From Candidatus Krumholzibacteriia bacterium (GTDB taxonomy: Bacteria; Krumholzibacteriota; Krumholzibacteriia; Krumholzibacteriales; Krumholzibacteriaceae): a DNA stretch of 64,000 nucleotides. The translations under genes and the position numbers were made by a program. The notes under the pieces were generated by a model. That model did no database searches and was not told where the DNA came from. It saw nothing but the letters and a program-made list of their open reading frames with translations. Each line of letters begins with the position of its first letter. Position 1 is the stretch's first letter. The DNA is taken from positions 320,001 through 384,000 of the forward strand of contig CAWIIQ010000003.1 in NCBI GenBank assembly GCA_963836185.1, in the 5' to 3' direction. Positions 1 through 64,000 of the stretch are shown in pieces.

Positions 1-545
1 GTTCGTGACCAGTGGAAAGGAGAGTTTCGACTGAAGCATCTCGAACTGGGAGGCGTTGAAATTCGATACGCCGAAGAAAAGCACCTTCCCCGATTCCCGC
101 AGCTCCGTGAATGCTTCGGCGACCTCGCCCGGGTCCATCAGGGGGTCGGGGCGGTGAATCAGGAGAAGGTCGATGTAATCGGTCCTCAGCCTCTCGAGAG
201 AGTTCTCGACAGACTTCAGGATGTGCTCGCGGGAAGTGTCGTAATGTTTGACCGTGACATCCCGGGTTGTTCTCCGAGACGAGCTGGATCCCGCATTTCG
301 TTACGAGCTGGATCTTCGGCCTGATGGAAGGATCCGCGGCAAGCGCTTCTCCGAATATCTTCTCGCAGGTGTAATCGCCGTAGATGTCCGCGTGATCGAA
401 GGTGGTGACGCCCAAGTTCGATCAGCACCCTCGATCCATTCGCAGCAGATCGGATGTCGAAAGGTCCCCAGCCGCTGAGCCTCCAGAGGCCGGCCGCGAT
501 GCGGGAGACCTCGGGCCCGTTTTCATGAAGTCTGACTCTGTTCAT
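1..545 (-). CDS. Aldo/keto reductase (YdhF-like), runs off the left edge, frameshifted
   Basis: N-terminus MNRVRLHENGPEVSRIAAGLWRL; alternate frames give DHADIYGDYTCEKIFGEAL, KIQLVTKCG and LRTDYIDLLLIHRPDPLMDP...GKVLFFGVSNF, all AKR family motifs. Confidence 0.85.
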
Positions 546-737
546 CGTTCGGCTCCCGGGGACAGGGTATAGATAGTATCAGAATCTTATTGTGCCCGAT
601 TCGGGCCGTGTGAATCAAGGGGCATGTATTCTTTGATTCCTGCCGGTAATCGGATAGAATCCAGTGACCGTCAACCACTTGTAAAAAGGAAATGATAATT
701 AAGATAAACAGAACAGCCGGACCGTACATGCTGCTTC

Positions 738-846
738 CAGAAGGTCGAGCTCAACGGCGATACTGCTAGATCGCAGCTACCTGCTCCACAGCGAGCTGGC
801 CGCCGGCGGAGAGCTCCATTTCCACCTCGGGGACCGGCTCCCCTGA
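738..846 (+). pseudogene. Remnant of the C-terminus of a GH92 alpha-1,2-mannosidase-like gene
   Basis: Manual translation with one shift: [37 protein letters not shown](844-846), resembling the GH92 C-terminal pattern ..V.LNG..L.RSY..H..I..GG.L.F.MG..P. No upstream coding sequence. Confidence 0.55.
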
Positions 847-867
847 TATCCCCTGCCTTCGGCCTCC

Positions 868-997
868 TTTCCGGAGGGAGGAACTTGAGCGCGACGGTTC
901 GGTTGAGTTTTATGTCCGCCGCCAGGTAGACGACGCCCATCCCGCCCCTGCCGATCTTCTCGACGATCCTGTAGTGTGATATTGTTTTTCCGATCAT
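868..997 (-). pseudogene. Truncated Hanks-type Ser/Thr protein kinase (only subdomains I-II remain)
   Basis: [43 protein letters not shown] contains the GxGGMGxVY loop and VALK lysine; similarity stops after ~43 codons and no HRD/DFG motif is visible nearby. Confidence 0.85.
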
Positions 998-1289
998 GGT
1001 AGTCCCCGTGCCGCATTGAGAGACCTGTATTCATTATACACGGTGAAAATTCCATATGAATATTATTAAATCGCCATAGACTGGTGACAGCCCCGCCGTT
1101 CGGCCCCCGTATAGTGCCTTTCACCCATGAAATTCGACCGTCCGCTGTTTTGAGGTTGTGGCAACCCCCTAGCACAGTACAATTTACCCTGTCTGATAAC
1201 GGGGCTGATAAACGAATAAGACATCTTTGCATTTTCAAATATGGCGCGGCCCGTCGGAGGGCCGCTGAAGTGTACGGAAGGAATATCGA

Positions 1290-4200
1290 ATGGGAATCAC
1301 GATCGGAATAGACGTCGGAACGGTCAGCACGAAGTGCGCCCTCTTCGGAGCGGCCGAGCGGCTGAAACAGATCGCCGCCTCGGGCGACGCTCTCTGCAGC
1401 GTCTTCGACTATGCGCCCGAGCCTGATAAGGCCGTGGCCGTTTCCGGTTACCGCCGCATACAGGGCAAGCCGCTCGACGCGGTAGTCGAGCAGCTGCGTG
1501 AGTTGACCGGGCTGCTCGAGCCGGGCGAGCTGCAGGAGCGTCGTCATAACCGGATCATCCGGCAAGCTCGTAGGCGAGAGTCTCGGCATTCCCGTCGAGA
1601 ACGAGTTCAAGGCCGCCGCGACCGGGATCGGGCGGATATACCCCGATGTAAAGAACATATTCGAGATGGGCGGCGAGAACTCGAAGTTCATCCGCGTCGC
1701 CTGCGAGGAAGATGTCACCGGGATCATCGACTACGAGACGAACGGCGACTGCGCCGCCGGCACCGGATCGTTCATGGACCAGCAGTCGACCAGGCTGCAG
1801 TTCGGAATAGAAGAGGTCGGCGGACCTCGTCCTCGGCACCGACCGCTCGCCGAAGATCGCGGGCCGCTGCAGCGTCTTCGCCAAGTCGGACATGATCCAC
1901 GCCCAGCAGAAGGGGTACAAGCCCGAAGAGGTTCTCAAGGGGCTCTGCGAGGCGGTGGCGAGGAACTTCAAGAGCAATATCGTAAAGGGCAAGGACGTGC
2001 ACGGCAGGACCGCCTTTATAGGCGGAGTCGCGCTGAACACCGGCGTCGCGAACGCGGTGCGGGATGTCTTCGAGCTCAGCGAGGACGATTTCTTCGTTCC
2101 CGAGGAGGGCGTCTTCGCCGGCGCGATCGGCGCGTCTATCATAGCGGCCGGCAATGGTAACGGCTTCGATGAGGGTGAGTTCCTCCGCGTGCTCGAGAGC
2201 GGCGGCGGATCGTACGGCAAGTCGTTCCCGTCGTGGAAGGTGCTGACCCGCGACAAGGTCAGCTTCCTGCGCGACCGCGTGAAGGAATACTCGTTCGAGG
2301 GCAGGACACTCCCGGTCAATGCCTACCTCGGAGTCGATGTCGGCTCGGTGAGCACCAACCTCGTCCTCGTCGACGACAACGGCGACATGATCAAGGAGAT
2401 CTACCTGCGCACACAGGCCCGTCCTATAGAGGTCGTCAGCAACGGGCTCCACGCGCTTCGCGACGAGCTCGCCGACAAGGTCACTATCAGGGGCGTCGGC
2501 ACGACCGGTTCGGGCAGGGAGCTCGTCGGCGAGCTGATCGGCGCCGACACGATCAATGACGAGATCACCGCGCACAAGACGGGCGCGACATTCATAAGCG
2601 ACACGCTCCTCCACAAGAAGGTCGATACGATATTCGAGATCGGCGGGCAGGATTCAAAATACATCAGGATAGACGACGGTATCGTCACCGACTTCACGAT
2701 GAACGAGGCCTGCGCCGCCGGCACCGGCTCGTTCCTCGAGGAGCAGGCGGAGAAGCTCGACATAAATATCATCGACGAGTTCGCCGAGAAGGCGTTCGCC
2801 TCGAAGAAGCCGCTGCGTCTCGGCGAGCGGTGCACGGTATACATGGAGCAGGACGTCTCGGCCTACATGAAGCGCGGGGCGGAGAAGGACGACATCATCG
2901 CCGGGCTGGCCTACTCGGTCGTCCAGAACTACCTCAACAGGGTCGTGCGAGGCCGGCGCATCGGCAACGTGATCTTCTTCCAGGGCGGAACGGCATACAA
3001 TGACGCCGTCGCCGCGGCCTTCAGCGAGGTAGTCGGGCGCGAGATCATCGTCCCGCCGCACAACGGCGTCATCGGCGCAGTCGGCGCGGCGCTGCTCGCG
3101 AAAGACAAGGTCATTTCTCTCGAGCTGCAGACGACTTTCCGGGGCTACGAGATAGAGAACATCGATTACAGCATCCGCGAGTTCACCTGCAAGGGGTGCA
3201 CGAACTTCTGCGACATCCAGGAATTCACCGTCGAAGGAGAACGCACCTACTGGGGAGACAAGTGCAGCGACAAGTACCGCAAACGGGCCAAGGTGCCGAA
3301 GAAGCCGGTCATCGCCGACCTCATGGCGGTATACGACGAGCTTCTCGAGCGGGACTACCTTCCCGAGGCGGCTGCCGCCGCGGGGCTGGAGATACCCGGC
3401 CCACCGGCGAAGTTCCGGATCGGGATACCCAGGGCGATGTACTTCTTCGACCGCCATCCCTTCTGGAGCACCTATCTGCGCGCTATGGGTATGGAAGTGG
3501 TGATCTCGAAGGCGACGAACAAAAGAATCGTCCACCAGGGCGTCGAAGCGGTCGTCTCCGAGCCGTGCTTCCCGATCCAGGTGGCGCACGGCCACGTCGA
3601 GGCTCTTCTCGAGGAGGAAGGGCTCGACAGCATCCTCGTGCCGAACGTCATCGACGCTGAGACCGATATCCCCGAGATCAACTCGTACGTCTGCCCGTGG
3701 GGGCAGACCCTGCCGTTCGTCATCAGGAGCATGCCCTCGCTGCGCGGCCGAGAGGATTTCATCTCGGCGCCGCTCGTTCACTTCAGAGAGGGCGAGAAGT
3801 ATGTCGAGAAGGAGCTGCGCTCTTTCGCCGCGAAGTTCGGCATCGGCAAGAAGCTCCACAGGAAGGCTGTGAAGGCAGCGTACATAGCCCAGGAGACATT
3901 CCGCGGGGCGGTTCGTGCGGAGGGCGCGAAGGCGCTCAGGACCCTCGACGAGACGGGCGAGCAGGGGATCATCCTGGTCGGGCGCCCTTACAATATCGTT
4001 GACCGCGAGGTTAACCTCAACGTTCCCGGCAAGCTCCGTGATTACTACGGCGCCAACGTGATTCCTATCTTCTTCCTCGATCTCGAGGGGATCGGTATCC
4101 GCGACCTCGGCCCGAACATGTTCTGGAACTACGGCAGGAAGATCCTCCAGGCGGCCCGCTACGCCGCGCAGAGGGAGAACCTGCACCTGATATATGTCAC

Positions 4201-4462
4201 GAATTTCAAGTGCGGCCCCGACTCGTACGTGAAGCATTTCACGGGCAAGGCGGCGGTACGCCCCTATCTTACCCTGCAATTCGACGCGCACGGCAATGAC
4301 GCCGGCATCATGACACGCTGCGAGGCCTATCTCGACAGCAAAGGAGTCCTCAGATGGTGGAAAACAAGGGAAACCCCCTCGAAGGAAGAACCCTCTACGT
4401 ACCAAGAATGTCTTCCGGAGGATCAGAAGCATTCGCTGCGGCCTTCAGGTACCTCGGGATAG
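1290..4462 (+). CDS. CoA-substrate-specific enzyme activase (two BadF/BadG/BcrA/BcrD ASKHA ATPase domains + DUF2229), 2 frameshifts near 1533 and 1825
   Basis: Two copies each of GIDVG(T/S)VST, EMGGENSK/EIGGQDSK, CAAGTGSF and R-C-(S/T)V motifs; then CKGCTNFC, IGIPRA, EPCFP, YVCP, GRPYN and TNFKCGPDS. Joins ORFs 1290-, 1666- and 1892-4462. Confidence 0.9.
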
Positions 4463-5632
4463 ACGCGAAGCCGACGCCGGAGGGTGACGAGAGGACATAC
4501 GAGCTGGCCGGAAAGTGCACCTCGGGCGACGAGTGCCTTCCCGCGCGCGTTACGATCGGGAACCTTCTGCGGATCATCGAGCAGCCGGGATTCGATCCGG
4601 CGAAGGTCGCCTTCTTTATGCCGACCGCCGGCGGACCCTGCCGTTTCGGGCAGTACTCGCCCTTCACGCAGACAGTGATGGAAGAGATGGGCCACGGAGA
4701 GGTCATGATCGTCTCGCCGACGAGCGCGGACGGTTACGCGAGCCTCGGCGAGAACGCCCAGGCCGCGCTCAAGCTCGGCTGGTGGGGACTTGTCGCGAGC
4801 GACGCCTTCCGCAAGATGCTCCACATCTACAGGCCGTACGAGACGGTTCCGGGAGCCGCCGATGAGGCGCACGCGAAATCGCTCAAGCATTTCTGCGACA
4901 ACCTCTCCGACAGTTCCGAGCCTTTGAACAGAAAACTCGACTCCCTTACAGGATCGATGGAGGCTGCCCGCGATTTCTTCCGTGCGGTGCCGGCCGACTG
5001 GAGCCGCGACGTGATGCTCGTCGGAGTCGTCGGCGAGATCTTCTGCCGCCTCAGCACCTTCAGCAACGAGGACCTGATCAGGCGCCTCGAGCCGTTCGGC
5101 GCCCAGGCGTGGCTCTCCGATATCACCGAGTGGGTCCACTACACGGACAGCGACAATGTCAGGAACCTCAAGAGGCTCGGCAAGACCTTCTCGATGAGCA
5201 TGCTCGGCGCGATCATGAAGAACCGCGTGCAGCACGGGTACGAGAGAAAGCTGCTCGCCCCGCTGCAGAGCGAGTTTGTCGGCGTCGAGGAGCCGCACGA
5301 CGTGCAGGAGGTCCTCGACATGGCGGCGCCGTACCTGCCCGTGGAGGGCTCGCACGGCGAGATGGTACTGAGCGTCGGAAAGTCGATCTACATGTACGAG
5401 AAGGGCGCCGACGGCATCATCGATATCAGTCCCGTTCACCTGCATGAACGGTATCGTCTCCGAGGCGGTCTACCCGAGGGTCAGCACCGACCACGAGAAC
5501 ATACCGATCAGGAACTTCTACTTCGACGGTACCCAGACAGATCTCGAGAACGATCTCGGGATTTTCATGGAACTCGTCCGCAATTATAATCGTAAGAAAA
5601 CAAGGAAGCGGATCAGGCGAAACGTAGCCTGA
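4354..5632 (+). CDS. DUF2229/2-hydroxyacyl-CoA dehydratase-related partner of the activase, frameshift near 5430
   Basis: GDECLPA, PTAGGPCRFGQY, VGVVGEIF, GE..LSVG and ISPF-TCMNGIVSEA motifs. Overlaps the activase 3' end; C-terminus is ORF 5444-5632. Confidence 0.8.
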
Positions 5633-5740
5633 CGGAAGGCTAAATGTAGCCTGACGAGCCTTTTTACGTTATCTTTCACATTCCCGGCGGCCGCACCGGC
5701 CTGCCGGGATGTGTGTGCTTATTTTCACATTGGAGGAGAG

Positions 5741-7079
5741 ATGAAGAAAAGGATGCCGGCGGTCGCTTCTGATCGTCCTGTTGTCCGTTCTTTCCGCCGC
5801 GGTCCCGGCGACCGCAGGCGAAAAGATCGATGTTTCTATCAACGCCACAGTCGAGACTCTCGACAACGGCCTCAAGGTGATCCTCGTCGAGGACCACTCG
5901 GTGCCGGTCATAAGCTACCAGACATTCTTCCGCGTCGGCGCCCGCAACGAGCGCGCCGGCATCACGGGCATCTCGCATTTCATGGAACACATGATGTTCA
6001 ACGGCGCCGACAAGTACGGCCCGAAGGAATTCGACGCCGTCCTCGAGGCGAACGGAGGGTATTCTAACGCCTTCACCTCGGATGACATGACCGCGTACTA
6101 CGAGGACATATCGAGCGACGGATTCGAGCTCTGCGTAGATCTCGACTCCGACAGGATCAAGTCGCTGACCCTCGACCCGAAGTTCATCGTCAGCGAGATG
6201 GGTGTCGTCATGGAGGAGCGCATGCTGCGTATCGACAACTCGGTGCGCGGCCAGATGTGGGAGGACCTCGACGCTCTCGCCTTCAAGGCCCATCCATACA
6301 AGTGGCCCGTCATCGGCTGGATGTCAGATCTCGAGGCGATCGACCGCGACGACTGCGTCGAGTACTTCAAGACGTATTATGCGCCGAACAACGCCATTCT
6401 CATCGTCGCGGGCGACTTCGATACGAAGCAGGCGATGAAGCTGATACATCAGTACTACGATGATATACCGGCACAGGACCCGCCCGCTGCGGTGCGCACC
6501 GTGGAACCGGAGCAGCTCGGCGAGCGCCGCGGAGTGGTCAACAAGAAGGCCGAGCTTCCTGCCGTCTTTATCGCCTATCACACTCCCGATATCAAGAGCG
6601 ACGATATCTATACCCTCGATGTTCTCCAGCAGATACTCACCGGGGGGGAGAGCTCGAGGCTCCACCGCAGGCTCGTCCGCGAATTGCAGGCGGCGATGTC
6701 GGTGACAGCATCCTTCCCCTGGAGGATCGATCCCTACCTCTTCGAGTTCAATGTCAAGATGAAGCCGGGGCACGAGACCCTCGAGGCCGAGGAGGCCATT
6801 TACGCCGAGCTGGCCGACATCATCGAGAACGGTGTCCTCGATGAGGAACTCGCCCGCGCGAAGAACGTCCTCGAGGCCGACTTCGTCAGGTCGATGCAGA
6901 CCGTTAACGGCAGGGCGAGCAAGATCGGCCGGTACGAGATACTCTTCGGCGACTACACCGAGATCATGAATGTACCGGGCCGCTACAGGGCAGTGACCGA
7001 TGAGCAGGTCCGAGCGGTCGCGGAGAAATATTTCGCGCAGAGGAACAGGACAGTCATAACACTGGTGCCTGAGGCATAG
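5741..7079 (+). CDS. M16 family zinc peptidase, active subunit (frameshift in signal peptide)
   Basis: Inverted zinc motif HFMEH within GISHFMEHMMFNG, NAFTS and E-x-x-VV-x-EER; GGAG RBS before ATG 5741; signal peptide in the shifted frame. Confidence 0.92.
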
Positions 7080-7091
7080 GAGGGACTTGAG

Positions 7092-8483
7092 ATGAGAAGG
7101 ATAATATATGTACTGATCGCGGCGGCCATGATCGCCGCGGCCGTCCCCGCCTCAGCGGGCACGAAGGACGTCGAGCTCCCCGGTTACGAGGAGCATGTCA
7201 TGAAAAATGGCCTGAAGGTCTTCATAGTCCCGACACTCGAGGTCCCGCTTGTGACGATGCGTCTCCTCATTCCGGCGGGTTCGTGCACGGACGCAGCCGG
7301 AAGCGAGGGGCTGGCAGGGCTGACCGCGAGACTCCTGCTCAAGGGCGCCGATGGAATGGGAGCCGAGGAGATATCGGCGGCGATCGAAGGGGTCGGCGGA
7401 AGGCTCGACGCCTGGGCCGGCCGGGACTACGCGATAGTAACGGGCGATTTCCTCTCCCGTGATTTCGAGCTCGGGCTCGATTATATGGCCCGCGCCCTGA
7501 CTAATCCCGATTTTCCCGAAGCGGAATTCGACCGGGAAAAGTCGACCGTTCTCGCCGAGGCGATGAGCGTGAAGGAGAACCCCTCATCCCTGGCGAACAG
7601 GGAATTCCTCAGGCTTCTTCTTGCCCCTCATCCGTACGGCAATCCGGTCGACGGCTATCCCGCGAGTGTCGGCACGATAACGCGAGACGATGTCGCGGCC
7701 TTCCACAAGAGGTACTACGTGCCTGATGGCGCCGTTCTGGCCATCGTCGGTGACATCGATGCGGGAAAGGCGAAGAAACTCATCGACAAGAAGCTCGGCG
7801 GCTGGAAAGGCAATGCTCCAGCGGGCAGCGTCGCCGCACTCGAGAGGGGGCCGGCGCAGAACCGCAAGGTCATCGTCATCGACAAGCCCGACCTCACGCA
7901 GAGCCAGATCAGGATAGGGAACGTCGCAGTCGGCAGGGACACGCCCGATTTCTTCGAGCTGACCGTGGCTAACAGCATCCTTGGAGGCGGCTTTACCTCG
8001 AGGCTGATGGATGAGATCCGCGTCAATCGCGGGCTCTCGTACGGCGCGAGGAGCATGCTCGGCCAGTACAGGTACGGCGGTTTCTTCGGCGTTATGACCT
8101 ACACGAAGAACGCGACACTGCGCGAGACGATCGACGTCGCACTCGATCAGGTCAGGCTGATGCGTGACGTGAAGGTCGACGAAGAGGAACTCGAAGGTAG
8201 CAGGCGTTACATCTCTGGCCTCTTCCCCTTTGACATCGAGACGAACGCCGATATCGCGCAGTGGATGACGGACCTCGAATTCTATCAGCTGGGCGGGGAT
8301 TTCGTGGAGAAGTACCGCAGCAGGATAGGCGCGGTATCATCCGATGACGTCATGCGTGTAGCGAAGGAGCAATTCGGCTACGACGCGAACCTGATCGTCG
8401 TGATGACAAACTACGACGAGACAAAGGAGCAGCTCGAGGGCCTCGGCGATATCGAAGTCATCTCGATATCGGAGATAGAGTAG
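7092..8483 (+). CDS. M16 family peptidase, non-catalytic partner subunit
   Basis: Signal peptide; GLAGLTARLLLKG replaces HxxEH; HPYG and ILGGGFTSRLMDEIRVNRGLSY (R/Y pair); 12 bp after the active subunit. Confidence 0.9.
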   Translation: MRRIIYVLIAAAMIAAAVPASAGTKDVELPGYEEHVMKNGLKVFIVPTLEVPLVTMRLLIPAGSCTDAAGSEGLAGLTARLLLKGADGMGAEEISAAIEGVGGRLDAWAGRDYAIVTGDFLSRDFELGLDYMARALTNPDFPEAEFDREKSTVLAEAMSVKENPSSLANREFLRLLLAPHPYGNPVDGYPASVGTITRDDVAAFHKRYYVPDGAVLAIVGDIDAGKAKKLIDKKLGGWKGNAPAGSVAALERGPAQNRKVIVIDKPDLTQSQIRIGNVAVGRDTPDFFELTVANSILGGGFTSRLMDEIRVNRGLSYGARSMLGQYRYGGFFGVMTYTKNATLRETIDVALDQVRLMRDVKVDEEELEGSRRYISGLFPFDIETNADIAQWMTDLEFYQLGGDFVEKYRSRIGAVSSDDVMRVAKEQFGYDANLIVVMTNYDETKEQLEGLGDIEVISISEIE

Positions 8484-8498
8484 CAGGCTCGGGGTAGT

Positions 8499-8894
8499 CT
8501 AGCCGATTACCGTCGTCAGCTCGAACTCGGGCGGATCGAGCATCGTCTTCTTGACGGCGCAGAGATCGACCGTGTGCAGGAGCGCCTTCTTGTACTTCTC
8601 GGGGAAGTCCTCCGGAAGGACGATCTCAAGTGTGATCTTCGTGATCCTGTGCGTCTCCGGATCGCGCTCATCGCGTTGGATCACCTTGACGTCATCGAGA
8701 GAGATCCCTCTCTTCTCGCAGAAGAAGACGACGTAGATCCCCGCGCATGAGACGAGGGATGTGAGAAAGAGGGCGAAAGGCGAGGGAGCCTCCCCGTCGC
8801 CGCCGGCCATGACCGGCTGGTCGGTTATTACGTCATACTGGCCCACACGGGCGCTCGTCTTCTTATTGCCTGGAAAGGTTACTGTGATTTCCAC
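8499..8894 (-). CDS. OsmC family protein
   Basis: TDQP..GG.GEAPSPF.LFL.SL.SCAG and DLCAVKK (two conserved Cys). GTG start at 8894 with GGGGG RBS; the longer ORF start lies inside the tRNA. Confidence 0.88.
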   Translation of the reverse strand: MEITVTFPGNKKTSARVGQYDVITDQPVMAGGDGEAPSPFALFLTSLVSCAGIYVVFFCEKRGISLDDVKVIQRDERDPETHRITKITLEIVLPEDFPEKYKKALLHTVDLCAVKKTMLDPPEFELTTVIG

Positions 8895-8936
8895 TGTATT
8901 CCCCCTGTCGTGATGTATCCCTTGAGAAAAGAAAAA

Positions 8937-9020
8937 TGCCTGAGGGGGGAGTCGAACCCCCACAAGGTTGCCCTCACTGCGCCCTGAACGCAGCGCGTCT
9001 ACCAGTTCCGCCACTCAGGC
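8937..9020 (-). tRNA. tRNA-Leu (anticodon CAG), CCA not encoded
   Basis: Reverse complement GCCTGAG TGGCGGAACTGGTAGACGC G CTGCG-TT-CAG-GG-CGCAG ... GGGGG-TTCGACT-CCCCC CTCAGGC A: complete cloverleaf with a long variable arm. Confidence 0.95.
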
Positions 9021-9161
9021 ATTCTCTTTGCAGGTAAGTACAATAATTAACGCCGGATAGTTTGTCAAGAACGCCGTATTGGCGGAGATTCTTGCACTAT
9101 CCGGGGTATAGGCGTACTATATCGTCAGTTTTACTGTCAGCGGTCCTTATAAGAGGAGGAA

Positions 9162-9764
9162 ATGATGTTCAGACTCTTCGCGGCTCTCCTGTGCATGTTG
9201 CTTGTGGCCGGATGCGCGCCGGAGCAGACGACCGAGATCGACCTCGATACAGACACGGCCGAGGATGCCGACTATTCGAGTGCCGACCTGCTTATCATCT
9301 CGGACGAGATGATCGCCTCGATTCAGGCGAACGGGTTTCATAACCAGTACGCCGCCGCTCACAACGGCCAGAAACCGGTCATGATCCTCGCGCGGGCGAT
9401 GGAAAACAATACGGACGAGCACATCGACACCCGGATGATCCTCGACAAGGTCCGCACTGGCCTGATCAAGACAGGCGTGGCGCAGTTCGTCGACGACCAG
9501 GCCTTCGACCAGGCCCTCGACCAGCTCAACATGCAGGCGACCGATCTCTACGACGACTCGAAGGCCGCGCAGCTCGGCCGGTTCGTCGGGGCGCATTACA
9601 TCATGCGTGGATCGATCGGCAACATCCGCAAGGTGGACGGCGGAGAGACGAGGAACTACTTCCTCATCACGATGACGATCGTTGATATCGAGACCCTGCT
9701 TATCACGTGGATCGACGAGATCGAGTACAAGCGCAAGAGCACGAAGGGTACGACGCGCTGGTAG
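9162..9764 (+). CDS. lpoB: Penicillin-binding protein activator LpoB-like lipoprotein
   Basis: Lipobox VAGC; NNTDEHIDT, AAQLGRFVGAHYIMRGSI and YFLITMTIVDIETLLITW match the LpoB/CsgG-like fold. Confidence 0.8.
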   Translation: MMFRLFAALLCMLLVAGCAPEQTTEIDLDTDTAEDADYSSADLLIISDEMIASIQANGFHNQYAAAHNGQKPVMILARAMENNTDEHIDTRMILDKVRTGLIKTGVAQFVDDQAFDQALDQLNMQATDLYDDSKAAQLGRFVGAHYIMRGSIGNIRKVDGGETRNYFLITMTIVDIETLLITWIDEIEYKRKSTKGTTRW

Positions 9765-9790
9765 GCCGCGAGATCTGAAACGATGAACAG

Positions 9791-11070
9791 ATGGGTCCCA
9801 TAACGGTCCTTGCTGTCCTCGTGGCCCTCGTGGTCACGTCGGGCTGCACTACCTATACTGCCCGTATGAACGATACGGGCGCCTTCTACTATGATGGGGA
9901 GTACGACCTCGCGAGGGAAGAACTCGATGAGCTGGTCACCTCATCTTCCAACGAGGATATCTTTCTTTTCCTGCTCGAGAGGGGCAAGGTCCGTCTCGCC
10001 TCGGGGATGTATGACTCGGCTATCGTCGACTTGCAGGCCGCCGAGCACCGGTTCGATGAGATCGAGGGGACAATTTCGATCGGGGAGATGCTTTCGGCAC
10101 CGCTCTCGTCAGCGACGCGAGCCGGGAATACCAGCCGACAGCCCACGAGAAGATCCTGGTGAACACCTACCTTCTGCTTTCATATCTTGGCGCCGGCGAC
10201 CTTGAGGGTGCCTATGTCGAGAGAAATCGCGTGATAAGGCGTCTTTCGGAGTATGTCGGCCATGTCGAGCCCGGAGATGATCCGCCGCTCGATGTGCCGT
10301 TCGCGCGATACGTCACTGCCGTCATGTATGAGAACGAGGGGAAGCTCGACGATGCGAGGATAGAGTACGACCGCGTCGAGGACCTCTATCCGGAGGCTGT
10401 ACCCTGGTCGCCTAACGCGCACATGACCGAGATCGTCGTCCTCACCGAGATGGGAAGGGCGCCGGTGAAGATCTCTCGCGAGATCAGGGGGTATTTCGAG
10501 AAGGTGAACGGGCAGACATTCGGATATTTTACACTGCCGGGAAATGCAGGCCAGCAGGCCTACCCTGTGTCATCGGCTTTCGATAGGCGACGATAGCGGA
10601 TTCGGGACGGTTTTTACATTCGCGTTCCCGGAGTACGTCCGGATACCGCGGGGCGCTGTTTTCGCGTATCCGGTATCGACGGAATGGAAGCGGGGATGGC
10701 TGTTACCCTCGACGATCTGGAGGAGACGGCGATGGAGACATTCAAGAGGAACCTCATGACGATCCTTATCAGGTCCGCCGTGCGGACCTACCTGCAGCTC
10801 CTTCTTCAGAACGAGCTTGATGGCGACATCGGCAGGATAGCTGGCGCTGTGGCGAAGCTTCTTCTCCGTGGTCGAGACGGCCGACACCAGGTCGTGGCAG
10901 ACGCTTCCCTCCGAGATCGCCGTATTCAGGATGGAGGTCGAGCCGGGAAGCCACGAGGTCTCGATGAGATACTACGATGCCGGAGGCATGCGTATCGGTG
11001 AATCCGAGGCGCGCGAAGTATGGGTGCGGAGGGAAAGAAGGAGATCGCCTGGATGCCCGGCCCCCCGTAG
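9791..11070 (+). CDS. COG3014-like TPR lipoprotein (several frameshifts)
   Basis: Lipobox TSGC; LFLLERG, EKILVNTYLLLSYL, GRAPVK, FAFPEY and ETADTRSWQTLP motifs of the family usually found next to lpoB. Pieced from four ORFs; ends EIAWMPGPP-TAG at 11070. Confidence 0.75.
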
Positions 11071-11074
11071 GCCG

Positions 11075-11634
11075 TCAGATCTCCTCCAGGGTCATTCTGG
11101 CCGATTCGGCGTAGAGGCCCCCCAGCGCGGCCGTCCTCTCGAGATACTTTTTCGCCTCTTCTTTATTTCCCTCAGAGAGATGCATCATGCCGAGGTACCA
11201 GGCGTACGTCTCGTTCAGCATGTCAGTCTCGGCGGCGGCTGTGACAAAGAGGATCCCCTTGAGTGGATATCCCGCGGTAGAACTCGGAAAGGCCGAGTAT
11301 CAGCTCGAGGTTCCGGGGCACGCTGTCGAAGCTGCCCTCGCTGATCCCGGAGTGTATGAAGAAACCGCGCCCTGGATAGCAGGCGCGCCGTTTCATCGTA
11401 GTCCTTCTTTTCGAACGCCTCGGTCGCGCCGGATATGAGCGTATCGATCTCCGCGAAGCCGATATAAGGGATCCCTGCCGCAGGGGGCGGGATTATCTCG
11501 ATGCTGCTGCCCCTGTCATCTCCGCCTCCCGAGATCAGGAGGAACGCGATGAATGCCAGGGCCGCCAGGGGGACGGCCCACGAAAGCGCCCGGAATGCCG
11601 GATGGTACTGCCTCTTCCCGTTGTCGTCCGTCAT
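11075..11634 (-). CDS. Membrane-anchored TPR-like hypothetical protein (frameshift near 11360)
   Basis: N-terminal TM helix; shifted frame continues LELILGLSEFYRG...YAWYLGMMHLSEGNKEEAKKYLER, which is TPR-like, to a stop at 11075. Confidence 0.6.
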
Positions 11635-11786
11635 CTTATACCTTGCCAGCGGTTAACCTCTCTGGTACTTTTTCCCTGACCAAGTCTGGCCGAAAAAAGG
11701 CGGTCAGTCAACGCCGTTGTGCGCCGTTTCCGTTTTTTTTCGCCCGAATGAGCGAACGGCGGACCCGGCTGCGGTGTATCAGCGAT

Positions 11787-12242
11787 ATGAAGATAGTGTG
11801 CACAAACAGGAAGGCAAGGCGGGATTACGAGATCCTCGAGACGATGGAGGCCGGAATGGTCCTCACCGGAACCGAGGTGAAGAGCCTGCGCAAGGGCGGG
11901 GCCCATCTGAAGGACTCTTACGCCGCCGTAGAGCGGGAGGAGCTTTTCCTGCACAATGCGCATATCGCTCCGTACGAGATGGGGAACAGGTTCAACCATG
12001 AGCCGCTCAGGACGAGGAAACTCCTGATGCATGCGAGGGAGATCAGGCGGCTCCTCGGGAAGATCCAGGAGAAAGGGCTGACCCTTGTCCCCCTGAAGAT
12101 GTATTTCAACGACGCCGGCAAGGTCAAGATAGAGCTGGGGCTGGCGAAAGGACGCCGCGCGTATGACAAGAGGCGCGATATCGCCGACCGCGACGCGAAG
12201 AGGGATATGCAGAGGGCGCTTAAGGACGAGGAGCGCAAGTAA
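11787..12242 (+). CDS. smpB: SsrA-binding protein SmpB
   Basis: NRKARRDY, EAGMVLTGTEVKSLR, HEPLRTRKLL and LAKGRRAYDKR motifs. Confidence 0.97.
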   Translation: MKIVCTNRKARRDYEILETMEAGMVLTGTEVKSLRKGGAHLKDSYAAVEREELFLHNAHIAPYEMGNRFNHEPLRTRKLLMHAREIRRLLGKIQEKGLTLVPLKMYFNDAGKVKIELGLAKGRRAYDKRRDIADRDAKRDMQRALKDEERK

Positions 12243-12246
12243 GGAT

Positions 12247-13822
12247 ATGAAGCGACATACAGCAGCAGTAACGGCATTGATGATGATCGCGGTGCTCCTG
12301 TCGGCAGCCGCGAGCGCGAATGATCCGGAGAAAGTCGATCCGGAACGTACACTCGGCGTAGTCTACGGCGACGATCGCGCCACCGAAGACGTTCCCCTCT
12401 ACCGTCTAGCGAAGCCGAGCGAGGAGCTGTTTATCTCGGCGTACGATCTCGCGAGGATATTCAGGGCGACCCGCTACTGGAACGCCGGCGCGAGAAAGCT
12501 CGTCCTGCGCATCGAGAGCCATTCGTTCATGCTGACGATCGATACCCGGGTCGTAGTCGTCGATGACGAGCCTGTCCTGATGAGGATACCCGTCTCGTAC
12601 GCGAACGGCTCGGTGATGATACCGCTCGAGTTCGTCTCGAGCATCCTTGCCCCGATGACGCTCGAGGAGATCGAGCTCGACGAGGAGAGGCATCGTGATG
12701 ACTATCGGCTCGCCTCGCTACAATATCACTTCAGTCGATTTCGAGGAGGGCGATGAGGGCACCAGGGCCGTTCTCGCCCTGACCGAGGAGCTTCTCTACC
12801 ATGTCGACAGCGAGACTCCGGGCCTGCTGAGGCTGAAGGTCTACGGAGGCAGGCTCAATACGCTGAAGATCAACGCGACCGGGGGACGCGGGCTCTTCAA
12901 CCGCGTCAGGGCGGAGCAGACCGAGCACGACTCGTATCTCTTCTTCGATGTCGAGAAGACGGCTGAATCTTTCCGCGTCGAGTTCACAGGCCCGGCGGAT
13001 GGGGACACGAGGAAGCTCGTGATCCACCTCGAGAAGGGCGAGCTGCCCGAGATCCCCGACGTAGATTTCGCCGGCCGGAGGATGACGGAGATACTCGATG
13101 ACTCCCGCAAGACAGGGAGGCGCGAGGTTGTAAAGGTCGCGATAGACGCGGGTCACGGCGGAATAGACAAGGGCAAGGTCGGCCCTACCGGGCTGATGGA
13201 AAAAGAAGTGAATCTCGATATAGCGATGAGGCTGCGCGACCTTCTCGTCAGCGATTACAACATGGAAGTAGTCATGACGAGGACCGATGATGTCCTCGTG
13301 CCCCTGATGAGAAGGGCCGAGATAGCCAACTCGGAAGGGGCCGATATATTCGTCAGCCTCCACTGCAACGGCTGGTTCCATCCCGACGCCGGCGGATACG
13401 AGACCTTCTTCCTCTCACAGGCGAAGACCGAGGAAGCGACGAGGCTCGCGATGGAAGAGAACGCCTCGATGCAGTTCGAGGGATCGGGCGTGAGCGCCGA
13501 GGAGCTCGACGACCTCGGGTTCATGCTGTGGGACATGGTCCAGAACGAATTCGTGACAGAGAGCAGCGAACTTGCCGAGCTGATCCAGAGAGAGCTCGGC
13601 GACGTCGTCGATATACGTAACAGGGGCGTCAAGCAGGCCGGCCTGATCGTCCTCAAGGGATGCAGGATGCCGGCCGTGCTCGTCGAGTCGGCCTTTCTCT
13701 CCAATCCCCAGGAGGAGAGGCTGCTGGCCGACAGGCGGTTCCGCGAGGAAGTAGCCCGCGGGATAGCCGAGGCGATACAGAGATACCGCGCCAGGTACAC
13801 CGGGCCGGGCGCTGAGGAGTGA
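12247..13822 (+). CDS. N-acetylmuramoyl-L-alanine amidase (Amidase_3) with N-terminal copper-amine-oxidase-N/AMIN-like region, frameshift near 12690
   Basis: Signal peptide; IDAGHGG, EKEVNL, FVSLHCN and MPAVLVESAFLSN zinc-amidase motifs. Confidence 0.9.
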
Positions 13823-14373
13823 GGGAAACGGACCTCGGCAGAAAGATACTGGTCGTCATCATCCTGCTCGCCGTAGTGATCGTCGCGGTCTACGCGGTGA
13901 GGCACTGGACGGCTGGCGAGAAAGAGGAGCTCCCAGGGATCCAGGAGGTCGCCGAGGAGACCAGAAGCGTGACCCTCTATTTCGCGGGGCGTGACGCCGA
14001 CGGGCTCGTCTCGGAGACGCGGGAGATCCCGGTCAGGGAAGGGATCGAGAACGAGGCTAAGGCCGTCATGGCCGCCCTTCTCGCCGGGCCCGAAGACGGC
14101 GATGCCGTCTCCGCGATACCTGCCGGAACGAGGATACTCCAGGTCTTCTGGGTCGAGGATACTGAGACACTATACCTCGACTTCAACAGGGGGATCACTA
14201 CAGGTGAAGGCAGCACCGGCGAATACTACACTATCAGCACGATCATCAGGACGATAGGCGCGAACTTCCCGCAGGCGGGCAGGCTGCAGCTGCTCGTCGA
14301 GGGATACCCTGTCGAGACACTCGCGGGGCACTACGGCGTCAGCAAGCCGCTCGACATCAGGAAATGGAGGTAG
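13819..14373 (+). CDS. GerMN domain protein
   Basis: N-terminal TM; VTLYF, LV.E.R, LLAGP, IPAGTRIL, YLDFN and LLVEG...ETLAGH match GerMN. Confidence 0.85.
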   Translation: MRETDLGRKILVVIILLAVVIVAVYAVRHWTAGEKEELPGIQEVAEETRSVTLYFAGRDADGLVSETREIPVREGIENEAKAVMAALLAGPEDGDAVSAIPAGTRILQVFWVEDTETLYLDFNRGITTGEGSTGEYYTISTIIRTIGANFPQAGRLQLLVEGYPVETLAGHYGVSKPLDIRKWR

Positions 14374-14383
14374 TCCTCGACAT

Positions 14384-15259
14384 ATGGACGGCAGCAGCGA
14401 CAGACCGATAGGTGTATTCGACTCGGGAGTCGGCGGCCTGACCGTCGTCAGGGAACTGATCAACCTTCTTCCCGGCGAGGATATCATCTATTTCGGCGAT
14501 ACGGCGAGAGTGCCCTACGGCACGAAGAGCGCCGAGACTGTGGTCAGGTTCGCCCGCGAGGATCTCAGCTTCCTCAGGAGCAGGGATGTCAAGCTCATCG
14601 TAGTGGCGTGCAACACCGCTTCATCCATCGCACTTCCGCAACTGGCCGACGAGTCTGAGATACCGGTGATCGGCGTCCTCCTTCCCGGCGCGAGGGGAGC
14701 CGCCGCGGCTACGCGCAATAACCGCATCGCGGTCATCGGCACGACAGCCACTATAAACTCGGGGGCATACGAAAAAGCCCTTCGCGATATATTCGATGGA
14801 CTCGAGATCATGTCGCACTCCTGCCCCCTTTTCGTCTCGCTCGCCGAGGAAGGCTGGGTCGACGATGATGTGGCATTCATGATCGCGAAGCGATATCTCG
14901 AGCCTCTCACGGGATTCGGCGCGGATACGCTGGTCCTGGGATGCACGCATTACCCGCTGCTCAAGGGCGTCATATCGAGAGTGATGGGCGACGGCGTCGT
15001 CCTTGTCGATTCGGCGACGGAGACGGCGGCCGAGGTCAGGGAGAAGCTCGCGTCATCGGGCCTCCTTTCAGGGAACGACTCGGGGGGGCACATCTACGTC
15101 TACCTGAGCGACATACCGTACAGGTTCAGGGAAGTCGGCGAGAGGTTCCTCGGCCGGCCGATCAGGAGCGTCGAACAGGTGAAAGGGCCCGGGGGCCAGG
15201 AAAGAGAGGGCGGATGCCGAGACACGACGGCAGGAAAAGCGGCGAGCTCAGACAGATAA
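14384..15259 (+). CDS. murI: Glutamate racemase
   Basis: IGVFDSGVGGLTV, DTARVPYG, VACNTAS and LGCTHYP. Confidence 0.97.
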   Translation: MDGSSDRPIGVFDSGVGGLTVVRELINLLPGEDIIYFGDTARVPYGTKSAETVVRFAREDLSFLRSRDVKLIVVACNTASSIALPQLADESEIPVIGVLLPGARGAAAATRNNRIAVIGTTATINSGAYEKALRDIFDGLEIMSHSCPLFVSLAEEGWVDDDVAFMIAKRYLEPLTGFGADTLVLGCTHYPLLKGVISRVMGDGVVLVDSATETAAEVREKLASSGLLSGNDSGGHIYVYLSDIPYRFREVGERFLGRPIRSVEQVKGPGGQEREGGCRDTTAGKAASSDR

Positions 15260-15924
15260 AACTGAAGAGGAAGTTCATCAGCAGTGCGGAAGACTCGGTC
15301 CTCTTCGAGATGGGCCGAACGAGAGTGCTCTGCACCGCCACTGTCGAGGATAGCGTGCCTACTTTCCTCAGGGGCGCCGGGAAAGGCTGGATCACGGCCG
15401 AGTACAGCATGCTCCCTCGCTCGAGTCCGCACCGGATACAGCGCGAGTCGATGAAGGGAAAGGTGAAGGGGAGGACCCAGGAGATACAGAGGCTGATCGG
15501 ACGCTCGATACGCGCCGGGGTCGACCTGGAGAAGATCGGCGAGAGGACGATAATCGTCGACTGTGATGTCATCGAGGCAGATGGCGGCACGCGCACCGCC
15601 TCTGTCAACGGCGGGTTTCTGGCGGTCGCCTCCGCCCTGCGCCGCCTCGGTATCGCGGCCGGCTCTATAGACAGTTTCGTCGCCGCGGTGAGCGTCGGAA
15701 TCGTCGGCGGAAAGGTCGCCCTCGATCTTGACTACGTAGAGGATTCGTCGGCCGAGGTCGACATGAACATAGTGATGAACGAGCGCGGAGAGCTGATCGA
15801 GATCCAGGGCACGGCCGAGGACGGCACCTTCACCGAGGAGGATCTCGGCAGGATGCTCAAGGCTGCCCGCAAGGGGATCGGCGCGATAGTGAAAGAACAG
15901 AAGAAGGGACTCCGCTGGAAGTGA
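15214..15924 (+). CDS. rph: Ribonuclease PH
   Basis: GWITAEYSMLP, GRTQEIQRLIGRS, DCDVIEADGGTRTAS, DLDYVEDS and EIQGTAE. Confidence 0.97.
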   Translation: MPRHDGRKSGELRQIKLKRKFISSAEDSVLFEMGRTRVLCTATVEDSVPTFLRGAGKGWITAEYSMLPRSSPHRIQRESMKGKVKGRTQEIQRLIGRSIRAGVDLEKIGERTIIVDCDVIEADGGTRTASVNGGFLAVASALRRLGIAAGSIDSFVAAVSVGIVGGKVALDLDYVEDSSAEVDMNIVMNERGELIEIQGTAEDGTFTEEDLGRMLKAARKGIGAIVKEQKKGLRWK

Positions 15925-16532
15925 AGATAGTCGTCGCCTCGCATAACGCCGGAAAGATCGCCGAGATCTCCGGAATACTGTCCGGCTCTGGTATCGAGCT
16001 CGCGGGACTGGACGATTATCCCTCTTATCCCGAACCGGAGGAGACAGGCTCGACCTTCCTCGAGAACGCGATGATAAAGGCCCGTGCGGCCCATGAAGCG
16101 ACCGGCCTTCCTGCCCTGGCGGACGATTCTGGGATCGAGGTCGATGCCCTCGGTGGCGCGCCCGGGATCCGTTCGGCGAGGTATGGCGGCGAGGGGCTCG
16201 ACGACCGCGGGAGATACACAAAGCTTCTTTCGGAACTTGCGGGAAAACCCGACGAAGAGAGGACAGCAAGGTTCAGGTGCGTCATGGTCCTCTATCCCGC
16301 CCCCGAAACAGAGGGCGAGGCGCTCGTCACCGAAGGCATCCTCGAGGGCCACATAGCATTCGAGCCGGCCGGTGAAAACGGTTTCGGCTACGACCCGGTA
16401 TTCTTCGTCCCCGGGGCGGGAAAGACCGCCGCCGAGATGGACAGGGAAGAGAAGAACTCGATCAGTCACAGGTACCGGGCGCTCGTCGAGATGAAGGCGA
16501 TACTCGAGCGGGGCGGGGAGACCCTCGAGTAA
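15921..16532 (+). CDS. rdgB: dITP/XTP pyrophosphatase (HAM1 family)
   Basis: ASHNAGK, ALADDSG, APGIRSARY, GFGYDPVF and KNSISHR. Confidence 0.96.
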   Translation: MKIVVASHNAGKIAEISGILSGSGIELAGLDDYPSYPEPEETGSTFLENAMIKARAAHEATGLPALADDSGIEVDALGGAPGIRSARYGGEGLDDRGRYTKLLSELAGKPDEERTARFRCVMVLYPAPETEGEALVTEGILEGHIAFEPAGENGFGYDPVFFVPGAGKTAAEMDREEKNSISHRYRALVEMKAILERGGETLE

Positions 16533-16625
16533 ACGGCGCCGCTGAATATCGATCGCCCCCGCCGTGTATAACAAACGACTGTACGCAGCAGCGGCCACGT
16601 ATACATATTTCAAGGAGGAAGCGTT

Positions 16626-17560
16626 TTGCTTTCGATCGAGAATGTCACGAAGAGGTATGAGGGCCATACCGCCGTCGACGATCTCTCCCTCATAATCGAG
16701 CCGGGTGTCATCTACGGCCTGCTCGGGCCGAACGGCGCGGGCAAGACGACGACGATCACGGATGACGATGGGCATCATCCAGCCCGATGAGGGAAAGATA
16801 GAGATCCTCGGTGAGCCTTTCAGCGAGTCTCTCAAGGAAAAGATCGGATACCTGCCGGAGGAGAGGGGCCTCTATCGCAAGATGAAGGTCCTCGAGCATC
16901 TCGTCTTCCTCGCCGAGATCAAGGGACTGCCGGCAAAGACTGCGGCTGAACGTGCGAGGAGCTGGCTTGAACGGGTAGACCTGGGCGGCTGGGAGGACAA
17001 GCCGGTCGAGGCCCTCTCGAAGGGGATGCAGCAGAAGATACAGTTCATCTCCACGATCATCCATGAACCGCAGATCGTCATCCTCGACGAGCCGTTCACG
17101 GGGCTCGACCCGATCAACACGCAGATGCTCAAGGACGTCATCGTAGAGATGAAAAACGAGGGGCGCACCGTGATCCTCTCGACCCACCTGATGGAACAGG
17201 TCGAGAAGCTCTGCGAGAAGATATGCCTTATCAACAAGGGCAGGAAGGTCCTCGAGGGCGGCATACAGGAGATCAAGATGAGGTTCAGCAAGAACGTCGT
17301 CGCGATGAGATTCACCGGCGACGTCTCGCGAGCTGGAAGCGCACCCCGACGTCGAGAGAATAACGGAGTTCGGGCAGGGGCTGTCCGTGACCCTCTCCGA
17401 GGGCGCCGATCCGGCCGTCATGCTCCGGCATGCTCTCGATCGCGGCAGGGTCGACAGGTTCGAGGTCGGGGAGATGTCGCTTCACGATATTTTCATTGCC
17501 CAGGTCAGGGCGAAAGGGGGTGACCTCGATGAAGAAGATGCTGCTGGTAGTCAGGCGTGA
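16626..17560 (+). CDS. ABC-2 type transporter ATP-binding protein (NatA-like), 2 frameshifts
   Basis: GGAGG RBS then TTG; Walker A GPNGAGKTT, GYLPEERGLY, LSKGMQQK, ILDEPFTGLDP; C-terminal SLHDIFI in the shifted frame. Confidence 0.9.
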
Positions 17561-18798
17561 GTATCTCGATCGCGTTAAAAAGAAATCCTTCCTCATCGGG
17601 ACGATCCTCGGCCCGGTCCTGATGGGCCTGCTGATATTCGCGCCGGCCCTGATCTTCAAGCTGTCGCCCGATACCCAGACGACTGTCACTGTCGATCGAC
17701 CTGACAGGAGAGGTCTACGAGCAGATGGAGTCCTCGCTGGTCGACACCCTCGACAACGGGACCCTGAAGTTCAGCATCAGGGAATATCCGGCTGATGAGA
17801 TCGGTCTCGACGAGGCCAAAAGGATCCTGAACCTCGAGATCGAAGAAGACGCTATCGACGGATACCTCGTCATCCCCCCCGATATCATCGATTCGGGGAA
17901 GGCGACCTTCTACGGCAAGCGCGTAGGGGACATCAAGAGCCTCGAGAGCCTCGAGAGCGCGCTGAGCAATGTCATCATCGGGATGAGGCTGTCCTCGAGG
18001 GGGCTCGATTACACCGAGGTCAAGGGGCTCGTCAAGCGTATCGACCTCGAGACGATGCAGGTCACCGACAAGGGAGCCGAGAAGCGCGGTGGATTCGACT
18101 TCGTGTTCATGTCGAGCTTTCTCTTCATAATGATGCTCTACATGACGATCCTCATGTGGGGCGTCGCGGTACAGCGCTCGATCATCGAGGAGAAGAACAA
18201 CCGTGTCATAGAGGTACTTCTGTCCTCGCTCAGGCCCGAGGACCTGCTGTTCGGGAAGATATTCGGAGTAGGCGCCGTCGGGTTGACCCAGTACGCCATA
18301 TGGGGCATTTTCGGCACAATCATGACTGCCTACGGCCTGACGATGGGCGGTCCCGTCGCCGAGCTCGCCGGGAACCTCTCCTTCGCGACCCTCGGCTTCT
18401 TCATACTCTACTATGTGCTCGGATTCCTCTTCTACGCGACGATGTTCGCCGGGATAGGCTCGGTATGCAACACCGACCAGGAGGCGCAGCAGATGCAGAC
18501 GCCTGTCGTGCTCTGTCTCGTCTTCACGATCCTGCTTCCGATGATGGTCATCCAGAGGCCGGACAGTCCCTTCGCGACGGTGATCAGCCTGATCCCCCTC
18601 TTTACCCCGATAGTCATGTTCATGAGGATCAATGTGCTGATGCCGCCGGTCTGGCAGATAGCCCTGAGCCTGGTCCTGATGGTTCTCGCGATAAGGTTCT
18701 CAGGGATGCTGGCGGCGAGGATATTCCGCACCGGCATCCTGATGTACGGCAAGAAGCCGGACGCGCGCGAGATCCTCAAGTGGCTGAAGAGAGCGTAA
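17529..18798 (+). CDS. ABC-2 type transporter permease (NatB-like), frameshift near 17695
   Basis: REYLDRVKKKSF, IEEKNNRVIEVLLSS, GKIFG and RTGILMYGK; multiple TM helices. Confidence 0.9.
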
Positions 18799-18818
18799 GC
18801 AGACATCCGCATATAAAA

Positions 18819-18844
18819 AGATCCCCGCCGGAAGGCGGGGATCT
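18819..18844. terminator. Intrinsic terminator between convergent genes
   Basis: AGATCCCCGCC-GGAA-GGCGGGGATCT perfect stem, preceded by an A-run (U-tail on the minus strand). Confidence 0.75.
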
Positions 18845-18871
18845 CATATCACGTCATTATCTGAATGATCT

Positions 18872-19480
18872 TTAGAACTTGATGATGCTGTAATCTACCC
18901 GCAGCTGAACATAGTCGAAGATGCCGGCGTCGCCTTCTGTCGTGAAAGCGTGGTACTCGAGCTCGAAGGTCACTCCCGTTGTGAGGAGGAACCAGTAATC
19001 GAACCCGATGCCAATCGAGCCTCCGGGACGAGTGCCGTTGCCGCAGACCCCGCCGACACAGCCGCCGCCGAGACGGGCGATCGTGTTGTAGACTCCGACG
19101 CCCACCTGGGCATGGACCTGGAACATCGTGCTGAACGAATGGTAGTATCTCGCCTTTAATGTGATCGGGATCACGCTCAGTCTCTCGGTGTAGTCTCCGC
19201 CGCCTTCGTCAGCAGATGATGAGACCGTGTACTTGTAGTAGTGAACGATGTCCATCCCGAAATAGGCTCCGAGACAGAGATTGTTCGTGAGCATCTTGCC
19301 GGCGTAGAAGTCGAGCCCGAAAAAGCCGTTCTCGGCACCATCGGGCAGCGCCTTGCTGTAAGAACCGCCGATGTATATGACGGCCTTGCCGCTGTTCGCC
19401 TGACCGAAGACCGGCACGGCGAAGAGCAATACGGCCAGAGACAGTAACAGCGCGCGAGAGCCCAATTTTCTCGATTTCAA
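18872..19480 (-). CDS. Small outer-membrane beta-barrel protein
   Basis: Signal peptide, alternating aromatic/Gly beta-strands (IPITLKARYY, GGSIGIGFDYW), C-terminal Phe. Confidence 0.7.
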   Translation of the reverse strand: MKSRKLGSRALLLSLAVLLFAVPVFGQANSGKAVIYIGGSYSKALPDGAENGFFGLDFYAGKMLTNNLCLGAYFGMDIVHYYKYTVSSSADEGGGDYTERLSVIPITLKARYYHSFSTMFQVHAQVGVGVYNTIARLGGGCVGGVCGNGTRPGGSIGIGFDYWFLLTTGVTFELEYHAFTTEGDAGIFDYVQLRVDYSIIKF

Positions 19481-19676
19481 CGCAATCCTCCGATTTGAGC
19501 AGTAAATACTTACAGTATAAGATTTTTATAATAAAACAACGCCTTACAGTCAAGGGGTTTTACCTTGCCGGCCGGTGGCCGGGCGGGGCGCATTTCCTTT
19601 GATATCAAGGTTCTTTTGGGGTACAGTCGGAGACCGGCAGCCCCGACGGTACGGCAGGGGCAGAGGAGGAACTCGC

Positions 19677-20916
19677 TTGAAGGTCCTGATGGTCCAGACA
19701 TTCCATTTCCGCCGCGGCGGGGATTCGACCTGCATGCTCAATCTCAGCACGCTTCTCGAGGAAAAAGGCCACGAGGTGGTCCATTTCGCGATGGAGCATC
19801 CCCGGAACCTTCCCTCCGCCCATGCGGAGTACTTTTCGAGCGAGATCGACTTTCCCGGCCTTCTCGAGGACGGCTCGCCGTCATCGGCATGGAAGGTCCT
19901 CTCGAAATCGATATATAACGGCGAGGCGAGAGAGAAGATAGCCAGGCTCGCCGACGACACGAAACCTGATATAGCCCATTTCCACAACATACACGGCCAC
20001 CTGACGACCTCGATCATCGAGCCGCTGCGCAGGCGCGGGATCCCGATCGTCTGGACATGCCACGACTACCGGCTCGTCTGCCCCAACACCTCGTTTCTCA
20101 GCCACGGCGAGATCTGCGAGAGGTGCCTGCCGGCTAGGTACTGGAACGCTCCCCTGCAGAGATGCAAGAAGGGGAGCGGCCCGGCGAGCCTCGTCGCGAT
20201 GCTCTCATCGTGCTGGGACCGGATGACCGGCGTGCCGCGCAGGATAGACAGGTTCATAACGCCGAGCAATTTCCTCAGGGGAAAACTGATAGAAGGACGG
20301 ATAAGCCGCGGCAGGATCACGGTGATCCCCAACTTCACCAGCCTCGATGTCCGGGCCGACGCTCCCGAGGGTGATTACTTCATATACACCGGCCGCCTGC
20401 TTGCGGAGAAGGGGATCGACCTGCTCATCAGGGCCGCCGGAGCCGTCGAGGGGGCGAGGCTCCTTATAGTCGGCGAGGGGCCGATGGAGGCGGAGCTGAA
20501 AAGCGAGGCGGAGAAGTTCGGGAGCGGCCGGGTCGAGTTCACCGGTTATCTCTCAGGCGAGGATTTCGAGAGGACCGTCGCCGGGGCCCGCTTCGTCGTA
20601 CTGCCGTCACGCTGGTACGAGAACCTTCCGTTTTCGATCATGGAGGCGATGGCGGCCGGCAAGCCCGTTGTGGCCACAGATATCGGCGGCATCCCCGAGA
20701 TGGTCGACGACGGCGAGACCGGCCTGCTCTTCCCCATCGGGGACGAGGAGGCTCTGCGCTCATGCCTCGAGCGGATGAACTCCGACGCGGGGCTGAGGCG
20801 GGAGATGGGGCGCAAGGGAAGAGCGAAGGCCGAACGAGCTCTACGGCAGAGAGAAACATTATTCGGATATTATGGAGGTATATGATGCCGTCCAGGCGGC
20901 CCGGAGCGGAAAATAG
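19677..20916 (+). CDS. GT4 family glycosyltransferase (frameshift near C-terminus)
   Basis: GAGGAGG RBS then TTG; HFHNI, HDYRLVCP, GRLLAEKG and PSRWYENLPFSIMEAMAAGKPVVATDIGGIPE (E-x7-E motif); shifted frame ends at TAG 20916. Confidence 0.9.
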
Positions 20917-20962
20917 CTGTCGGGGATTACCCGCAGGTATTATATAGATATCCTACCAGGGT

Positions 20963-21040
20963 CGGGGTGTAGCGCAGCCCGGTTAGCGCGCCTGCTTTGG
21001 GAGCAGGAAGTCGCTGGTTCGAATCCAGTCACCCCGACCA
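20963..21040 (+). tRNA. tRNA-Pro (anticodon TGG), CCA encoded
   Basis: CGGGGTG TAGCGCAGCCCGGTTAGCGCG CCTGC-TT-TGG-GA-GCAGG AAGTC GCTGG-TTCGAAT-CCAGT CACCCCG ACCA. Confidence 0.97.
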
Positions 21041-21118
21041 TGTATATTTCGCAGCCGTCTCCGGAATAACGATAATTATAAGCCATGGCGCTACCGCCGC
21101 GCATATATCGGAATTGGC

Positions 21119-21147
21119 TTGACATGTTCCGCGGGCGCGGGTAAACT
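21119..21147 (+). promoter_or_regulatory. Sigma70-type promoter of the propeller lipoprotein gene
   Basis: TTGACA (21119-24), 17 bp, TAAACT (21142-47). Confidence 0.6.
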
Positions 21148-21272
21148 TCCTCTAATCACCTAAGAGGCATACTAATTAAATCACGGGGCGAATCCGGCAA
21201 GCCCCCGGTATCTGCATATCGGGTGGATTTCGCTCGTTCGGAGCGGTCGTTCTCACTGAAAGGAGTAGCAGG

Positions 21273-22208
21273 ATGCGTATATCGTCGAATGGACCTTTCC
21301 TTCTGGTCATGCTTGCTGTTCTGGCGGCTGTGGCCCTGTCTTCATGCAGCGATGAAGACTCGCCTGTCGAGCCGAAAGCGACTTACAGCTGGAAACAGGA
21401 AGTCACGGGTGTGTCTGAGGTTCTGTACGGTATCGGAGGGACAGCTGAAGACAACGTCTACGTTGGAGGGACCGCCGGGCGCCTCCTTCACTGGAACGGA
21501 TCTTCCTTCAGCAGGCTGCAGAGAATGTGCACTTCACGCATCAACGCAATTAAAGCCATGTCTGAGACCAGCATCTGGATGTGCGGGGCAAACGATTCAA
21601 TCTTCCATTACGATGGGAGCTCATGGACCGGATATAAGGGCAATACCGGCGTGAACCTCTACTGTCTCTTTGTCGCGGCGGAGAATGACATCTGGGTCGC
21701 CGGAGACGGGGGGTGGACATCACACTTCGACGGCTCAACATGGAGTGCGGAGCAGATCGGCACCTATATCTGGCGGGGGCTCTGGGGCACTGGCGCTTCA
21801 AGTATCTACATCGCCGGCTTTGAGGAGGTCGTCTTCTGGTATGACGGGAATGACTGGTCCCAGATCACATCATCGGGATACAACAATAACTGCCAGGCTG
21901 CCTGGGGAACGGCTGACGACAATGTCTACTTTGCAGCATGGTCCAAGATCTTTCATTACGACGGTGGCCTCCAGATGACTCTCGCGGTAGATCTTTCCCC
22001 TACTCGTTATTTCGGAATATGGGGAAGCTCCAAAGATGATATATTCGCGGTCGGTAATGACGGTGAGATCGTGCATTGGAACGGTACCGCATGGAGCTAT
22101 ATGACCAGCGGCACGACCACTGATTTCAGGAACGTATGGGGGACCGGACCCAGGGATGTCTTTGCGATCGGCGGCAGCGGGCTGATCCTGCATTACTGCG
22201 AGGACTGA
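21273..22208 (+). CDS. Lipoprotein with ~7 Trp/Gly-rich beta-propeller repeats
   Basis: Lipobox LSSC; ~40-aa repeats of the form (I/V)WG...(D/N)(I/V)(W/F)A.G..G.I.H(Y/W)(D/N)G..W. Confidence 0.85.
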   Translation: MRISSNGPFLLVMLAVLAAVALSSCSDEDSPVEPKATYSWKQEVTGVSEVLYGIGGTAEDNVYVGGTAGRLLHWNGSSFSRLQRMCTSRINAIKAMSETSIWMCGANDSIFHYDGSSWTGYKGNTGVNLYCLFVAAENDIWVAGDGGWTSHFDGSTWSAEQIGTYIWRGLWGTGASSIYIAGFEEVVFWYDGNDWSQITSSGYNNNCQAAWGTADDNVYFAAWSKIFHYDGGLQMTLAVDLSPTRYFGIWGSSKDDIFAVGNDGEIVHWNGTAWSYMTSGTTTDFRNVWGTGPRDVFAIGGSGLILHYCED

Positions 22209-22235
22209 TCTCCTGTCCGTCGACTTGACGCGGAA

Positions 22236-22268
22236 ACGCCGGGCACGGCCATCGGCTGTACCCGGCGT
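22236..22268. terminator. Hairpin between convergent genes (probable terminator)
   Basis: ACGCCGGGCACGGCC-ATC-GGCTGTACCCGGCGT. Confidence 0.55.
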
Positions 22269-22280
22269 CTCTGCAGGATC

Positions 22281-25120
22281 CTATCTTATCAGGACCATCT
22301 TTCTCGTGATGTTCTGCTTTCCCGCCCTGAGCCTACAGAAATAGATGCCGGACGCTGTGGCACGTCCGCCGTTGCCGGTTCCGTCCCATGAAGCTTCTGT
22401 ATATCCCCTTTCCCTGTCCCCGTCGATCAGTGTCCTGACGAGCCGGCCCGCGGCGTCGAAGATCTCAAGCCTGACGGCACTGCGTTCAGGAAGGTAAAAA
22501 CGTATCGATGTCGAAGGATTGAACGGGTTGGGCGTGTTCTGAAAGAGCGTTACAGGCAGGTCGGGAACCTTCAGCAGAACAGTCTCGAACAGTGTCCGGC
22601 TGGCCGAACCGTCGGTGTATTCCACGCGGTAGCGGCATTCAGTGCCGGGAGCTGCCTTGTCATCAGTAAAACGGAAGGTCAGGTCGTCACGAAGGATCCC
22701 GGAAGAATCGAGAAACAGCGGGGTGTCGTTGTCCGCATCGATTCGTGAGACTGTAAACTCGATCCCCTCATCGAGATGCGACAGACGCCATTCTATTTCG
22801 ACGCTTTCCCCGATGACTTTCGCCGAATAATCCTGAAGCAAGGTTGCGACTTCGCTGCTGTAGTCGATCCGCAGATAATCCAGAGTCGGATTGATGCCGT
22901 TATGCTGGTAATTAAGCACAGCGCGCCATATCAGGTCCTGGCCCGGATTGGTGAGGAAGTGCCACGCCGCCGGCATCTTGTCAATAGATCTCGAGGCGGA
23001 ATAGTATTCCATCGGGACACTTTCCCAGCTGGCTCCTCCATCCGCGCTCAGTTCGAAGGATACGCTTCCGGTCCTTTCCACCTGGACGCAGACGAGGCGT
23101 ATGGTCTCATCGGTGGTATCGAGGATGATGGAACGGGCGGTATCATTGCATTCATCGAATGCGCCGATGAATGATCTGAATACGGACATTCCGCCGATCT
23201 GGTCGGCAAGAAACAGATAGTCTCCGTGTCTTGTGACATGCATCGCGGAACCCGGCGTGTCGTAGTGGTCTGCCAGGACAGGGTTCGCCGGATTGCTGAT
23301 GTCCAGCACGTACAATCCCGACAGCTGGTTGGCTACGTAGGCATAGTCACCGTCTACCTCAACATGAAAAGCCCGTTCCGTCGTATTGTAAAAGCCCAAT
23401 GGAGTCGGATTTGAAGCGTCGGAGATGTCGGCGATACGAAGTCCGCCGGTATCTCCCGCAAGAAACGCGAGATCACCCTTTACTGTGATACTGCGCACGA
23501 ACATCCCCCATTCGTAGGAGCCCTTTAAGCTGGGGGCTGAAGGATTGCTGATATCCACGATTGTCAGGTCGTCGCCGTAAGGGTCGGCGACGTAAGCGTA
23601 ATTGCCCGCGACACATACATCGTACGGACCGGTCAATCCGCCGAAAAAGCCCGTGACAGAAGGTGAGGCAGGATTGCTTACGTCGATTATGCTCAGTCCA
23701 CTGCCGTTTCCCCCGACCGTGAATAGCAGGTCTCCGGCAAGGTACATACCACTTGTTACCGGAAGGCCGGTACCCGAATGAATCTGCGACCATGCAGTCG
23801 GATCGCTGATATCCCACGTAGTTGGCGCCGTTCCGCCGTGGGCGACGAACGCGAAATCGCCCTGTACGACTGATATTGGAGGCATCAGCGGCAGCGACAG
23901 TAGACGAGACGGAGGGCTGGCGTGGATCACTTATGTCAACTACGTTTATGCCGCCCGAGTAACTTGGCACGAACGCGTAATCTCCTGCAATCGCTATCCG
24001 GTTGGGTTCACCGCCCATCGGCAGGGTCGCCACATTAAGCAGGTCGGTGCATTCCGAGACCTGTATCACGTACAGGCCGTCAGATGTTCCTACATATGCG
24101 TATGACCCTTCGATGATCACCTGGTGTGCTGAACCGCAGTCTAGACTTCCAATCCTGGCTGGCGATGTGGGATTTGATATGTCGTAGAGGATAAGGCCAT
24201 CCACCAGGCCTGCCAGGTATGCGAAGTCCCCGCTTACCGTGACGTACCGCGCGTCGATCACAGTAGGCGTGCTGGTTACTAAAGAGACATTCTCCGGGTC
24301 GCTGACATCGGCCACGACGAGTCCACCGGGATCATACGGCATGAAGGCGTAATTGCCTTCGATATCGGCCATATAGCCGGTACATGTCGAGCAGGTGTCG
24401 ACTAAAGCCATAGCTGATGGGTCGCTGATGTCGAGCGTCAACGTGCCGCGATATCCCCTGGGGACAAGTAGATAGTCGCCTGTAACAGCCGCTCCCCTGG
24501 AGTTGCCGGTATTAATGTAGTGCAATTGAGATGGATTCGCCGGATCGCTGATATCGACAGAGACCAGGATGTTAGCAAATGCGACGAAAGCATAATCGCC
24601 ATGGATCACTATCATTTGCGGATAGGCGCCGAAGATATCTGTGCTGCCGATTATCGTAGGATCTGTCGGATCGCTGATATCGATGGTGTAGAAGCAGCCG
24701 TTATTTCCCGTGACATAGGCAAGGTCGCCGTCGACAGTTGCAACAGGGTACCAGCAGGGGATCGTCACTTTTCCCAGGTAGGAAGGAGATTCCGGATCGG
24801 ATATATCGATCACTATCAGCTCATCGGAGATGCCAGATGAGATTATGACTGCGAAATCTCCGCTCACTGCAAGGGTTTTCACCGAACCTGAAGTCGCGTA
24901 GAATCCCGCAACGGAAAACTCGAACTGCCTGAGACCGAGTGTTCCGCTGACCGTATCCCACATCGCGGTGCTGTTGAGCGTGTCGCAATACACCATACTT
25001 GTGAAATCTTCCCTGTACAGGAAGTTGGTCGCCATCGCGTTCGTGTTCGAACCAGGCAAAGGAATGATCCCGAACACCAGGATTGCAGATGATACCGGCG
25101 ATTACAGTACATGCTTTCAT
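22281..25120 (-). CDS. Secreted LVIVD-repeat protein with Ig-like linker and T9SS-A/FlgD-type CTD (frameshifts near 25085 and 23880)
   Basis: AGGAG RBS and ATG at 25120; more than 12 repeats of V.GDYA(Y/F)V.....GL..(I/V)DISDP..P; C-terminal QNTPNPFNP...SGIYF..L...TRKMVLIR. Confidence 0.85.
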
Positions 25121-25350
25121 GACAACTCCTTTCTTGAAAGGCATGCGGTTGTAACGAGGTGAATCACCCATTATTAAAGTAGTGTCTGATATATGTGGTG
25201 GTTTTCCCTCTGAGTAAAAAGCCTACTCCTGAGATTTACCTTTGTCAACCGCATATAGAAGGATAGTTGTGGTGTTGTCTGGAAGGGGTTTATAGACGGC
25301 GTGCCTTGCGGGCGATCTGGGCAGATTCCTTGCCGTCGGTGAGATATCAA

Positions 25351-25427
25351 AGGGGCAGTGCAACCCGGGTAGCGCGCCTGCTTTGGGCGGCGGAAGTCGC
25401 TGGTTCGAATCCAGTCACCCCCGAACA
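25351..25427 (+). pseudogene. Degenerate full-length copy of tRNA-Pro(TGG)
   Basis: Shares an 18-bp block (TAGCGCGCCTGCTTTGGG) and a 30-bp block (GGAAGTCGCTGGTTCGAATCCAGTCACCCC; 25392-25421 vs 21006-21035) with the intact tRNA. Anticodon stem 3' strand mutated (GGCGG vs GCAGG), acceptor stem has indels, no CCA. Confidence 0.85.
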
Positions 25428-25736
25428 CTTCCGCGATGTAAATTAATTATGACATTATGTGTAAAATAGATTGTCAGTGTAAAATTATAACTACAATAGT
25501 AGCAATATGTAATATAGTCATAAATCGTAAATAAATATATATATCTATACATATAATATTGACAATAGTCTGAATTGTGCGAGATGGTGGGATTCAGTGC
25601 CGTCTCTACCCCCCTGATTAAATTGAGGCCGTGTAGTTGTCTGTAGCCTGATCAGAAAGAAGGGAGAATGTGTATGGAAAAATAAGTGAAGTTCGCTTAA
25701 GGCAGGGATGTGTCTAAAACAAGGAGGGATGAACTA

Positions 25737-28490
25737 ATGATCGATAAAAAGCATGTTCTGGGCTGTGGAATTCTCATTTGTCTAATGCTACTTATATCAT
25801 TTCAGGAGGTGAGTGCACAATGCTCGTCGCCTCCAGTTGTTAATGCTGCTTATAGAACCTTTGTTCATAATTCTGGCTATTTTAACAACTGCGTGCAGGA
25901 TTATGATTTGGATATACCTGAAAGTTCGGCCTTTAAGACTTCTTTCGCCGGCTATTTTGCGAGTGCGCAACGACCTGTAATAGGAGATTGGTTTGATTAT
26001 GATAATTCAATATGTATTCCTTTAGGTAAAGATCCGCACGGTGTTGTTGTTGAGAGATATGTGAACTGCATGTCAAGTCTTTCTGCCGATATAGTAGATA
26101 ACTCCTATTACACACTCCCCTGGGATTCATTGGTTATCTATATCACTGAACAGTATTCAAATTCGGGGCGTGTCGTGAATCTCAGTACTGGTATGAGTTA
26201 TAACCCCGGCTGGGATATGGGAGAGATAGAAGCTATTTGCGCTGCCTATGATTCCGGGCTCGTGCTGTCTGGTCCGCATCCAGTGTGGATTGATGATCCA
26301 AATTATGGAGGATTGGAAGAATATGGGGATAAAGTGCTTTTATCCATGCCCATGAATTCTATGGGAGAACTGCTTCGCTATCATCCAGATCCGGATTGGG
26401 TGAACGCATGCTACATAGGCGTGCCCACTAATTGGCAAAGTGACACTAAGGCCAATCTTGCATTGCAAGGCACCTCTGTATTATCGGGCTTGACTATGGG
26501 CTATGTGGACGAAGGAATATCAGGGTCATATACTTCTGGTCTGTTATCAGGCTCGATGCAGTATATAGCTGATGTTGTTTATGAACGCGGATACCGGAAT
26601 GGCGAATTTACACAGAAGGTGTTGGACTACGTACTTTCCTCCTGCGATCGTATTGACGATCCGGAGAGTTACGCGTTTCATGAGCACGAGATCGGAGTCT
26701 TTCTTCATTCATATGCTCCCTGGTCACCGACATGGGGATATGGAGTGTACAGCGCCTGGAAAGCCTTGGTTTATGCGTACGGTTTCGGGATACTGGAGGC
26801 GAAAGATAGTGAGCTGGATCCAGGCAATTTAAATCCCCCTACTGTATTTTCCGATCATTTCCTGCTTCGGGGAGATCTGCTTGTCCCTGCAGATCAGGCA
26901 TTTCGTGTGAGTGAACTGGCCAGTATCAACATCGATCCCGACGCTTCAACTCCTGAAGGGCCGACTGATCTGGGATTATATCCAACACTTCACGAAATCC
27001 GGGTTGCTGGGGGCATGGAGATTGTAACGAGTATCGAGAACGGTGTGAACGCCACGGTCGTAATCGATCCTAGCGGATCGTGTACTGTTGAGGATGGGGG
27101 ATTGATAACGATCGGCTCAGGACAGATTCTGCATGTGATGACTGGCGGAGAGCTGAACCTGGAACAGGGCGGTCAAATAATCGTTATGGACGGCGGCAAA
27201 GTGGTGATGAAGGGTGATTTCAACATTGCCGGTCAGTTGACTATGCTACCGGGAAGTACTCTCGAGTTGTGGGATGAAGCACAGCTCTATCTTGAGGCCG
27301 ATTTAATGATCCCAGAAAATGTTGTCTTCTCTGCAAACACATACCCGCCATACAGCTTGAGTGCTGCCGAGATCATTGTCGCTGCTGAAGATGTTTCCTC
27401 ATCAGGCGCTGATCCGGACAGGGTCGAAATCGTCTGTGAGGGCAGGATGGTATTCTGTACTAGTAATCCGCAATTCCCGATTGTCATTAAGGGGGAAGAG
27501 GCGGGATCGGATACCTGGGCCGGTATTGTTCTGGACTCGGATAACACCACTGCCAGCCTGTTTTCAGCTGTTGAGATTTCCGATGCTGTCATCGGTCTGG
27601 ATATCAGCGGCAGTAACTTTACTGTCCTGATGAATATGGACTATTCAGAATGCGGAACCGGCTTGAGATTGTTCGGCAAACTGGGATATCAGGTCCTTAT
27701 TACAGGCGGTAAAGCGACTGCTTGTACCACTGGAATCAAACTCTGGCATTCAGATGTCAATCTCACTGGAATGTGGATCAACGGCAACGAAAAGGGTGTC
27801 ATATGCAATGGCAGCAGCCCTAAAGTGCGTGACTGCCACATCTATGATAACGACATCGGTATTCATATCCTTGACGGGCTTTCTATCCCGGATCTCGGCA
27901 CGATATCTGATTCGGGCGAGAACGATTTCCATGGAACTGATCCCGCGTATCCCGGCCTTGCAAATGATATCCATATCTATGCAACGAATCCGATCAGTGA
28001 TATCTATGCACAGAACAACTGGTGGGGCACAACGGTATCGTCGTTGATAGAGGCCAGAATCACTGTTGAATATCTCCCGCCGGTTGGTACAGGAGTAGTG
28101 GTTTATGTGCCTGTTCTGACTGCACTCCAGGGAATCTTGCCGGATCCGGATGCAGGCGCGATAAAGGATGACCCGAAGCGCCCGATGCATAGTGAGGGCG
28201 ATGAGATTCCTAAAGCGAACTATCTCAGTCAGAACTACCCCAATCCGTTCAATCCGGTGACGACCATCGTATTTGGTCTGGAAAAAGCCGGGCAGGTCGA
28301 TTTGCAGATCTATGACGCCTCGGGACGGCTTGTCAAGACACTGCTCGGGGAGATGAAGTCGGCCGGACGACATGAGGAAGTCTGGAACGGAACGGACAAC
28401 CTTGGGAACCAGGTCGCGAACGGTGTCTATTTTTATCGTCTGAAGGCAGCTGATTTTATGCAGACCAGAAAGATGATTCTGCTCAGATAG
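25737..28490 (+). CDS. Large secreted protein: unrecognised N-terminal domain, beta-helix stalk and T9SS-A/FlgD-type CTD
   Basis: GGAGG RBS, signal peptide; WAGIVL, parallel beta-helix-like repeats and AQNNWWG cap; QNYPNPFNP...NGVYFYRL...TRKMILLR. Visibly lower GC than flanking housekeeping genes. Confidence 0.8.
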   Translation: MIDKKHVLGCGILICLMLLISFQEVSAQCSSPPVVNAAYRTFVHNSGYFNNCVQDYDLDIPESSAFKTSFAGYFASAQRPVIGDWFDYDNSICIPLGKDPHGVVVERYVNCMSSLSADIVDNSYYTLPWDSLVIYITEQYSNSGRVVNLSTGMSYNPGWDMGEIEAICAAYDSGLVLSGPHPVWIDDPNYGGLEEYGDKVLLSMPMNSMGELLRYHPDPDWVNACYIGVPTNWQSDTKANLALQGTSVLSGLTMGYVDEGISGSYTSGLLSGSMQYIADVVYERGYRNGEFTQKVLDYVLSSCDRIDDPESYAFHEHEIGVFLHSYAPWSPTWGYGVYSAWKALVYAYGFGILEAKDSELDPGNLNPPTVFSDHFLLRGDLLVPADQAFRVSELASINIDPDASTPEGPTDLGLYPTLHEIRVAGGMEIVTSIENGVNATVVIDPSGSCTVEDGGLITIGSGQILHVMTGGELNLEQGGQIIVMDGGKVVMKGDFNIAGQLTMLPGSTLELWDEAQLYLEADLMIPENVVFSANTYPPYSLSAAEIIVAAEDVSSSGADPDRVEIVCEGRMVFCTSNPQFPIVIKGEEAGSDTWAGIVLDSDNTTASLFSAVEISDAVIGLDISGSNFTVLMNMDYSECGTGLRLFGKLGYQVLITGGKATACTTGIKLWHSDVNLTGMWINGNEKGVICNGSSPKVRDCHIYDNDIGIHILDGLSIPDLGTISDSGENDFHGTDPAYPGLANDIHIYATNPISDIYAQNNWWGTTVSSLIEARITVEYLPPVGTGVVVYVPVLTALQGILPDPDAGAIKDDPKRPMHSEGDEIPKANYLSQNYPNPFNPVTTIVFGLEKAGQVDLQIYDASGRLVKTLLGEMKSAGRHEEVWNGTDNLGNQVANGVYFYRLKAADFMQTRKMILLR

Positions 28491-28518
28491 CTGCTTGAAT
28501 TAAAGGAGATTAAGACTG

Positions 28519-28552
28519 AAACGAGGCAGTTCCGGATGAGCTGCCTCGTTTT
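28519..28552. terminator. Bidirectional intrinsic terminator
   Basis: AAACGAGGCAGTT-CCGGATG-AGCTGCCTCGTTTT between convergent CTD genes. Confidence 0.75.
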
Positions 28553-28584
28553 GTGAGTGCCCTGATGTGTTGTGCGCAGTTTTC

Positions 28585-30867
28585 TTATCTCAGCAATACC
28601 ATCTTTCTTGATAAAGTTTCCTTGCCCATGGTCAGCCTGTAGAAGTATGTGCCTGAGCTCATGGCTTTGCCGCGTCCGTCGAGGCCGTCCCATCCGATTG
28701 AATGGTGTCCCTGGTCCTGGGCCTCATCTGCCAGGCGGGCGACAAGTCTCCCCGAAACATCAAAGATATTCAGAGTGACCCTGCCATCGGCAGGCAGGAA
28801 GTAAGTGATGCTGGTCGATGGGTTGAACGGGTTGGGATAGTTCTGGTTCAACGTGAGGGGGAGTCTCGGTACATTGATTGGATCTGTCTCGAAGAGTATC
28901 TGTTCGCCGGTCTCGTCGAGGACGGACACGCGATACCTGTACGATTCCCCGGGAACAATCCGATTGTCTACAAACGAAAAAGAACTCCCATCTCCCGCAA
29001 TCGGCGGATCGGGGATGTCGGCGTACTGCCAGGCAGGGCCCTTTGCTCTTTGCAGAGTGAAAGCGTTCGATTCCCTGTAGCCTGAGACCGACCAGGTGAC
29101 GGTTGCCGCAGACCGCCCGATTGATACCGAATGGTCCAGGAGAAGAGTCGCTACATAGTCGCAGCCGACTCCAAGAGCCCCGATCAGGCCGCAGCTGTTG
29201 TCGTACGGATGATTCCCCGCGCTGCAGGGCGACAGTACATGAAGGTAATACTCATCCTCTGACGGGCAGAAGAGGGGATTGGCCGAGAAATTTCCATTGA
29301 TGCCGGTCTGGTCGGGGATGCCGACGTACTCAATGTCTCCGTTGTTGAACAGGTCGCAGCAGGAAACGGTGATGTCTGGAGATTCTGTGTAGATTCCGCC
29401 GCCGCCTAGTTCAGGAGCTCCTTGTGTGTTGTTTGCGATTATGCAGTTCTTAATGGAAGCGTTCGATCCGGATGGGCACCTTATTGCTGCGAATCCGATG
29501 TTGTTAACAATAGTATTCTGCTCTATGACTGGGGCTTCTCGAGTGCAATATATTCCCCCTGTGTAGTACCCGAAGCCATTGTTTTCCTCAATAACGTTAT
29601 TAATAATCCTGGGTGATCCTGATCTACAACTGATACCAGCTGCATCGGCCCCTACTCCTGCGAAATTCTGTTTAATATGGTTGCCGGATATCAGAATTGA
29701 TGAGTAGCATACAATGCCGCCGCTCCAATTCCCTATAATCAGGTTGTCAGTGATAGCTGAAGTCGAAACGCCATTGTAATAGATCCCGCCCGTATAATCG
29801 TCTGAATTGTTGTTGCTTATAACATTGTTGCTTATTGAAGAGTGCAGCGAACTGTTCAACGCGATGCCGCCTGGCAATTGGGATGAGCCATCATTGTGAT
29901 GGATGTTGTTGCCATCGATGTCTGTTTCACAGTCCCAGCAGTAAATTCCGCAAGAGGAGTTGTTCCCGATTTCATTGTTATGAATCTCAAGATTGCTGTA
30001 GTCGGCAGTAATCCCTCCGCCGTTATTGGTGATTATATTGTCTTCGATCAATACTGATGATTCCACGACCCAGAGGCCGCCTCCCAGTGTTGCGCCGGGG
30101 GCAGAAATGGTGGAGGGGGATGCTGTCGGGAGGGCGGAATCGCTCCTGTTTTGCTTATAATCAGAAGCCGAATAGTTATATCTAATATCGTTTCCCGATA
30201 TGTAAGCATCGCTGCATGTCCAGAGCAGGATCCCACCGCCACCGCCCATGTGACAATCGTTGGAGTACAATGTGTTGTTCTCTATCCTCGGGGATCCATC
30301 GCGGCAGTATATGCCTCCTCCATCACTTACAACGTAACATTGGGAGATCTGGTTATTATTGATAACGGGGGAACATGAGAAACTCGCGATTCCGCCTCCC
30401 TTTATTGCGGCACAACGCGAAATGACATTGAACTGGATCGTCGGGGATGAAGATTCACACAGGATCGCGCCTCCGTCATCCCAACCTACACTTGCTGCCC
30501 CGCCGTTGATTATCTCGAAGCCCTCGAGTATGGAGGATTCCGTCTCTCCTGAATGGAAATGAAAGCCTCGGTGCGTAGAAATATCCTCGCAGTCAATGAT
30601 GGTGGCATCTGTGACAAGCGCGTCGAACCTGCTCATAGACATCACGACGATCGGCTTACCTTTGAAGTCGAGATCCCAGTTCCCGTCGCCCCTGTAGGTG
30701 CCGGGCGCGGCGAGCACCGTGTCCCCGGCGGCGCAGGAATCTATCCCCGCCTGAATATTGATGACCGAGCCGGTACTGTCGGGCATGACCTGCCAGATCC
30801 TGGCAGCAGGATCGCCCGAAAATATCACCAGGAAGGTGGTGACTGATAACAAGAAGATGCCCCTCAT
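28585..30867 (-). CDS. Secreted right-handed parallel beta-helix repeat protein with Ig-like linker and T9SS-A/FlgD-type CTD
   Basis: Signal peptide; IQAGID...GDTVLAAPGTY, many GGGIYC..SSP.I.NN.I..N repeats, NFSANPLFC...SPC; QNYPNPFNP...SRKMVLLR. Confidence 0.88.
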   Translation of the reverse strand: MRGIFLLSVTTFLVIFSGDPAARIWQVMPDSTGSVINIQAGIDSCAAGDTVLAAPGTYRGDGNWDLDFKGKPIVVMSMSRFDALVTDATIIDCEDISTHRGFHFHSGETESSILEGFEIINGGAASVGWDDGGAILCESSSPTIQFNVISRCAAIKGGGIASFSCSPVINNNQISQCYVVSDGGGIYCRDGSPRIENNTLYSNDCHMGGGGGILLWTCSDAYISGNDIRYNYSASDYKQNRSDSALPTASPSTISAPGATLGGGLWVVESSVLIEDNIITNNGGGITADYSNLEIHNNEIGNNSSCGIYCWDCETDIDGNNIHHNDGSSQLPGGIALNSSLHSSISNNVISNNNSDDYTGGIYYNGVSTSAITDNLIIGNWSGGIVCYSSILISGNHIKQNFAGVGADAAGISCRSGSPRIINNVIEENNGFGYYTGGIYCTREAPVIEQNTIVNNIGFAAIRCPSGSNASIKNCIIANNTQGAPELGGGGIYTESPDITVSCCDLFNNGDIEYVGIPDQTGINGNFSANPLFCPSEDEYYLHVLSPCSAGNHPYDNSCGLIGALGVGCDYVATLLLDHSVSIGRSAATVTWSVSGYRESNAFTLQRAKGPAWQYADIPDPPIAGDGSSFSFVDNRIVPGESYRYRVSVLDETGEQILFETDPINVPRLPLTLNQNYPNPFNPSTSITYFLPADGRVTLNIFDVSGRLVARLADEAQDQGHHSIGWDGLDGRGKAMSSGTYFYRLTMGKETLSRKMVLLR

Positions 30868-31146
30868 CGATTTGCCCTCCGGCCGGACTGTGTTTTAGTT
30901 TTTTAGTACGGATGTACTGCCCCTCTACTCTATAAGAACGTTTCGTGCCATCGTTCCTGAGCTTTGAGTGTGGAATTGTAACGCAATTCAAGGTATCGGG
31001 TTATGCGGTTCGTTCTCTCAGGGCTCCCCGCCATTTGTGTCGATTCCTGCGGGCTATTACCCAGCATGAAGAGAGGCAGTGGGAAGTATCGCTCATCGTT
31101 TGCTGCAGGGGTGGTGCCTGATTCGGCTGTTTCCGTCTCCGGCCGC

Positions 31147-31200
31147 TTGACACGGGAGGCTCCCTGATATATATTATGGAATAACAGTACTATTATTCCA
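31147..31200 (+). promoter_or_regulatory. Sigma70 promoter with an adjacent 24-bp palindromic operator (candidate Rrf2 site)
   Basis: TTGACA (31147-52), 17 bp, TATATT (31170-75), then TGGAATAA-C-AGTACT-A-TTATTCCA (31177-31200; 22/24 self-complementary). Confidence 0.75.
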
Positions 31201-31223
31201 ATTATGTTTACAGGGAGGCTCGG

Positions 31224-31655
31224 ATGAAAGGCATTCTCAAGTTATCAGAGGCGGCTTCGATGGGGTATCACGCCCTCGCCGTCCTTGCGGGCAATCCGGA
31301 CAAGTACCTTACTGCCGGGGAGATATCAAGGATGATCTCCGGCTCGGAGGCGCATCTCGCAAAGGTGATGCGAAGGCTCGTCCGCGCGAGGCTTGTCTCT
31401 TCGACCAGGGGGCCCGGCGGAGGATTCAAGATCGCGAAACCTGCAGCCGAGATATCTCTGCTCGATATCTACGAAGCTATCGAGGGCAAGTTCGAGACGG
31501 CCGACTGCATGATGGACTCACCGTGCTGCGTCGAGAACGAGTGCATCATGGGCTCAATGATCAGGTCGGTCAACCTCGAGGTCTTCGAGTACTTCAGGTC
31601 GAGAAAGCTCTCCGACTTCGCCGAATCGTGCCAGCTGGGCAAGGAAGCCTGCTGA
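31224..31655 (+). CDS. Rrf2 family transcriptional regulator, Cys-rich
   Basis: HLAKV..L...LV.S.RGPGGGF, ISLLDIYEAIEG; C-x5-CC-x4-C cluster plus two C-terminal Cys. Confidence 0.92.
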   Translation: MKGILKLSEAASMGYHALAVLAGNPDKYLTAGEISRMISGSEAHLAKVMRRLVRARLVSSTRGPGGGFKIAKPAAEISLLDIYEAIEGKFETADCMMDSPCCVENECIMGSMIRSVNLEVFEYFRSRKLSDFAESCQLGKEAC

Positions 31656-31656
31656 G

Positions 31657-33006
31657 GTGACCCGTTACACCTCAATAACCTCGTGGGCCCTGGTGTCCAT
31701 AGCGGTCCTCGTGATCTCATCGGCGGCATTTGCCGCCGCCGGGACCGATGAGCAGAAGAAGCTCGCCGAGGATGCCGGTGGTGAGTTCGCCGGAGAGGCG
31801 GTCCTCGCGGGCGATCCGTCACTTGAGGATTACCTTGCCTATGCCGCCCAGAAGAATCCCGGCCTCAGGGCCGCTTACTACGGATGGACGAGCAGGCTAG
31901 AGCGTGTCCCGTCAGTATCGAGCCTTCCCGAACCTGTTTTCTCCTACATGTATTACGTCGAGAGTGTCGAGACGAGGGTAGGCCCGCAGAGGCAGAAGTT
32001 CAGCCTGAGGCAGTCCTTCCCCTGGTTCGGGACGCTCGGCGCCCGCGAATCGGTGGCCGAACAGGAAGCCTGGGCCGCCTACCGCCTCTTCCAGGCGGAG
32101 AAGCTGAAGCTCGCCTACCAGGTGAGGAAGGCTTACAGCGAGTATTATCTCCTCGGCCGGCGCATTGAGATCGCGCGCTCGACGCTCGAGCTTCTCGACG
32201 GCTGGGAGTCGATCAGCCGGACGAGGTTCGAGACGGGGCAGAGCGGGCGAAGCGACATCGTGAGGATAGAGATCGAGATCGCACGGGTTACCGACGCTCT
32301 GCGCGCCCTCGAGGATTCGAGGGAATCCGCCGCGGAAGATATGAGAAATGCGCTTGGAGCGCCGGAAGGGACCGAGGTCCCTTTCCCCGGCGTCATGCCC
32401 GAACCTGCCGCTATCGAGCCTGACACGGTGATGGCAGCGGTCCTGATCAACAATCCGTCAATACTGGCGATCGACCATATGATCATGCGCGAGGAGAACG
32501 CGCTCAGGCTCGCGGGAAAGTCTGCATGGCCCGACTTCTCCCTCGGTCTGGATTATATAGACACCGGCCCGGCCCTCGATCCGGAGATGCCGGACAGCGG
32601 CAAGGATCCATGGATGGTAAGCCTCAGCGTGAAGCTCCCGATATGGTTCGGCAAAAACAGCGCGATGAAAGATGAGGCGAGGGCGAAGATAGAGATGAAC
32701 AGGTACGAGAAGAAGGATACGGAGGATGACCTGCGGGCACGGGTGGAGAAGGTCCTCGCTGAGCACAGGGACGCCTCCTCGAAGACGGAGCTCTTCGCGG
32801 GCACGCTGATCCCGAAAGCCGAGGAATCGCTCGCCGTGACACTTATTGAATATGAAGGAGGGGACGCCGATTTCCTGCATGTGCTCGACGCGCAGCGGCT
32901 TCTCCTCGATCTCAGGCTGGAGATGGAGGAGGCGCTGGTCAAACGGGAGATCAGGGCCGCCGAACTCGAGATGCTTGCCGCAATGACATTCCGGCATGAC
33001 AACTGA
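31657..33006 (+). CDS. TolC-family outer membrane efflux protein (CusC role)
   Basis: Signal peptide; NPGLRAA, LPEP, QSFPWFG, LPIW and DFLHVLDAQR OEP motifs. Confidence 0.88.
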   Translation: MTRYTSITSWALVSIAVLVISSAAFAAAGTDEQKKLAEDAGGEFAGEAVLAGDPSLEDYLAYAAQKNPGLRAAYYGWTSRLERVPSVSSLPEPVFSYMYYVESVETRVGPQRQKFSLRQSFPWFGTLGARESVAEQEAWAAYRLFQAEKLKLAYQVRKAYSEYYLLGRRIEIARSTLELLDGWESISRTRFETGQSGRSDIVRIEIEIARVTDALRALEDSRESAAEDMRNALGAPEGTEVPFPGVMPEPAAIEPDTVMAAVLINNPSILAIDHMIMREENALRLAGKSAWPDFSLGLDYIDTGPALDPEMPDSGKDPWMVSLSVKLPIWFGKNSAMKDEARAKIEMNRYEKKDTEDDLRARVEKVLAEHRDASSKTELFAGTLIPKAEESLAVTLIEYEGGDADFLHVLDAQRLLLDLRLEMEEALVKREIRAAELEMLAAMTFRHDN

Positions 33007-33017
33007 AGGAGGACGAG

Positions 33018-33545
33018 ATGAAGTCGATTATTACGATTCTTTTTGTGGTGCTGGTCGCTTTTGCCGTAGCAGTGCCGACCCTGAACGCTGAGGACAAGAA
33101 AGAGACCGGGAAGAAAGCCGAGATCCCCGAGGGATTCAACGCACAGACGACCTGTCCCGTGATGGGCGGGAAGATCACCTCTGATTCCTACACGGACTAT
33201 CAGGGACAGAGGATTTATTTCTGCTGTGCCGGATGCGAAGGTTCTTTGCTGAAGGATCCCGACAAGTTCTTCGAACAGGCGGCAAAGGACAAGGTCCTCT
33301 TCGAGAACGTGCAGACGACCTGTCCCGTTATGGGAAACCCGATAGACAAGAAGTTCTTCACCTACTACAAGGGCCGGGGGATCTACTTCTGCTGCGCTGA
33401 CTGCATCGAGAAGTTCAACGCAGACCCCGACAAGTACCTCAAGGTGTTGAGAGAGGCCGAGGAAAAGGATCACGAGGATCATGAGGGTCACGACCATGAC
33501 CATGAGGGACATGGTGGCGACCACGATCACGGCCATGGACACTGA
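33018..33545 (+). CDS. Periplasmic tandem YHS-domain protein with His-rich tail
   Basis: Signal peptide; two QTTCPVMG...Y.G..IYFCC..C...DPDK units 56 aa apart; C-terminal tail with 10 His. Confidence 0.85.
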   Translation: MKSIITILFVVLVAFAVAVPTLNAEDKKETGKKAEIPEGFNAQTTCPVMGGKITSDSYTDYQGQRIYFCCAGCEGSLLKDPDKFFEQAAKDKVLFENVQTTCPVMGNPIDKKFFTYYKGRGIYFCCADCIEKFNADPDKYLKVLREAEEKDHEDHEGHDHDHEGHGGDHDHGHGH

Positions 33546-33561
33546 GAAAAGGAAAAAGAGT

Positions 33562-35388
33562 ATGTCTGGACGCACACGCACCATCACTATCGCCGCGCTG
33601 GTCGCGGTGGCGTTCATCGCGGGGTTCCTGATCCGCGGGGGAGGCGAAAGCCCCCCTGCTGACGGCGGCGCCGCACGGCAGGCTGCGGCGGAGGTCTGGA
33701 CCTGTTCGATGCATCCTCAGATCAGGCTTCCCGAAGCGGGCAAGTGCCCGATCTGTTTCATGGACCTGATTCCCGTCGACCAGGGAGCGGGAGAGGATCT
33801 CGGGGACAGGCAGCTTGCGATGAGTGAGTCGGCGATAAAGCTCGCCGAGATCGAGACGCGGCCTGTCCTGCGCCGGCCGGCCGAGGCGGTGGTCCGCGCC
33901 GTCGGCAGCGTAGCACTCGACGAGACGCGCATGTCGGAGATCACTGCATGGGTCCCCGGACGCATCGAGAAGCTCATGGTCAACTTCACGGGCGCTTCGG
34001 TGCGAAAGGGCGATCCGCTCGCCGAGATCTACTCCCCGAGCCTGGTCAGCGCGCAGGAGGAACTCCTGCAGGCCAGGCGCGCATATGACGCGGCGCCCGA
34101 AGGGGACAGCCCGGCGCGTTCGACCCTGGATGCGGCACGTGAGAAACTCAAACAGTACGGGCTTTTTGGCAGCCAGATAGAGGCGATAGAGAGGGCTGGA
34201 AGTGTCAGAAGGCAGATCGTGATCTACGCTCCCTCGTCGGGAGTCGTCATCGACCTGGCCGTCAAAGAGGGACAGTACGTAAAGACGGGCAGTACCCTGA
34301 TGAGGATCGCCGACCTGTCAAAGGTCTGGGTGACGCTGAGGGCTTTCCAGAGCGATCTGCCGTTGATAAAGCGGGGGCAGGAGGTCAGCTTCAGTTCCAC
34401 GGCGCATCCTGGCGAGACATTCCCCGGGGAAGTCGTGTTCGTCGACCCTGTCCTTGATCCGAAGACGATGACGGCCGGAGTGAGAGCCGTCGCATCGAAC
34501 GAAGAGGGTAGCCTGAGGCCCGACATGTTCGTCAGCGGGGAGATATCTGTTCCCCTTGATACTGACGGCATGGATCCCCTCATTATCCCCGCCACGGCGC
34601 CGATGCTGACTGGAAAGAGGGCCGTCGTATACGTTCGGCTTCCGGGAAGCACCGGGCCGGTATTCGAGGGAAGGGACGTTGTTCTCGGTCCGAAGGCGGG
34701 AGACAGTTACGTCGTCCTCTCAGGGCTAGAGGAAGGCGAGCTGGTCGTCGTCAACGGCGCCTTCAAGATCGACAGCGAACTGCAGATCAGGGCGCAGCCC
34801 TCGATGATGAACCCGGACGGGGATGCTGCGCCGGTCCTGCATGAACATGGCGGGCATGAAACGCCGCCCGCTCGCGTTTCCGCCGAAGGGGCGGATGCGG
34901 AGAGGCCTTACGGTCACATCACGGCGGGCTTTGTCATGCTGAAGGAACTGGAACCTGTCTACGACGCCTACTTCGACGTCCAGATGGCTCTTGCCGGGGA
35001 CGACCACGCGAAAGCAGTTTCAGCTTTCAAGGATCTTGTAAAGAAGACCGCCGATGCCGATATGACAGCCTTCAAGCACCCGGTCCACGAATTCTGGATG
35101 GGTGTCTCATCGCGGATAGTCAAGTATTCCGCCGAAGGCAGCAAGTCCCGGGATATGGAGGAGGCGAGGGATTCGTTCTACCACTTGTCAAAGGCTGTCA
35201 TCGAGCTCCATGACAGGATCGGTCATGCAGAGGGAGACTTCTACCTCACCTTCTGCCCTATGGCCCGCGACAACACGGGGGCGTTCTGGATCCAGGAGGT
35301 CGACACGGTATACAACTCGTTCTACGGCGCAGTCATGCTGCGCTGCGGTTCGATCGAGAAGAAACTTCCATCGGCGGGGGGTGAGTAA
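33562..35388 (+). CDS. cusB: CusB-type RND periplasmic adaptor with N-terminal heavy-metal-binding domain and C-terminal DUF3347-like domain
   Basis: WTCSMHPQI....GKCPICFMDL; YSPSLVSAQEE, ADLSKVW, LRPDMF; C-terminal FCPMA...GAFW...N.FYG..MLRCG. Confidence 0.88.
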   Translation: MSGRTRTITIAALVAVAFIAGFLIRGGGESPPADGGAARQAAAEVWTCSMHPQIRLPEAGKCPICFMDLIPVDQGAGEDLGDRQLAMSESAIKLAEIETRPVLRRPAEAVVRAVGSVALDETRMSEITAWVPGRIEKLMVNFTGASVRKGDPLAEIYSPSLVSAQEELLQARRAYDAAPEGDSPARSTLDAAREKLKQYGLFGSQIEAIERAGSVRRQIVIYAPSSGVVIDLAVKEGQYVKTGSTLMRIADLSKVWVTLRAFQSDLPLIKRGQEVSFSSTAHPGETFPGEVVFVDPVLDPKTMTAGVRAVASNEEGSLRPDMFVSGEISVPLDTDGMDPLIIPATAPMLTGKRAVVYVRLPGSTGPVFEGRDVVLGPKAGDSYVVLSGLEEGELVVVNGAFKIDSELQIRAQPSMMNPDGDAAPVLHEHGGHETPPARVSAEGADAERPYGHITAGFVMLKELEPVYDAYFDVQMALAGDDHAKAVSAFKDLVKKTADADMTAFKHPVHEFWMGVSSRIVKYSAEGSKSRDMEEARDSFYHLSKAVIELHDRIGHAEGDFYLTFCPMARDNTGAFWIQEVDTVYNSFYGAVMLRCGSIEKKLPSAGGE

Positions 35389-35393
35389 CGGGG

Positions 35394-38300
35394 ATGCAGG
35401 CCGGCGGACCTCACGATAAGGGGTTTTCGATACTCGACAAAGTGATCAGGTTCTCTCTCGAGAACAAGCTCGTCGTCCTGATCGTCCTGCTCGCTGTCGT
35501 ACTGTGGGGCGTGATGGTCGCTCCTTTCGACTGGCAGATCGATTTTCTTCCCCGCGACCCCGTTCCCGTTGATGCTATCCCAGATATAGGCGAGAACCAG
35601 CAGATCGTATTCACACGGTGGATGGGGCGCTCGCCCCGTGACATAGAGGACCAGGTCACATATCCGCTGACAGTTTCCCTTCTTGGCATTCCAGGCGTGA
35701 AGACGATACGGAGCTACTCGTACTTCGGATTCTCGAGTGTCTACGTGATATTCGAAGACGACGTCGAGTTCTACTGGTCGCGTTCGAGGGTGCTCGAGAA
35801 GCTCGCCTCGCTCGCGCCGGGGACGATGCCGGCAGGAGTCAGCCCGACACTCGGGCCCGACGCCACGGCCCTCGGGCAGGTCTTCTGGTACACGCTCGAG
35901 GGGTACGGCGATGATGGACAGCCCTCTGGAGGATGGGACCTCGACGAGCTGCGCTCGGTGCAGGACTGGACGGTGCGCTATGCTTTGATGTCGGCCGACG
36001 GCGTAGCGGAAGTCGCCTCGATAGGCGGCTTCGTGCGCGAGTACCAGGTAGACGTCGATCCCGACGCGATGTTCGCCTACGGGATAGGGCTCGGCCAGGT
36101 CTACGACGCCGTTCGGATGTCGAACATCGATACCGGCGCGAGGACGATCGAGATAAACCGGGTCGAGTACGTGATCCGCGGACTGGGATTCGTGAAAAAC
36201 GTCGGCGACCTCGAGAAGACGGTGATCGTCGAACGAGGCGGCGTGCCTGTCACCGTCGGCGATATCGCAACGGTGGCGCTCGGGCCGGCGGCGCGGCGCG
36301 GGGCGCTCGACAAGGGGGGCGCCGAGGCAGTCGGCGGCGTGGTAGTCGTCCGCTACGGCGAGAACCCTCTCGCGGCGATAAAGAACGTCAAGGCGAAGAT
36401 CGCCGAGATAGCGCCGGGGCTTCCGAAGAAGACCCTCCCCGACGGGACCGTCTCGCAGGTTCGCGTCGTCCCCTTCTACGACAGGACGGGGCTGATCTAC
36501 GAGACGCTCGGCACTCTCAACACGGCGCTGATCGACGAGATCCTCGTGACGATCATCGTAGTGCTCGTGATGGTGATGAACCTTCGCGCGGCCATGCTGA
36601 TATCGGGGCTTTTGCCGCTGACCGTGCTTGCCGTATTCATCGCGATGAAGAGTTTCGGTGTCGACGCGAACATCGTCGCCCTCTCGGGGATCGCGATCGC
36701 TATCGGGACGATCGTTGACATGGGAATAGTGATCACCGAGAACATCATGCGGCATCTCGCTGCGGCCGGGCCGGAGGAGTCACGTCTCGAGGTCATATAC
36801 AGGGCCGCCTCCGAGGTCGGAAGCGCCGTATTGACGGCTATCGCAACGACGGTTATCTCGTTCCTCCCCGTATTCGCGATGACCGCTGCCGAGGGAAAGC
36901 TCTTCAAGCCGCTTGCGTGGACAAAGACATTCGCACTTGTCGCTTCGGTCCTCGTGGCGCTCGTGATGATACCGCCGGCGGCGCACATGATCCTGCGCGG
37001 CGAGAGAAGCCGCGGGGAAAAGCGGAGCTACTGGATGGGACTGATATTGATCGGCGCTTCGGTATTCATCTTCTCGATCGGGCTGAGGCTCGTCGCCGGG
37101 GCCCATCTCTTCATGGGTGTCTGGCTTCTTCTCGGGCATTATCTACCGGCAGGGATTCGGGAACGTATCTCCAGTCACTGGACCCACATCACGATCGGCG
37201 CGGTCATAGTCCTGCTCGCCTCGCACTGGCGGCCCCTGGGATACGAAAGCCATTACATCCTCAACCTGCTCTTTGTCGGCGGACTTATCGGCGGGCTGCT
37301 GATACTGTTCAAGCTCTTCTATCGCGTATATGAGCCGGCGCTGAGGTGGTGCCTCTCGCACAGGAAGATCTTCCTCTCGTTCACCGTTGCGCTCGTTCTT
37401 CTCGGAGGCTTCGTCTGGAAGGGATTCGACTATTTCGCCGGTTTCATGCCGAAGCCGGTAAAGGCATCGGCGCTCTATATCGTCGCTCCACCATACCTTC
37501 CCCGGACTGGGGAAGGAGTTCATGCCGTCGCTCGATGAGGGGTCGTTTCTATACATGCCGACGACGATGCCGCACGCTTCGATAGGCGAGGCTCTCGACG
37601 TGCTGCAGAAGCAGAACATGGCATTCACAGCCATCCCCGAGATAGAATCGGTCGTCGGCAAGATAGGACGCGCCGATACACCGCTCGATCCGGCTCCGCT
37701 GTCGATGGTCGAGACCATCATCAATTATCAGGTCCGAATACGTCACTGACGCTTCAGGCCATGTAATGCGCTTCCGATACGATAATAGTAACAATGTTTT
37801 CTTCCGCGGCGCCGATGGGAGCCTTATCCCCTACAGCCGAGGGAAACCCTTCAGGAACTGGCGCGATCACATAAGGACCACCGATGACATATGGGACGAG
37901 ATCGTAAAGGCCGGGGCGATCACCGGCACGACCTCAGCCCCGAAGCTTCAGCCGATAGAGACGCGGATAGTGATGCTCCAGTCGGGGATGCGCGCTCCGA
38001 TGGGGGTCAAGGTCAGGGGGCCGGACCTCGATTCGATCGAAAAGTTCGGGCTCGAGATCGAGCGCCTCCTCAAACAGGTTCCGCAGATAGAGCCGGCGGC
38101 AGTGCTTGCCGACAGGATCGTCGGGAAACCGTATCTAGAGATCGTCATCGACCGCGAGAAGATCGCCAGGTACGGATTGTCCATGAGAGCGGTCCAGGAT
38201 GTGATCGAGGTGGCGATAGGCGGAAAGAATGTGACCACTACCGTTGAAGGCAGGGAGAGGTATCCAGTGCGTGTCCGTTATCCGCGCGAGCTTCGCGGCG

Positions 38301-39163
38301 ATATAGACGACCTCGGCCGCATCCTCGTTCCGGCGCCCGGTGGCGCGCAGGTCCCGCTCGGTGAACTTGCCGAGGTGCTGTTCGTGCGCGGCCCGATGGT
38401 GATCAAGTCGGAGGACACCTTCCTCACCGGGTACGTGATTTTCGACGGGAGGGACGGATATGGAGAGGTGGAGGTAGTAGAGGCGGCCCGCTCATACCTG
38501 CTCTCGCGTGTCGAGGCGGGGGAACTGGTTGTTCCCGCCGGTGTGAGCTGGGCATTCGCCGGCAGCTGGGAGAACCAGGTCCGCTCGGAGAAGAAGCTCG
38601 CCGTCGTCCTTCCGATGGCGCTGATGGCGATATTCCTTATTCTATATCTCCAGTTCAGGAGGGTCTCCACTACGTTACTGGTCTTCTCCGGGATATTCGT
38701 CGCCTGGGCCGGCGGGTTCATCATGCTCTGGCTCTACGGCAGGGGATGGTTCCTCGATTTTTCCGTCTTCGGCATTCACATGCGTGAGCTCTTCAACATC
38801 AGGCCGTACAATCTCTCGGTGGCAGTGTGGGTGGGGTTCCTTGCCCTCTTCGGCATTTCGAGCGACGACGGCGTCCTGATGTCGACCTATCTCGAGCAGA
38901 CCTTCGCGAAGAAAATGCCTGGCAGCCGAGGTGAGATCCGCGACGCGGTCGTCATGGCGGCGATGCGGCGGGTCAGGCCCGCACTTATGACGTCCGCGAC
39001 GACTATCCTGGCTCTTATCCCCGTGCTGACCTCTACCGGGAAGGGCTCCGACATCATGGTCCCGATGGCGATCCCCTCGTTCGGGGGGATGACCGTCGTT
39101 ATGATCTCTGTCTTCCTCGTCCCCGTCCTCTACAGCATCGTGGCCGAGCGGAGGCTGAGATAA
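35394..39163 (+). CDS. cusA: CusA/CzcA family heavy-metal RND permease (frameshifts near 37490 and 37730)
   Basis: VDAIPDIGENQQIVFT.W.GRSP..IEDQVTYPL, LGPDATALGQ, SGIAIAIGTIVD, EFMP.LDEG, QPIETRIVML, R.RPALMT and PMAIPSFGG. Confidence 0.93.
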
Positions 39164-39177
39164 GGGATTGCATTTAT

Positions 39178-39208
39178 TTTAACGGGAATCTAACATCCCC
39201 CTAACATT
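39178..39208 (+). promoter_or_regulatory. Pho-box array (3 x 11-bp units) upstream of phoB
   Basis: TTTAACGGGAA TCTAACATCCC CCTAACATT: TAAC at 39180, 39191 and 39202; -10-like TATTAT at ~39224. Confidence 0.75.
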
Positions 39209-39277
39209 GCGCTCATCCGTGCATATTATCTGTTAACCTGTAATTCGCTTAAGTCTGCGGACACTGAAAGGTGAGCG

Positions 39278-39967
39278 ATGGCACAGGAACATATTCTCGT
39301 TGTCGATGATGAAGAGGACATCCAGGAACTTGTCCGGTACAACCTCGCGAGGAACGGCTTCGACGTGACAGTGGTCGGGACCGGGGAGGCCGCCTTTGAG
39401 AAGGCGAGGGCAAAGTTGCCCGACATGATCCTCCTCGACCTGATGCTTCCTGGTATAGACGGGCTCGAGGTCTGCAACATCCTCAAGCATGACCAGAAGA
39501 CATCTCATATACCGATAGTGATGTTGTCCGCCCGTGGCGAAGAGGCTGATGTGGTTGCCGGGCTCGAGCTCGGAGCGGACGACTATATTACAAAGCCGTT
39601 CAGCCCGCGTGTGCTTGTAGCGAGGATAAAGGCCGTCCTGAGGCGCAGGTCCGAGGCACCTGCCAACTTGAGTGCGGTCCTGAAGAGGAAGGACCTCGTA
39701 ATACATCCCGGCAGGCGCGAGGTGCTCGTGAAAGGGAAGCCGGTGACGCTCACTTCGACCGAGTTCGAGATCCTCTACCATCTTGCGAGGCGTCCGGGCT
39801 GGGTCTTCACCCGGCACCAGATCATAGATGCGGCCAAAGGCGAGGAATACCCGGTGACCGACCGGTCGGTTGATGTACATATTGTCGGCCTGAGAAAAAA
39901 GCTCGGCCCGGTAGGCAAGCTTATCGAGACGGTCAGGGGTGTCGGTTACAGGTTCATGGAGAGTTAG
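39278..39967 (+). CDS. phoB: OmpR/PhoB family response regulator
   Basis: ILVVDDE, LLDLMLP, GADDYITKPF, winged helix RSVDVHI..LRKKL..ETVRGVGYRF; adjacent to phoR and pst genes. Confidence 0.9.
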   Translation: MAQEHILVVDDEEDIQELVRYNLARNGFDVTVVGTGEAAFEKARAKLPDMILLDLMLPGIDGLEVCNILKHDQKTSHIPIVMLSARGEEADVVAGLELGADDYITKPFSPRVLVARIKAVLRRRSEAPANLSAVLKRKDLVIHPGRREVLVKGKPVTLTSTEFEILYHLARRPGWVFTRHQIIDAAKGEEYPVTDRSVDVHIVGLRKKLGPVGKLIETVRGVGYRFMES

Positions 39968-41746
39968 ATGCATCCGAAGCGCCTCGTATGGTTCATATTC
40001 CCCTGGTACCTCGTCATCATCGTGGTCTCTCTGGCCATCGTGACGGGCTATTCCTCGCGCGCAGTAAAAGAATTTCATTTCAACACGACGGCGGATGATC
40101 TCGAGGCCAGAGCGGTTCTTTTTGAAAAAATGATCGCCGACAGGATCGATGGTCCATACTCAGTCGTAGACGGGTTGTGCAAGGAGCTCGGCGGCTCGAC
40201 AGGTACCCGGATAACGGTTATCCTGCCCGATGGGCAGGTCATCGGCGATTCGGACAGCGATCCGGCTTCGATGGAGAACCACGGGGACAGGCCCGAGTTC
40301 ATAAGGGCCCTGTCGGGGATGACCGGCTCCTCTATCAGGTACAGCGACACGCTCAGAAAAAGGTTTATGTACGTCGCCGTTCCGATCAGGGTCGATGGTG
40401 GGGTCCCCGGCGCAGTGCGGGCATCAATGCCTCTTACCGCTCTGGATCAGTCTCTGAAGACCATGTATCTGCGGATCATCATCTCCGGGATCCTCGTAGC
40501 GATAGTGGCTGCGGTGGTCAGCATGCTCGTAGCCAAGCGGATCAGCCGCCCTGTAGAAGAGATAAAGAAGGGCGTCGTTCATTTCGCGAGCAATGACCTG
40601 AGCTATCGCCTGCCCGTCCATGAACTGGAGGAGATCGGAGGGCTTGCCAGCGTTATCAACGAAATGGCCGGACGGCTCGAGGACAGGATAGAGACAGTCG
40701 AACGGCAGCGCAACGAGCAGGAAGCGATATTCTCGGGGATGGTCGAGGGCCTCCTCGTCGTCGACGAGAATGAGAAGATAGTACGAATTAACCCTGCCGC
40801 ATCTGGATTCCTGGGAGTTGATATATCCGAAGCGGAAGGCAGGATGATCCAGGAGGTCGTGCGTAACCCGTATCTCCAGAAATTCGTGGGCAGGACTCTC
40901 GGCAGTGCTGTCAATGTCGAGGAGGATATCACGCTGCGCAATGACAGGGGCGAGATGTATGTGCAGGCTCATGGTGTCCAGCTGCTGAGGCCCGATGGGA
41001 GGCTGCGCGGGGGCGTGATAGTCCTCAACGATGTAACGAGGCTCAGGAGACTCGAGAACCTGAGGAAGGATTTCGTGGCGAACGTTTCGCACGAGCTTCG
41101 GACGCCGATCACCTCGATAAAGGGATTTGTCGAGACTCTCCTGGACGGAGCGATGAAGGATCCTTCCGACGCAGCGAATTTTCTCAATATCATAGGCAGG
41201 CAGGCCGAGAGGATGGACAATATTATCGAGGACCTTCTGCTTCTCTCCGGAGTCGAACGCGGCCTGGAAGAGAGCAACCTCAGGGTCGAGAAGGCAGGTG
41301 TAATCGACATTATCAACGATGCCCTCGAGGTGTGTGATTACAAGGCAAAGGAAAAGAAGATCGATATCGAAGTCGACTGCGCTTCGGACATGGAAGTCGC
41401 GGTCAACGGGCCCCTGCTCGAGCAGGCTGTGATAAATCTGCTCGACAACGCGATCAAATACAGCGAGGAAGGGGGCCATGTGGTGATCGTCTCCGCGAGG
41501 CATGCCGAAGAGATCACTGTCGAGGTCCGTGACGAGGGGTGCGGTATCGATAAAGAGGATATGCCGAGGCTGTTTGAGAGGTTCTACCGCGTCGATAAGG
41601 CGAGGAGCAGAAAGCTCGGGGGGACCGGGCTCGGACTGGCGATAGTCAAACACATCATGCAGGTTCATGGCGGATCAGTAACGGTCATGAGCACACCTGG
41701 AGAAGGCTCCGCCTTCACGCTGCATCTTCCGGATTCCGCGTCATAA
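39968..41746 (+). CDS. phoR: Phosphate regulon sensor histidine kinase (periplasmic Cache-like, HAMP, PAS)
   Basis: MENH.DRPE, DFVANVSHELRTP, NLLDNAIKY and FERFYRVDKARSRKLGGTGLGLAIVKH. Confidence 0.92.
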   Translation: MHPKRLVWFIFPWYLVIIVVSLAIVTGYSSRAVKEFHFNTTADDLEARAVLFEKMIADRIDGPYSVVDGLCKELGGSTGTRITVILPDGQVIGDSDSDPASMENHGDRPEFIRALSGMTGSSIRYSDTLRKRFMYVAVPIRVDGGVPGAVRASMPLTALDQSLKTMYLRIIISGILVAIVAAVVSMLVAKRISRPVEEIKKGVVHFASNDLSYRLPVHELEEIGGLASVINEMAGRLEDRIETVERQRNEQEAIFSGMVEGLLVVDENEKIVRINPAASGFLGVDISEAEGRMIQEVVRNPYLQKFVGRTLGSAVNVEEDITLRNDRGEMYVQAHGVQLLRPDGRLRGGVIVLNDVTRLRRLENLRKDFVANVSHELRTPITSIKGFVETLLDGAMKDPSDAANFLNIIGRQAERMDNIIEDLLLLSGVERGLEESNLRVEKAGVIDIINDALEVCDYKAKEKKIDIEVDCASDMEVAVNGPLLEQAVINLLDNAIKYSEEGGHVVIVSARHAEEITVEVRDEGCGIDKEDMPRLFERFYRVDKARSRKLGGTGLGLAIVKHIMQVHGGSVTVMSTPGEGSAFTLHLPDSAS

Positions 41747-41770
41747 CGGGCCGGAAAGCACTCACTGCAT

Positions 41771-41814
41771 TCTAACTTCGCCTTAATAATCCCTTAATAC
41801 AGCCGGTTTACTAT
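41771..41814 (+). promoter_or_regulatory. Pho-box array (3 x 11-bp units) plus -10 upstream of the porin
   Basis: TCTAACTTCGC CTTAATAATCC CTTAATAC: TAAY at 41773, 41784 and 41795; TACTAT at 41809. Confidence 0.7.
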
Positions 41815-41930
41815 TCTGGTGTATGAAGTAGTCGAAAGACATGGAGGAACTGCCCGGGGCAGTAATCCCCGGAACTCGAACAATGGGTCAGGCGGGTGGG
41901 GTCCCGCCGAGTAAAAAGAGAAAGGACATC

Positions 41931-43028
41931 ATGAAGAAGATAGCGATACTGGTGATCCTGGTTATAGCGGTCGCTTCAAGCGCCGTTGACGCGGGCGAAT
42001 GGTACGAGAAGATCAAGCTCGGTGGAGATTTCAGGGACCGTTACGACGGCATCTGGGATGACAGCAAGGATTTCAACAGGAACAGGAACCGTATCCGCGC
42101 GAGACTCTCGATGAATGTATCGGTCAATGAAGACTTCACCTTCGTTTCACGATTCGCGACAGGGGTCAACGATCCAGCTTCTACCAACAGGACATTGACC
42201 GATGCCTTTACCACCAAGGGGTACTGGCTCGACCTCGCCTACTTCGATTTCCATCCAGTCAAGGCCGAGGGTCTTCACATCTATGGCGGAAAGATGAAGA
42301 ACTCATTCTACAAGCCTGCCAAGAACCAGCTCATCTGGGACGGCGACGTCAATCCTGAAGGTGTCGCGGTCAATTTCAAGAGGGACGCAGGGGAGAAGGT
42401 GTCGTATTTCCTGACCGGTTCCTGGTACACCATCATGGAGCAGAAGGCTGATCCTTACGTCTACATGCTCGGCGCACAGAGCGGCCTGAAGATCAAGACC
42501 TCAGAGAAGAGCCACATCGGCTTTGGAGCGAGCTACTACGGGTATGAGAACCTCAAAGGTTCTGAAGCCCTCTTCGACGGCGTGTTCTTCGGTAACACGT
42601 CCGTAGTTGACGCTGACAGCAATGATGTTTTCGCCAACGATTACAGGCTGATCGAGGGATTTGCAGAGTTCGGATTCAAGGCCGGTAAGGCCTCCTGGAC
42701 CGCCTGGGGCTCCTATGTAAATAACACTGCCGCAGACAGCCTCAACACCGGCTGGCTCGCGGGGCTCGGAGTAAAGAGCGGAAAAGGCAAAGGCGCCTGG
42801 GCGTTGGGCGGCTTCTACAAGTATGTAGAGACCGACGCTGTTATCGGCCTGTTCGCCGACTCAGATTTCGGCGGCGGCACGACAGACGTCAAGGGCTTCG
42901 CTTTCACCGGCGCATATGAGATAGCGAATAACGTCGCGCTTTCCAGCACCCTGTTTCTCAACAAGAGAGGCGTAGAAGAAGGTACGGACTTCACTCGGCT
43001 CTTCATCGACCTGGTATTGAAGTTCTAG
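41931..43028 (+). CDS. Putative porin (outer-membrane beta-barrel) in the pho locus
   Basis: Signal peptide; GDFR.RY, R.RIRARL, STN.TL, LDLAYF, LIWDGDVNPEG and DSDFGGGTTDVKG; C-terminal Phe. Confidence 0.8.
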   Translation: MKKIAILVILVIAVASSAVDAGEWYEKIKLGGDFRDRYDGIWDDSKDFNRNRNRIRARLSMNVSVNEDFTFVSRFATGVNDPASTNRTLTDAFTTKGYWLDLAYFDFHPVKAEGLHIYGGKMKNSFYKPAKNQLIWDGDVNPEGVAVNFKRDAGEKVSYFLTGSWYTIMEQKADPYVYMLGAQSGLKIKTSEKSHIGFGASYYGYENLKGSEALFDGVFFGNTSVVDADSNDVFANDYRLIEGFAEFGFKAGKASWTAWGSYVNNTAADSLNTGWLAGLGVKSGKGKGAWALGGFYKYVETDAVIGLFADSDFGGGTTDVKGFAFTGAYEIANNVALSSTLFLNKRGVEEGTDFTRLFIDLVLKF

Positions 43029-43046
43029 AGAATATGGCAATTAAGC

Positions 43047-43088
43047 CTTAACGGGAATCTGACAATGTCTTAACAGATGGCTAACAGA
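43047..43088 (+). promoter_or_regulatory. Pho-box array (4 x 11-bp units) upstream of pstS
   Basis: CTTAACGGGAA TCTGACAATGT CTTAACAGATG GCTAACAGA: T(A/G)AC at 43049, 43060, 43071 and 43082; 13-mer TTAACGGGAATCT shared with the phoB box. Confidence 0.8.
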
Positions 43089-43130
43089 AGGAAAGTAGAT
43101 TTACAGGCAGAAAGGCTCAAGGAGGTCAAG

Positions 43131-43970
43131 ATGAAAGGTCTTAAACTCATAGCGATGATAGTGGTCCTCGCCCTCGCGGGTTCGGTCGCAGTCCCCGGCG
43201 CAGTGGTCGCCGAGGAGAAGATAATCATCGACGGTTCGACGACTGTCGGCCCGATCGCCAAGGCGTTCGCCGAGTACTACATGTCGAAGAACAAGGACGT
43301 CAACATCACGGTCAGCGAATCGGGCAGCGGCAACGGCGCCAAGAGCCTGATCAACGGGATGTGCGACATCGCCGACATGTCACGTTTCATGAAGGACAAG
43401 GAATTCGCCGCGGCGGTCGAGAAGGGCCGCATCCCGGTGGCGCACGTAGTAGCCATCGACGGTATCGTAATGATCGTCCACCCGAGCAACCCGGTAAAGG
43501 GGCTCACCGTGGCGCAGGTCCGTGACATCTACATGGGCAAGATCACGAACTGGAAAGAGATCGGCGGACCGAACGTCGATATCGTGATGATAAGCCGCGA
43601 CACGAACAGCGGCACCTACGAGACCTTCGAGAATCTCGTAATGAAGAAAGAGAAGATCTTCGAGAAGGCAGAGTACGTCGGCAGCAACGGCGCGATCCGA
43701 CAGCGCGTGCAGAGCACTCCCGCCGCGATCGGCTATGTCGGCCTCGGCTTTGTCGACCGCAGCGTCAAGCCGCTCGATATCGACGGCGTAACGCCTGATA
43801 TGAACACGATCTCCTCCGGGATCTACCCGATCGCGCGGCCGCTGTTCATGTTCACCGACGGCTATCCGAAGCTCGGGACCCATCTCCATCGTTTCATCAC
43901 GCTCTACCTGTCCCCCAAGGGCCAGGAGATCGTCGAGGAGATCGGCTTTATCCCGGTAACAAAGTATTAA
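43131..43970 (+). CDS. pstS: Phosphate ABC transporter substrate-binding protein
   Basis: DGSTTVGP, SGSGNG, DIADMSR, SRDTNSGTYE and YPIARPLF. Confidence 0.95.
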   Translation: MKGLKLIAMIVVLALAGSVAVPGAVVAEEKIIIDGSTTVGPIAKAFAEYYMSKNKDVNITVSESGSGNGAKSLINGMCDIADMSRFMKDKEFAAAVEKGRIPVAHVVAIDGIVMIVHPSNPVKGLTVAQVRDIYMGKITNWKEIGGPNVDIVMISRDTNSGTYETFENLVMKKEKIFEKAEYVGSNGAIRQRVQSTPAAIGYVGLGFVDRSVKPLDIDGVTPDMNTISSGIYPIARPLFMFTDGYPKLGTHLHRFITLYLSPKGQEIVEEIGFIPVTKY

Positions 43971-44008
43971 CCCAGGGGACGAAAGGTCCATGCAGGGAAC
44001 CGGCTGTT

Positions 44009-45171
44009 ATGAATGACAGGATCGTCGAACACACCGAATCAGATATTCGCAGCCGGTTGCTTATGAGCAGGGGTGCCCAGCGCCACAGGCGACTGGGTAC
44101 CCTTGCCGGTAATACAGTCCTGATCACGATAGCGTCGAGCTCACTGATCGCTCTTCTCTTTATCTTCTACTTCATAGTCAAGGATGCCATTCCCTTCTTT
44201 CAGATCGAGGGGATCAAAGAGTTTTTCACGAGCTCCCGCTGGTATCCTTCGAGGGAAGACGCGGAGTTCGGCGCCCTGGCGATATTCGTCGGGAGCGCGC
44301 TTGTCACGCTCGGGGCGATCGTCGTTGCGGTGCCGATGGGCGTGCTCGCAGCACTTTGTCTCAGCGATATCCTTCCCTTCTCGGTCCGCCAGGTCGTCAA
44401 GCCGGTGATCGAGATGCTCGCGGCGATCCCCTCGGTCGTTTACGGATTCTTCGCGCTCGTCGTTTTCGCCCCGCTCCTGCAGGAGAAGGGCGGCGGGATG
44501 CTGTCGGTCGGGGCGATGATCGTGCTCGTGCCGCTATCATCTGATCGGGATCGGTGTTGCGAGCGATCTCGATCGGAACGAGATTCAAAGAGAGCAGGCG
44601 CGGAATCGCGAAGATCGCTTCCGCAGCCGTCATGGCAGCCGTCATCGCGCTGGGGCTCTGGCAGATCAGCAGTTTCCTCGGCGGCCTGAAGATAGGCAGC
44701 GGCACAAACGCGCTCAACGCCTCGATTATTCTCGGCATCATGGCGCTGCCCACCGTGGTCAGCGTATCGGAGGATGCTCTGAACGCTATCGGCAGGGAGC
44801 TGCGCGAGGGAAGCTACGCCCTCGGAGCCACGCGGGCGGAGACTCTACTGAAAGTCGTACTGCCGGCGGCAAAGAGCGGAATACTAGCCGCGGTCATTCT
44901 GGGCGTCATGCGGGCCATCGGCGAGACGATGGTCGTCTGGATGGCCTCGGGCAACGCCGCGAGGATACCCCAGCCGATATTCAACTACCTCGAGCCGATA
45001 AGGACGCTGACGGCGACGATCGCCGGGGATATGGGCGAGGCCGATCACGTTACAGGCTCGGCGAGGTATCACGTACTCTTCGCGATGGCGTTCTGCCTGC
45101 TCGTCTTCGCGTTCGTATCGAATCTTGTCAGCGAGATGATCCTGAGAAGATCGAGAAAGAAGCTGGGCTGA
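44009..45171 (+). CDS. pstC: Phosphate ABC transporter permease PstC (frameshift near 44540)
   Basis: EMLAAIPSVVYG, EGSYALGAT.AET, MRAIGETMVV and TLTATIA..MGE. Confidence 0.92.
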
Positions 45172-45172
45172 T

Positions 45173-46519
45173 ATGGAACTGAGGACTCGCAGGATGCTCG
45201 ACAGGTCATTCACCGCGATAGGCGTGATCGCTATCGTGCTGATGGCGGTGTCCCTCGTCATCCTGCTGCAGCCGATCGTCTGGCGGGGAGCGGGCGCCTT
45301 TATCTTCAGGGAGACAGTTGAGAACAGGAAGCTCAACCTCGATCATTTCGGACGCGGAAGCCGCGCGAAACTCGAAATAGACATCACGGAGACCGAGGCG
45401 GCCAGGAAGCCGGTCTATGACATGCTTGCAATGTTCGATGCGGAGATGGAGGAGGGTGGGTCTGCATTCAGGAGACAGTATCGAAGCGAATACTCTGAGT
45501 TCCGGGAGATGCTGGCCGAACTCCTCGGGCCTTTTCCCGGCGACAGGGAGCCGGTCCTCATACGCGACCAGTACGGCCAGACGAGGTGGGACAGGACGCA
45601 GGTAAAACTTCACCAGATATTATTTGTCGAGGAATACGACTACTCCGATCCTGACCGGATGGGCGTGAAGATCGAAAAGCCCAGGTCCGCACTGTTCGAA
45701 TCGACATCACTCGCACCCCTTTTCGTGTATCTCGAAGATAACATAGAGCAGATGATGCGCCCGAAGATGACATTCTACTGGCGTTTTCTCTTCGACGAAT
45801 CAAAGGACGCGCATTTCTTCGGCGGGATCTGGCCCGAGATGCTCGGGACCTTCTACCTCGCCTTCGGCGCCATGCTCTTTGCTGTGCCTCTCGGGATAAT
45901 CACCGCCATATACCTTGCCGAGTACGCCGGAACGGGAAGGTTCGTGAGCCTGCTGCGCACATGTATCAGCTCGCTCGCGGGAGTGCCGAGTATCGTATTC
46001 GGCCTCTTCGGTCTCGCCTTCTTTATAAATACGATGGGTTTGGGGAACGGGAAGAGTGTTCTGGCTGGATCGCTGACGCTCGCCTTCCTCGTGCTCCCGA
46101 CAGTGATCCGCGCCTCCGAGGAAGCGATCCTCGCAGTGCCGCGTATATACAAGGAAGCGGCGATGAGCCTGGGCGCGGGTAAATGGCATACGATAATCTC
46201 TGTGATACTTCCGGCGGCGCTTCCGGGGATCCTGACGAGCATAATCATCAGTCTCGGCAGGGCTGCCGGCGAAACGGCGCCTATCATATTCACGGCAGCC
46301 GTCAGTGTGGGGAGGCCGCTTGCCTTCTGGCAGACGCTCAGCCAGCCCTCCCCGGCCCTGTCGTGGAATATCTACAATCTCGCAACCGAGCACGAGGCAG
46401 TCGACGAGATCCGCCACGTTCAGTACGGGATGGTGTTGACCCTCGTATCGATGGTCCTCCTCCTCAACCTGGCAGCGGTCATAATGAGGGCCCGCATATC
46501 GAAGAGATTGAGAAGCTGA
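45173..46519 (+). CDS. pstA: Phosphate ABC transporter permease PstA with a large soluble insertion
   Basis: GGIWPE..GT, AIYLAEY, LAGVPSIVFGLFG and GRAAGETAP. Confidence 0.93.
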   Translation: MELRTRRMLDRSFTAIGVIAIVLMAVSLVILLQPIVWRGAGAFIFRETVENRKLNLDHFGRGSRAKLEIDITETEAARKPVYDMLAMFDAEMEEGGSAFRRQYRSEYSEFREMLAELLGPFPGDREPVLIRDQYGQTRWDRTQVKLHQILFVEEYDYSDPDRMGVKIEKPRSALFESTSLAPLFVYLEDNIEQMMRPKMTFYWRFLFDESKDAHFFGGIWPEMLGTFYLAFGAMLFAVPLGIITAIYLAEYAGTGRFVSLLRTCISSLAGVPSIVFGLFGLAFFINTMGLGNGKSVLAGSLTLAFLVLPTVIRASEEAILAVPRIYKEAAMSLGAGKWHTIISVILPAALPGILTSIIISLGRAAGETAPIIFTAAVSVGRPLAFWQTLSQPSPALSWNIYNLATEHEAVDEIRHVQYGMVLTLVSMVLLLNLAAVIMRARISKRLRS

Positions 46520-46536
46520 GTCATTAAACGAAGAAT

Positions 46537-47391
46537 ATGAATCGGAAGGATGAAAAGACGATGTCACAGGTAGCGGAAAGGACCGGCGGGGTAGCACTCG
46601 GAATCACTGAGTTCCGGGATAATCCGCTGACGGACAGGCGGCCGTTGATCGGATCGAAAAAATTCTCCATCTACTATGGCGATAACGCTGCCGTGAAGGA
46701 TGTCTCGTTCGATATCCCGGAGGGACTGGTGACAGCTGTCATCGGGCCGAGCGGGTGCGGCAAGAGCACCTTCCTTCGGGCGATCAACAGGATGAACGAC
46801 CTGATCCCCGGTTGTCATGCGGAGGGAGAACTTACTCTCGACGGACAGGACCTCTACGCTCCCCAGGTTGACGTAGTATCCCTTCGTAAGATGGTCGGGA
46901 TGGTCTTCCAGAAGCCGAATCCTTTCCCGAAGAGCATATTCGATAATATCGCCTACGGGCCGAAGATCCACGGGACCAGCGACAGAAGAAGACTAGGTGA
47001 GATAGTCGAAAAGAGTCTCAGGCAGGCAGCATTGTGGGACGAGGTCAAGGACAGGCTCGACGACAATGCGCTCGGCCTCTCGGGAGGACAGCAGCAGAGG
47101 CTCTGCCTGGCCAGGGCGGTCGCGGTCAACCCTAAGGTCCTTCTTATGGACGAACCTGCATCGGCACTCGATCCGCGCTCCACTTCGAGGATAGAGGACC
47201 TGATCTCGGAACTGAGGGGCGAGTACACGATTGTAATTGTAACTCACAATATGCAGCAGGCAGCGAGAGTCTCCGACCTGACCGCCTTCTTCTACGAAGG
47301 ACACCTGATCGAGTACGGGGAGACAAAGCAGATATTCACCAATCCGGCGGAAAGGCAGACCGAGGATTATATAACGGGAAGATTCGGGTAA
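46537..47391 (+). CDS. pstB: Phosphate ABC transporter ATP-binding protein
   Basis: [48 protein letters not shown] and YITGRFG. Confidence 0.97.
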
Positions 47392-47467
47392 TATCACGGA
47401 ACAGGCGATGCAACCGAAGAAATAAGTAATGTTCCGGGGCAACAGATATGATCAAGGGAGTGTAAAG

Positions 47468-48133
47468 ATGTCAAAACACATACTCAGAGAGATCGCCGCT
47501 TTGAAGAAGGAGATACTGGCTCTCGGAGCGGCGGCCGAAGAGATCCTGTATAAGGCTATGAAATCGCTCGAAGAGCGGGACAAGGCACTGGCTGAGCAGA
47601 TCATGAAGGAGGATGCCGACATCGACCAGATGGAGGTGGAGATCGAGGAAGACTGTCTGAAGGTTCTGGCCCTTCACCAGCCTGTCGCGCGCGATCTTCG
47701 GCTGATCATAGCTATCCTGAAGATCAACAACGATCTCGAGCGGGTCGGCGACCTTGCGGTCAATATTGCCGAAAGGGCGGCCTTTCTCGCGACGAAGGAG
47801 AAGGCCGAGATCCCGGCCGACTTCATGAAGATGTCCGAGATCTCGAGGGACATGCTCAAGAAGAGCCTCGATGCACTCGTAACCGAGGATACTGCACTGG
47901 CGCACAAGGTCTGCGGGATGGACGACGCTGTCGACGCGATCAACCGCGAGATGTACATCCTCATACAGAACGAGATAAAGAGGGATCCTTCGAAGATGGA
48001 GAACCTGATACATCTGCTCTCCGTTTCGAGGCATCTCGAGAGGGTCGCCGATCTGGCGACTAACATCGCGGAAGATGTGATCTACATGATCGATGGAGAG
48101 ATCGTCCGGCACAAGGTGGAGGACTACAGGTAG
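47468..48133 (+). CDS. phoU: Phosphate signalling complex protein PhoU
   Basis: QPVARDLR, DLERVGDLAVNIA and LERVADLATNIAEDVIY. Confidence 0.96.
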   Translation: MSKHILREIAALKKEILALGAAAEEILYKAMKSLEERDKALAEQIMKEDADIDQMEVEIEEDCLKVLALHQPVARDLRLIIAILKINNDLERVGDLAVNIAERAAFLATKEKAEIPADFMKMSEISRDMLKKSLDALVTEDTALAHKVCGMDDAVDAINREMYILIQNEIKRDPSKMENLIHLLSVSRHLERVADLATNIAEDVIYMIDGEIVRHKVEDYR

Positions 48134-48144
48134 GGGAATGATCT

Positions 48145-48168
48145 ACTCCCGGCACCGGGAGTGGTTTT
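48145..48168 (+). terminator. Intrinsic terminator after phoU
   Basis: ACTCCCG-GCAC-CGGGAGT followed by GGTTTT. Confidence 0.55.
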
Positions 48169-48304
48169 CGTGCTCAGGAGATAGATCGATCATAGAAGTG
48201 GCAGATAATTTACCGTCACCGGTGGCGGTAAAAATCCTTGCATCTGATTCGTGAAATGTTTCTATCCTGCTGTATTCCCGCAACGCTGAAGTCTCCGGGG
48301 CTCA

Positions 48305-49711
48305 CTATTTCAGCAGTACGATCTTCCGGACGGCCGTCATCCGTCCAGCTTCATCCTGACAAAATATACTCCCGATGACGCCGCGCGGCCCGCGTCGGTG
48401 GCGCCGTTCCATATGGCCTCGTGAGACCCCGCCTGGTAATGTCCCGCCGCGAGGGTCCTTATCCTCCTGCCTGCCGCGTCGTAGATCGTCAGTTCGACCG
48501 TGCCGTTCTTTTCCAGCGAGAAGGGAACGGTCGTCGCCGGGTTGAACGGGTTGGGATAGTTGGCGCCGAGCGAGACGGCTGGGGGGAGCTCCACCGATGA
48601 GAATGCCGGTTCGCTGAAGCAGATCTGGAACGGGGGCAGCCCCGTGCTCTTCAGCGAGGGTGTGATCAGCGTATCTGCCGACGTATCCCAGATCCATATC
48701 CCTGGCGCCGTCTCGGTCTGGTCGGCGACGAAGAGCTCTCCGTCGGGAGAGATCTCTATGTCGTTGAGGACCCAGCCGGGTGGTGAGTATATCGGCGGCC
48801 CCGCTGTCCCGGCCGATGGGTCGAAGGGGACGATGTCGGTCGTAAAGGACGGGGTTGCGAGGATAAGGTACCCCTTGTCCGCTGAAAGTATCTCGAACTC
48901 GTTGATGTCTCCCCCTGCCGCGGACTCCGTTATCATGAATCCAAGGGAGCTCATCGTGACGGGATCGATCATCTCGATCCCGCCGTCGTTGAAACCCCAG
49001 AGCCCGGCACATCCAACCAGTATGGTGTACCCGTCTGAAGCGAATTTCAGGTCGGTGTAGGGGTTTGAAGCCGTCAGCGGAATCGCCTGCACACCGGGGC
49101 TTCCCGGGTCTACGTCTATCAGGGTGTCGGCTGCCGCGTCGATGACGGCGATATAGCTGTCCCCGACAGGCATCCAGTAGTTGTTGCGGTCGATCCTCTG
49201 TATCGACACAAATAGGATGCCGTCCTTGATCAGCATGTGGTCCATCTCGCATAGCCCGTCGCCGTCGGCGAAGCCTGAAAGGTCGATCGTGCCGAGATGC
49301 GTTCCCGTCGAAGGATTCATGATGAGCAGGTCGTTCGAATCGTACCTCGATACGAATGATCTTGCCGGGTGAGACGAAGGCGATATCCTTAGGATTGGTC
49401 CCGTTTCCCGCAGAATGCTGTGACAGCGTCGAGAAACCGTCCTCCGGATCGAGTATCTGGATATTGTCCGCTCCTGCCCTGTTGATGACGTATACCAGCC
49501 CGCCGTGCCATCTCGCCACCGCGTCGCTGTGTATCGGAGCGACGCAGATGTCGGTCGTATAGCCCGGATCGAGCCAGATGACCGAAGCGCAGCCTGAGGA
49601 GTAGTCGGTCGTCGTGATGAACGCGAACTCCGTTGCGGTTACCGTGGAAAAGAGGATAGTTGACGCGGCTATGATGGTTGCCGCGAATAATGCTGCGTGC
49701 CGGATCTTCAT
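48305..49711 (-). CDS. Secreted YncE/BtuG-like beta-propeller protein with T9SS-A/FlgD-type CTD (frameshifts near 49360 and 48340)
   Basis: Sec signal without a lipobox; propeller-like blades (YVINR..ADNI.ILD, TNPKDIAFV, IAVID, GGIEMID); ANYPNPFNP...SGVYFVRM...VRKIVLLK; 14 bp downstream of btuB. Confidence 0.75.
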   Translation of the reverse strand: MKIRHAALFAATIIAASTILFSTVTATEFAFITTTDYSSGCASVIWLDPGYTTDICVAPIHSDAVARWHGGLVYVINRAGADNIQILDPEDGFSTLSQHSAGNGTNPKDIAFVSPGKIIRIEVRFERPAHHESFDGNASRHDRPFRLRRRRRAMRDGPHADQGRHPICVDTEDRPQQLLDACRGQLYRRHRRGSRHPDRRRPGKPRCAGDSADGFKPLHRPEIRFRRVHHTGWMCRALGFQRRRDRDDRSRHDELPWIHDNGVRGRGRHQRVRDTFSGQGVPYPRNPVLYDRHRPLRPIGRDSGAADILTTRLGPQRHRDLSRRRALRRRPDRDGARDMDLGYVGRYADHTLAEEHGAAPVPDLLQRTGILIGGAPPSRLARRQLSQPVQPGDDRSLLAGKERHGRTDDLRRGRQEDKDPRGGTLPGGVSRGHMERRHRRGPRGVIGSIFCQDEAGRMTAVRKIVLLK

Positions 49712-49725
49712 CTGTGTTTCTCCTG

Positions 49726-51861
49726 TCAGTTGCTGTATCCGATAGTCGCGAAAAGCGTCCTGCCCGGCAGGGGGAATCCGCTTACGTCGTATATCCGCTC
49801 GTCACTGAGGTTGTGTCCCTCGAGCGACAGCGAGATCCCGTGCGCGGGGGACCGGAGCACGAGGATAAGGTCATGTATCTTTCTCTCTCCCGACCGGGCG
49901 AGGTTCGCCCTGTCGAGGTAGTTGCTTCCCATGTAATGGAATTCCCATGTAACGCTCCATCTCCTGCTGAAAAGCTCTGAGCTCAGAGATGCCTCGTCCC
50001 GCGGTCTTCCGGGCAACTCGTTCCCGTTGTAGTAGGGAATGGGGCTCGTATCCTTCGAATCGAGGCGCGTGTAATTTACAGACAGCCTCAGGTAATCCGC
50101 GATCAGCCCGGAGGCGGAGATCTCGAATCCGCGTATCGATGCAGACCCGATATTTCTCGGCTTGACCGTGTGCTTGGAGTTCTGGAAGAAGAGGATCAGG
50201 TCATCCATCTCGTTGTCGAGGTAGACCGCTTCGAAGCGCGGACGTTCGATCTTCCAGAGCCGCTTTCCGGAGCAGACGATTCCGATATCCCTGTTCGTTC
50301 CTCTCTCGGGCCCGAGGTCGGGTGAACCGGTCACCGTTCCCGAGTTGCCGAACATCTCGTAGAAGGTCGGGAGCCGGTAATGCTTTCCCCAGTTTCCCTT
50401 GATCGTGATCCAACGCGCGGGAAAGGCCCTGAATCCAGCTGAAGGTGTCGTCTCATCCCGTTCGACCGGACCCTGCTCGATCGGGGGGAGCCAGGGGAAA
50501 TTCGGTTCATCATAGAACTCGCTGCGGCTCCATTCGCGTCTCAGTCCACCTGAGACAAAGAGGATCTCACTGACCACGGCGAGCTCACCGGAGGCGGAGG
50601 CAGTGACAGTGCTCCGCTTGCGCTCAGGCCCTTCTGATGGATAGGGCAGGAGGTCGCCTGGCCGGAAACTCTCGCCGCGTCCCTCGAAAAACGCCTCTAT
50701 CGAAAGCCTGGCGGCAGGCACGAACATTCTCGACCGGATGTTGCCGCCGGCTGAGACGATACGGTTGTCGGTCGACTGGCGCAGGAGACCTATATCCCCG
50801 TGGGGGTCGTCAAAGCGGTCGGCCGTCCATGAATAGAACGCTGTGCCGTCGAGATGGATCTTCCTTCCGGCCAGTGGTGACGGTTTGAGTTTCAGGTAGC
50901 CTATGCGTCTCTCGCGCTCAGAGCGCGCCGTTGACGACTGGTTCGAGCCTATCCCGGGGATCCCGCCCTCTCGGGACACCATGCTGAAGTTGAGGGAGAG
51001 GTCATCGAATCCACGCAGCGCAGCTCCGAGTTTCCCCGCGGCGTTCCATCTTGTGAAGTCACTGTTCATGCGCAGCGCCTCGGTATCGTCCCCGGGGTTC
51101 ATGGGAGTCCCGTTGTCGTCGGTGAACGGGTAGTCGCCCATCGACTCGAGATACCCTCCGCTGAGACGGAGGGCGAGAGGGGAGGATGGTGTTCTCACCG
51201 CCGCCGTAAGTCTACGCGTCCCGAACGATCCTGCCGAGCCGTGAGCCTGGAGCCAGGATCCATCGCCTCCATGTGCGGCCGTAACAAGGTTGACCGTACC
51301 GCCGATCGACGATCCGCCGAATCCGGTCGGGCTCGCGCCGCGATATATCTCTATCCTGTCGAGGCCGCCAGTCGAGATGTCGTTGAGGTCGGTTACCCCC
51401 GAATGAGGGTCGTTGAGCGGGACTCCATCGAGGTAGAACCGTACCTGGGAAGACGATGAGCCGCGTATGGACATCGTGGCGAACGAGCCCAGGCCGCCTT
51501 CCCGCCCCACATGTACGCCTACAGACCTTGCAAGGATAGAGGCGGTATCCTCGACCCTGTGGCGGCGCGACGAGAGGTTCACGACGGCGGAGAAACCGCT
51601 TCTGCTCATGATGTCCTCTTCGGGACCGATACGATCGGCCTCGACGAGGATCTCCGGCGCCCAGAAGAGGGTGTCGAGAATCCCTTCCCTTGAGGCTGGA
51701 GAATCGCCTGCGGCTTTTTTCGATGCGGCTGGAGATGTCTCAGACTTTTTTGATGTGGCGGAGCCGGGCGCCGGTGTCAGCACAGATATGGCGATGCATG
51801 CTGCAAGGCAAAGCATGGCCGCAGGTGCGGCGCCGCGGATTCTCGGCGATCGAGGAAACAA
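49726..51861 (-). CDS. btuB: TonB-dependent receptor, BtuB-like cobalamin transporter
   Basis: GGAGG RBS then TTG at 51861; TonB-box-like EILVEA, plug SIRGSSSSQV...DGVPLN, RIEIYRG...GGTVNL; barrel ending NL.D..Y...GFPLPGR; preceded by a cobalamin riboswitch. Confidence 0.85.
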   Translation of the reverse strand: MFPRSPRIRGAAPAAMLCLAACIAISVLTPAPGSATSKKSETSPAASKKAAGDSPASREGILDTLFWAPEILVEADRIGPEEDIMSRSGFSAVVNLSSRRHRVEDTASILARSVGVHVGREGGLGSFATMSIRGSSSSQVRFYLDGVPLNDPHSGVTDLNDISTGGLDRIEIYRGASPTGFGGSSIGGTVNLVTAAHGGDGSWLQAHGSAGSFGTRRLTAAVRTPSSPLALRLSGGYLESMGDYPFTDDNGTPMNPGDDTEALRMNSDFTRWNAAGKLGAALRGFDDLSLNFSMVSREGGIPGIGSNQSSTARSERERRIGYLKLKPSPLAGRKIHLDGTAFYSWTADRFDDPHGDIGLLRQSTDNRIVSAGGNIRSRMFVPAARLSIEAFFEGRGESFRPGDLLPYPSEGPERKRSTVTASASGELAVVSEILFVSGGLRREWSRSEFYDEPNFPWLPPIEQGPVERDETTPSAGFRAFPARWITIKGNWGKHYRLPTFYEMFGNSGTVTGSPDLGPERGTNRDIGIVCSGKRLWKIERPRFEAVYLDNEMDDLILFFQNSKHTVKPRNIGSASIRGFEISASGLIADYLRLSVNYTRLDSKDTSPIPYYNGNELPGRPRDEASLSSELFSRRWSVTWEFHYMGSNYLDRANLARSGERKIHDLILVLRSPAHGISLSLEGHNLSDERIYDVSGFPLPGRTLFATIGYSN

Positions 51862-51947
51862 GTCAATCCTCCTGCAGCCCGGCGGAATCGCTCCGCCACG
51901 GGCAGGCAGTCCTCGATGATCGGAAAATGGAAACTTATCAGGAGGGC

Positions 51948-51986
51948 AAGAAAAACCCTCCGCCTCGTGGTGCGAGAGCGGAGGGT
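51948..51986 (-). terminator. Riboswitch expression platform: intrinsic terminator
   Basis: Minus strand ACCCTCCGCTCTCGCACCACGAGGCGGAGGGT followed by TTTTCTT, between the aptamer and the btuB start. Confidence 0.75.
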
Positions 51987-52039
51987 ATAAACTACCTCTC
52001 CCTATCCTCTCAATCCTCGAAGAGGGCCAGGGAACAAAT

Positions 52040-52146
52040 CCTCCAGGCAGGTATCCTGACTTACGGCTCCGGGGCCGATCACAGTGGCGGGTCCGTGAGG
52101 GATTCTCACCCTCTTCCCTTTTCATCCCCGATGGGACGCCTGAAGT
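52040..52146 (-). ncRNA. Cobalamin riboswitch (compact, class-II-like)
   Basis: Minus strand CAGGCGTCCC-ATC-GGGGATG AAAAGGGAA GAGGG-TGAGAAT-CCCTC ACGGACCC GCCACTG TGAT CGGC-CCCGGA-GCCG TA AGTCAGGATACCTGCC TGG: AGGGAA, T-loop, GCCACTG and B12-box elements in canonical order. Confidence 0.92.
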
Positions 52147-52162
52147 TATTTCATGTGGCCGG

Positions 52163-52192
52163 AGTCTACCCCGCTCCACGGAAAGGTGTCAA
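52163..52192 (-). promoter_or_regulatory. Sigma70 promoter of the B12 operon
   Basis: Minus strand TTGACA, 18 bp, TAGACT, immediately upstream of the riboswitch. Confidence 0.65.
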
Positions 52193-52256
52193 TACGTATT
52201 CGCCGGGGCGGGTCCTCGCAGCCTCCTTTGTCTGTCTTTTCCGGATGACGGACAGC

Positions 52257-52922
52257 CTATTCGGTCTTGTCTTCCGCCGCCTTTTTCAGCTTGTCGTTTG
52301 CCATGATCGCTATTTCGACCCTGCGGTTCTCCTGCCTGCCCTCGATCGTGGAGTTGTCGGCGACAGGCTGCGCTTCGCCGTATCCCATTATCGTAAAGCG
52401 CGTTACAGAGACCTGACTTGTCGACAGCTGGCTCGCGACCGACTCGGCCCGCCTTTCTGAAAGCTCGAGATTATACACATCGGTGCCAGTGGCATCTGTG
52501 TGCCCCTCGATGAGGATGTCGGTGTCCTCATACTTGTTCAGTATGACGGAAAGGTCGGCGAGGTTCTCCTGCGCTTCGGTGCGCAGACTGGCCTTGTCGA
52601 AGTCGAACATTATCCCGGAATCGAAGGTGATCTTGATACCCTCGCCGACTCTCTCGACTGTCGCGCCCTCGATGTCACGTTCGATCTCCTCGGCCTGATT
52701 GTCCATATAGTTGCCTATGTAGGCGCCTGCCGCTCCTCCTATCGCCGCGCCGAGGATAGCCCCGAGAGCAGTGTTGCCGTGCTGATGCCCGATCGCGGCG
52801 CCGACAGCTCCGCCCGCCGCCGCTCCCGTCGCCGCTCCCTTCTGGGATCGCGACCAGCCGGAACAGCCGTAAAGCGCGAAAGAGACCGTAATGACCAGAA
52901 TGATCGCTGTTAATTTCTTCAT
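52257..52922 (-). CDS. OmpA-family lipoprotein with glycine zipper (YiaD-like)
   Basis: Lipobox LYGC; GAATGAAAGGAVGAAIG; IEGHTDATG...N..LS.RRAESV and NRRVEI. Confidence 0.92.
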   Translation of the reverse strand: MKKLTAIILVITVSFALYGCSGWSRSQKGAATGAAAGGAVGAAIGHQHGNTALGAILGAAIGGAAGAYIGNYMDNQAEEIERDIEGATVERVGEGIKITFDSGIMFDFDKASLRTEAQENLADLSVILNKYEDTDILIEGHTDATGTDVYNLELSERRAESVASQLSTSQVSVTRFTIMGYGEAQPVADNSTIEGRQENRRVEIAIMANDKLKKAAEDKTE

Positions 52923-53032
52923 GGTTTTCCTTCCTGTGACATGTGCTTGTCAGCCTGGCCGATACGAGCTCCAGCAGACATCCGTCATCTCAGGGTCGAT
53001 TCTAATCGATGACCGGCCGTATGTAAAGGACC

Positions 53033-53719
53033 TCAGCGCTTGTTCCTGTGCCCGGTCATGATGCTCGCCGCGCTGTCGATAAACTCGCTCTTCGAGATAA
53101 GGAAGACCATGTCATCCTCCTCGAGGATCGTATTGCCCCTGGTGATCAAGAAGTCGTTAACCTCATCCCTGTAGATGCCCATGAGGACGCATTCATCCGG
53201 GAAATCCTTCATCTTTGTTATGTCGGCCACCGACCTTTTTATCACTGGGGATCCTTCCGGAACCTGGACGGCGTATATCTGCGCCTTCCCACCGCGAAGC
53301 GTGGTGATCTTCCTGACCTCGGGATTCTCGAGTTCCATCAGCATCTGGTTTATCACCAGGTCGATCGTCCTTATGAGGATGTTTACGCCGGCTAGCCGGT
53401 AGGCCTCCTCGTAGCTCTGCGTGATAAGCCTCGCTATGATCTTCGGTATTCCGAGGCTCTTCGAAAGAAGGGCGCAGGAGATGTTGTCCGCCTCCCGAGG
53501 GATAAGGCAGATAATCGCGTCGGCCTTATCGGCGCCTGCTTTCTTCAGCGTCTTGAGGGTCGTGGCGTTCCCGCATATCGTCATGGCGCCCGTCTCTGAA
53601 TAGAGCATCTCGCAGGTGGACGGGTCCACATCTATGACGACGACATCGTGTTTCTTGTTCACGAGGATCTTGGTAAGCTGGGTGCTGATCCTTCCAGCGC
53701 CGGCGATAATAATGTACAT
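53033..53719 (-). CDS. trkA: Trk potassium uptake regulatory subunit (RCK N and C domains)
   Basis: MYIIIAGAGRI, VVVID.D, GNAT...L..AG...ADA; adjacent to trkH. Confidence 0.88.
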   Translation of the reverse strand: MYIIIAGAGRISTQLTKILVNKKHDVVVIDVDPSTCEMLYSETGAMTICGNATTLKTLKKAGADKADAIICLIPREADNISCALLSKSLGIPKIIARLITQSYEEAYRLAGVNILIRTIDLVINQMLMELENPEVRKITTLRGGKAQIYAVQVPEGSPVIKRSVADITKMKDFPDECVLMGIYRDEVNDFLITRGNTILEEDDMVFLISKSEFIDSAASIMTGHRNKR

Positions 53720-53736
53720 CTCTGGCTCTCCTTCCG

Positions 53737-55260
53737 TCAGTGCTGCCACGCGCGTCGGCTCAGCAGGAGCAGCGCGGGCAGGATCTCGAGTCTGCCGGCA
53801 AGCATGCCGAATATCCAGACGATCTTTATGACCGGGGACAGTCGTGGAAGCTCCGCGGTCGGGATGAAACATGGGCCTACGTTGTTGACGGCGCTGAACA
53901 TTCCGGAGACCGATTCGAGCCCTCCATAGCTTGAGAGAAGCGCAGTCACGATTCCTCCGGCGGCTAGCAGGGCTGCCCACACGAAGAACAGTCCCGTTAT
54001 CCTCTGTATCTCCTCACGCCTCACAGGTTCGCCGTCTACTACGATAGTTGATACCGATCCAAGCGGAGTCCTGAGCAGGAACAGCTCCCTTTTTATCACT
54101 CTCATGAGGATTGAGATCCTGAGGACTTTGAATCCTCCTCCGGTTGACCCGACACAGCCGCCGATGAACATCAGGACAAGGAATATTAGCCGGGATGAGG
54201 GCCCGAACCAGCCTGAGGCTATATCTCTGGTCGCGAAACCGGTAGTTGTCATGATTGAGACGACTTGAAAAGTCGTGTCGCGGAAGTTTTCCTCGAGCGT
54301 CTTCCAGAAGGCTGCGGAAGTGACCGGCATGACTGGGATCTGCCCGCTGCTGAAGTACCTCCATACCAGTATCAGGGCTATCGCTGAGCCTGATATACAC
54401 CAGAAATACCGCATCTCGACCCCGTTGAAGAGAGCTCGCACGTTTCCCATGAGTATGCGGTAATGGACGAGGAAGTTGATCCCGCCGAGAAGCATCCCGG
54501 CGATCAGCACGTACTCGATCGCCGCGTACCGGCCGTACCCCGTCAGTCTGTAATACTCTATGCTCGAGTCGTGTGGCGAATATCCACCCGTTGAAAGTGT
54601 AGTGAAGCTGTGACAGAGAGAATCGAAGGCCGGCATCCCCGACAGGACCAGCCCGGCGAATACCGCCAGCGTGAGGCCGAGATATATCAGCCAGAGTATC
54701 CTTATAGTGTTGAACAGGCCCGGCACCGGCCGGCCCATGTCTATCTTGTGGCTCTCGGCGCCGAAAAGGGTGTGAGCACCCAGTCCTTTGAGGCCGATTG
54801 CCAGGACGAATGCGAGGATGCCGATGCCCCCCAGCCATTGCGTGAAGCTCCTCCAGAAGAGTATGCTTGCCGGCATCGTGTCGAGCCCCGAGAGCATGGT
54901 GATGCCGGTCGTCGTGAATCCGCTCATCGTCTCGAAATACGCATCGATATAGCCTGTCCCGAGACCGATGACGAAAGGCAGGGCACCAATAGCTGAACAA
55001 CCCGTCCAGGCGATGCCGCATATGAGCATCGACCTGACCGTGTTGTTATTTCCCTCGCGGAATATCCTTTTCAGGGCGACGCCGAGGATTAAGGAGAGAG
55101 CTGAGGGAATGGCGAAGGCAAGAGTGGTCGTATATCCGTCACGGAACTCTCTGAACACAGCGACGCAGACGAGCGGGAGAAGTATGACCGCACCGAAGAA
55201 GATGAAGATACTGCCCGTGTAATTCAGGACGGTATGGACTGTATCAAACCTGTTCCTCAC
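53737..55260 (-). CDS. trkH: Trk potassium uptake membrane subunit
   Basis: FETMSGFTTTG, QWLGGIG, STGGYS, TTTGF, GGCVGSTGGGFK, NNVGP and GRLEI. Confidence 0.95.
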   Translation of the reverse strand: MRNRFDTVHTVLNYTGSIFIFFGAVILLPLVCVAVFREFRDGYTTTLAFAIPSALSLILGVALKRIFREGNNNTVRSMLICGIAWTGCSAIGALPFVIGLGTGYIDAYFETMSGFTTTGITMLSGLDTMPASILFWRSFTQWLGGIGILAFVLAIGLKGLGAHTLFGAESHKIDMGRPVPGLFNTIRILWLIYLGLTLAVFAGLVLSGMPAFDSLCHSFTTLSTGGYSPHDSSIEYYRLTGYGRYAAIEYVLIAGMLLGGINFLVHYRILMGNVRALFNGVEMRYFWCISGSAIALILVWRYFSSGQIPVMPVTSAAFWKTLEENFRDTTFQVVSIMTTTGFATRDIASGWFGPSSRLIFLVLMFIGGCVGSTGGGFKVLRISILMRVIKRELFLLRTPLGSVSTIVVDGEPVRREEIQRITGLFFVWAALLAAGGIVTALLSSYGGLESVSGMFSAVNNVGPCFIPTAELPRLSPVIKIVWIFGMLAGRLEILPALLLLSRRAWQH

Positions 55261-55359
55261 GGGGCGTTCCTTCCAACCTGGTCAAGCATGCATAGAGCTA
55301 TCCGATATTGCAGCGTGAGTGCAAGCAAAATCTCATGGCGGGAGGGTTCGGGGGCGGTA

Positions 55360-57654
55360 TCATTCGCGGACGATATCATCCTGCATGAGGGGCACCTGCC
55401 AGGTCTTGAAGATCGCCGTAGACAGCGAGTCGACCTGTTCCCGATCGAAGAACCAGAGGGGGAAGCCGAAATGTACACTCGGAGCTGCGACACACCCCGG
55501 CGGAATCGCCTCGACCTCGGCGTACTTGGTATACCAGAATGCCACGGTCGACTGGTAGACCAGCGACCACGAGCTCATAGTCGTGGCACGGTACATGGGG
55601 TGGTAGCAGTCCTGTGAGGTTTTTCCGACGTAGCTCATGTAGTACTCGGGATCGTAATACTCGACATAGTGAAAGCCGCGTACAAAGGGATCGAAGAACA
55701 TGCCCGGATTTGTCGGCTTGTCCCAGAGCTCGAGCTTTTTCGGGAGCCATTCCATGCCGGCTATCAGGGGATCGGAGTCGTCGAGGTAGGCGTAGCGCAT
55801 CGCGTCGTAATCTAACCTTCTGACCCCGAGATATTGCTTGGGGAATATGCCTTCGGCCTTGTCGAGGGCCGATACGCAGAAATCCCTGTATGCCATTGTG
55901 TTTTCACCCGTTATGTTGCTGCAGTTGATGCTTGGCCCCCAGAACTCGCAGCGTATGTATAACGGGAATGCCTTGTCGTAGATGCAGGCGGCAAGAGCGC
56001 CGCTCCTGTGCCCCTCGCCGACGGTCCACAGGTGACCGCCGAAAGCGAGGTAGTAGGTGAGGAAGTTCAGGTTCAATACATCCGCCGTGCCTGATGGCGT
56101 ATAGTAGACGACACGGTTCCAGACACTTCCAGCTGCAGGATCGATCGCCCTCGAGAAGGACCAGATTATATTTTTGTACCTGAAGACCAGAGCCATCGGG
56201 GGCACGTAGTAGTCGTTGTCATGGACATCATATACATCTCTGACTGGATCGAAGTCCTTGACCTTGAGGCAGATATTTTCCCAGAACTCATCGTGCTCTG
56301 ACTCGGTCGGAAAGGCGTAGTTCGTCTGGGTGAAGTCGAGCGAAGGGAAGTCATCGACCCATAGCAGGTCCCTCGTCATCACGATAGGTATCACAGTTAT
56401 CTCGATCGTGCCGAGTGTCCTCGTGCCGAGGTTGTCCGCAGATTCGACGTAGAGCGTGTGGATGCCTGAATAGAATGTCTTTTTGCCAGCCGAAGTCGTA
56501 TAGGGACTGGGGAATACGTCCCAATCGGCCGGATCGCTGAGATTGGCTATATCCCATCCATATCTGAACGACTTGACGATTCCTCCATAGCTGCTCGCAT
56601 CGCCGGTCCAGGTCCAGTTCATCTCGAACCCTGGAGGTACCTGGACCTGCTCGGTACGGTAGTCGACGCCGAGATAAGAGAATGTACCGAGGTAAGGCTC
56701 GTTGATGCGAAGAAGCGGTCCTGTCGGCTGCATCGCCATGAAATGTCTTACGTTTGAGCTCTTCTCGAAGATCGACGATATCGCGCCAGCGTCGTCCTTC
56801 GCCTGAACTGCAAATATATACGATGTGTTCGTCTCGAGGAATTCGTCGTCTCCCAGTGTCGTCTGCTTGCCGGAGTCGCCGGGGGCGTTGTACGAGATCC
56901 AGTCGCTCCACATATACTCAAAATCTTCAGGCGAGTTGTTGAGCGCGGTGATGATGCCGTTATAGTAGAAGGTGTAGAGATACCTTATGGAATCGACCTC
57001 CTGGTAGTTCCACGGTGCGTCGATCGGGTCCTTGCCGTACCACTTGAAGGTCGATATCACGCTCAACATCTGCACCCCAACATCGAGATTGGTCGCGTAA
57101 GGATAGTTGATGAAGATCTGGGGAGCGAGTGTGAAGGCTGTGAACGACCTGTACGCGGTCTCCGAGACGGAGCCCCTGTCGTCGATTGCTTTGATGAAGA
57201 AGGTATGCATCTTCATGAACTTGCCGTAGAGGCTCTGGTTGATCTCGACATTCATGTCATAGTCGTCCGCCGAGACCGAGAAAACGCTGTCCGTCAACTC
57301 CGTGGTGATCCACGCTCCGACCGTGTCCTCCGGATCGAAGCCGATAGGGTCTCCCTCTACCATGCAGAATTCGTAGTGGTCGATCGTTCCGTCCTGGTCC
57401 TCGCCGAGCCAGAAGAAGTGGACGCTGTACTGGGTCGTATCACCCTCGAGAGGGCCGTTCGTGAGCTCGATCGTGGGGCGCTGGTTATCCTTGATCTCGC
57501 CCGTGTATACGTCAGACCCCGAGCAGCCTGCAAGCATGGCCGCCGCTGCTGCGAGGAGGGCGACGAGGCACAGATATCCCACGGCTATGAGGCGAGCGGG
57601 CCGCTCCCCGTGGTCCTTGTTCCTGGCGATATGTGCTTTCTGCTCATGTTTCAT
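55360..57654 (-). CDS. Large lipoprotein: three Ig-like repeats and a C-terminal alpha/beta (GATase-like) domain, function unknown
   Basis: Lipobox LAGC; repeats F.W.G.D..G.(I/V)..(Y/F).(Y/F)...(H/Y).F.(V/I).A.D; C-terminal LLWVDD...YKNIIWS...YLAFGGHLW. Confidence 0.75.
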   Translation of the reverse strand: MKHEQKAHIARNKDHGERPARLIAVGYLCLVALLAAAAAMLAGCSGSDVYTGEIKDNQRPTIELTNGPLEGDTTQYSVHFFWLGEDQDGTIDHYEFCMVEGDPIGFDPEDTVGAWITTELTDSVFSVSADDYDMNVEINQSLYGKFMKMHTFFIKAIDDRGSVSETAYRSFTAFTLAPQIFINYPYATNLDVGVQMLSVISTFKWYGKDPIDAPWNYQEVDSIRYLYTFYYNGIITALNNSPEDFEYMWSDWISYNAPGDSGKQTTLGDDEFLETNTSYIFAVQAKDDAGAISSIFEKSSNVRHFMAMQPTGPLLRINEPYLGTFSYLGVDYRTEQVQVPPGFEMNWTWTGDASSYGGIVKSFRYGWDIANLSDPADWDVFPSPYTTSAGKKTFYSGIHTLYVESADNLGTRTLGTIEITVIPIVMTRDLLWVDDFPSLDFTQTNYAFPTESEHDEFWENICLKVKDFDPVRDVYDVHDNDYYVPPMALVFRYKNIIWSFSRAIDPAAGSVWNRVVYYTPSGTADVLNLNFLTYYLAFGGHLWTVGEGHRSGALAACIYDKAFPLYIRCEFWGPSINCSNITGENTMAYRDFCVSALDKAEGIFPKQYLGVRRLDYDAMRYAYLDDSDPLIAGMEWLPKKLELWDKPTNPGMFFDPFVRGFHYVEYYDPEYYMSYVGKTSQDCYHPMYRATTMSSWSLVYQSTVAFWYTKYAEVEAIPPGCVAAPSVHFGFPLWFFDREQVDSLSTAIFKTWQVPLMQDDIVRE

Positions 57655-57664
57655 GTCAGATCCA

Positions 57665-60178
57665 TCATCTTATTATAACAAATTTTCCGATCGTCTTGGG
57701 AAATTCGCTGTTGTCAGGGTCCACCGCGAATATGTACACGCCGCTCGTCACGTTCTGACCGTTCCTCGATACGAGGTTCCACTCCGCAGTGCCGTCTCCG
57801 CTGCTGCCGTCGTGGTAGATGGTCTGGACGAGATCCGTGGCCACTGTATATATGCGGATAGTTGTGCGGCATTTCGGCAGGTTTCTGAACTCGCACTTCA
57901 GCCCCGTGACGTCCGCATTGTTCGGGTTGAGGCGCCAGGGCTCCATGGCATCGTCTGTTACCGGGTTGGGCACGACGTAGACTTCCTTGTCGACATAGCT
58001 CTCGCTGCTCTGTGCCTCAGATCTCGCGGTCGTGAACAGAAAATTCGATGACGGCGAATTGAAACGGCCAGGTTCATACGGGATGTCGTGAAGAAAGGTG
58101 TGGTCATATGAGGTGACAGAGTAGAAGTACGGCAATCCGTTCTTCGCTTCCTCGTCGACATACCTGTAGTACTGCCTGCCCCCCTGGTATCCGAGTTTCC
58201 ATCGTGCCATGCTCTCTAGAGTATCGCAGACCTCAGGTGTCAGTCCGGGAGGACACGGAATGGTGCCGAGCGGATAGTTCTCCACCAGGAGCTCGAAGCT
58301 GGCGATGTACCCTTCCCTGTCCTCGAGATCCTTGAGAGGCGAATAGATCCAGCCGCCTTCCGATTCGGGATACTCGAAGCCCCTGTCGGGGGCTACGCCG
58401 TTCAGGAGGTCCCCGGTATTCAGCAGGCTCCACAGCTCATGTTTCGGCCCCGTCATCTCTGTCGTTCCGGGAGGCCTGTGCCAGTCGTCGGCACGCCAGA
58501 TCTGATACCCCTCGAAGTCGACCACCAGTGAGATAGGGTCGGCGAGCAATTCGCTGAGATTATCCCAGTAGACTTCGACTGCCCCGCTTCTGGAGACGAG
58601 TCTCATGTTGGGGGTCGCCGGTGCCGTTCCTGTCACCCAGTGGAGCTGATGCTCCTTCCCGTTCACCCCGGTGGCGAATGTCATGCGGTCGGTGTCTGTC
58701 CTCCTGTAGCATGTCGTCGGCCAGGAATATCTTCTCATCTCGAGCCAGCAGTCGTTGTTAGACCAGATAGAGTCGCCTCTCTCTATTTTGAGCTTCTCCA
58801 CGATGCCGTCGCATGGATCGGGATCGAAATCCTTCAGTTCGCCGTATCGGATAGACTCTCTCCCATTAATACCGGTCTCGGGCTTTCCGTCGAGATCGTA
58901 CCAGGTCCCTTCCCATGACCGCTGTGCGGCGGCGGCATGGTCGAGCATATCATTGAGATTATCCCCGGCGACGAACGCGAAATCTATGAAAAAAGACCCG
59001 TCCGGCGAGAGATAGTAGAACGGGCCGCAGCTGAGCAGGATCCTGTAATCCGCCGCAGTCTCGGTGTCGGGGTCTGTCTGCCTCGTGGAAAGTACCTCGA
59101 ACCGTTCGTAATCATTGGTAGCGTCTCCTCCATGGATGAAGGGGGAGAGCCCCTTGAAGGTCCGGAAGGCGTTGAATAGTGTTGAGGGGAAATATGGAAG
59201 CCCGTTCCTGAAATTGGGATCTGTCGAGTGTCCGAGGAGCGCGATCCCGAAATATGAAGGCGTCCGTCCATCGTCGCCGTCGTTGTCATAGACATACGCC
59301 ACGTGTATCATGATAGGTATCTCCGAGGAGCCGATGTTCGCGCACCAGTCGCCCCTGAAAAACCCTACCTGGTCATCCATGTGGTAGCTTCCATATTCGC
59401 GAGGGCCCGCGTCCACGTCGGCGTAGATCCCGACGTAGAGGTTCGTCAGGAAGTTATTGCCGACATTTTCTATCGTGTACCTTAATCCGACATAATCCTG
59501 ATATTGGTCTTCGCCCCATTGAAACGATTCCTGGCGGACCCTGAGGCCGAGCGGCTCGTGGTTGGGCCATACGGTCTGGCTCATCGGCAGGTCGTCGAAG
59601 AACTGGCAGGTGAACATCTGCTTGCCGGTAGCGGCGAAGTCCTCGTCGATCCTTCCGTCTCCGTCATCATCGTAGCCGTTGAGAAAATCTTCATCGATAC
59701 GCCCGTCATCATCATCGTCAGCGTGTGCGGGCAGCTTACTGCCCCTCGGGTCTCCCTCGTACGATCTGTACAGGCCGTCTCTCGGATCTGAGTCGGGATA
59801 GAACTCCGTTTCGGGATATCCGGTCGTCACAAACGGGATGCCGTTCTTCTCCGCGCCGATCCAGAGGCCTGCCGCGTAGAGATACTCGATGCCCGAGCCG
59901 GAGGGGTACTGCGCCGAAGGGACATCGGCCATGGCGTAACGGCTCTTCGGCAGAGAGCCGACGAAGCCCCAGTTCGTTATGTTCATCTGGAGGCTGCCTA
60001 CATTGTGGACGAAAGAGCCGTCGAGCACAGGCGCCATTTCGAGAGGAGTCGTCTTTCCGAAAAGATCAGGATCCCTGAGGTCGGGATCTTCTGAAAGGAG
60101 GGTCGAAGAGACAGTCAGCAGCAGCGCGCACAGAAAAGCGCACCCGTACATATTAGACCATTTACGGCCCGAAAACAT
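57665..60178 (-). CDS. Secreted protein with DxDxDG Ca-binding-like repeats and a variant (VYVVPNP) CTD, function unknown
   Basis: Signal-like N-terminus; HNVG...ITNWG, YP.GSG.EYLY..GLWIGA, DDDDDGRIDED twice, DFEGYQIWR, YFYSVTSYD; YVVPNP...F.NLP...IRIYT...WNL..RNGQ.V.SGVYIF...GKFVIIR. Confidence 0.8.
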   Translation of the reverse strand: MFSGRKWSNMYGCAFLCALLLTVSSTLLSEDPDLRDPDLFGKTTPLEMAPVLDGSFVHNVGSLQMNITNWGFVGSLPKSRYAMADVPSAQYPSGSGIEYLYAAGLWIGAEKNGIPFVTTGYPETEFYPDSDPRDGLYRSYEGDPRGSKLPAHADDDDDGRIDEDFLNGYDDDGDGRIDEDFAATGKQMFTCQFFDDLPMSQTVWPNHEPLGLRVRQESFQWGEDQYQDYVGLRYTIENVGNNFLTNLYVGIYADVDAGPREYGSYHMDDQVGFFRGDWCANIGSSEIPIMIHVAYVYDNDGDDGRTPSYFGIALLGHSTDPNFRNGLPYFPSTLFNAFRTFKGLSPFIHGGDATNDYERFEVLSTRQTDPDTETAADYRILLSCGPFYYLSPDGSFFIDFAFVAGDNLNDMLDHAAAAQRSWEGTWYDLDGKPETGINGRESIRYGELKDFDPDPCDGIVEKLKIERGDSIWSNNDCWLEMRRYSWPTTCYRRTDTDRMTFATGVNGKEHQLHWVTGTAPATPNMRLVSRSGAVEVYWDNLSELLADPISLVVDFEGYQIWRADDWHRPPGTTEMTGPKHELWSLLNTGDLLNGVAPDRGFEYPESEGGWIYSPLKDLEDREGYIASFELLVENYPLGTIPCPPGLTPEVCDTLESMARWKLGYQGGRQYYRYVDEEAKNGLPYFYSVTSYDHTFLHDIPYEPGRFNSPSSNFLFTTARSEAQSSESYVDKEVYVVPNPVTDDAMEPWRLNPNNADVTGLKCEFRNLPKCRTTIRIYTVATDLVQTIYHDGSSGDGTAEWNLVSRNGQNVTSGVYIFAVDPDNSEFPKTIGKFVIIR

Positions 60179-60458
60179 AAATACCCCGTGGTCCGCGGAA
60201 ACCTGGCAGCAGGAACTGCCGGACGGGTCACCCCCGCCATATCCTTCTATACACAAATCTAACCCTTTTTGTTTCGCCGGACAGCTATTTTTTCTTTATA
60301 AATACAGAGGTTAGGTGGGTTTTGTGGTGGTTTTCCACTATTTGTACTCGACTCGGCCCTTGCCCCTGGAGGATAATTTCTTCCGTGAGGGAACAATACC
60401 GTTTCTCCGGCGTATTGAGATATTGCGGGGCGGCTGCTCGCCGGAAGGAATACTGACC

Positions 60459-61130
60459 ATGGCGGATCCCGGTCATACGGAGGTACTGAGCGACGGTGTC
60501 GCCGCGTGGAACGCGTGGCGCAAGGTCAGCGGCGACGTTCGTCCGGACCTCTCCGGATCCAACATAAAGATACTTGAGCTTTCCGGAATCGATCTCTCGG
60601 GGGCCGACCTGCGAGGAGTCATGCTTGCTGGAGCGGACCTCTCTGAAGCTGTCCTCAGCGGCGCCGATCTTTCAGGAGCAGACCTGATGGAAGTCGACCT
60701 CAGCGGTGCCGACCTCTCTGGTGCCGATCTCACCGGCGCCAATCTCATGGGCGCCGATCTCTCGGGCGCCGATCTCACCGGTGCGGGCCTCGACGGCGCT
60801 ATACTCTACCGAGCCGACCTCGAAGGATCCGAATGCGTCAGTCATCACCTCTGGCTCAACCAGCTTATCGTCTTTGCCGACGGTCTCGGATGTGTCGACG
60901 AGAAGGGCGAGGCATTCGTCTTCGATGATATGGAGGATTCGACGGTCGAGAGCAGCTTCATGTCGACGAAGATGTCCCGGCTGGAGGTCGAGCTTTCCGA
61001 TCCCATCCCCGCGCGAGCGATATACGAGATACTGGGAGCGCTCAACAGGCTGTTCGGCATGGTCGCGGATCACGATCTGCCCGGCCCGATAATCAGGATC
61101 GGCCCGTCCGGAGAGGGTGAGGAGGGATGA
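60459..61130 (+). CDS. Pentapeptide-repeat protein with WNAWR N-cap and an unrecognised acidic C-terminal domain
   Basis: AAGGA RBS then ATG at 60459; MADPGHTEVLSDGVAAWNAWR, then ~16 A(D/N)LxG pentapeptides (15-bp periodic DNA, GGCGCCGATCTC). Confidence 0.85.
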   Translation: MADPGHTEVLSDGVAAWNAWRKVSGDVRPDLSGSNIKILELSGIDLSGADLRGVMLAGADLSEAVLSGADLSGADLMEVDLSGADLSGADLTGANLMGADLSGADLTGAGLDGAILYRADLEGSECVSHHLWLNQLIVFADGLGCVDEKGEAFVFDDMEDSTVESSFMSTKMSRLEVELSDPIPARAIYEILGALNRLFGMVADHDLPGPIIRIGPSGEGEEG

Positions 61131-61468
61131 ACAGGATATCGTTCAAGGGGTCTTCAGGCGTCATCGTAGATTTCGCGGAGAGGTTCCTCGAGATACATCC
61201 TGTCAGGATCGAGCCCTCCGCAGATGTTCGCGAGAGGTACGGGAGAGACCTTGAGAACCTCGCGAAGGCCGAGCGTGTAGAACTGAGGCACCTCGAGAAT
61301 GTCTTGGACTTTCTCTTCGAGCACGGCGTCGCGGATGATGAGCTCGAAGAACTCACATCGGGCCGCACGCGCGAACTCGCCGACCTGGCGAGGGACGCCG
61401 CCATCCTCGAACGCTACCTCGCTGACTGCACGATCATGGACGTCATGATCGTTGATGACAACGCCTGA
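61127..61468 (+). CDS. Hypothetical acidic protein, translationally coupled to the pentapeptide gene
   Basis: ATGA overlap with the upstream stop, GGAGG RBS, host-like codon usage. Confidence 0.7.
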   Translation: MNRISFKGSSGVIVDFAERFLEIHPVRIEPSADVRERYGRDLENLAKAERVELRHLENVLDFLFEHGVADDELEELTSGRTRELADLARDAAILERYLADCTIMDVMIVDDNA

Positions 61469-61474
61469 GCCGGC

Positions 61475-63769
61475 CTACCTCAGAAGCACGAGCTTGCTGC
61501 TCTTCTCGACACCGTCGGCCCTGAACCTGTAAAAGTAGACCCCGCTCGAAACCCTTCCTCCGCCGTCCTTTACCCCGTTCCATACGATCTGGTGAGTGCC
61601 GCCGTGCATGAACCTGTCGCGGACGAGGTGTCTTACCACGCGGCCCGCCGCGTCGTAGATCGTCAGGTCGACCTTTGTGTCCCTGGCGAGGTAGAACTCG
61701 ATCGTCGTCGCCGGGTTGAACGGGTTCGGGAAGCTTCCGACAAGCTTTGTCGGCGTCTCCGGAGTCGGCGGGTCGGCATCGACCGTATACTCAGGTATCC
61801 CGCAGAGGCGGATGTCCCTGCATGTCTGCCCTTCGGGAGTCTCCGCGACGATCTCGAGAAGATAGAGGCCGCCGGGGAACCCGGTAGTGTCCCAGTGGAA
61901 GGTGTCTACGATTCCACCGCCCACGAGGACGCCGCTGTCGATCTCGATCCATCCAGGATCTGCCTCGCCGGGGACAGCCATACGGCTGCCGCCCCCAGCC
62001 TCGGGCGGGGAGACCTTGATAAACTTCTTTATCACGGCGTTTCCTGACGCGCTGTCATCGACCTTGTAGCCCTCCAGGGTAGGCTTGCCGTTCGCGTCGC
62101 TGCCGACGTTGTACTCGTGCTGTTCGGTGCCCTCGCCGCCCCACGGGTCCATGAAGTCGAGCCTGTACGAGACTGCCGTTCCCATGACGACCCCGTTGTC
62201 GAATCCGTAGACGGTAGAGCCCTTCGAGCCGAGCGTCACGCAGTGCTGCACCTTTTTCCCGTTGGGAAGAGTGTTCTCGACGACCATCATCACATCCTCG
62301 CCGTCAGCCTCGAACTCGTCGAACATGTCACCGATATCGAGGTAGTGCTCTATATCGGTCTTTTCGACCGTCCATCCGGATTTGCCGTGCGACGTAAGAT
62401 AGCTCTTGATCCCGGAGACCATTCCGCCGGGCGTTGTCCCTCTCGAGGAGTTTGTTCCCATCGCGCCGCGTAGTTCCCTGGCCATCTGTTCGCCCGTCTG
62501 GTCCGGTTTGCTGGTATCGCCTCCTGGATTGTCGAGCTCCGGATGCCCGTTGTCCGCGAAATACTTCAGGCAACTCGCAGCCGAGGCCGGGCCGCAGGAC
62601 ATCGAATCGAGCCTCGTGGGGGCGCTGCTCAGGCCGAGCTGGTTGACGGGAGTCAGGGTCCTCTTGAAATCGACTCCAAACGGGAATACCTGGATCCTTG
62701 CCGGAGCAGGTGCGGGTAAATACTTGATCATTCTCGCAAGAAGGATTATAAGGCTGTCCATGGGGACCGCCTTGGCAGTGTCGGGATAGATATCCACGAA
62801 CTCGGGGAAGGGAGGAAACGAATAGATCCTCACCGGGGGAGATATCCCGGTCACCGGGCCGTTATGCGCCGTGTTCGCGGTAGCCTGGAACTCGTAATAG
62901 CCGCCATCTTCCGGAAAGGACCACCTGTCGAGATAAACGGACCAGCCGTCCCCTGTTCCAGCGTCCTCTATCGTGGACCAGCTTTCGGCGCTTCCGTCAG
63001 TGTCTATTCCGATAGGGATCCATGGATCGGGGCTGCCCTCTTCGCGATAGCTGAATTCTACCTCTATGACCTCGTACGGTCCCGATACCTCGGCTTGTAT
63101 CCTGTAGATATTCTCGTCGTAGCGGTTCGGCTCCAGTATGTCAGAGCCCTTCATCTGGTCGACGATCAGATGAGTCTCCGGCGGGTAAAGGCCCGAGTAG
63201 CAGACCGAAGCGCCTGTGCCGAGGGCCAGCGGAGTGTCCATCAAATTGTTAAACCAGACTTCGTTCGGATCGGCTGAATTGGGAGCAAGGCGTCCGTTCC
63301 CGATAAAAGCGTCCTCATCCGCATCGCCGTCAAGGTCGCCAACCGCTAATCCCTGCTGGTTCTTGAGTATTTCACCCGGAAGGATGCCGGGCAGCTCGAC
63401 CTGGGCGACGACCTCTACCGTGAATATGGCCGGATACGGGATTCCCGGATCGACGCTTCTCACAAGGCCATGTGAAGGGATGCCGACCTGGTGTGTCATC
63501 GTGATGCCATCACCGCGAAGATCGATCGCCATTATCTCGACGAGCTGTTCTATATGACCGTCAGGCGCTACAACCGGATCGGACCAGCTGACGTCCCATG
63601 TCCCGGACAGCTCGAAGGTCTCGAACCCGTGTCCGTAGATATCGAATTCGTATAAAGCGGTGACGTATACAGTCTCGTTGTTCACGTACTGGGCCGTCGA
63701 CTGGTGCGGCCAGACAAACAAAAACGCCGCTGCAAGAGCGACGATCACAAGACACCTGCGGTTCTTCAA
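61475..63769 (-). CDS. Secreted multidomain protein with a C39-like (papain-fold) cysteine peptidase domain and T9SS-A/FlgD-type CTD
   Basis: GGAGG RBS then TTG; signal peptide; Q...SCGPASAASCLKYF, GTTPGGMVSGI..Y, HCVTLG, FMDPWG; SFPNPFNP...SGVYFYRF...SSKLVLLR. Confidence 0.75.
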   Translation of the reverse strand: MKNRRCLVIVALAAAFLFVWPHQSTAQYVNNETVYVTALYEFDIYGHGFETFELSGTWDVSWSDPVVAPDGHIEQLVEIMAIDLRGDGITMTHQVGIPSHGLVRSVDPGIPYPAIFTVEVVAQVELPGILPGEILKNQQGLAVGDLDGDADEDAFIGNGRLAPNSADPNEVWFNNLMDTPLALGTGASVCYSGLYPPETHLIVDQMKGSDILEPNRYDENIYRIQAEVSGPYEVIEVEFSYREEGSPDPWIPIGIDTDGSAESWSTIEDAGTGDGWSVYLDRWSFPEDGGYYEFQATANTAHNGPVTGISPPVRIYSFPPFPEFVDIYPDTAKAVPMDSLIILLARMIKYLPAPAPARIQVFPFGVDFKRTLTPVNQLGLSSAPTRLDSMSCGPASAASCLKYFADNGHPELDNPGGDTSKPDQTGEQMARELRGAMGTNSSRGTTPGGMVSGIKSYLTSHGKSGWTVEKTDIEHYLDIGDMFDEFEADGEDVMMVVENTLPNGKKVQHCVTLGSKGSTVYGFDNGVVMGTAVSYRLDFMDPWGGEGTEQHEYNVGSDANGKPTLEGYKVDDSASGNAVIKKFIKVSPPEAGGGSRMAVPGEADPGWIEIDSGVLVGGGIVDTFHWDTTGFPGGLYLLEIVAETPEGQTCRDIRLCGIPEYTVDADPPTPETPTKLVGSFPNPFNPATTIEFYLARDTKVDLTIYDAAGRVVRHLVRDRFMHGGTHQIVWNGVKDGGGRVSSGVYFYRFRADGVEKSSKLVLLR

Positions 63770-63939
63770 GGGGCCCTCCTCCCGGCGAGAGACGTAGACA
63801 TCAATGGTGAACAGAGGCGGCGCTCAGAATTTCCCCGAGTGTCAGTATATATTTTTTCGAAACCCTGAAGGCCGCCGGACATCCCTGTAATTTGCAAGAT
63901 CCATTATACCATAAACTTACAGGATGATTCAAGGAGAGT

Positions 63940-64000
63940 ATGCCGGAGTCTTATGATCAGGGATCACTTGGGCGCGAAGACCTGGATGCGGTTGTTCGCC
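63940..64000 (+). CDS. Start of an unidentified gene running off the right edge
   Basis: AAGGAG RBS then ATG CCG GAG TCT..., open to the window end. Confidence 0.45.
   Translation, partial: MPESYDQGSLGREDLDAVVR

Follow-up and report, generated by a model that had tools for sequence, protein, structure and literature searches.

The window analysed here, a stretch of 64,000 nucleotides of bacterial DNA, carries on its minus strand an operon in which a cobalamin riboswitch is followed by a gene for a BtuB-like transporter and then by a gene for a propeller of the BtuG fold. Furthest upstream is a sigma-70-like promoter match, TTGACA-18-TAGACT (52163..52192), a match to the consensus only; the consensus scan saw two promoter-like sites in the region against 1.1 expected. 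The aptamer that follows (RF00174, 52029..52158) is a short one whose variable region is reduced; the covariance model gives it 84.1 bits (E 2.9e-19; gathering score 31.5) over the full model span of 1-189. Its predicted expression platform is an intrinsic-terminator-like hairpin with a U run (51948..51985), which a simple terminator scan missed, though in both the MFE and the centroid fold of the RNA a G+C-rich hairpin is visible, followed by UUUUUCUU (51985-51948). The intact transporter gene (49726..51816, 696 aa, with Plug and barrel domains) and the propeller gene are separated by 14 nt, the transporter stop codon ending at 49726 and the propeller ATG lying at 49711. No btuFCD genes were found in the operon, and the adjoining genes, a pst-phoU set, are convergent and lie on the plus strand. 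A sequence-only reading of this DNA had described the promoter, riboswitch, terminator, TonB receptor and 14-nt spacer, as well as the missing btuFCD, and all of this was recovered.

The transporter (51816-49726) matches the Plug domain with 60.8 bits and the TonB-dependent barrel with 115.4 bits. When a profile built from 21 orthologues was compared with the PDB, the top matches were BtuB1 (1e-49), BtuB2 (1.1e-45) and BtuB3 (2.7e-44) of Bacteroides thetaiotaomicron, the next being Escherichia coli BtuB (5.5e-40). The cut-offs of the two BtuB equivalog models were far from reached (104.1 against 599.7 for TIGR01779, and 79.7 against 836 for NF007926). By its best PDB matches, the transporter is thus classed as BtuB-like, and not as a member of the BtuB equivalog.

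The propeller gene (48305..49711, minus strand, about 468 codons) encodes a BtuG-like seven-bladed propeller and a T9SS sorting domain, and it is broken by two frame changes. It is read in three pieces: in the ATG frame to about 49358, in the next frame from 49356 to 48341, and then in the ATG frame again for the last 12 residues (MTAVRKIVLLK plus stop). At its N-terminus, inspection of the translation points to a Sec signal peptide of about 27 residues (49631..49711), with a positive n-region, a hydrophobic core and a predicted cleavage site at VTA/TEF; this peptide, MKIRHAALFAATIIAASTILFSTVTA, lacks cysteine. The aligned homologues have an N-terminus of the same kind, and no lipobox Cys was seen in the signal peptide of the window copy or in those of the phylum homologues inspected. 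At its C-terminus lies a T9SS type A sorting domain (YPNPFNP ... KIVLLK, 48305..48558), which exceeds the cut-offs of FlgD_ig (42.4 bits against 27) and TIGR04183 (28.5 against 23). PF18962 scored 23 bits against a cut-off of 27 on the window fragment, which is missing the last 12 residues, and 27.8-29.2 bits (cut-off 27) in four of the five intact homologues. The Cys-free Sec signal and the PNPFNP...KIVLLK sorting domain noticed earlier thus hold up, and the worry that the latter might be a separate gene is not borne out: because the intact homologues span 464-479 aa with the sorting domain included, it belongs to the same gene as the propeller.

Both frameshifts noted from the sequence alone are present and could be placed using the reading frames and the homologue alignment. 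The first is an extra base at 49357, inside GKI/FVSRY, and the second is one base missing between 48340 and 48341, at KLDG/MTAVRK. Exactly the base at 49357 is absent from the contig of a relative of about 91% identity; this relative alone spans the position, the same-strain contigs compared cover neither site, and the second site is bridged by none of the contigs compared. Source reads were not found, as the share of sampled words was at most 0.20 in any listed run, nor was any RNA run among those listed. Two genomes of the same genus have intact copies of 24 genes that neighbour the propeller gene; four of these 24 are split across frames here, with six frame changes in all, and the SprA gene of this genome is likewise split. 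Since these neighbours are split in the same way, we regard both breaks in the propeller gene as probable assembly errors. Programmed frameshifting was dropped as an explanation, given that unrelated neighbouring genes show the same kind of breaks. It could still be argued that the window copy is a true pseudogene, with real breaks and a strain that no longer makes the propeller, and the presence of two indels in one gene, neither of them within a long homopolymer, points that way, as does the lack of a propeller match in some genomes of the phylum (42 of 208). We consider this unlikely: a rate of split genes such as that among the neighbours and SprA in this 6-contig assembly is far above that of real decay and typical of uncorrected indel errors, and the coding sequence is otherwise well kept, with 88% protein identity to the closest intact homologue.

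For the fold, we modelled an intact homologue, P0007, which is 84% identical to the window's 342-aa middle fragment, rather than the broken window copy itself. The AlphaFold2 model, made with a 111-sequence alignment, had a pLDDT of 90.5, and 9 of its first 10 Foldseek matches in the PDB were BtuG2 or BtuG3 (target TM 0.74-0.78, rmsd 3.4-3.7 A), the best being 8bmy_A (E 4.4e-15, TM 0.76 on the target, rmsd 3.7 A, 18% identity). BtuG1 appeared at ranks 15 and 17, and XusB, which binds ferrichrome, at rank 22. Structures of BtuG1, BtuG2 and BtuG3 are available as 8BMX, 8BMY, 8OKV, 8P97, 8BLW and 3DSM (available parts of PMC6143338 and PMC10404256), and the identity of the matched entries as BtuG was checked against the accessible text of PMC10404256. 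A profile of the propeller family reached the same proteins among PDB sequences, with E 6e-7 for BtuG3 chains and about 3e-6 for BtuG2 chains, the next propeller of another kind following at E 0.29. Identity to BtuG is low (17-18%), and the Pfam family DUF5074 gave no match at E <= 1 in five intact homologues and a weak one in 1 of 60 representatives (19.9 bits, cut-off 27.2). As judged from the modelled fold and from the remote homology of the family profile, the propeller is probably a distant relative of BtuG, in line with the propeller-like protein noted earlier.

Two features of the family touch on the ligand. W182 of P0007 is a nearly invariant Trp that is matched in the alignment to the Trp of the 'CWSY' motif in BtuG3, and by its spacing it may be the counterpart of Trp194 of BtuG2, a residue that lines the pocket for the B12 upper ligand (excerpted text of PMC10404256). 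The family is also rich in invariant Asp and Glu, and the B12 site of BtuG2 is negatively charged according to the same partial source (PMC10404256).

The phylum to which these genomes belong is likely Krumholzibacteriota, and the closest named homologues of the propeller are from Krumholzibacteriota MAGs. The propeller was matched in 166 of the 208 genomes of the phylum, with a single match in almost all; there was no match in the other 42, among them all 16 genomes of one genus of the same family. The cobalamin riboswitch was found in 143 of 151 phylum genomes. The propeller is therefore dispensable in some lineages that keep the riboswitch, given the 42 genomes without a match. Both features were listed for 112 genomes, and in 101 of these the riboswitch precedes the propeller on the same strand by 2197-3058 nt. 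All 20 fetched loci have a riboswitch, a transporter of 683-767 aa and, directly after it, a propeller with a sorting-domain-like tail. The synteny that the sequence-only reading proposed to look for is hence kept within the phylum, and the riboswitch linkage also occurs in both loci examined from other phyla, one from Tectomicrobia and one from Binatia. In the Tectomicrobia locus (L014), a riboswitch and a transporter precede the same propeller, whose identity is 40% over residues 32-367.

The family as a whole comprises 3575 cluster representatives at E <= 0.001. Among the best 149 of them, 133 were complete; a C-terminal tail is absent in 73 of these 133, at least 41 of which have a lipobox-like Cys, and the remaining 60 have a tail of at least 60 aa, which matches FlgD_ig or Por_Secre_tail in 40. 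Lipoprotein members such as that of L014 have the lipobox LLGC and lack a sorting domain, the protein ending immediately behind the propeller. A contig search had also returned 77 related loci, one of its three patterns being the sorting-domain motif; 75 of these share the sorting domain only and were set aside, the propeller being matched by L014 and L015 alone.

These data also bear on the idea of a propeller that serves the transporter as lid or accessory without binding corrinoids, and instead binds another ligand or provides shielding alone. Such a role would suit the low identity to BtuG, and propeller lids of the same fold do bind other ligands, for example XusB with ferrichrome. Nevertheless, BtuG chains come out on top both by sequence profile and by fold, the linkage to the cobalamin riboswitch is maintained across three phyla, the pocket Trp appears conserved if our assignment by spacing is right, and the many invariant Asp and Glu residues are consistent with the negatively charged B12 site of BtuG2, all of which makes a lid without corrinoid binding highly improbable.

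The machinery for export is encoded in the genome. PorU scored 554 bits against a curated cut-off of 420, with another 46 places matching only the C-terminal sorting-domain part of the model, and SprA scored 308.6 bits against a curated cut-off of 200. A PorV-like gene adjoins PorU (112 bits, below the cut-off of 250), and for GldK the genome search returned sub-threshold matches alone. The search for sprA, porU and porV suggested earlier was thus productive, and PorU was found in all 101 sampled genomes of the phylum, above the curated cut-off in 90. A need for B12 is suggested by the genome (92.5% complete), which has five B12-binding-domain genes above cut-off and in which no CbiC was found; in addition, a second B12 riboswitch precedes a gene for an nrdD-activase fusion.

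Taken together, we think it likely that this is a riboswitch-controlled two-gene operon whose propeller is predicted to exit via type IX secretion and to catch corrinoids for the transporter. The idea of a BtuG analogue exported through a T9SS, first raised from the sequence, is supported in this predicted form by BtuG as the best fold match, the sorting domain, the T9SS genes and the riboswitch linkage. With ample B12, the aptamer would promote the terminator, and the operon would be off. Under B12 shortage, Sec would take the propeller across the inner membrane and SprA would then take it across the outer one; PorU would remove the sorting domain, and the propeller would remain at the surface, held either by a tether at the new C-terminus or just by docking on the transporter. 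The propeller face would bind corrinoids there and deliver them to the transporter, in the way that BtuG serves BtuB in Bacteroides. A C-terminal sorting signal would thus have taken over the tethering role of an N-terminal lipid. Within this scheme, we infer corrinoid binding by the propeller, its docking on the transporter (by analogy) and its fate after export, be it surface-kept or released.

This leads us to the alternative of a soluble, freely released propeller, a 'cobalaminophore': once exported by the T9SS and freed of its sorting domain, it would diffuse away, bind corrinoids and return them to the transporter, comparable to haemophores and haem. In Flavobacterium, many cargoes with a type A sorting domain end up in the medium, which speaks for such a fate, as does the propeller's lack of a lipid anchor. 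Moreover, B12 binding by BtuG is tight enough to act at a distance (available text of PMC6143338 and PMC10404256). On the other hand, the position of the propeller gene directly after the transporter gene in 20 of 20 loci fits a stoichiometric partner, a freely diffusing binder would be a public good, and BtuG of Bacteroides gives up its B12 only once a BtuB loop displaces the vitamin inside the closed complex (PMC10404256, in the parts available). Because release from BtuG happens within that complex, docking would be required even for a released propeller. We therefore see free release as a rather doubtful option next to a propeller retained at the surface. One point does count against the scheme favoured here: the hinge of the BtuG2 lid is its N-terminal lipid and linker (excerpts of PMC10404256), and this propeller has no such hinge.

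The operon resembles the BtuB-BtuG pairs of B. thetaiotaomicron in joining a cobalamin riboswitch, a TonB-dependent transporter and an adjacent seven-bladed propeller, but it differs from them in its phylum, in the 17-18% identity and in having no btuFCD or btuH-type genes. Unlike BtuG, the propeller has neither a lipobox Cys nor a lipoprotein export signal, and carries instead a plain Sec signal and a T9SS type A CTD. In this it is akin to T9SS type A cargo (TIGR04183/PF18962), for instance the gingipains of Porphyromonas gingivalis, through the combination of a Sec signal with an Ig-like CTD of about 80 aa above the TIGR04183 cut-off, and in a host with PorU, SprA and PorV-like genes; it departs from such cargo in being a putative nutrient-capture propeller paired with a TonB-dependent transporter, in a host outside Bacteroidota. 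A literature search on BtuG together with type IX secretion or T9SS returned one paper, where a BtuG paper appears in the reference list and nowhere else, which agrees with the earlier impression that the arrangement is uncharacterised.

In the available parts of PMC6143338, PMC10404256 and bioRxiv 10.1101/2024.02.16.580637, BtuG, or lipoprotein-capped transporters generally, are stated to be exclusive to Bacteroidetes. Our results suggest that a BtuG-type capture system likely works outside Bacteroidota as well, with a different surface attachment. A bolder and more speculative view, to which we give little weight at present, is that BtuG-type capture has been paired with BtuB-like transporters since ancient times and widely, far beyond Bacteroidota, its anchor swapped between a lipid and a T9SS signal, and that in phyla with a T9SS, this one included, the exported propeller might be a released cobalaminophore that gathers corrinoids at a distance from the cell and docks back on the transporter. 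More immediately, the same capture module would be a near-universal, single-copy operon of another phylum, one that is uncultured and sediment-associated, and T9SS in place of lipoprotein export would represent a second route for placing a transporter lid on the cell surface. The operon also provides candidates with which B12 scavenging can be tested in environmental communities, in which the exchange of corrinoids influences which members can grow.

Every element of the operon is on the minus strand, and a single cobalamin riboswitch was found at the operon's head (RF00174, 52029-52158; 84.1 bits in the Rfam scan against a gathering score of 31.5, E 2.9e-19). Just upstream of it is a sigma-70-like promoter match (TTGACA-18-TAGACT, 52192-52163), assigned by consensus only, with 2 such sites found against 1.1 expected. 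Folding of the leader gave a strong terminator-like hairpin followed by UUUUUCUU (51985-51948) that a simple terminator scan had missed. The first gene (51816-49726) encodes a BtuB-like transporter of 696 aa with Plug and TonB-dependent barrel domains, and the ATG of the second, BtuG-like propeller gene (49711, with the end at 48305) follows 14 bases past the transporter stop. Rfam, the fold, domain matches and translation together recovered everything that the sequence-only reading had listed here: promoter, riboswitch, terminator, TonB receptor, 14-bp gap, Cys-free signal and sorting domain. Convergent to this operon is a phosphate-transport set (PstA-like permease, PstB ATPase and PhoU-like protein; 44009-48133, plus strand), identified by reading translations, with a terminator-like hairpin between the two at 48143-48164.

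The translation of the propeller gene falls into three pieces across two frames: a signal peptide without Cys plus the first ~118 residues in the ATG frame, 327+ residues in the next frame, and the last 12 residues, with MTAVRKIVLLK, in the ATG frame again. Alignment with intact homologues, which are 464-479 aa long and 82-88% identical, shows an additional base at 49357 and the loss of one base between 48341 and 48340; the intact frames of these homologues place the sorting domain in the same gene as the propeller, as had been proposed. The base at 49357 is absent from the contig of a ~91% identical relative. No set of source reads was identified (0.20 of sampled words in the best run), and contigs identical to the window covered neither break site. 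The two breaks could mean that this copy is a real pseudogene, but we consider this improbable, since split frames are common around it. When ORFs of at least 200 aa were taken from syntenic stretches of two genomes of the same genus and searched against the window's genome, 4 of 24 distinct neighbouring genes were split across frames (6 frame changes in total), and the SprA-like gene is split too. The pattern suggests that the assembly, of only 6 contigs, contains indel errors, and at such a rate the breaks in the propeller gene fit uncorrected indel errors rather than gene decay. Split genes of the region include a ~1264-aa gene at 35385-39157 (plus strand) with two frame changes relative to intact orthologues in two same-genus genomes, a 386-aa gene just 5' of the pst genes (44009-45168, plus strand) with one frame change relative to same-genus orthologues, and a further one just beyond the window (G000:C3:385926-387783). 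The SprA-like T9SS translocon gene (L009-L013; G000:C2:331131-335548) occupies two open frames, of 1275 and 751 aa, which is likely a further frame error of the assembly. As for the propeller's ATG frame, it stays open through all 468 codons, though the middle 339 do not belong to the true frame; in eight relatives this shifted frame contains 2-10 stops, and its openness here is probably due to chance.

The C-terminus of the propeller protein scores 42.4 bits for FlgD_ig (cut-off 27) and 28.5 bits for TIGR04183, the T9SS type A sorting domain (cut-off 23), and four of five intact homologues pass the Pfam cut-off for PF18962. No family in Pfam or NCBIfam covers the propeller part. A profile of 111 homologues searched against the PDB retrieved BtuG3 (8okv, 8p97; E ~6e-7) and BtuG2 (8bmy, 8bmx, 8bn0, 3dsm; E ~3e-6), with the next propeller at E 0.29 once the FlgD, PorU and PorZ matches to the tail domain were set aside; a shallower homologue profile was also searched, and PMC10404256 confirms the identity of these BtuG entries. 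Structure was modelled on P0007, an intact homologue 84% identical over the 342-aa middle fragment of the window's own copy, for which AlphaFold2 with the 111-homologue alignment gave a pLDDT of 90.5 and a pTM of 0.75. The model is a propeller, and BtuG2 and BtuG3 fill nine of its first ten Foldseek ranks in the PDB (best match 8bmy_A: E 4.4e-15, target TM 0.76, rmsd 3.7 A, 18% identity), in agreement with the suggested BtuG analogy; an archaeal S-layer propeller holds rank 4, BtuG1 appears at ranks 15 and 17, and the siderophore lid XusB at rank 22. W182 of P0007 is nearly invariant in the family and pairs in the alignment with the 'CWSY' Trp of BtuG3; judging by spacing, it would correspond to Trp194 of BtuG2, a residue that lines the upper-ligand cavity. 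The transporter falls under the BtuB equivalog cut-offs, yet a profile of 21 orthologues placed B. thetaiotaomicron BtuB1 (1e-49), BtuB2 (1.1e-45) and BtuB3 (2.7e-44) first and E. coli BtuB next (5.5e-40).

The arrangement is widespread in the phylum. The propeller part occurs in 166 of 208 genomes (111 of the 125 high-quality ones), with a single match in nearly every positive genome, and RF00174 in 143 of 151 sampled. Among the 150 matches listed per feature (19 and 8 further ones being left out), 112 genomes had both; 101 of them have the riboswitch 2197-3058 nt (median 2535) 5' of the propeller on the same contig and strand; the remaining 11 have the features on different contigs (10) or 425 kb apart (1). 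Twenty loci fetched from eight of the nine families all encode a transporter of 683-767 aa, directly followed by a propeller with a sorting-domain-like tail (456-529 aa, except in locus L127, where the longest frame over-extends upstream), which bears out the predicted synteny. The tail motif is NPF[NS]P in 19 and PNPANP in one, and an evident lipobox was seen in none of the 20 propellers. The propeller is absent from 42 of the 208 genomes, including all 16 of genus g16 of the same family, a genus of which all 10 sampled genomes nonetheless carry a cobalamin riboswitch.

Krumholzibacteriota and Latescibacterota MAGs supply the closest named propeller homologues, and related propellers extend further. 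In a Tectomicrobia MAG (L014:3167-9700) a riboswitch and a transporter are accompanied by the same propeller, which there has a lipobox (LLGC) and lacks a sorting domain. The ORFs 3' of the Tectomicrobia propeller read as cobT-like and cobS-like; if they are cobT and cobS, corrinoid uptake and remodelling would be joined in one operon. A Binatia MAG (L015:180-7200) has a riboswitch, two other secreted ORFs, transporter, propeller and a TonB-like ORF (read by eye); its propeller, without a sorting domain, bears a repeat-containing N-terminal extension, dockerin-like by eye, that may be a third mode of attachment. A propeller-only profile matched 3575 cluster representatives at E <= 0.001, of which 947 reached E <= 1e-30. 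Among the best 149 of the 3575, 133 are complete: 73 end with the propeller, with a lipobox-like Cys in at least 41, and 60 have a C-terminal tail of at least 60 aa, with FlgD_ig or Por_Secre_tail at E <= 0.001 in 40. Judged by these sequence features, the family comprises lipid-anchored as well as T9SS-tagged members.

T9SS components are present as well. In the window's genome PorU (554 bits, cut-off 420) and SprA (308.6 bits, cut-off 200) exceed their cut-offs, the PorV-like gene adjoining PorU stays under its own at 112 bits, and GldK-like matches are all sub-threshold; 46 other places match the PorU model in its sorting-domain part only. PorU was found in all 101 sampled genomes of the phylum, above cut-off in 90. 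BtuG or lipoprotein-capped transporters are described as exclusive to Bacteroidetes by Wexler 2018 (PMC6143338), by Abellon-Ruiz 2023 (PMC10404256) and in a preprint of 2024 (10.1101/2024.02.16.580637). Literature searches, which covered papers apart from their supplements, returned no 'BtuG' among the matches listed for the phylum names, and for BtuG with 'type IX secretion' or 'T9SS' just PMC12578637, which merely cites a BtuG paper in its references; this accords with the earlier impression that the arrangement lacks prior characterisation.

A second cobalamin riboswitch in the genome (L149:6889-7097; G000:C1:164888-165096, minus strand; 96.6 bits) precedes a 956-aa fusion of the anaerobic ribonucleotide reductase NrdD and its radical-SAM activase, and would place a B12-independent enzyme under B12-dependent repression. 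Together with five B12-binding-domain genes above cut-off, a single BtuF-like binding protein and a single FecCD permease, the last two encoded away from the B12 operon, and with CbiC not found in this 92.5% complete genome, the predicted gene set fits a corrinoid scavenger. The proposal of a BtuG analogue exported by a T9SS-like route gains support from the BtuG profile and fold matches, the synteny, the sorting domain and PorU/SprA. We infer that the terminator would be able to form when B12 occupies the aptamer, and that without B12 transporter and propeller would both be made. The propeller would then cross by Sec and next by the T9SS and lose its sorting domain on export, after which it may be anchored or released. 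Seated on the transporter, it would act as a lid that catches B12, like BtuG, with the tether now at the propeller's C-terminus, or with none.
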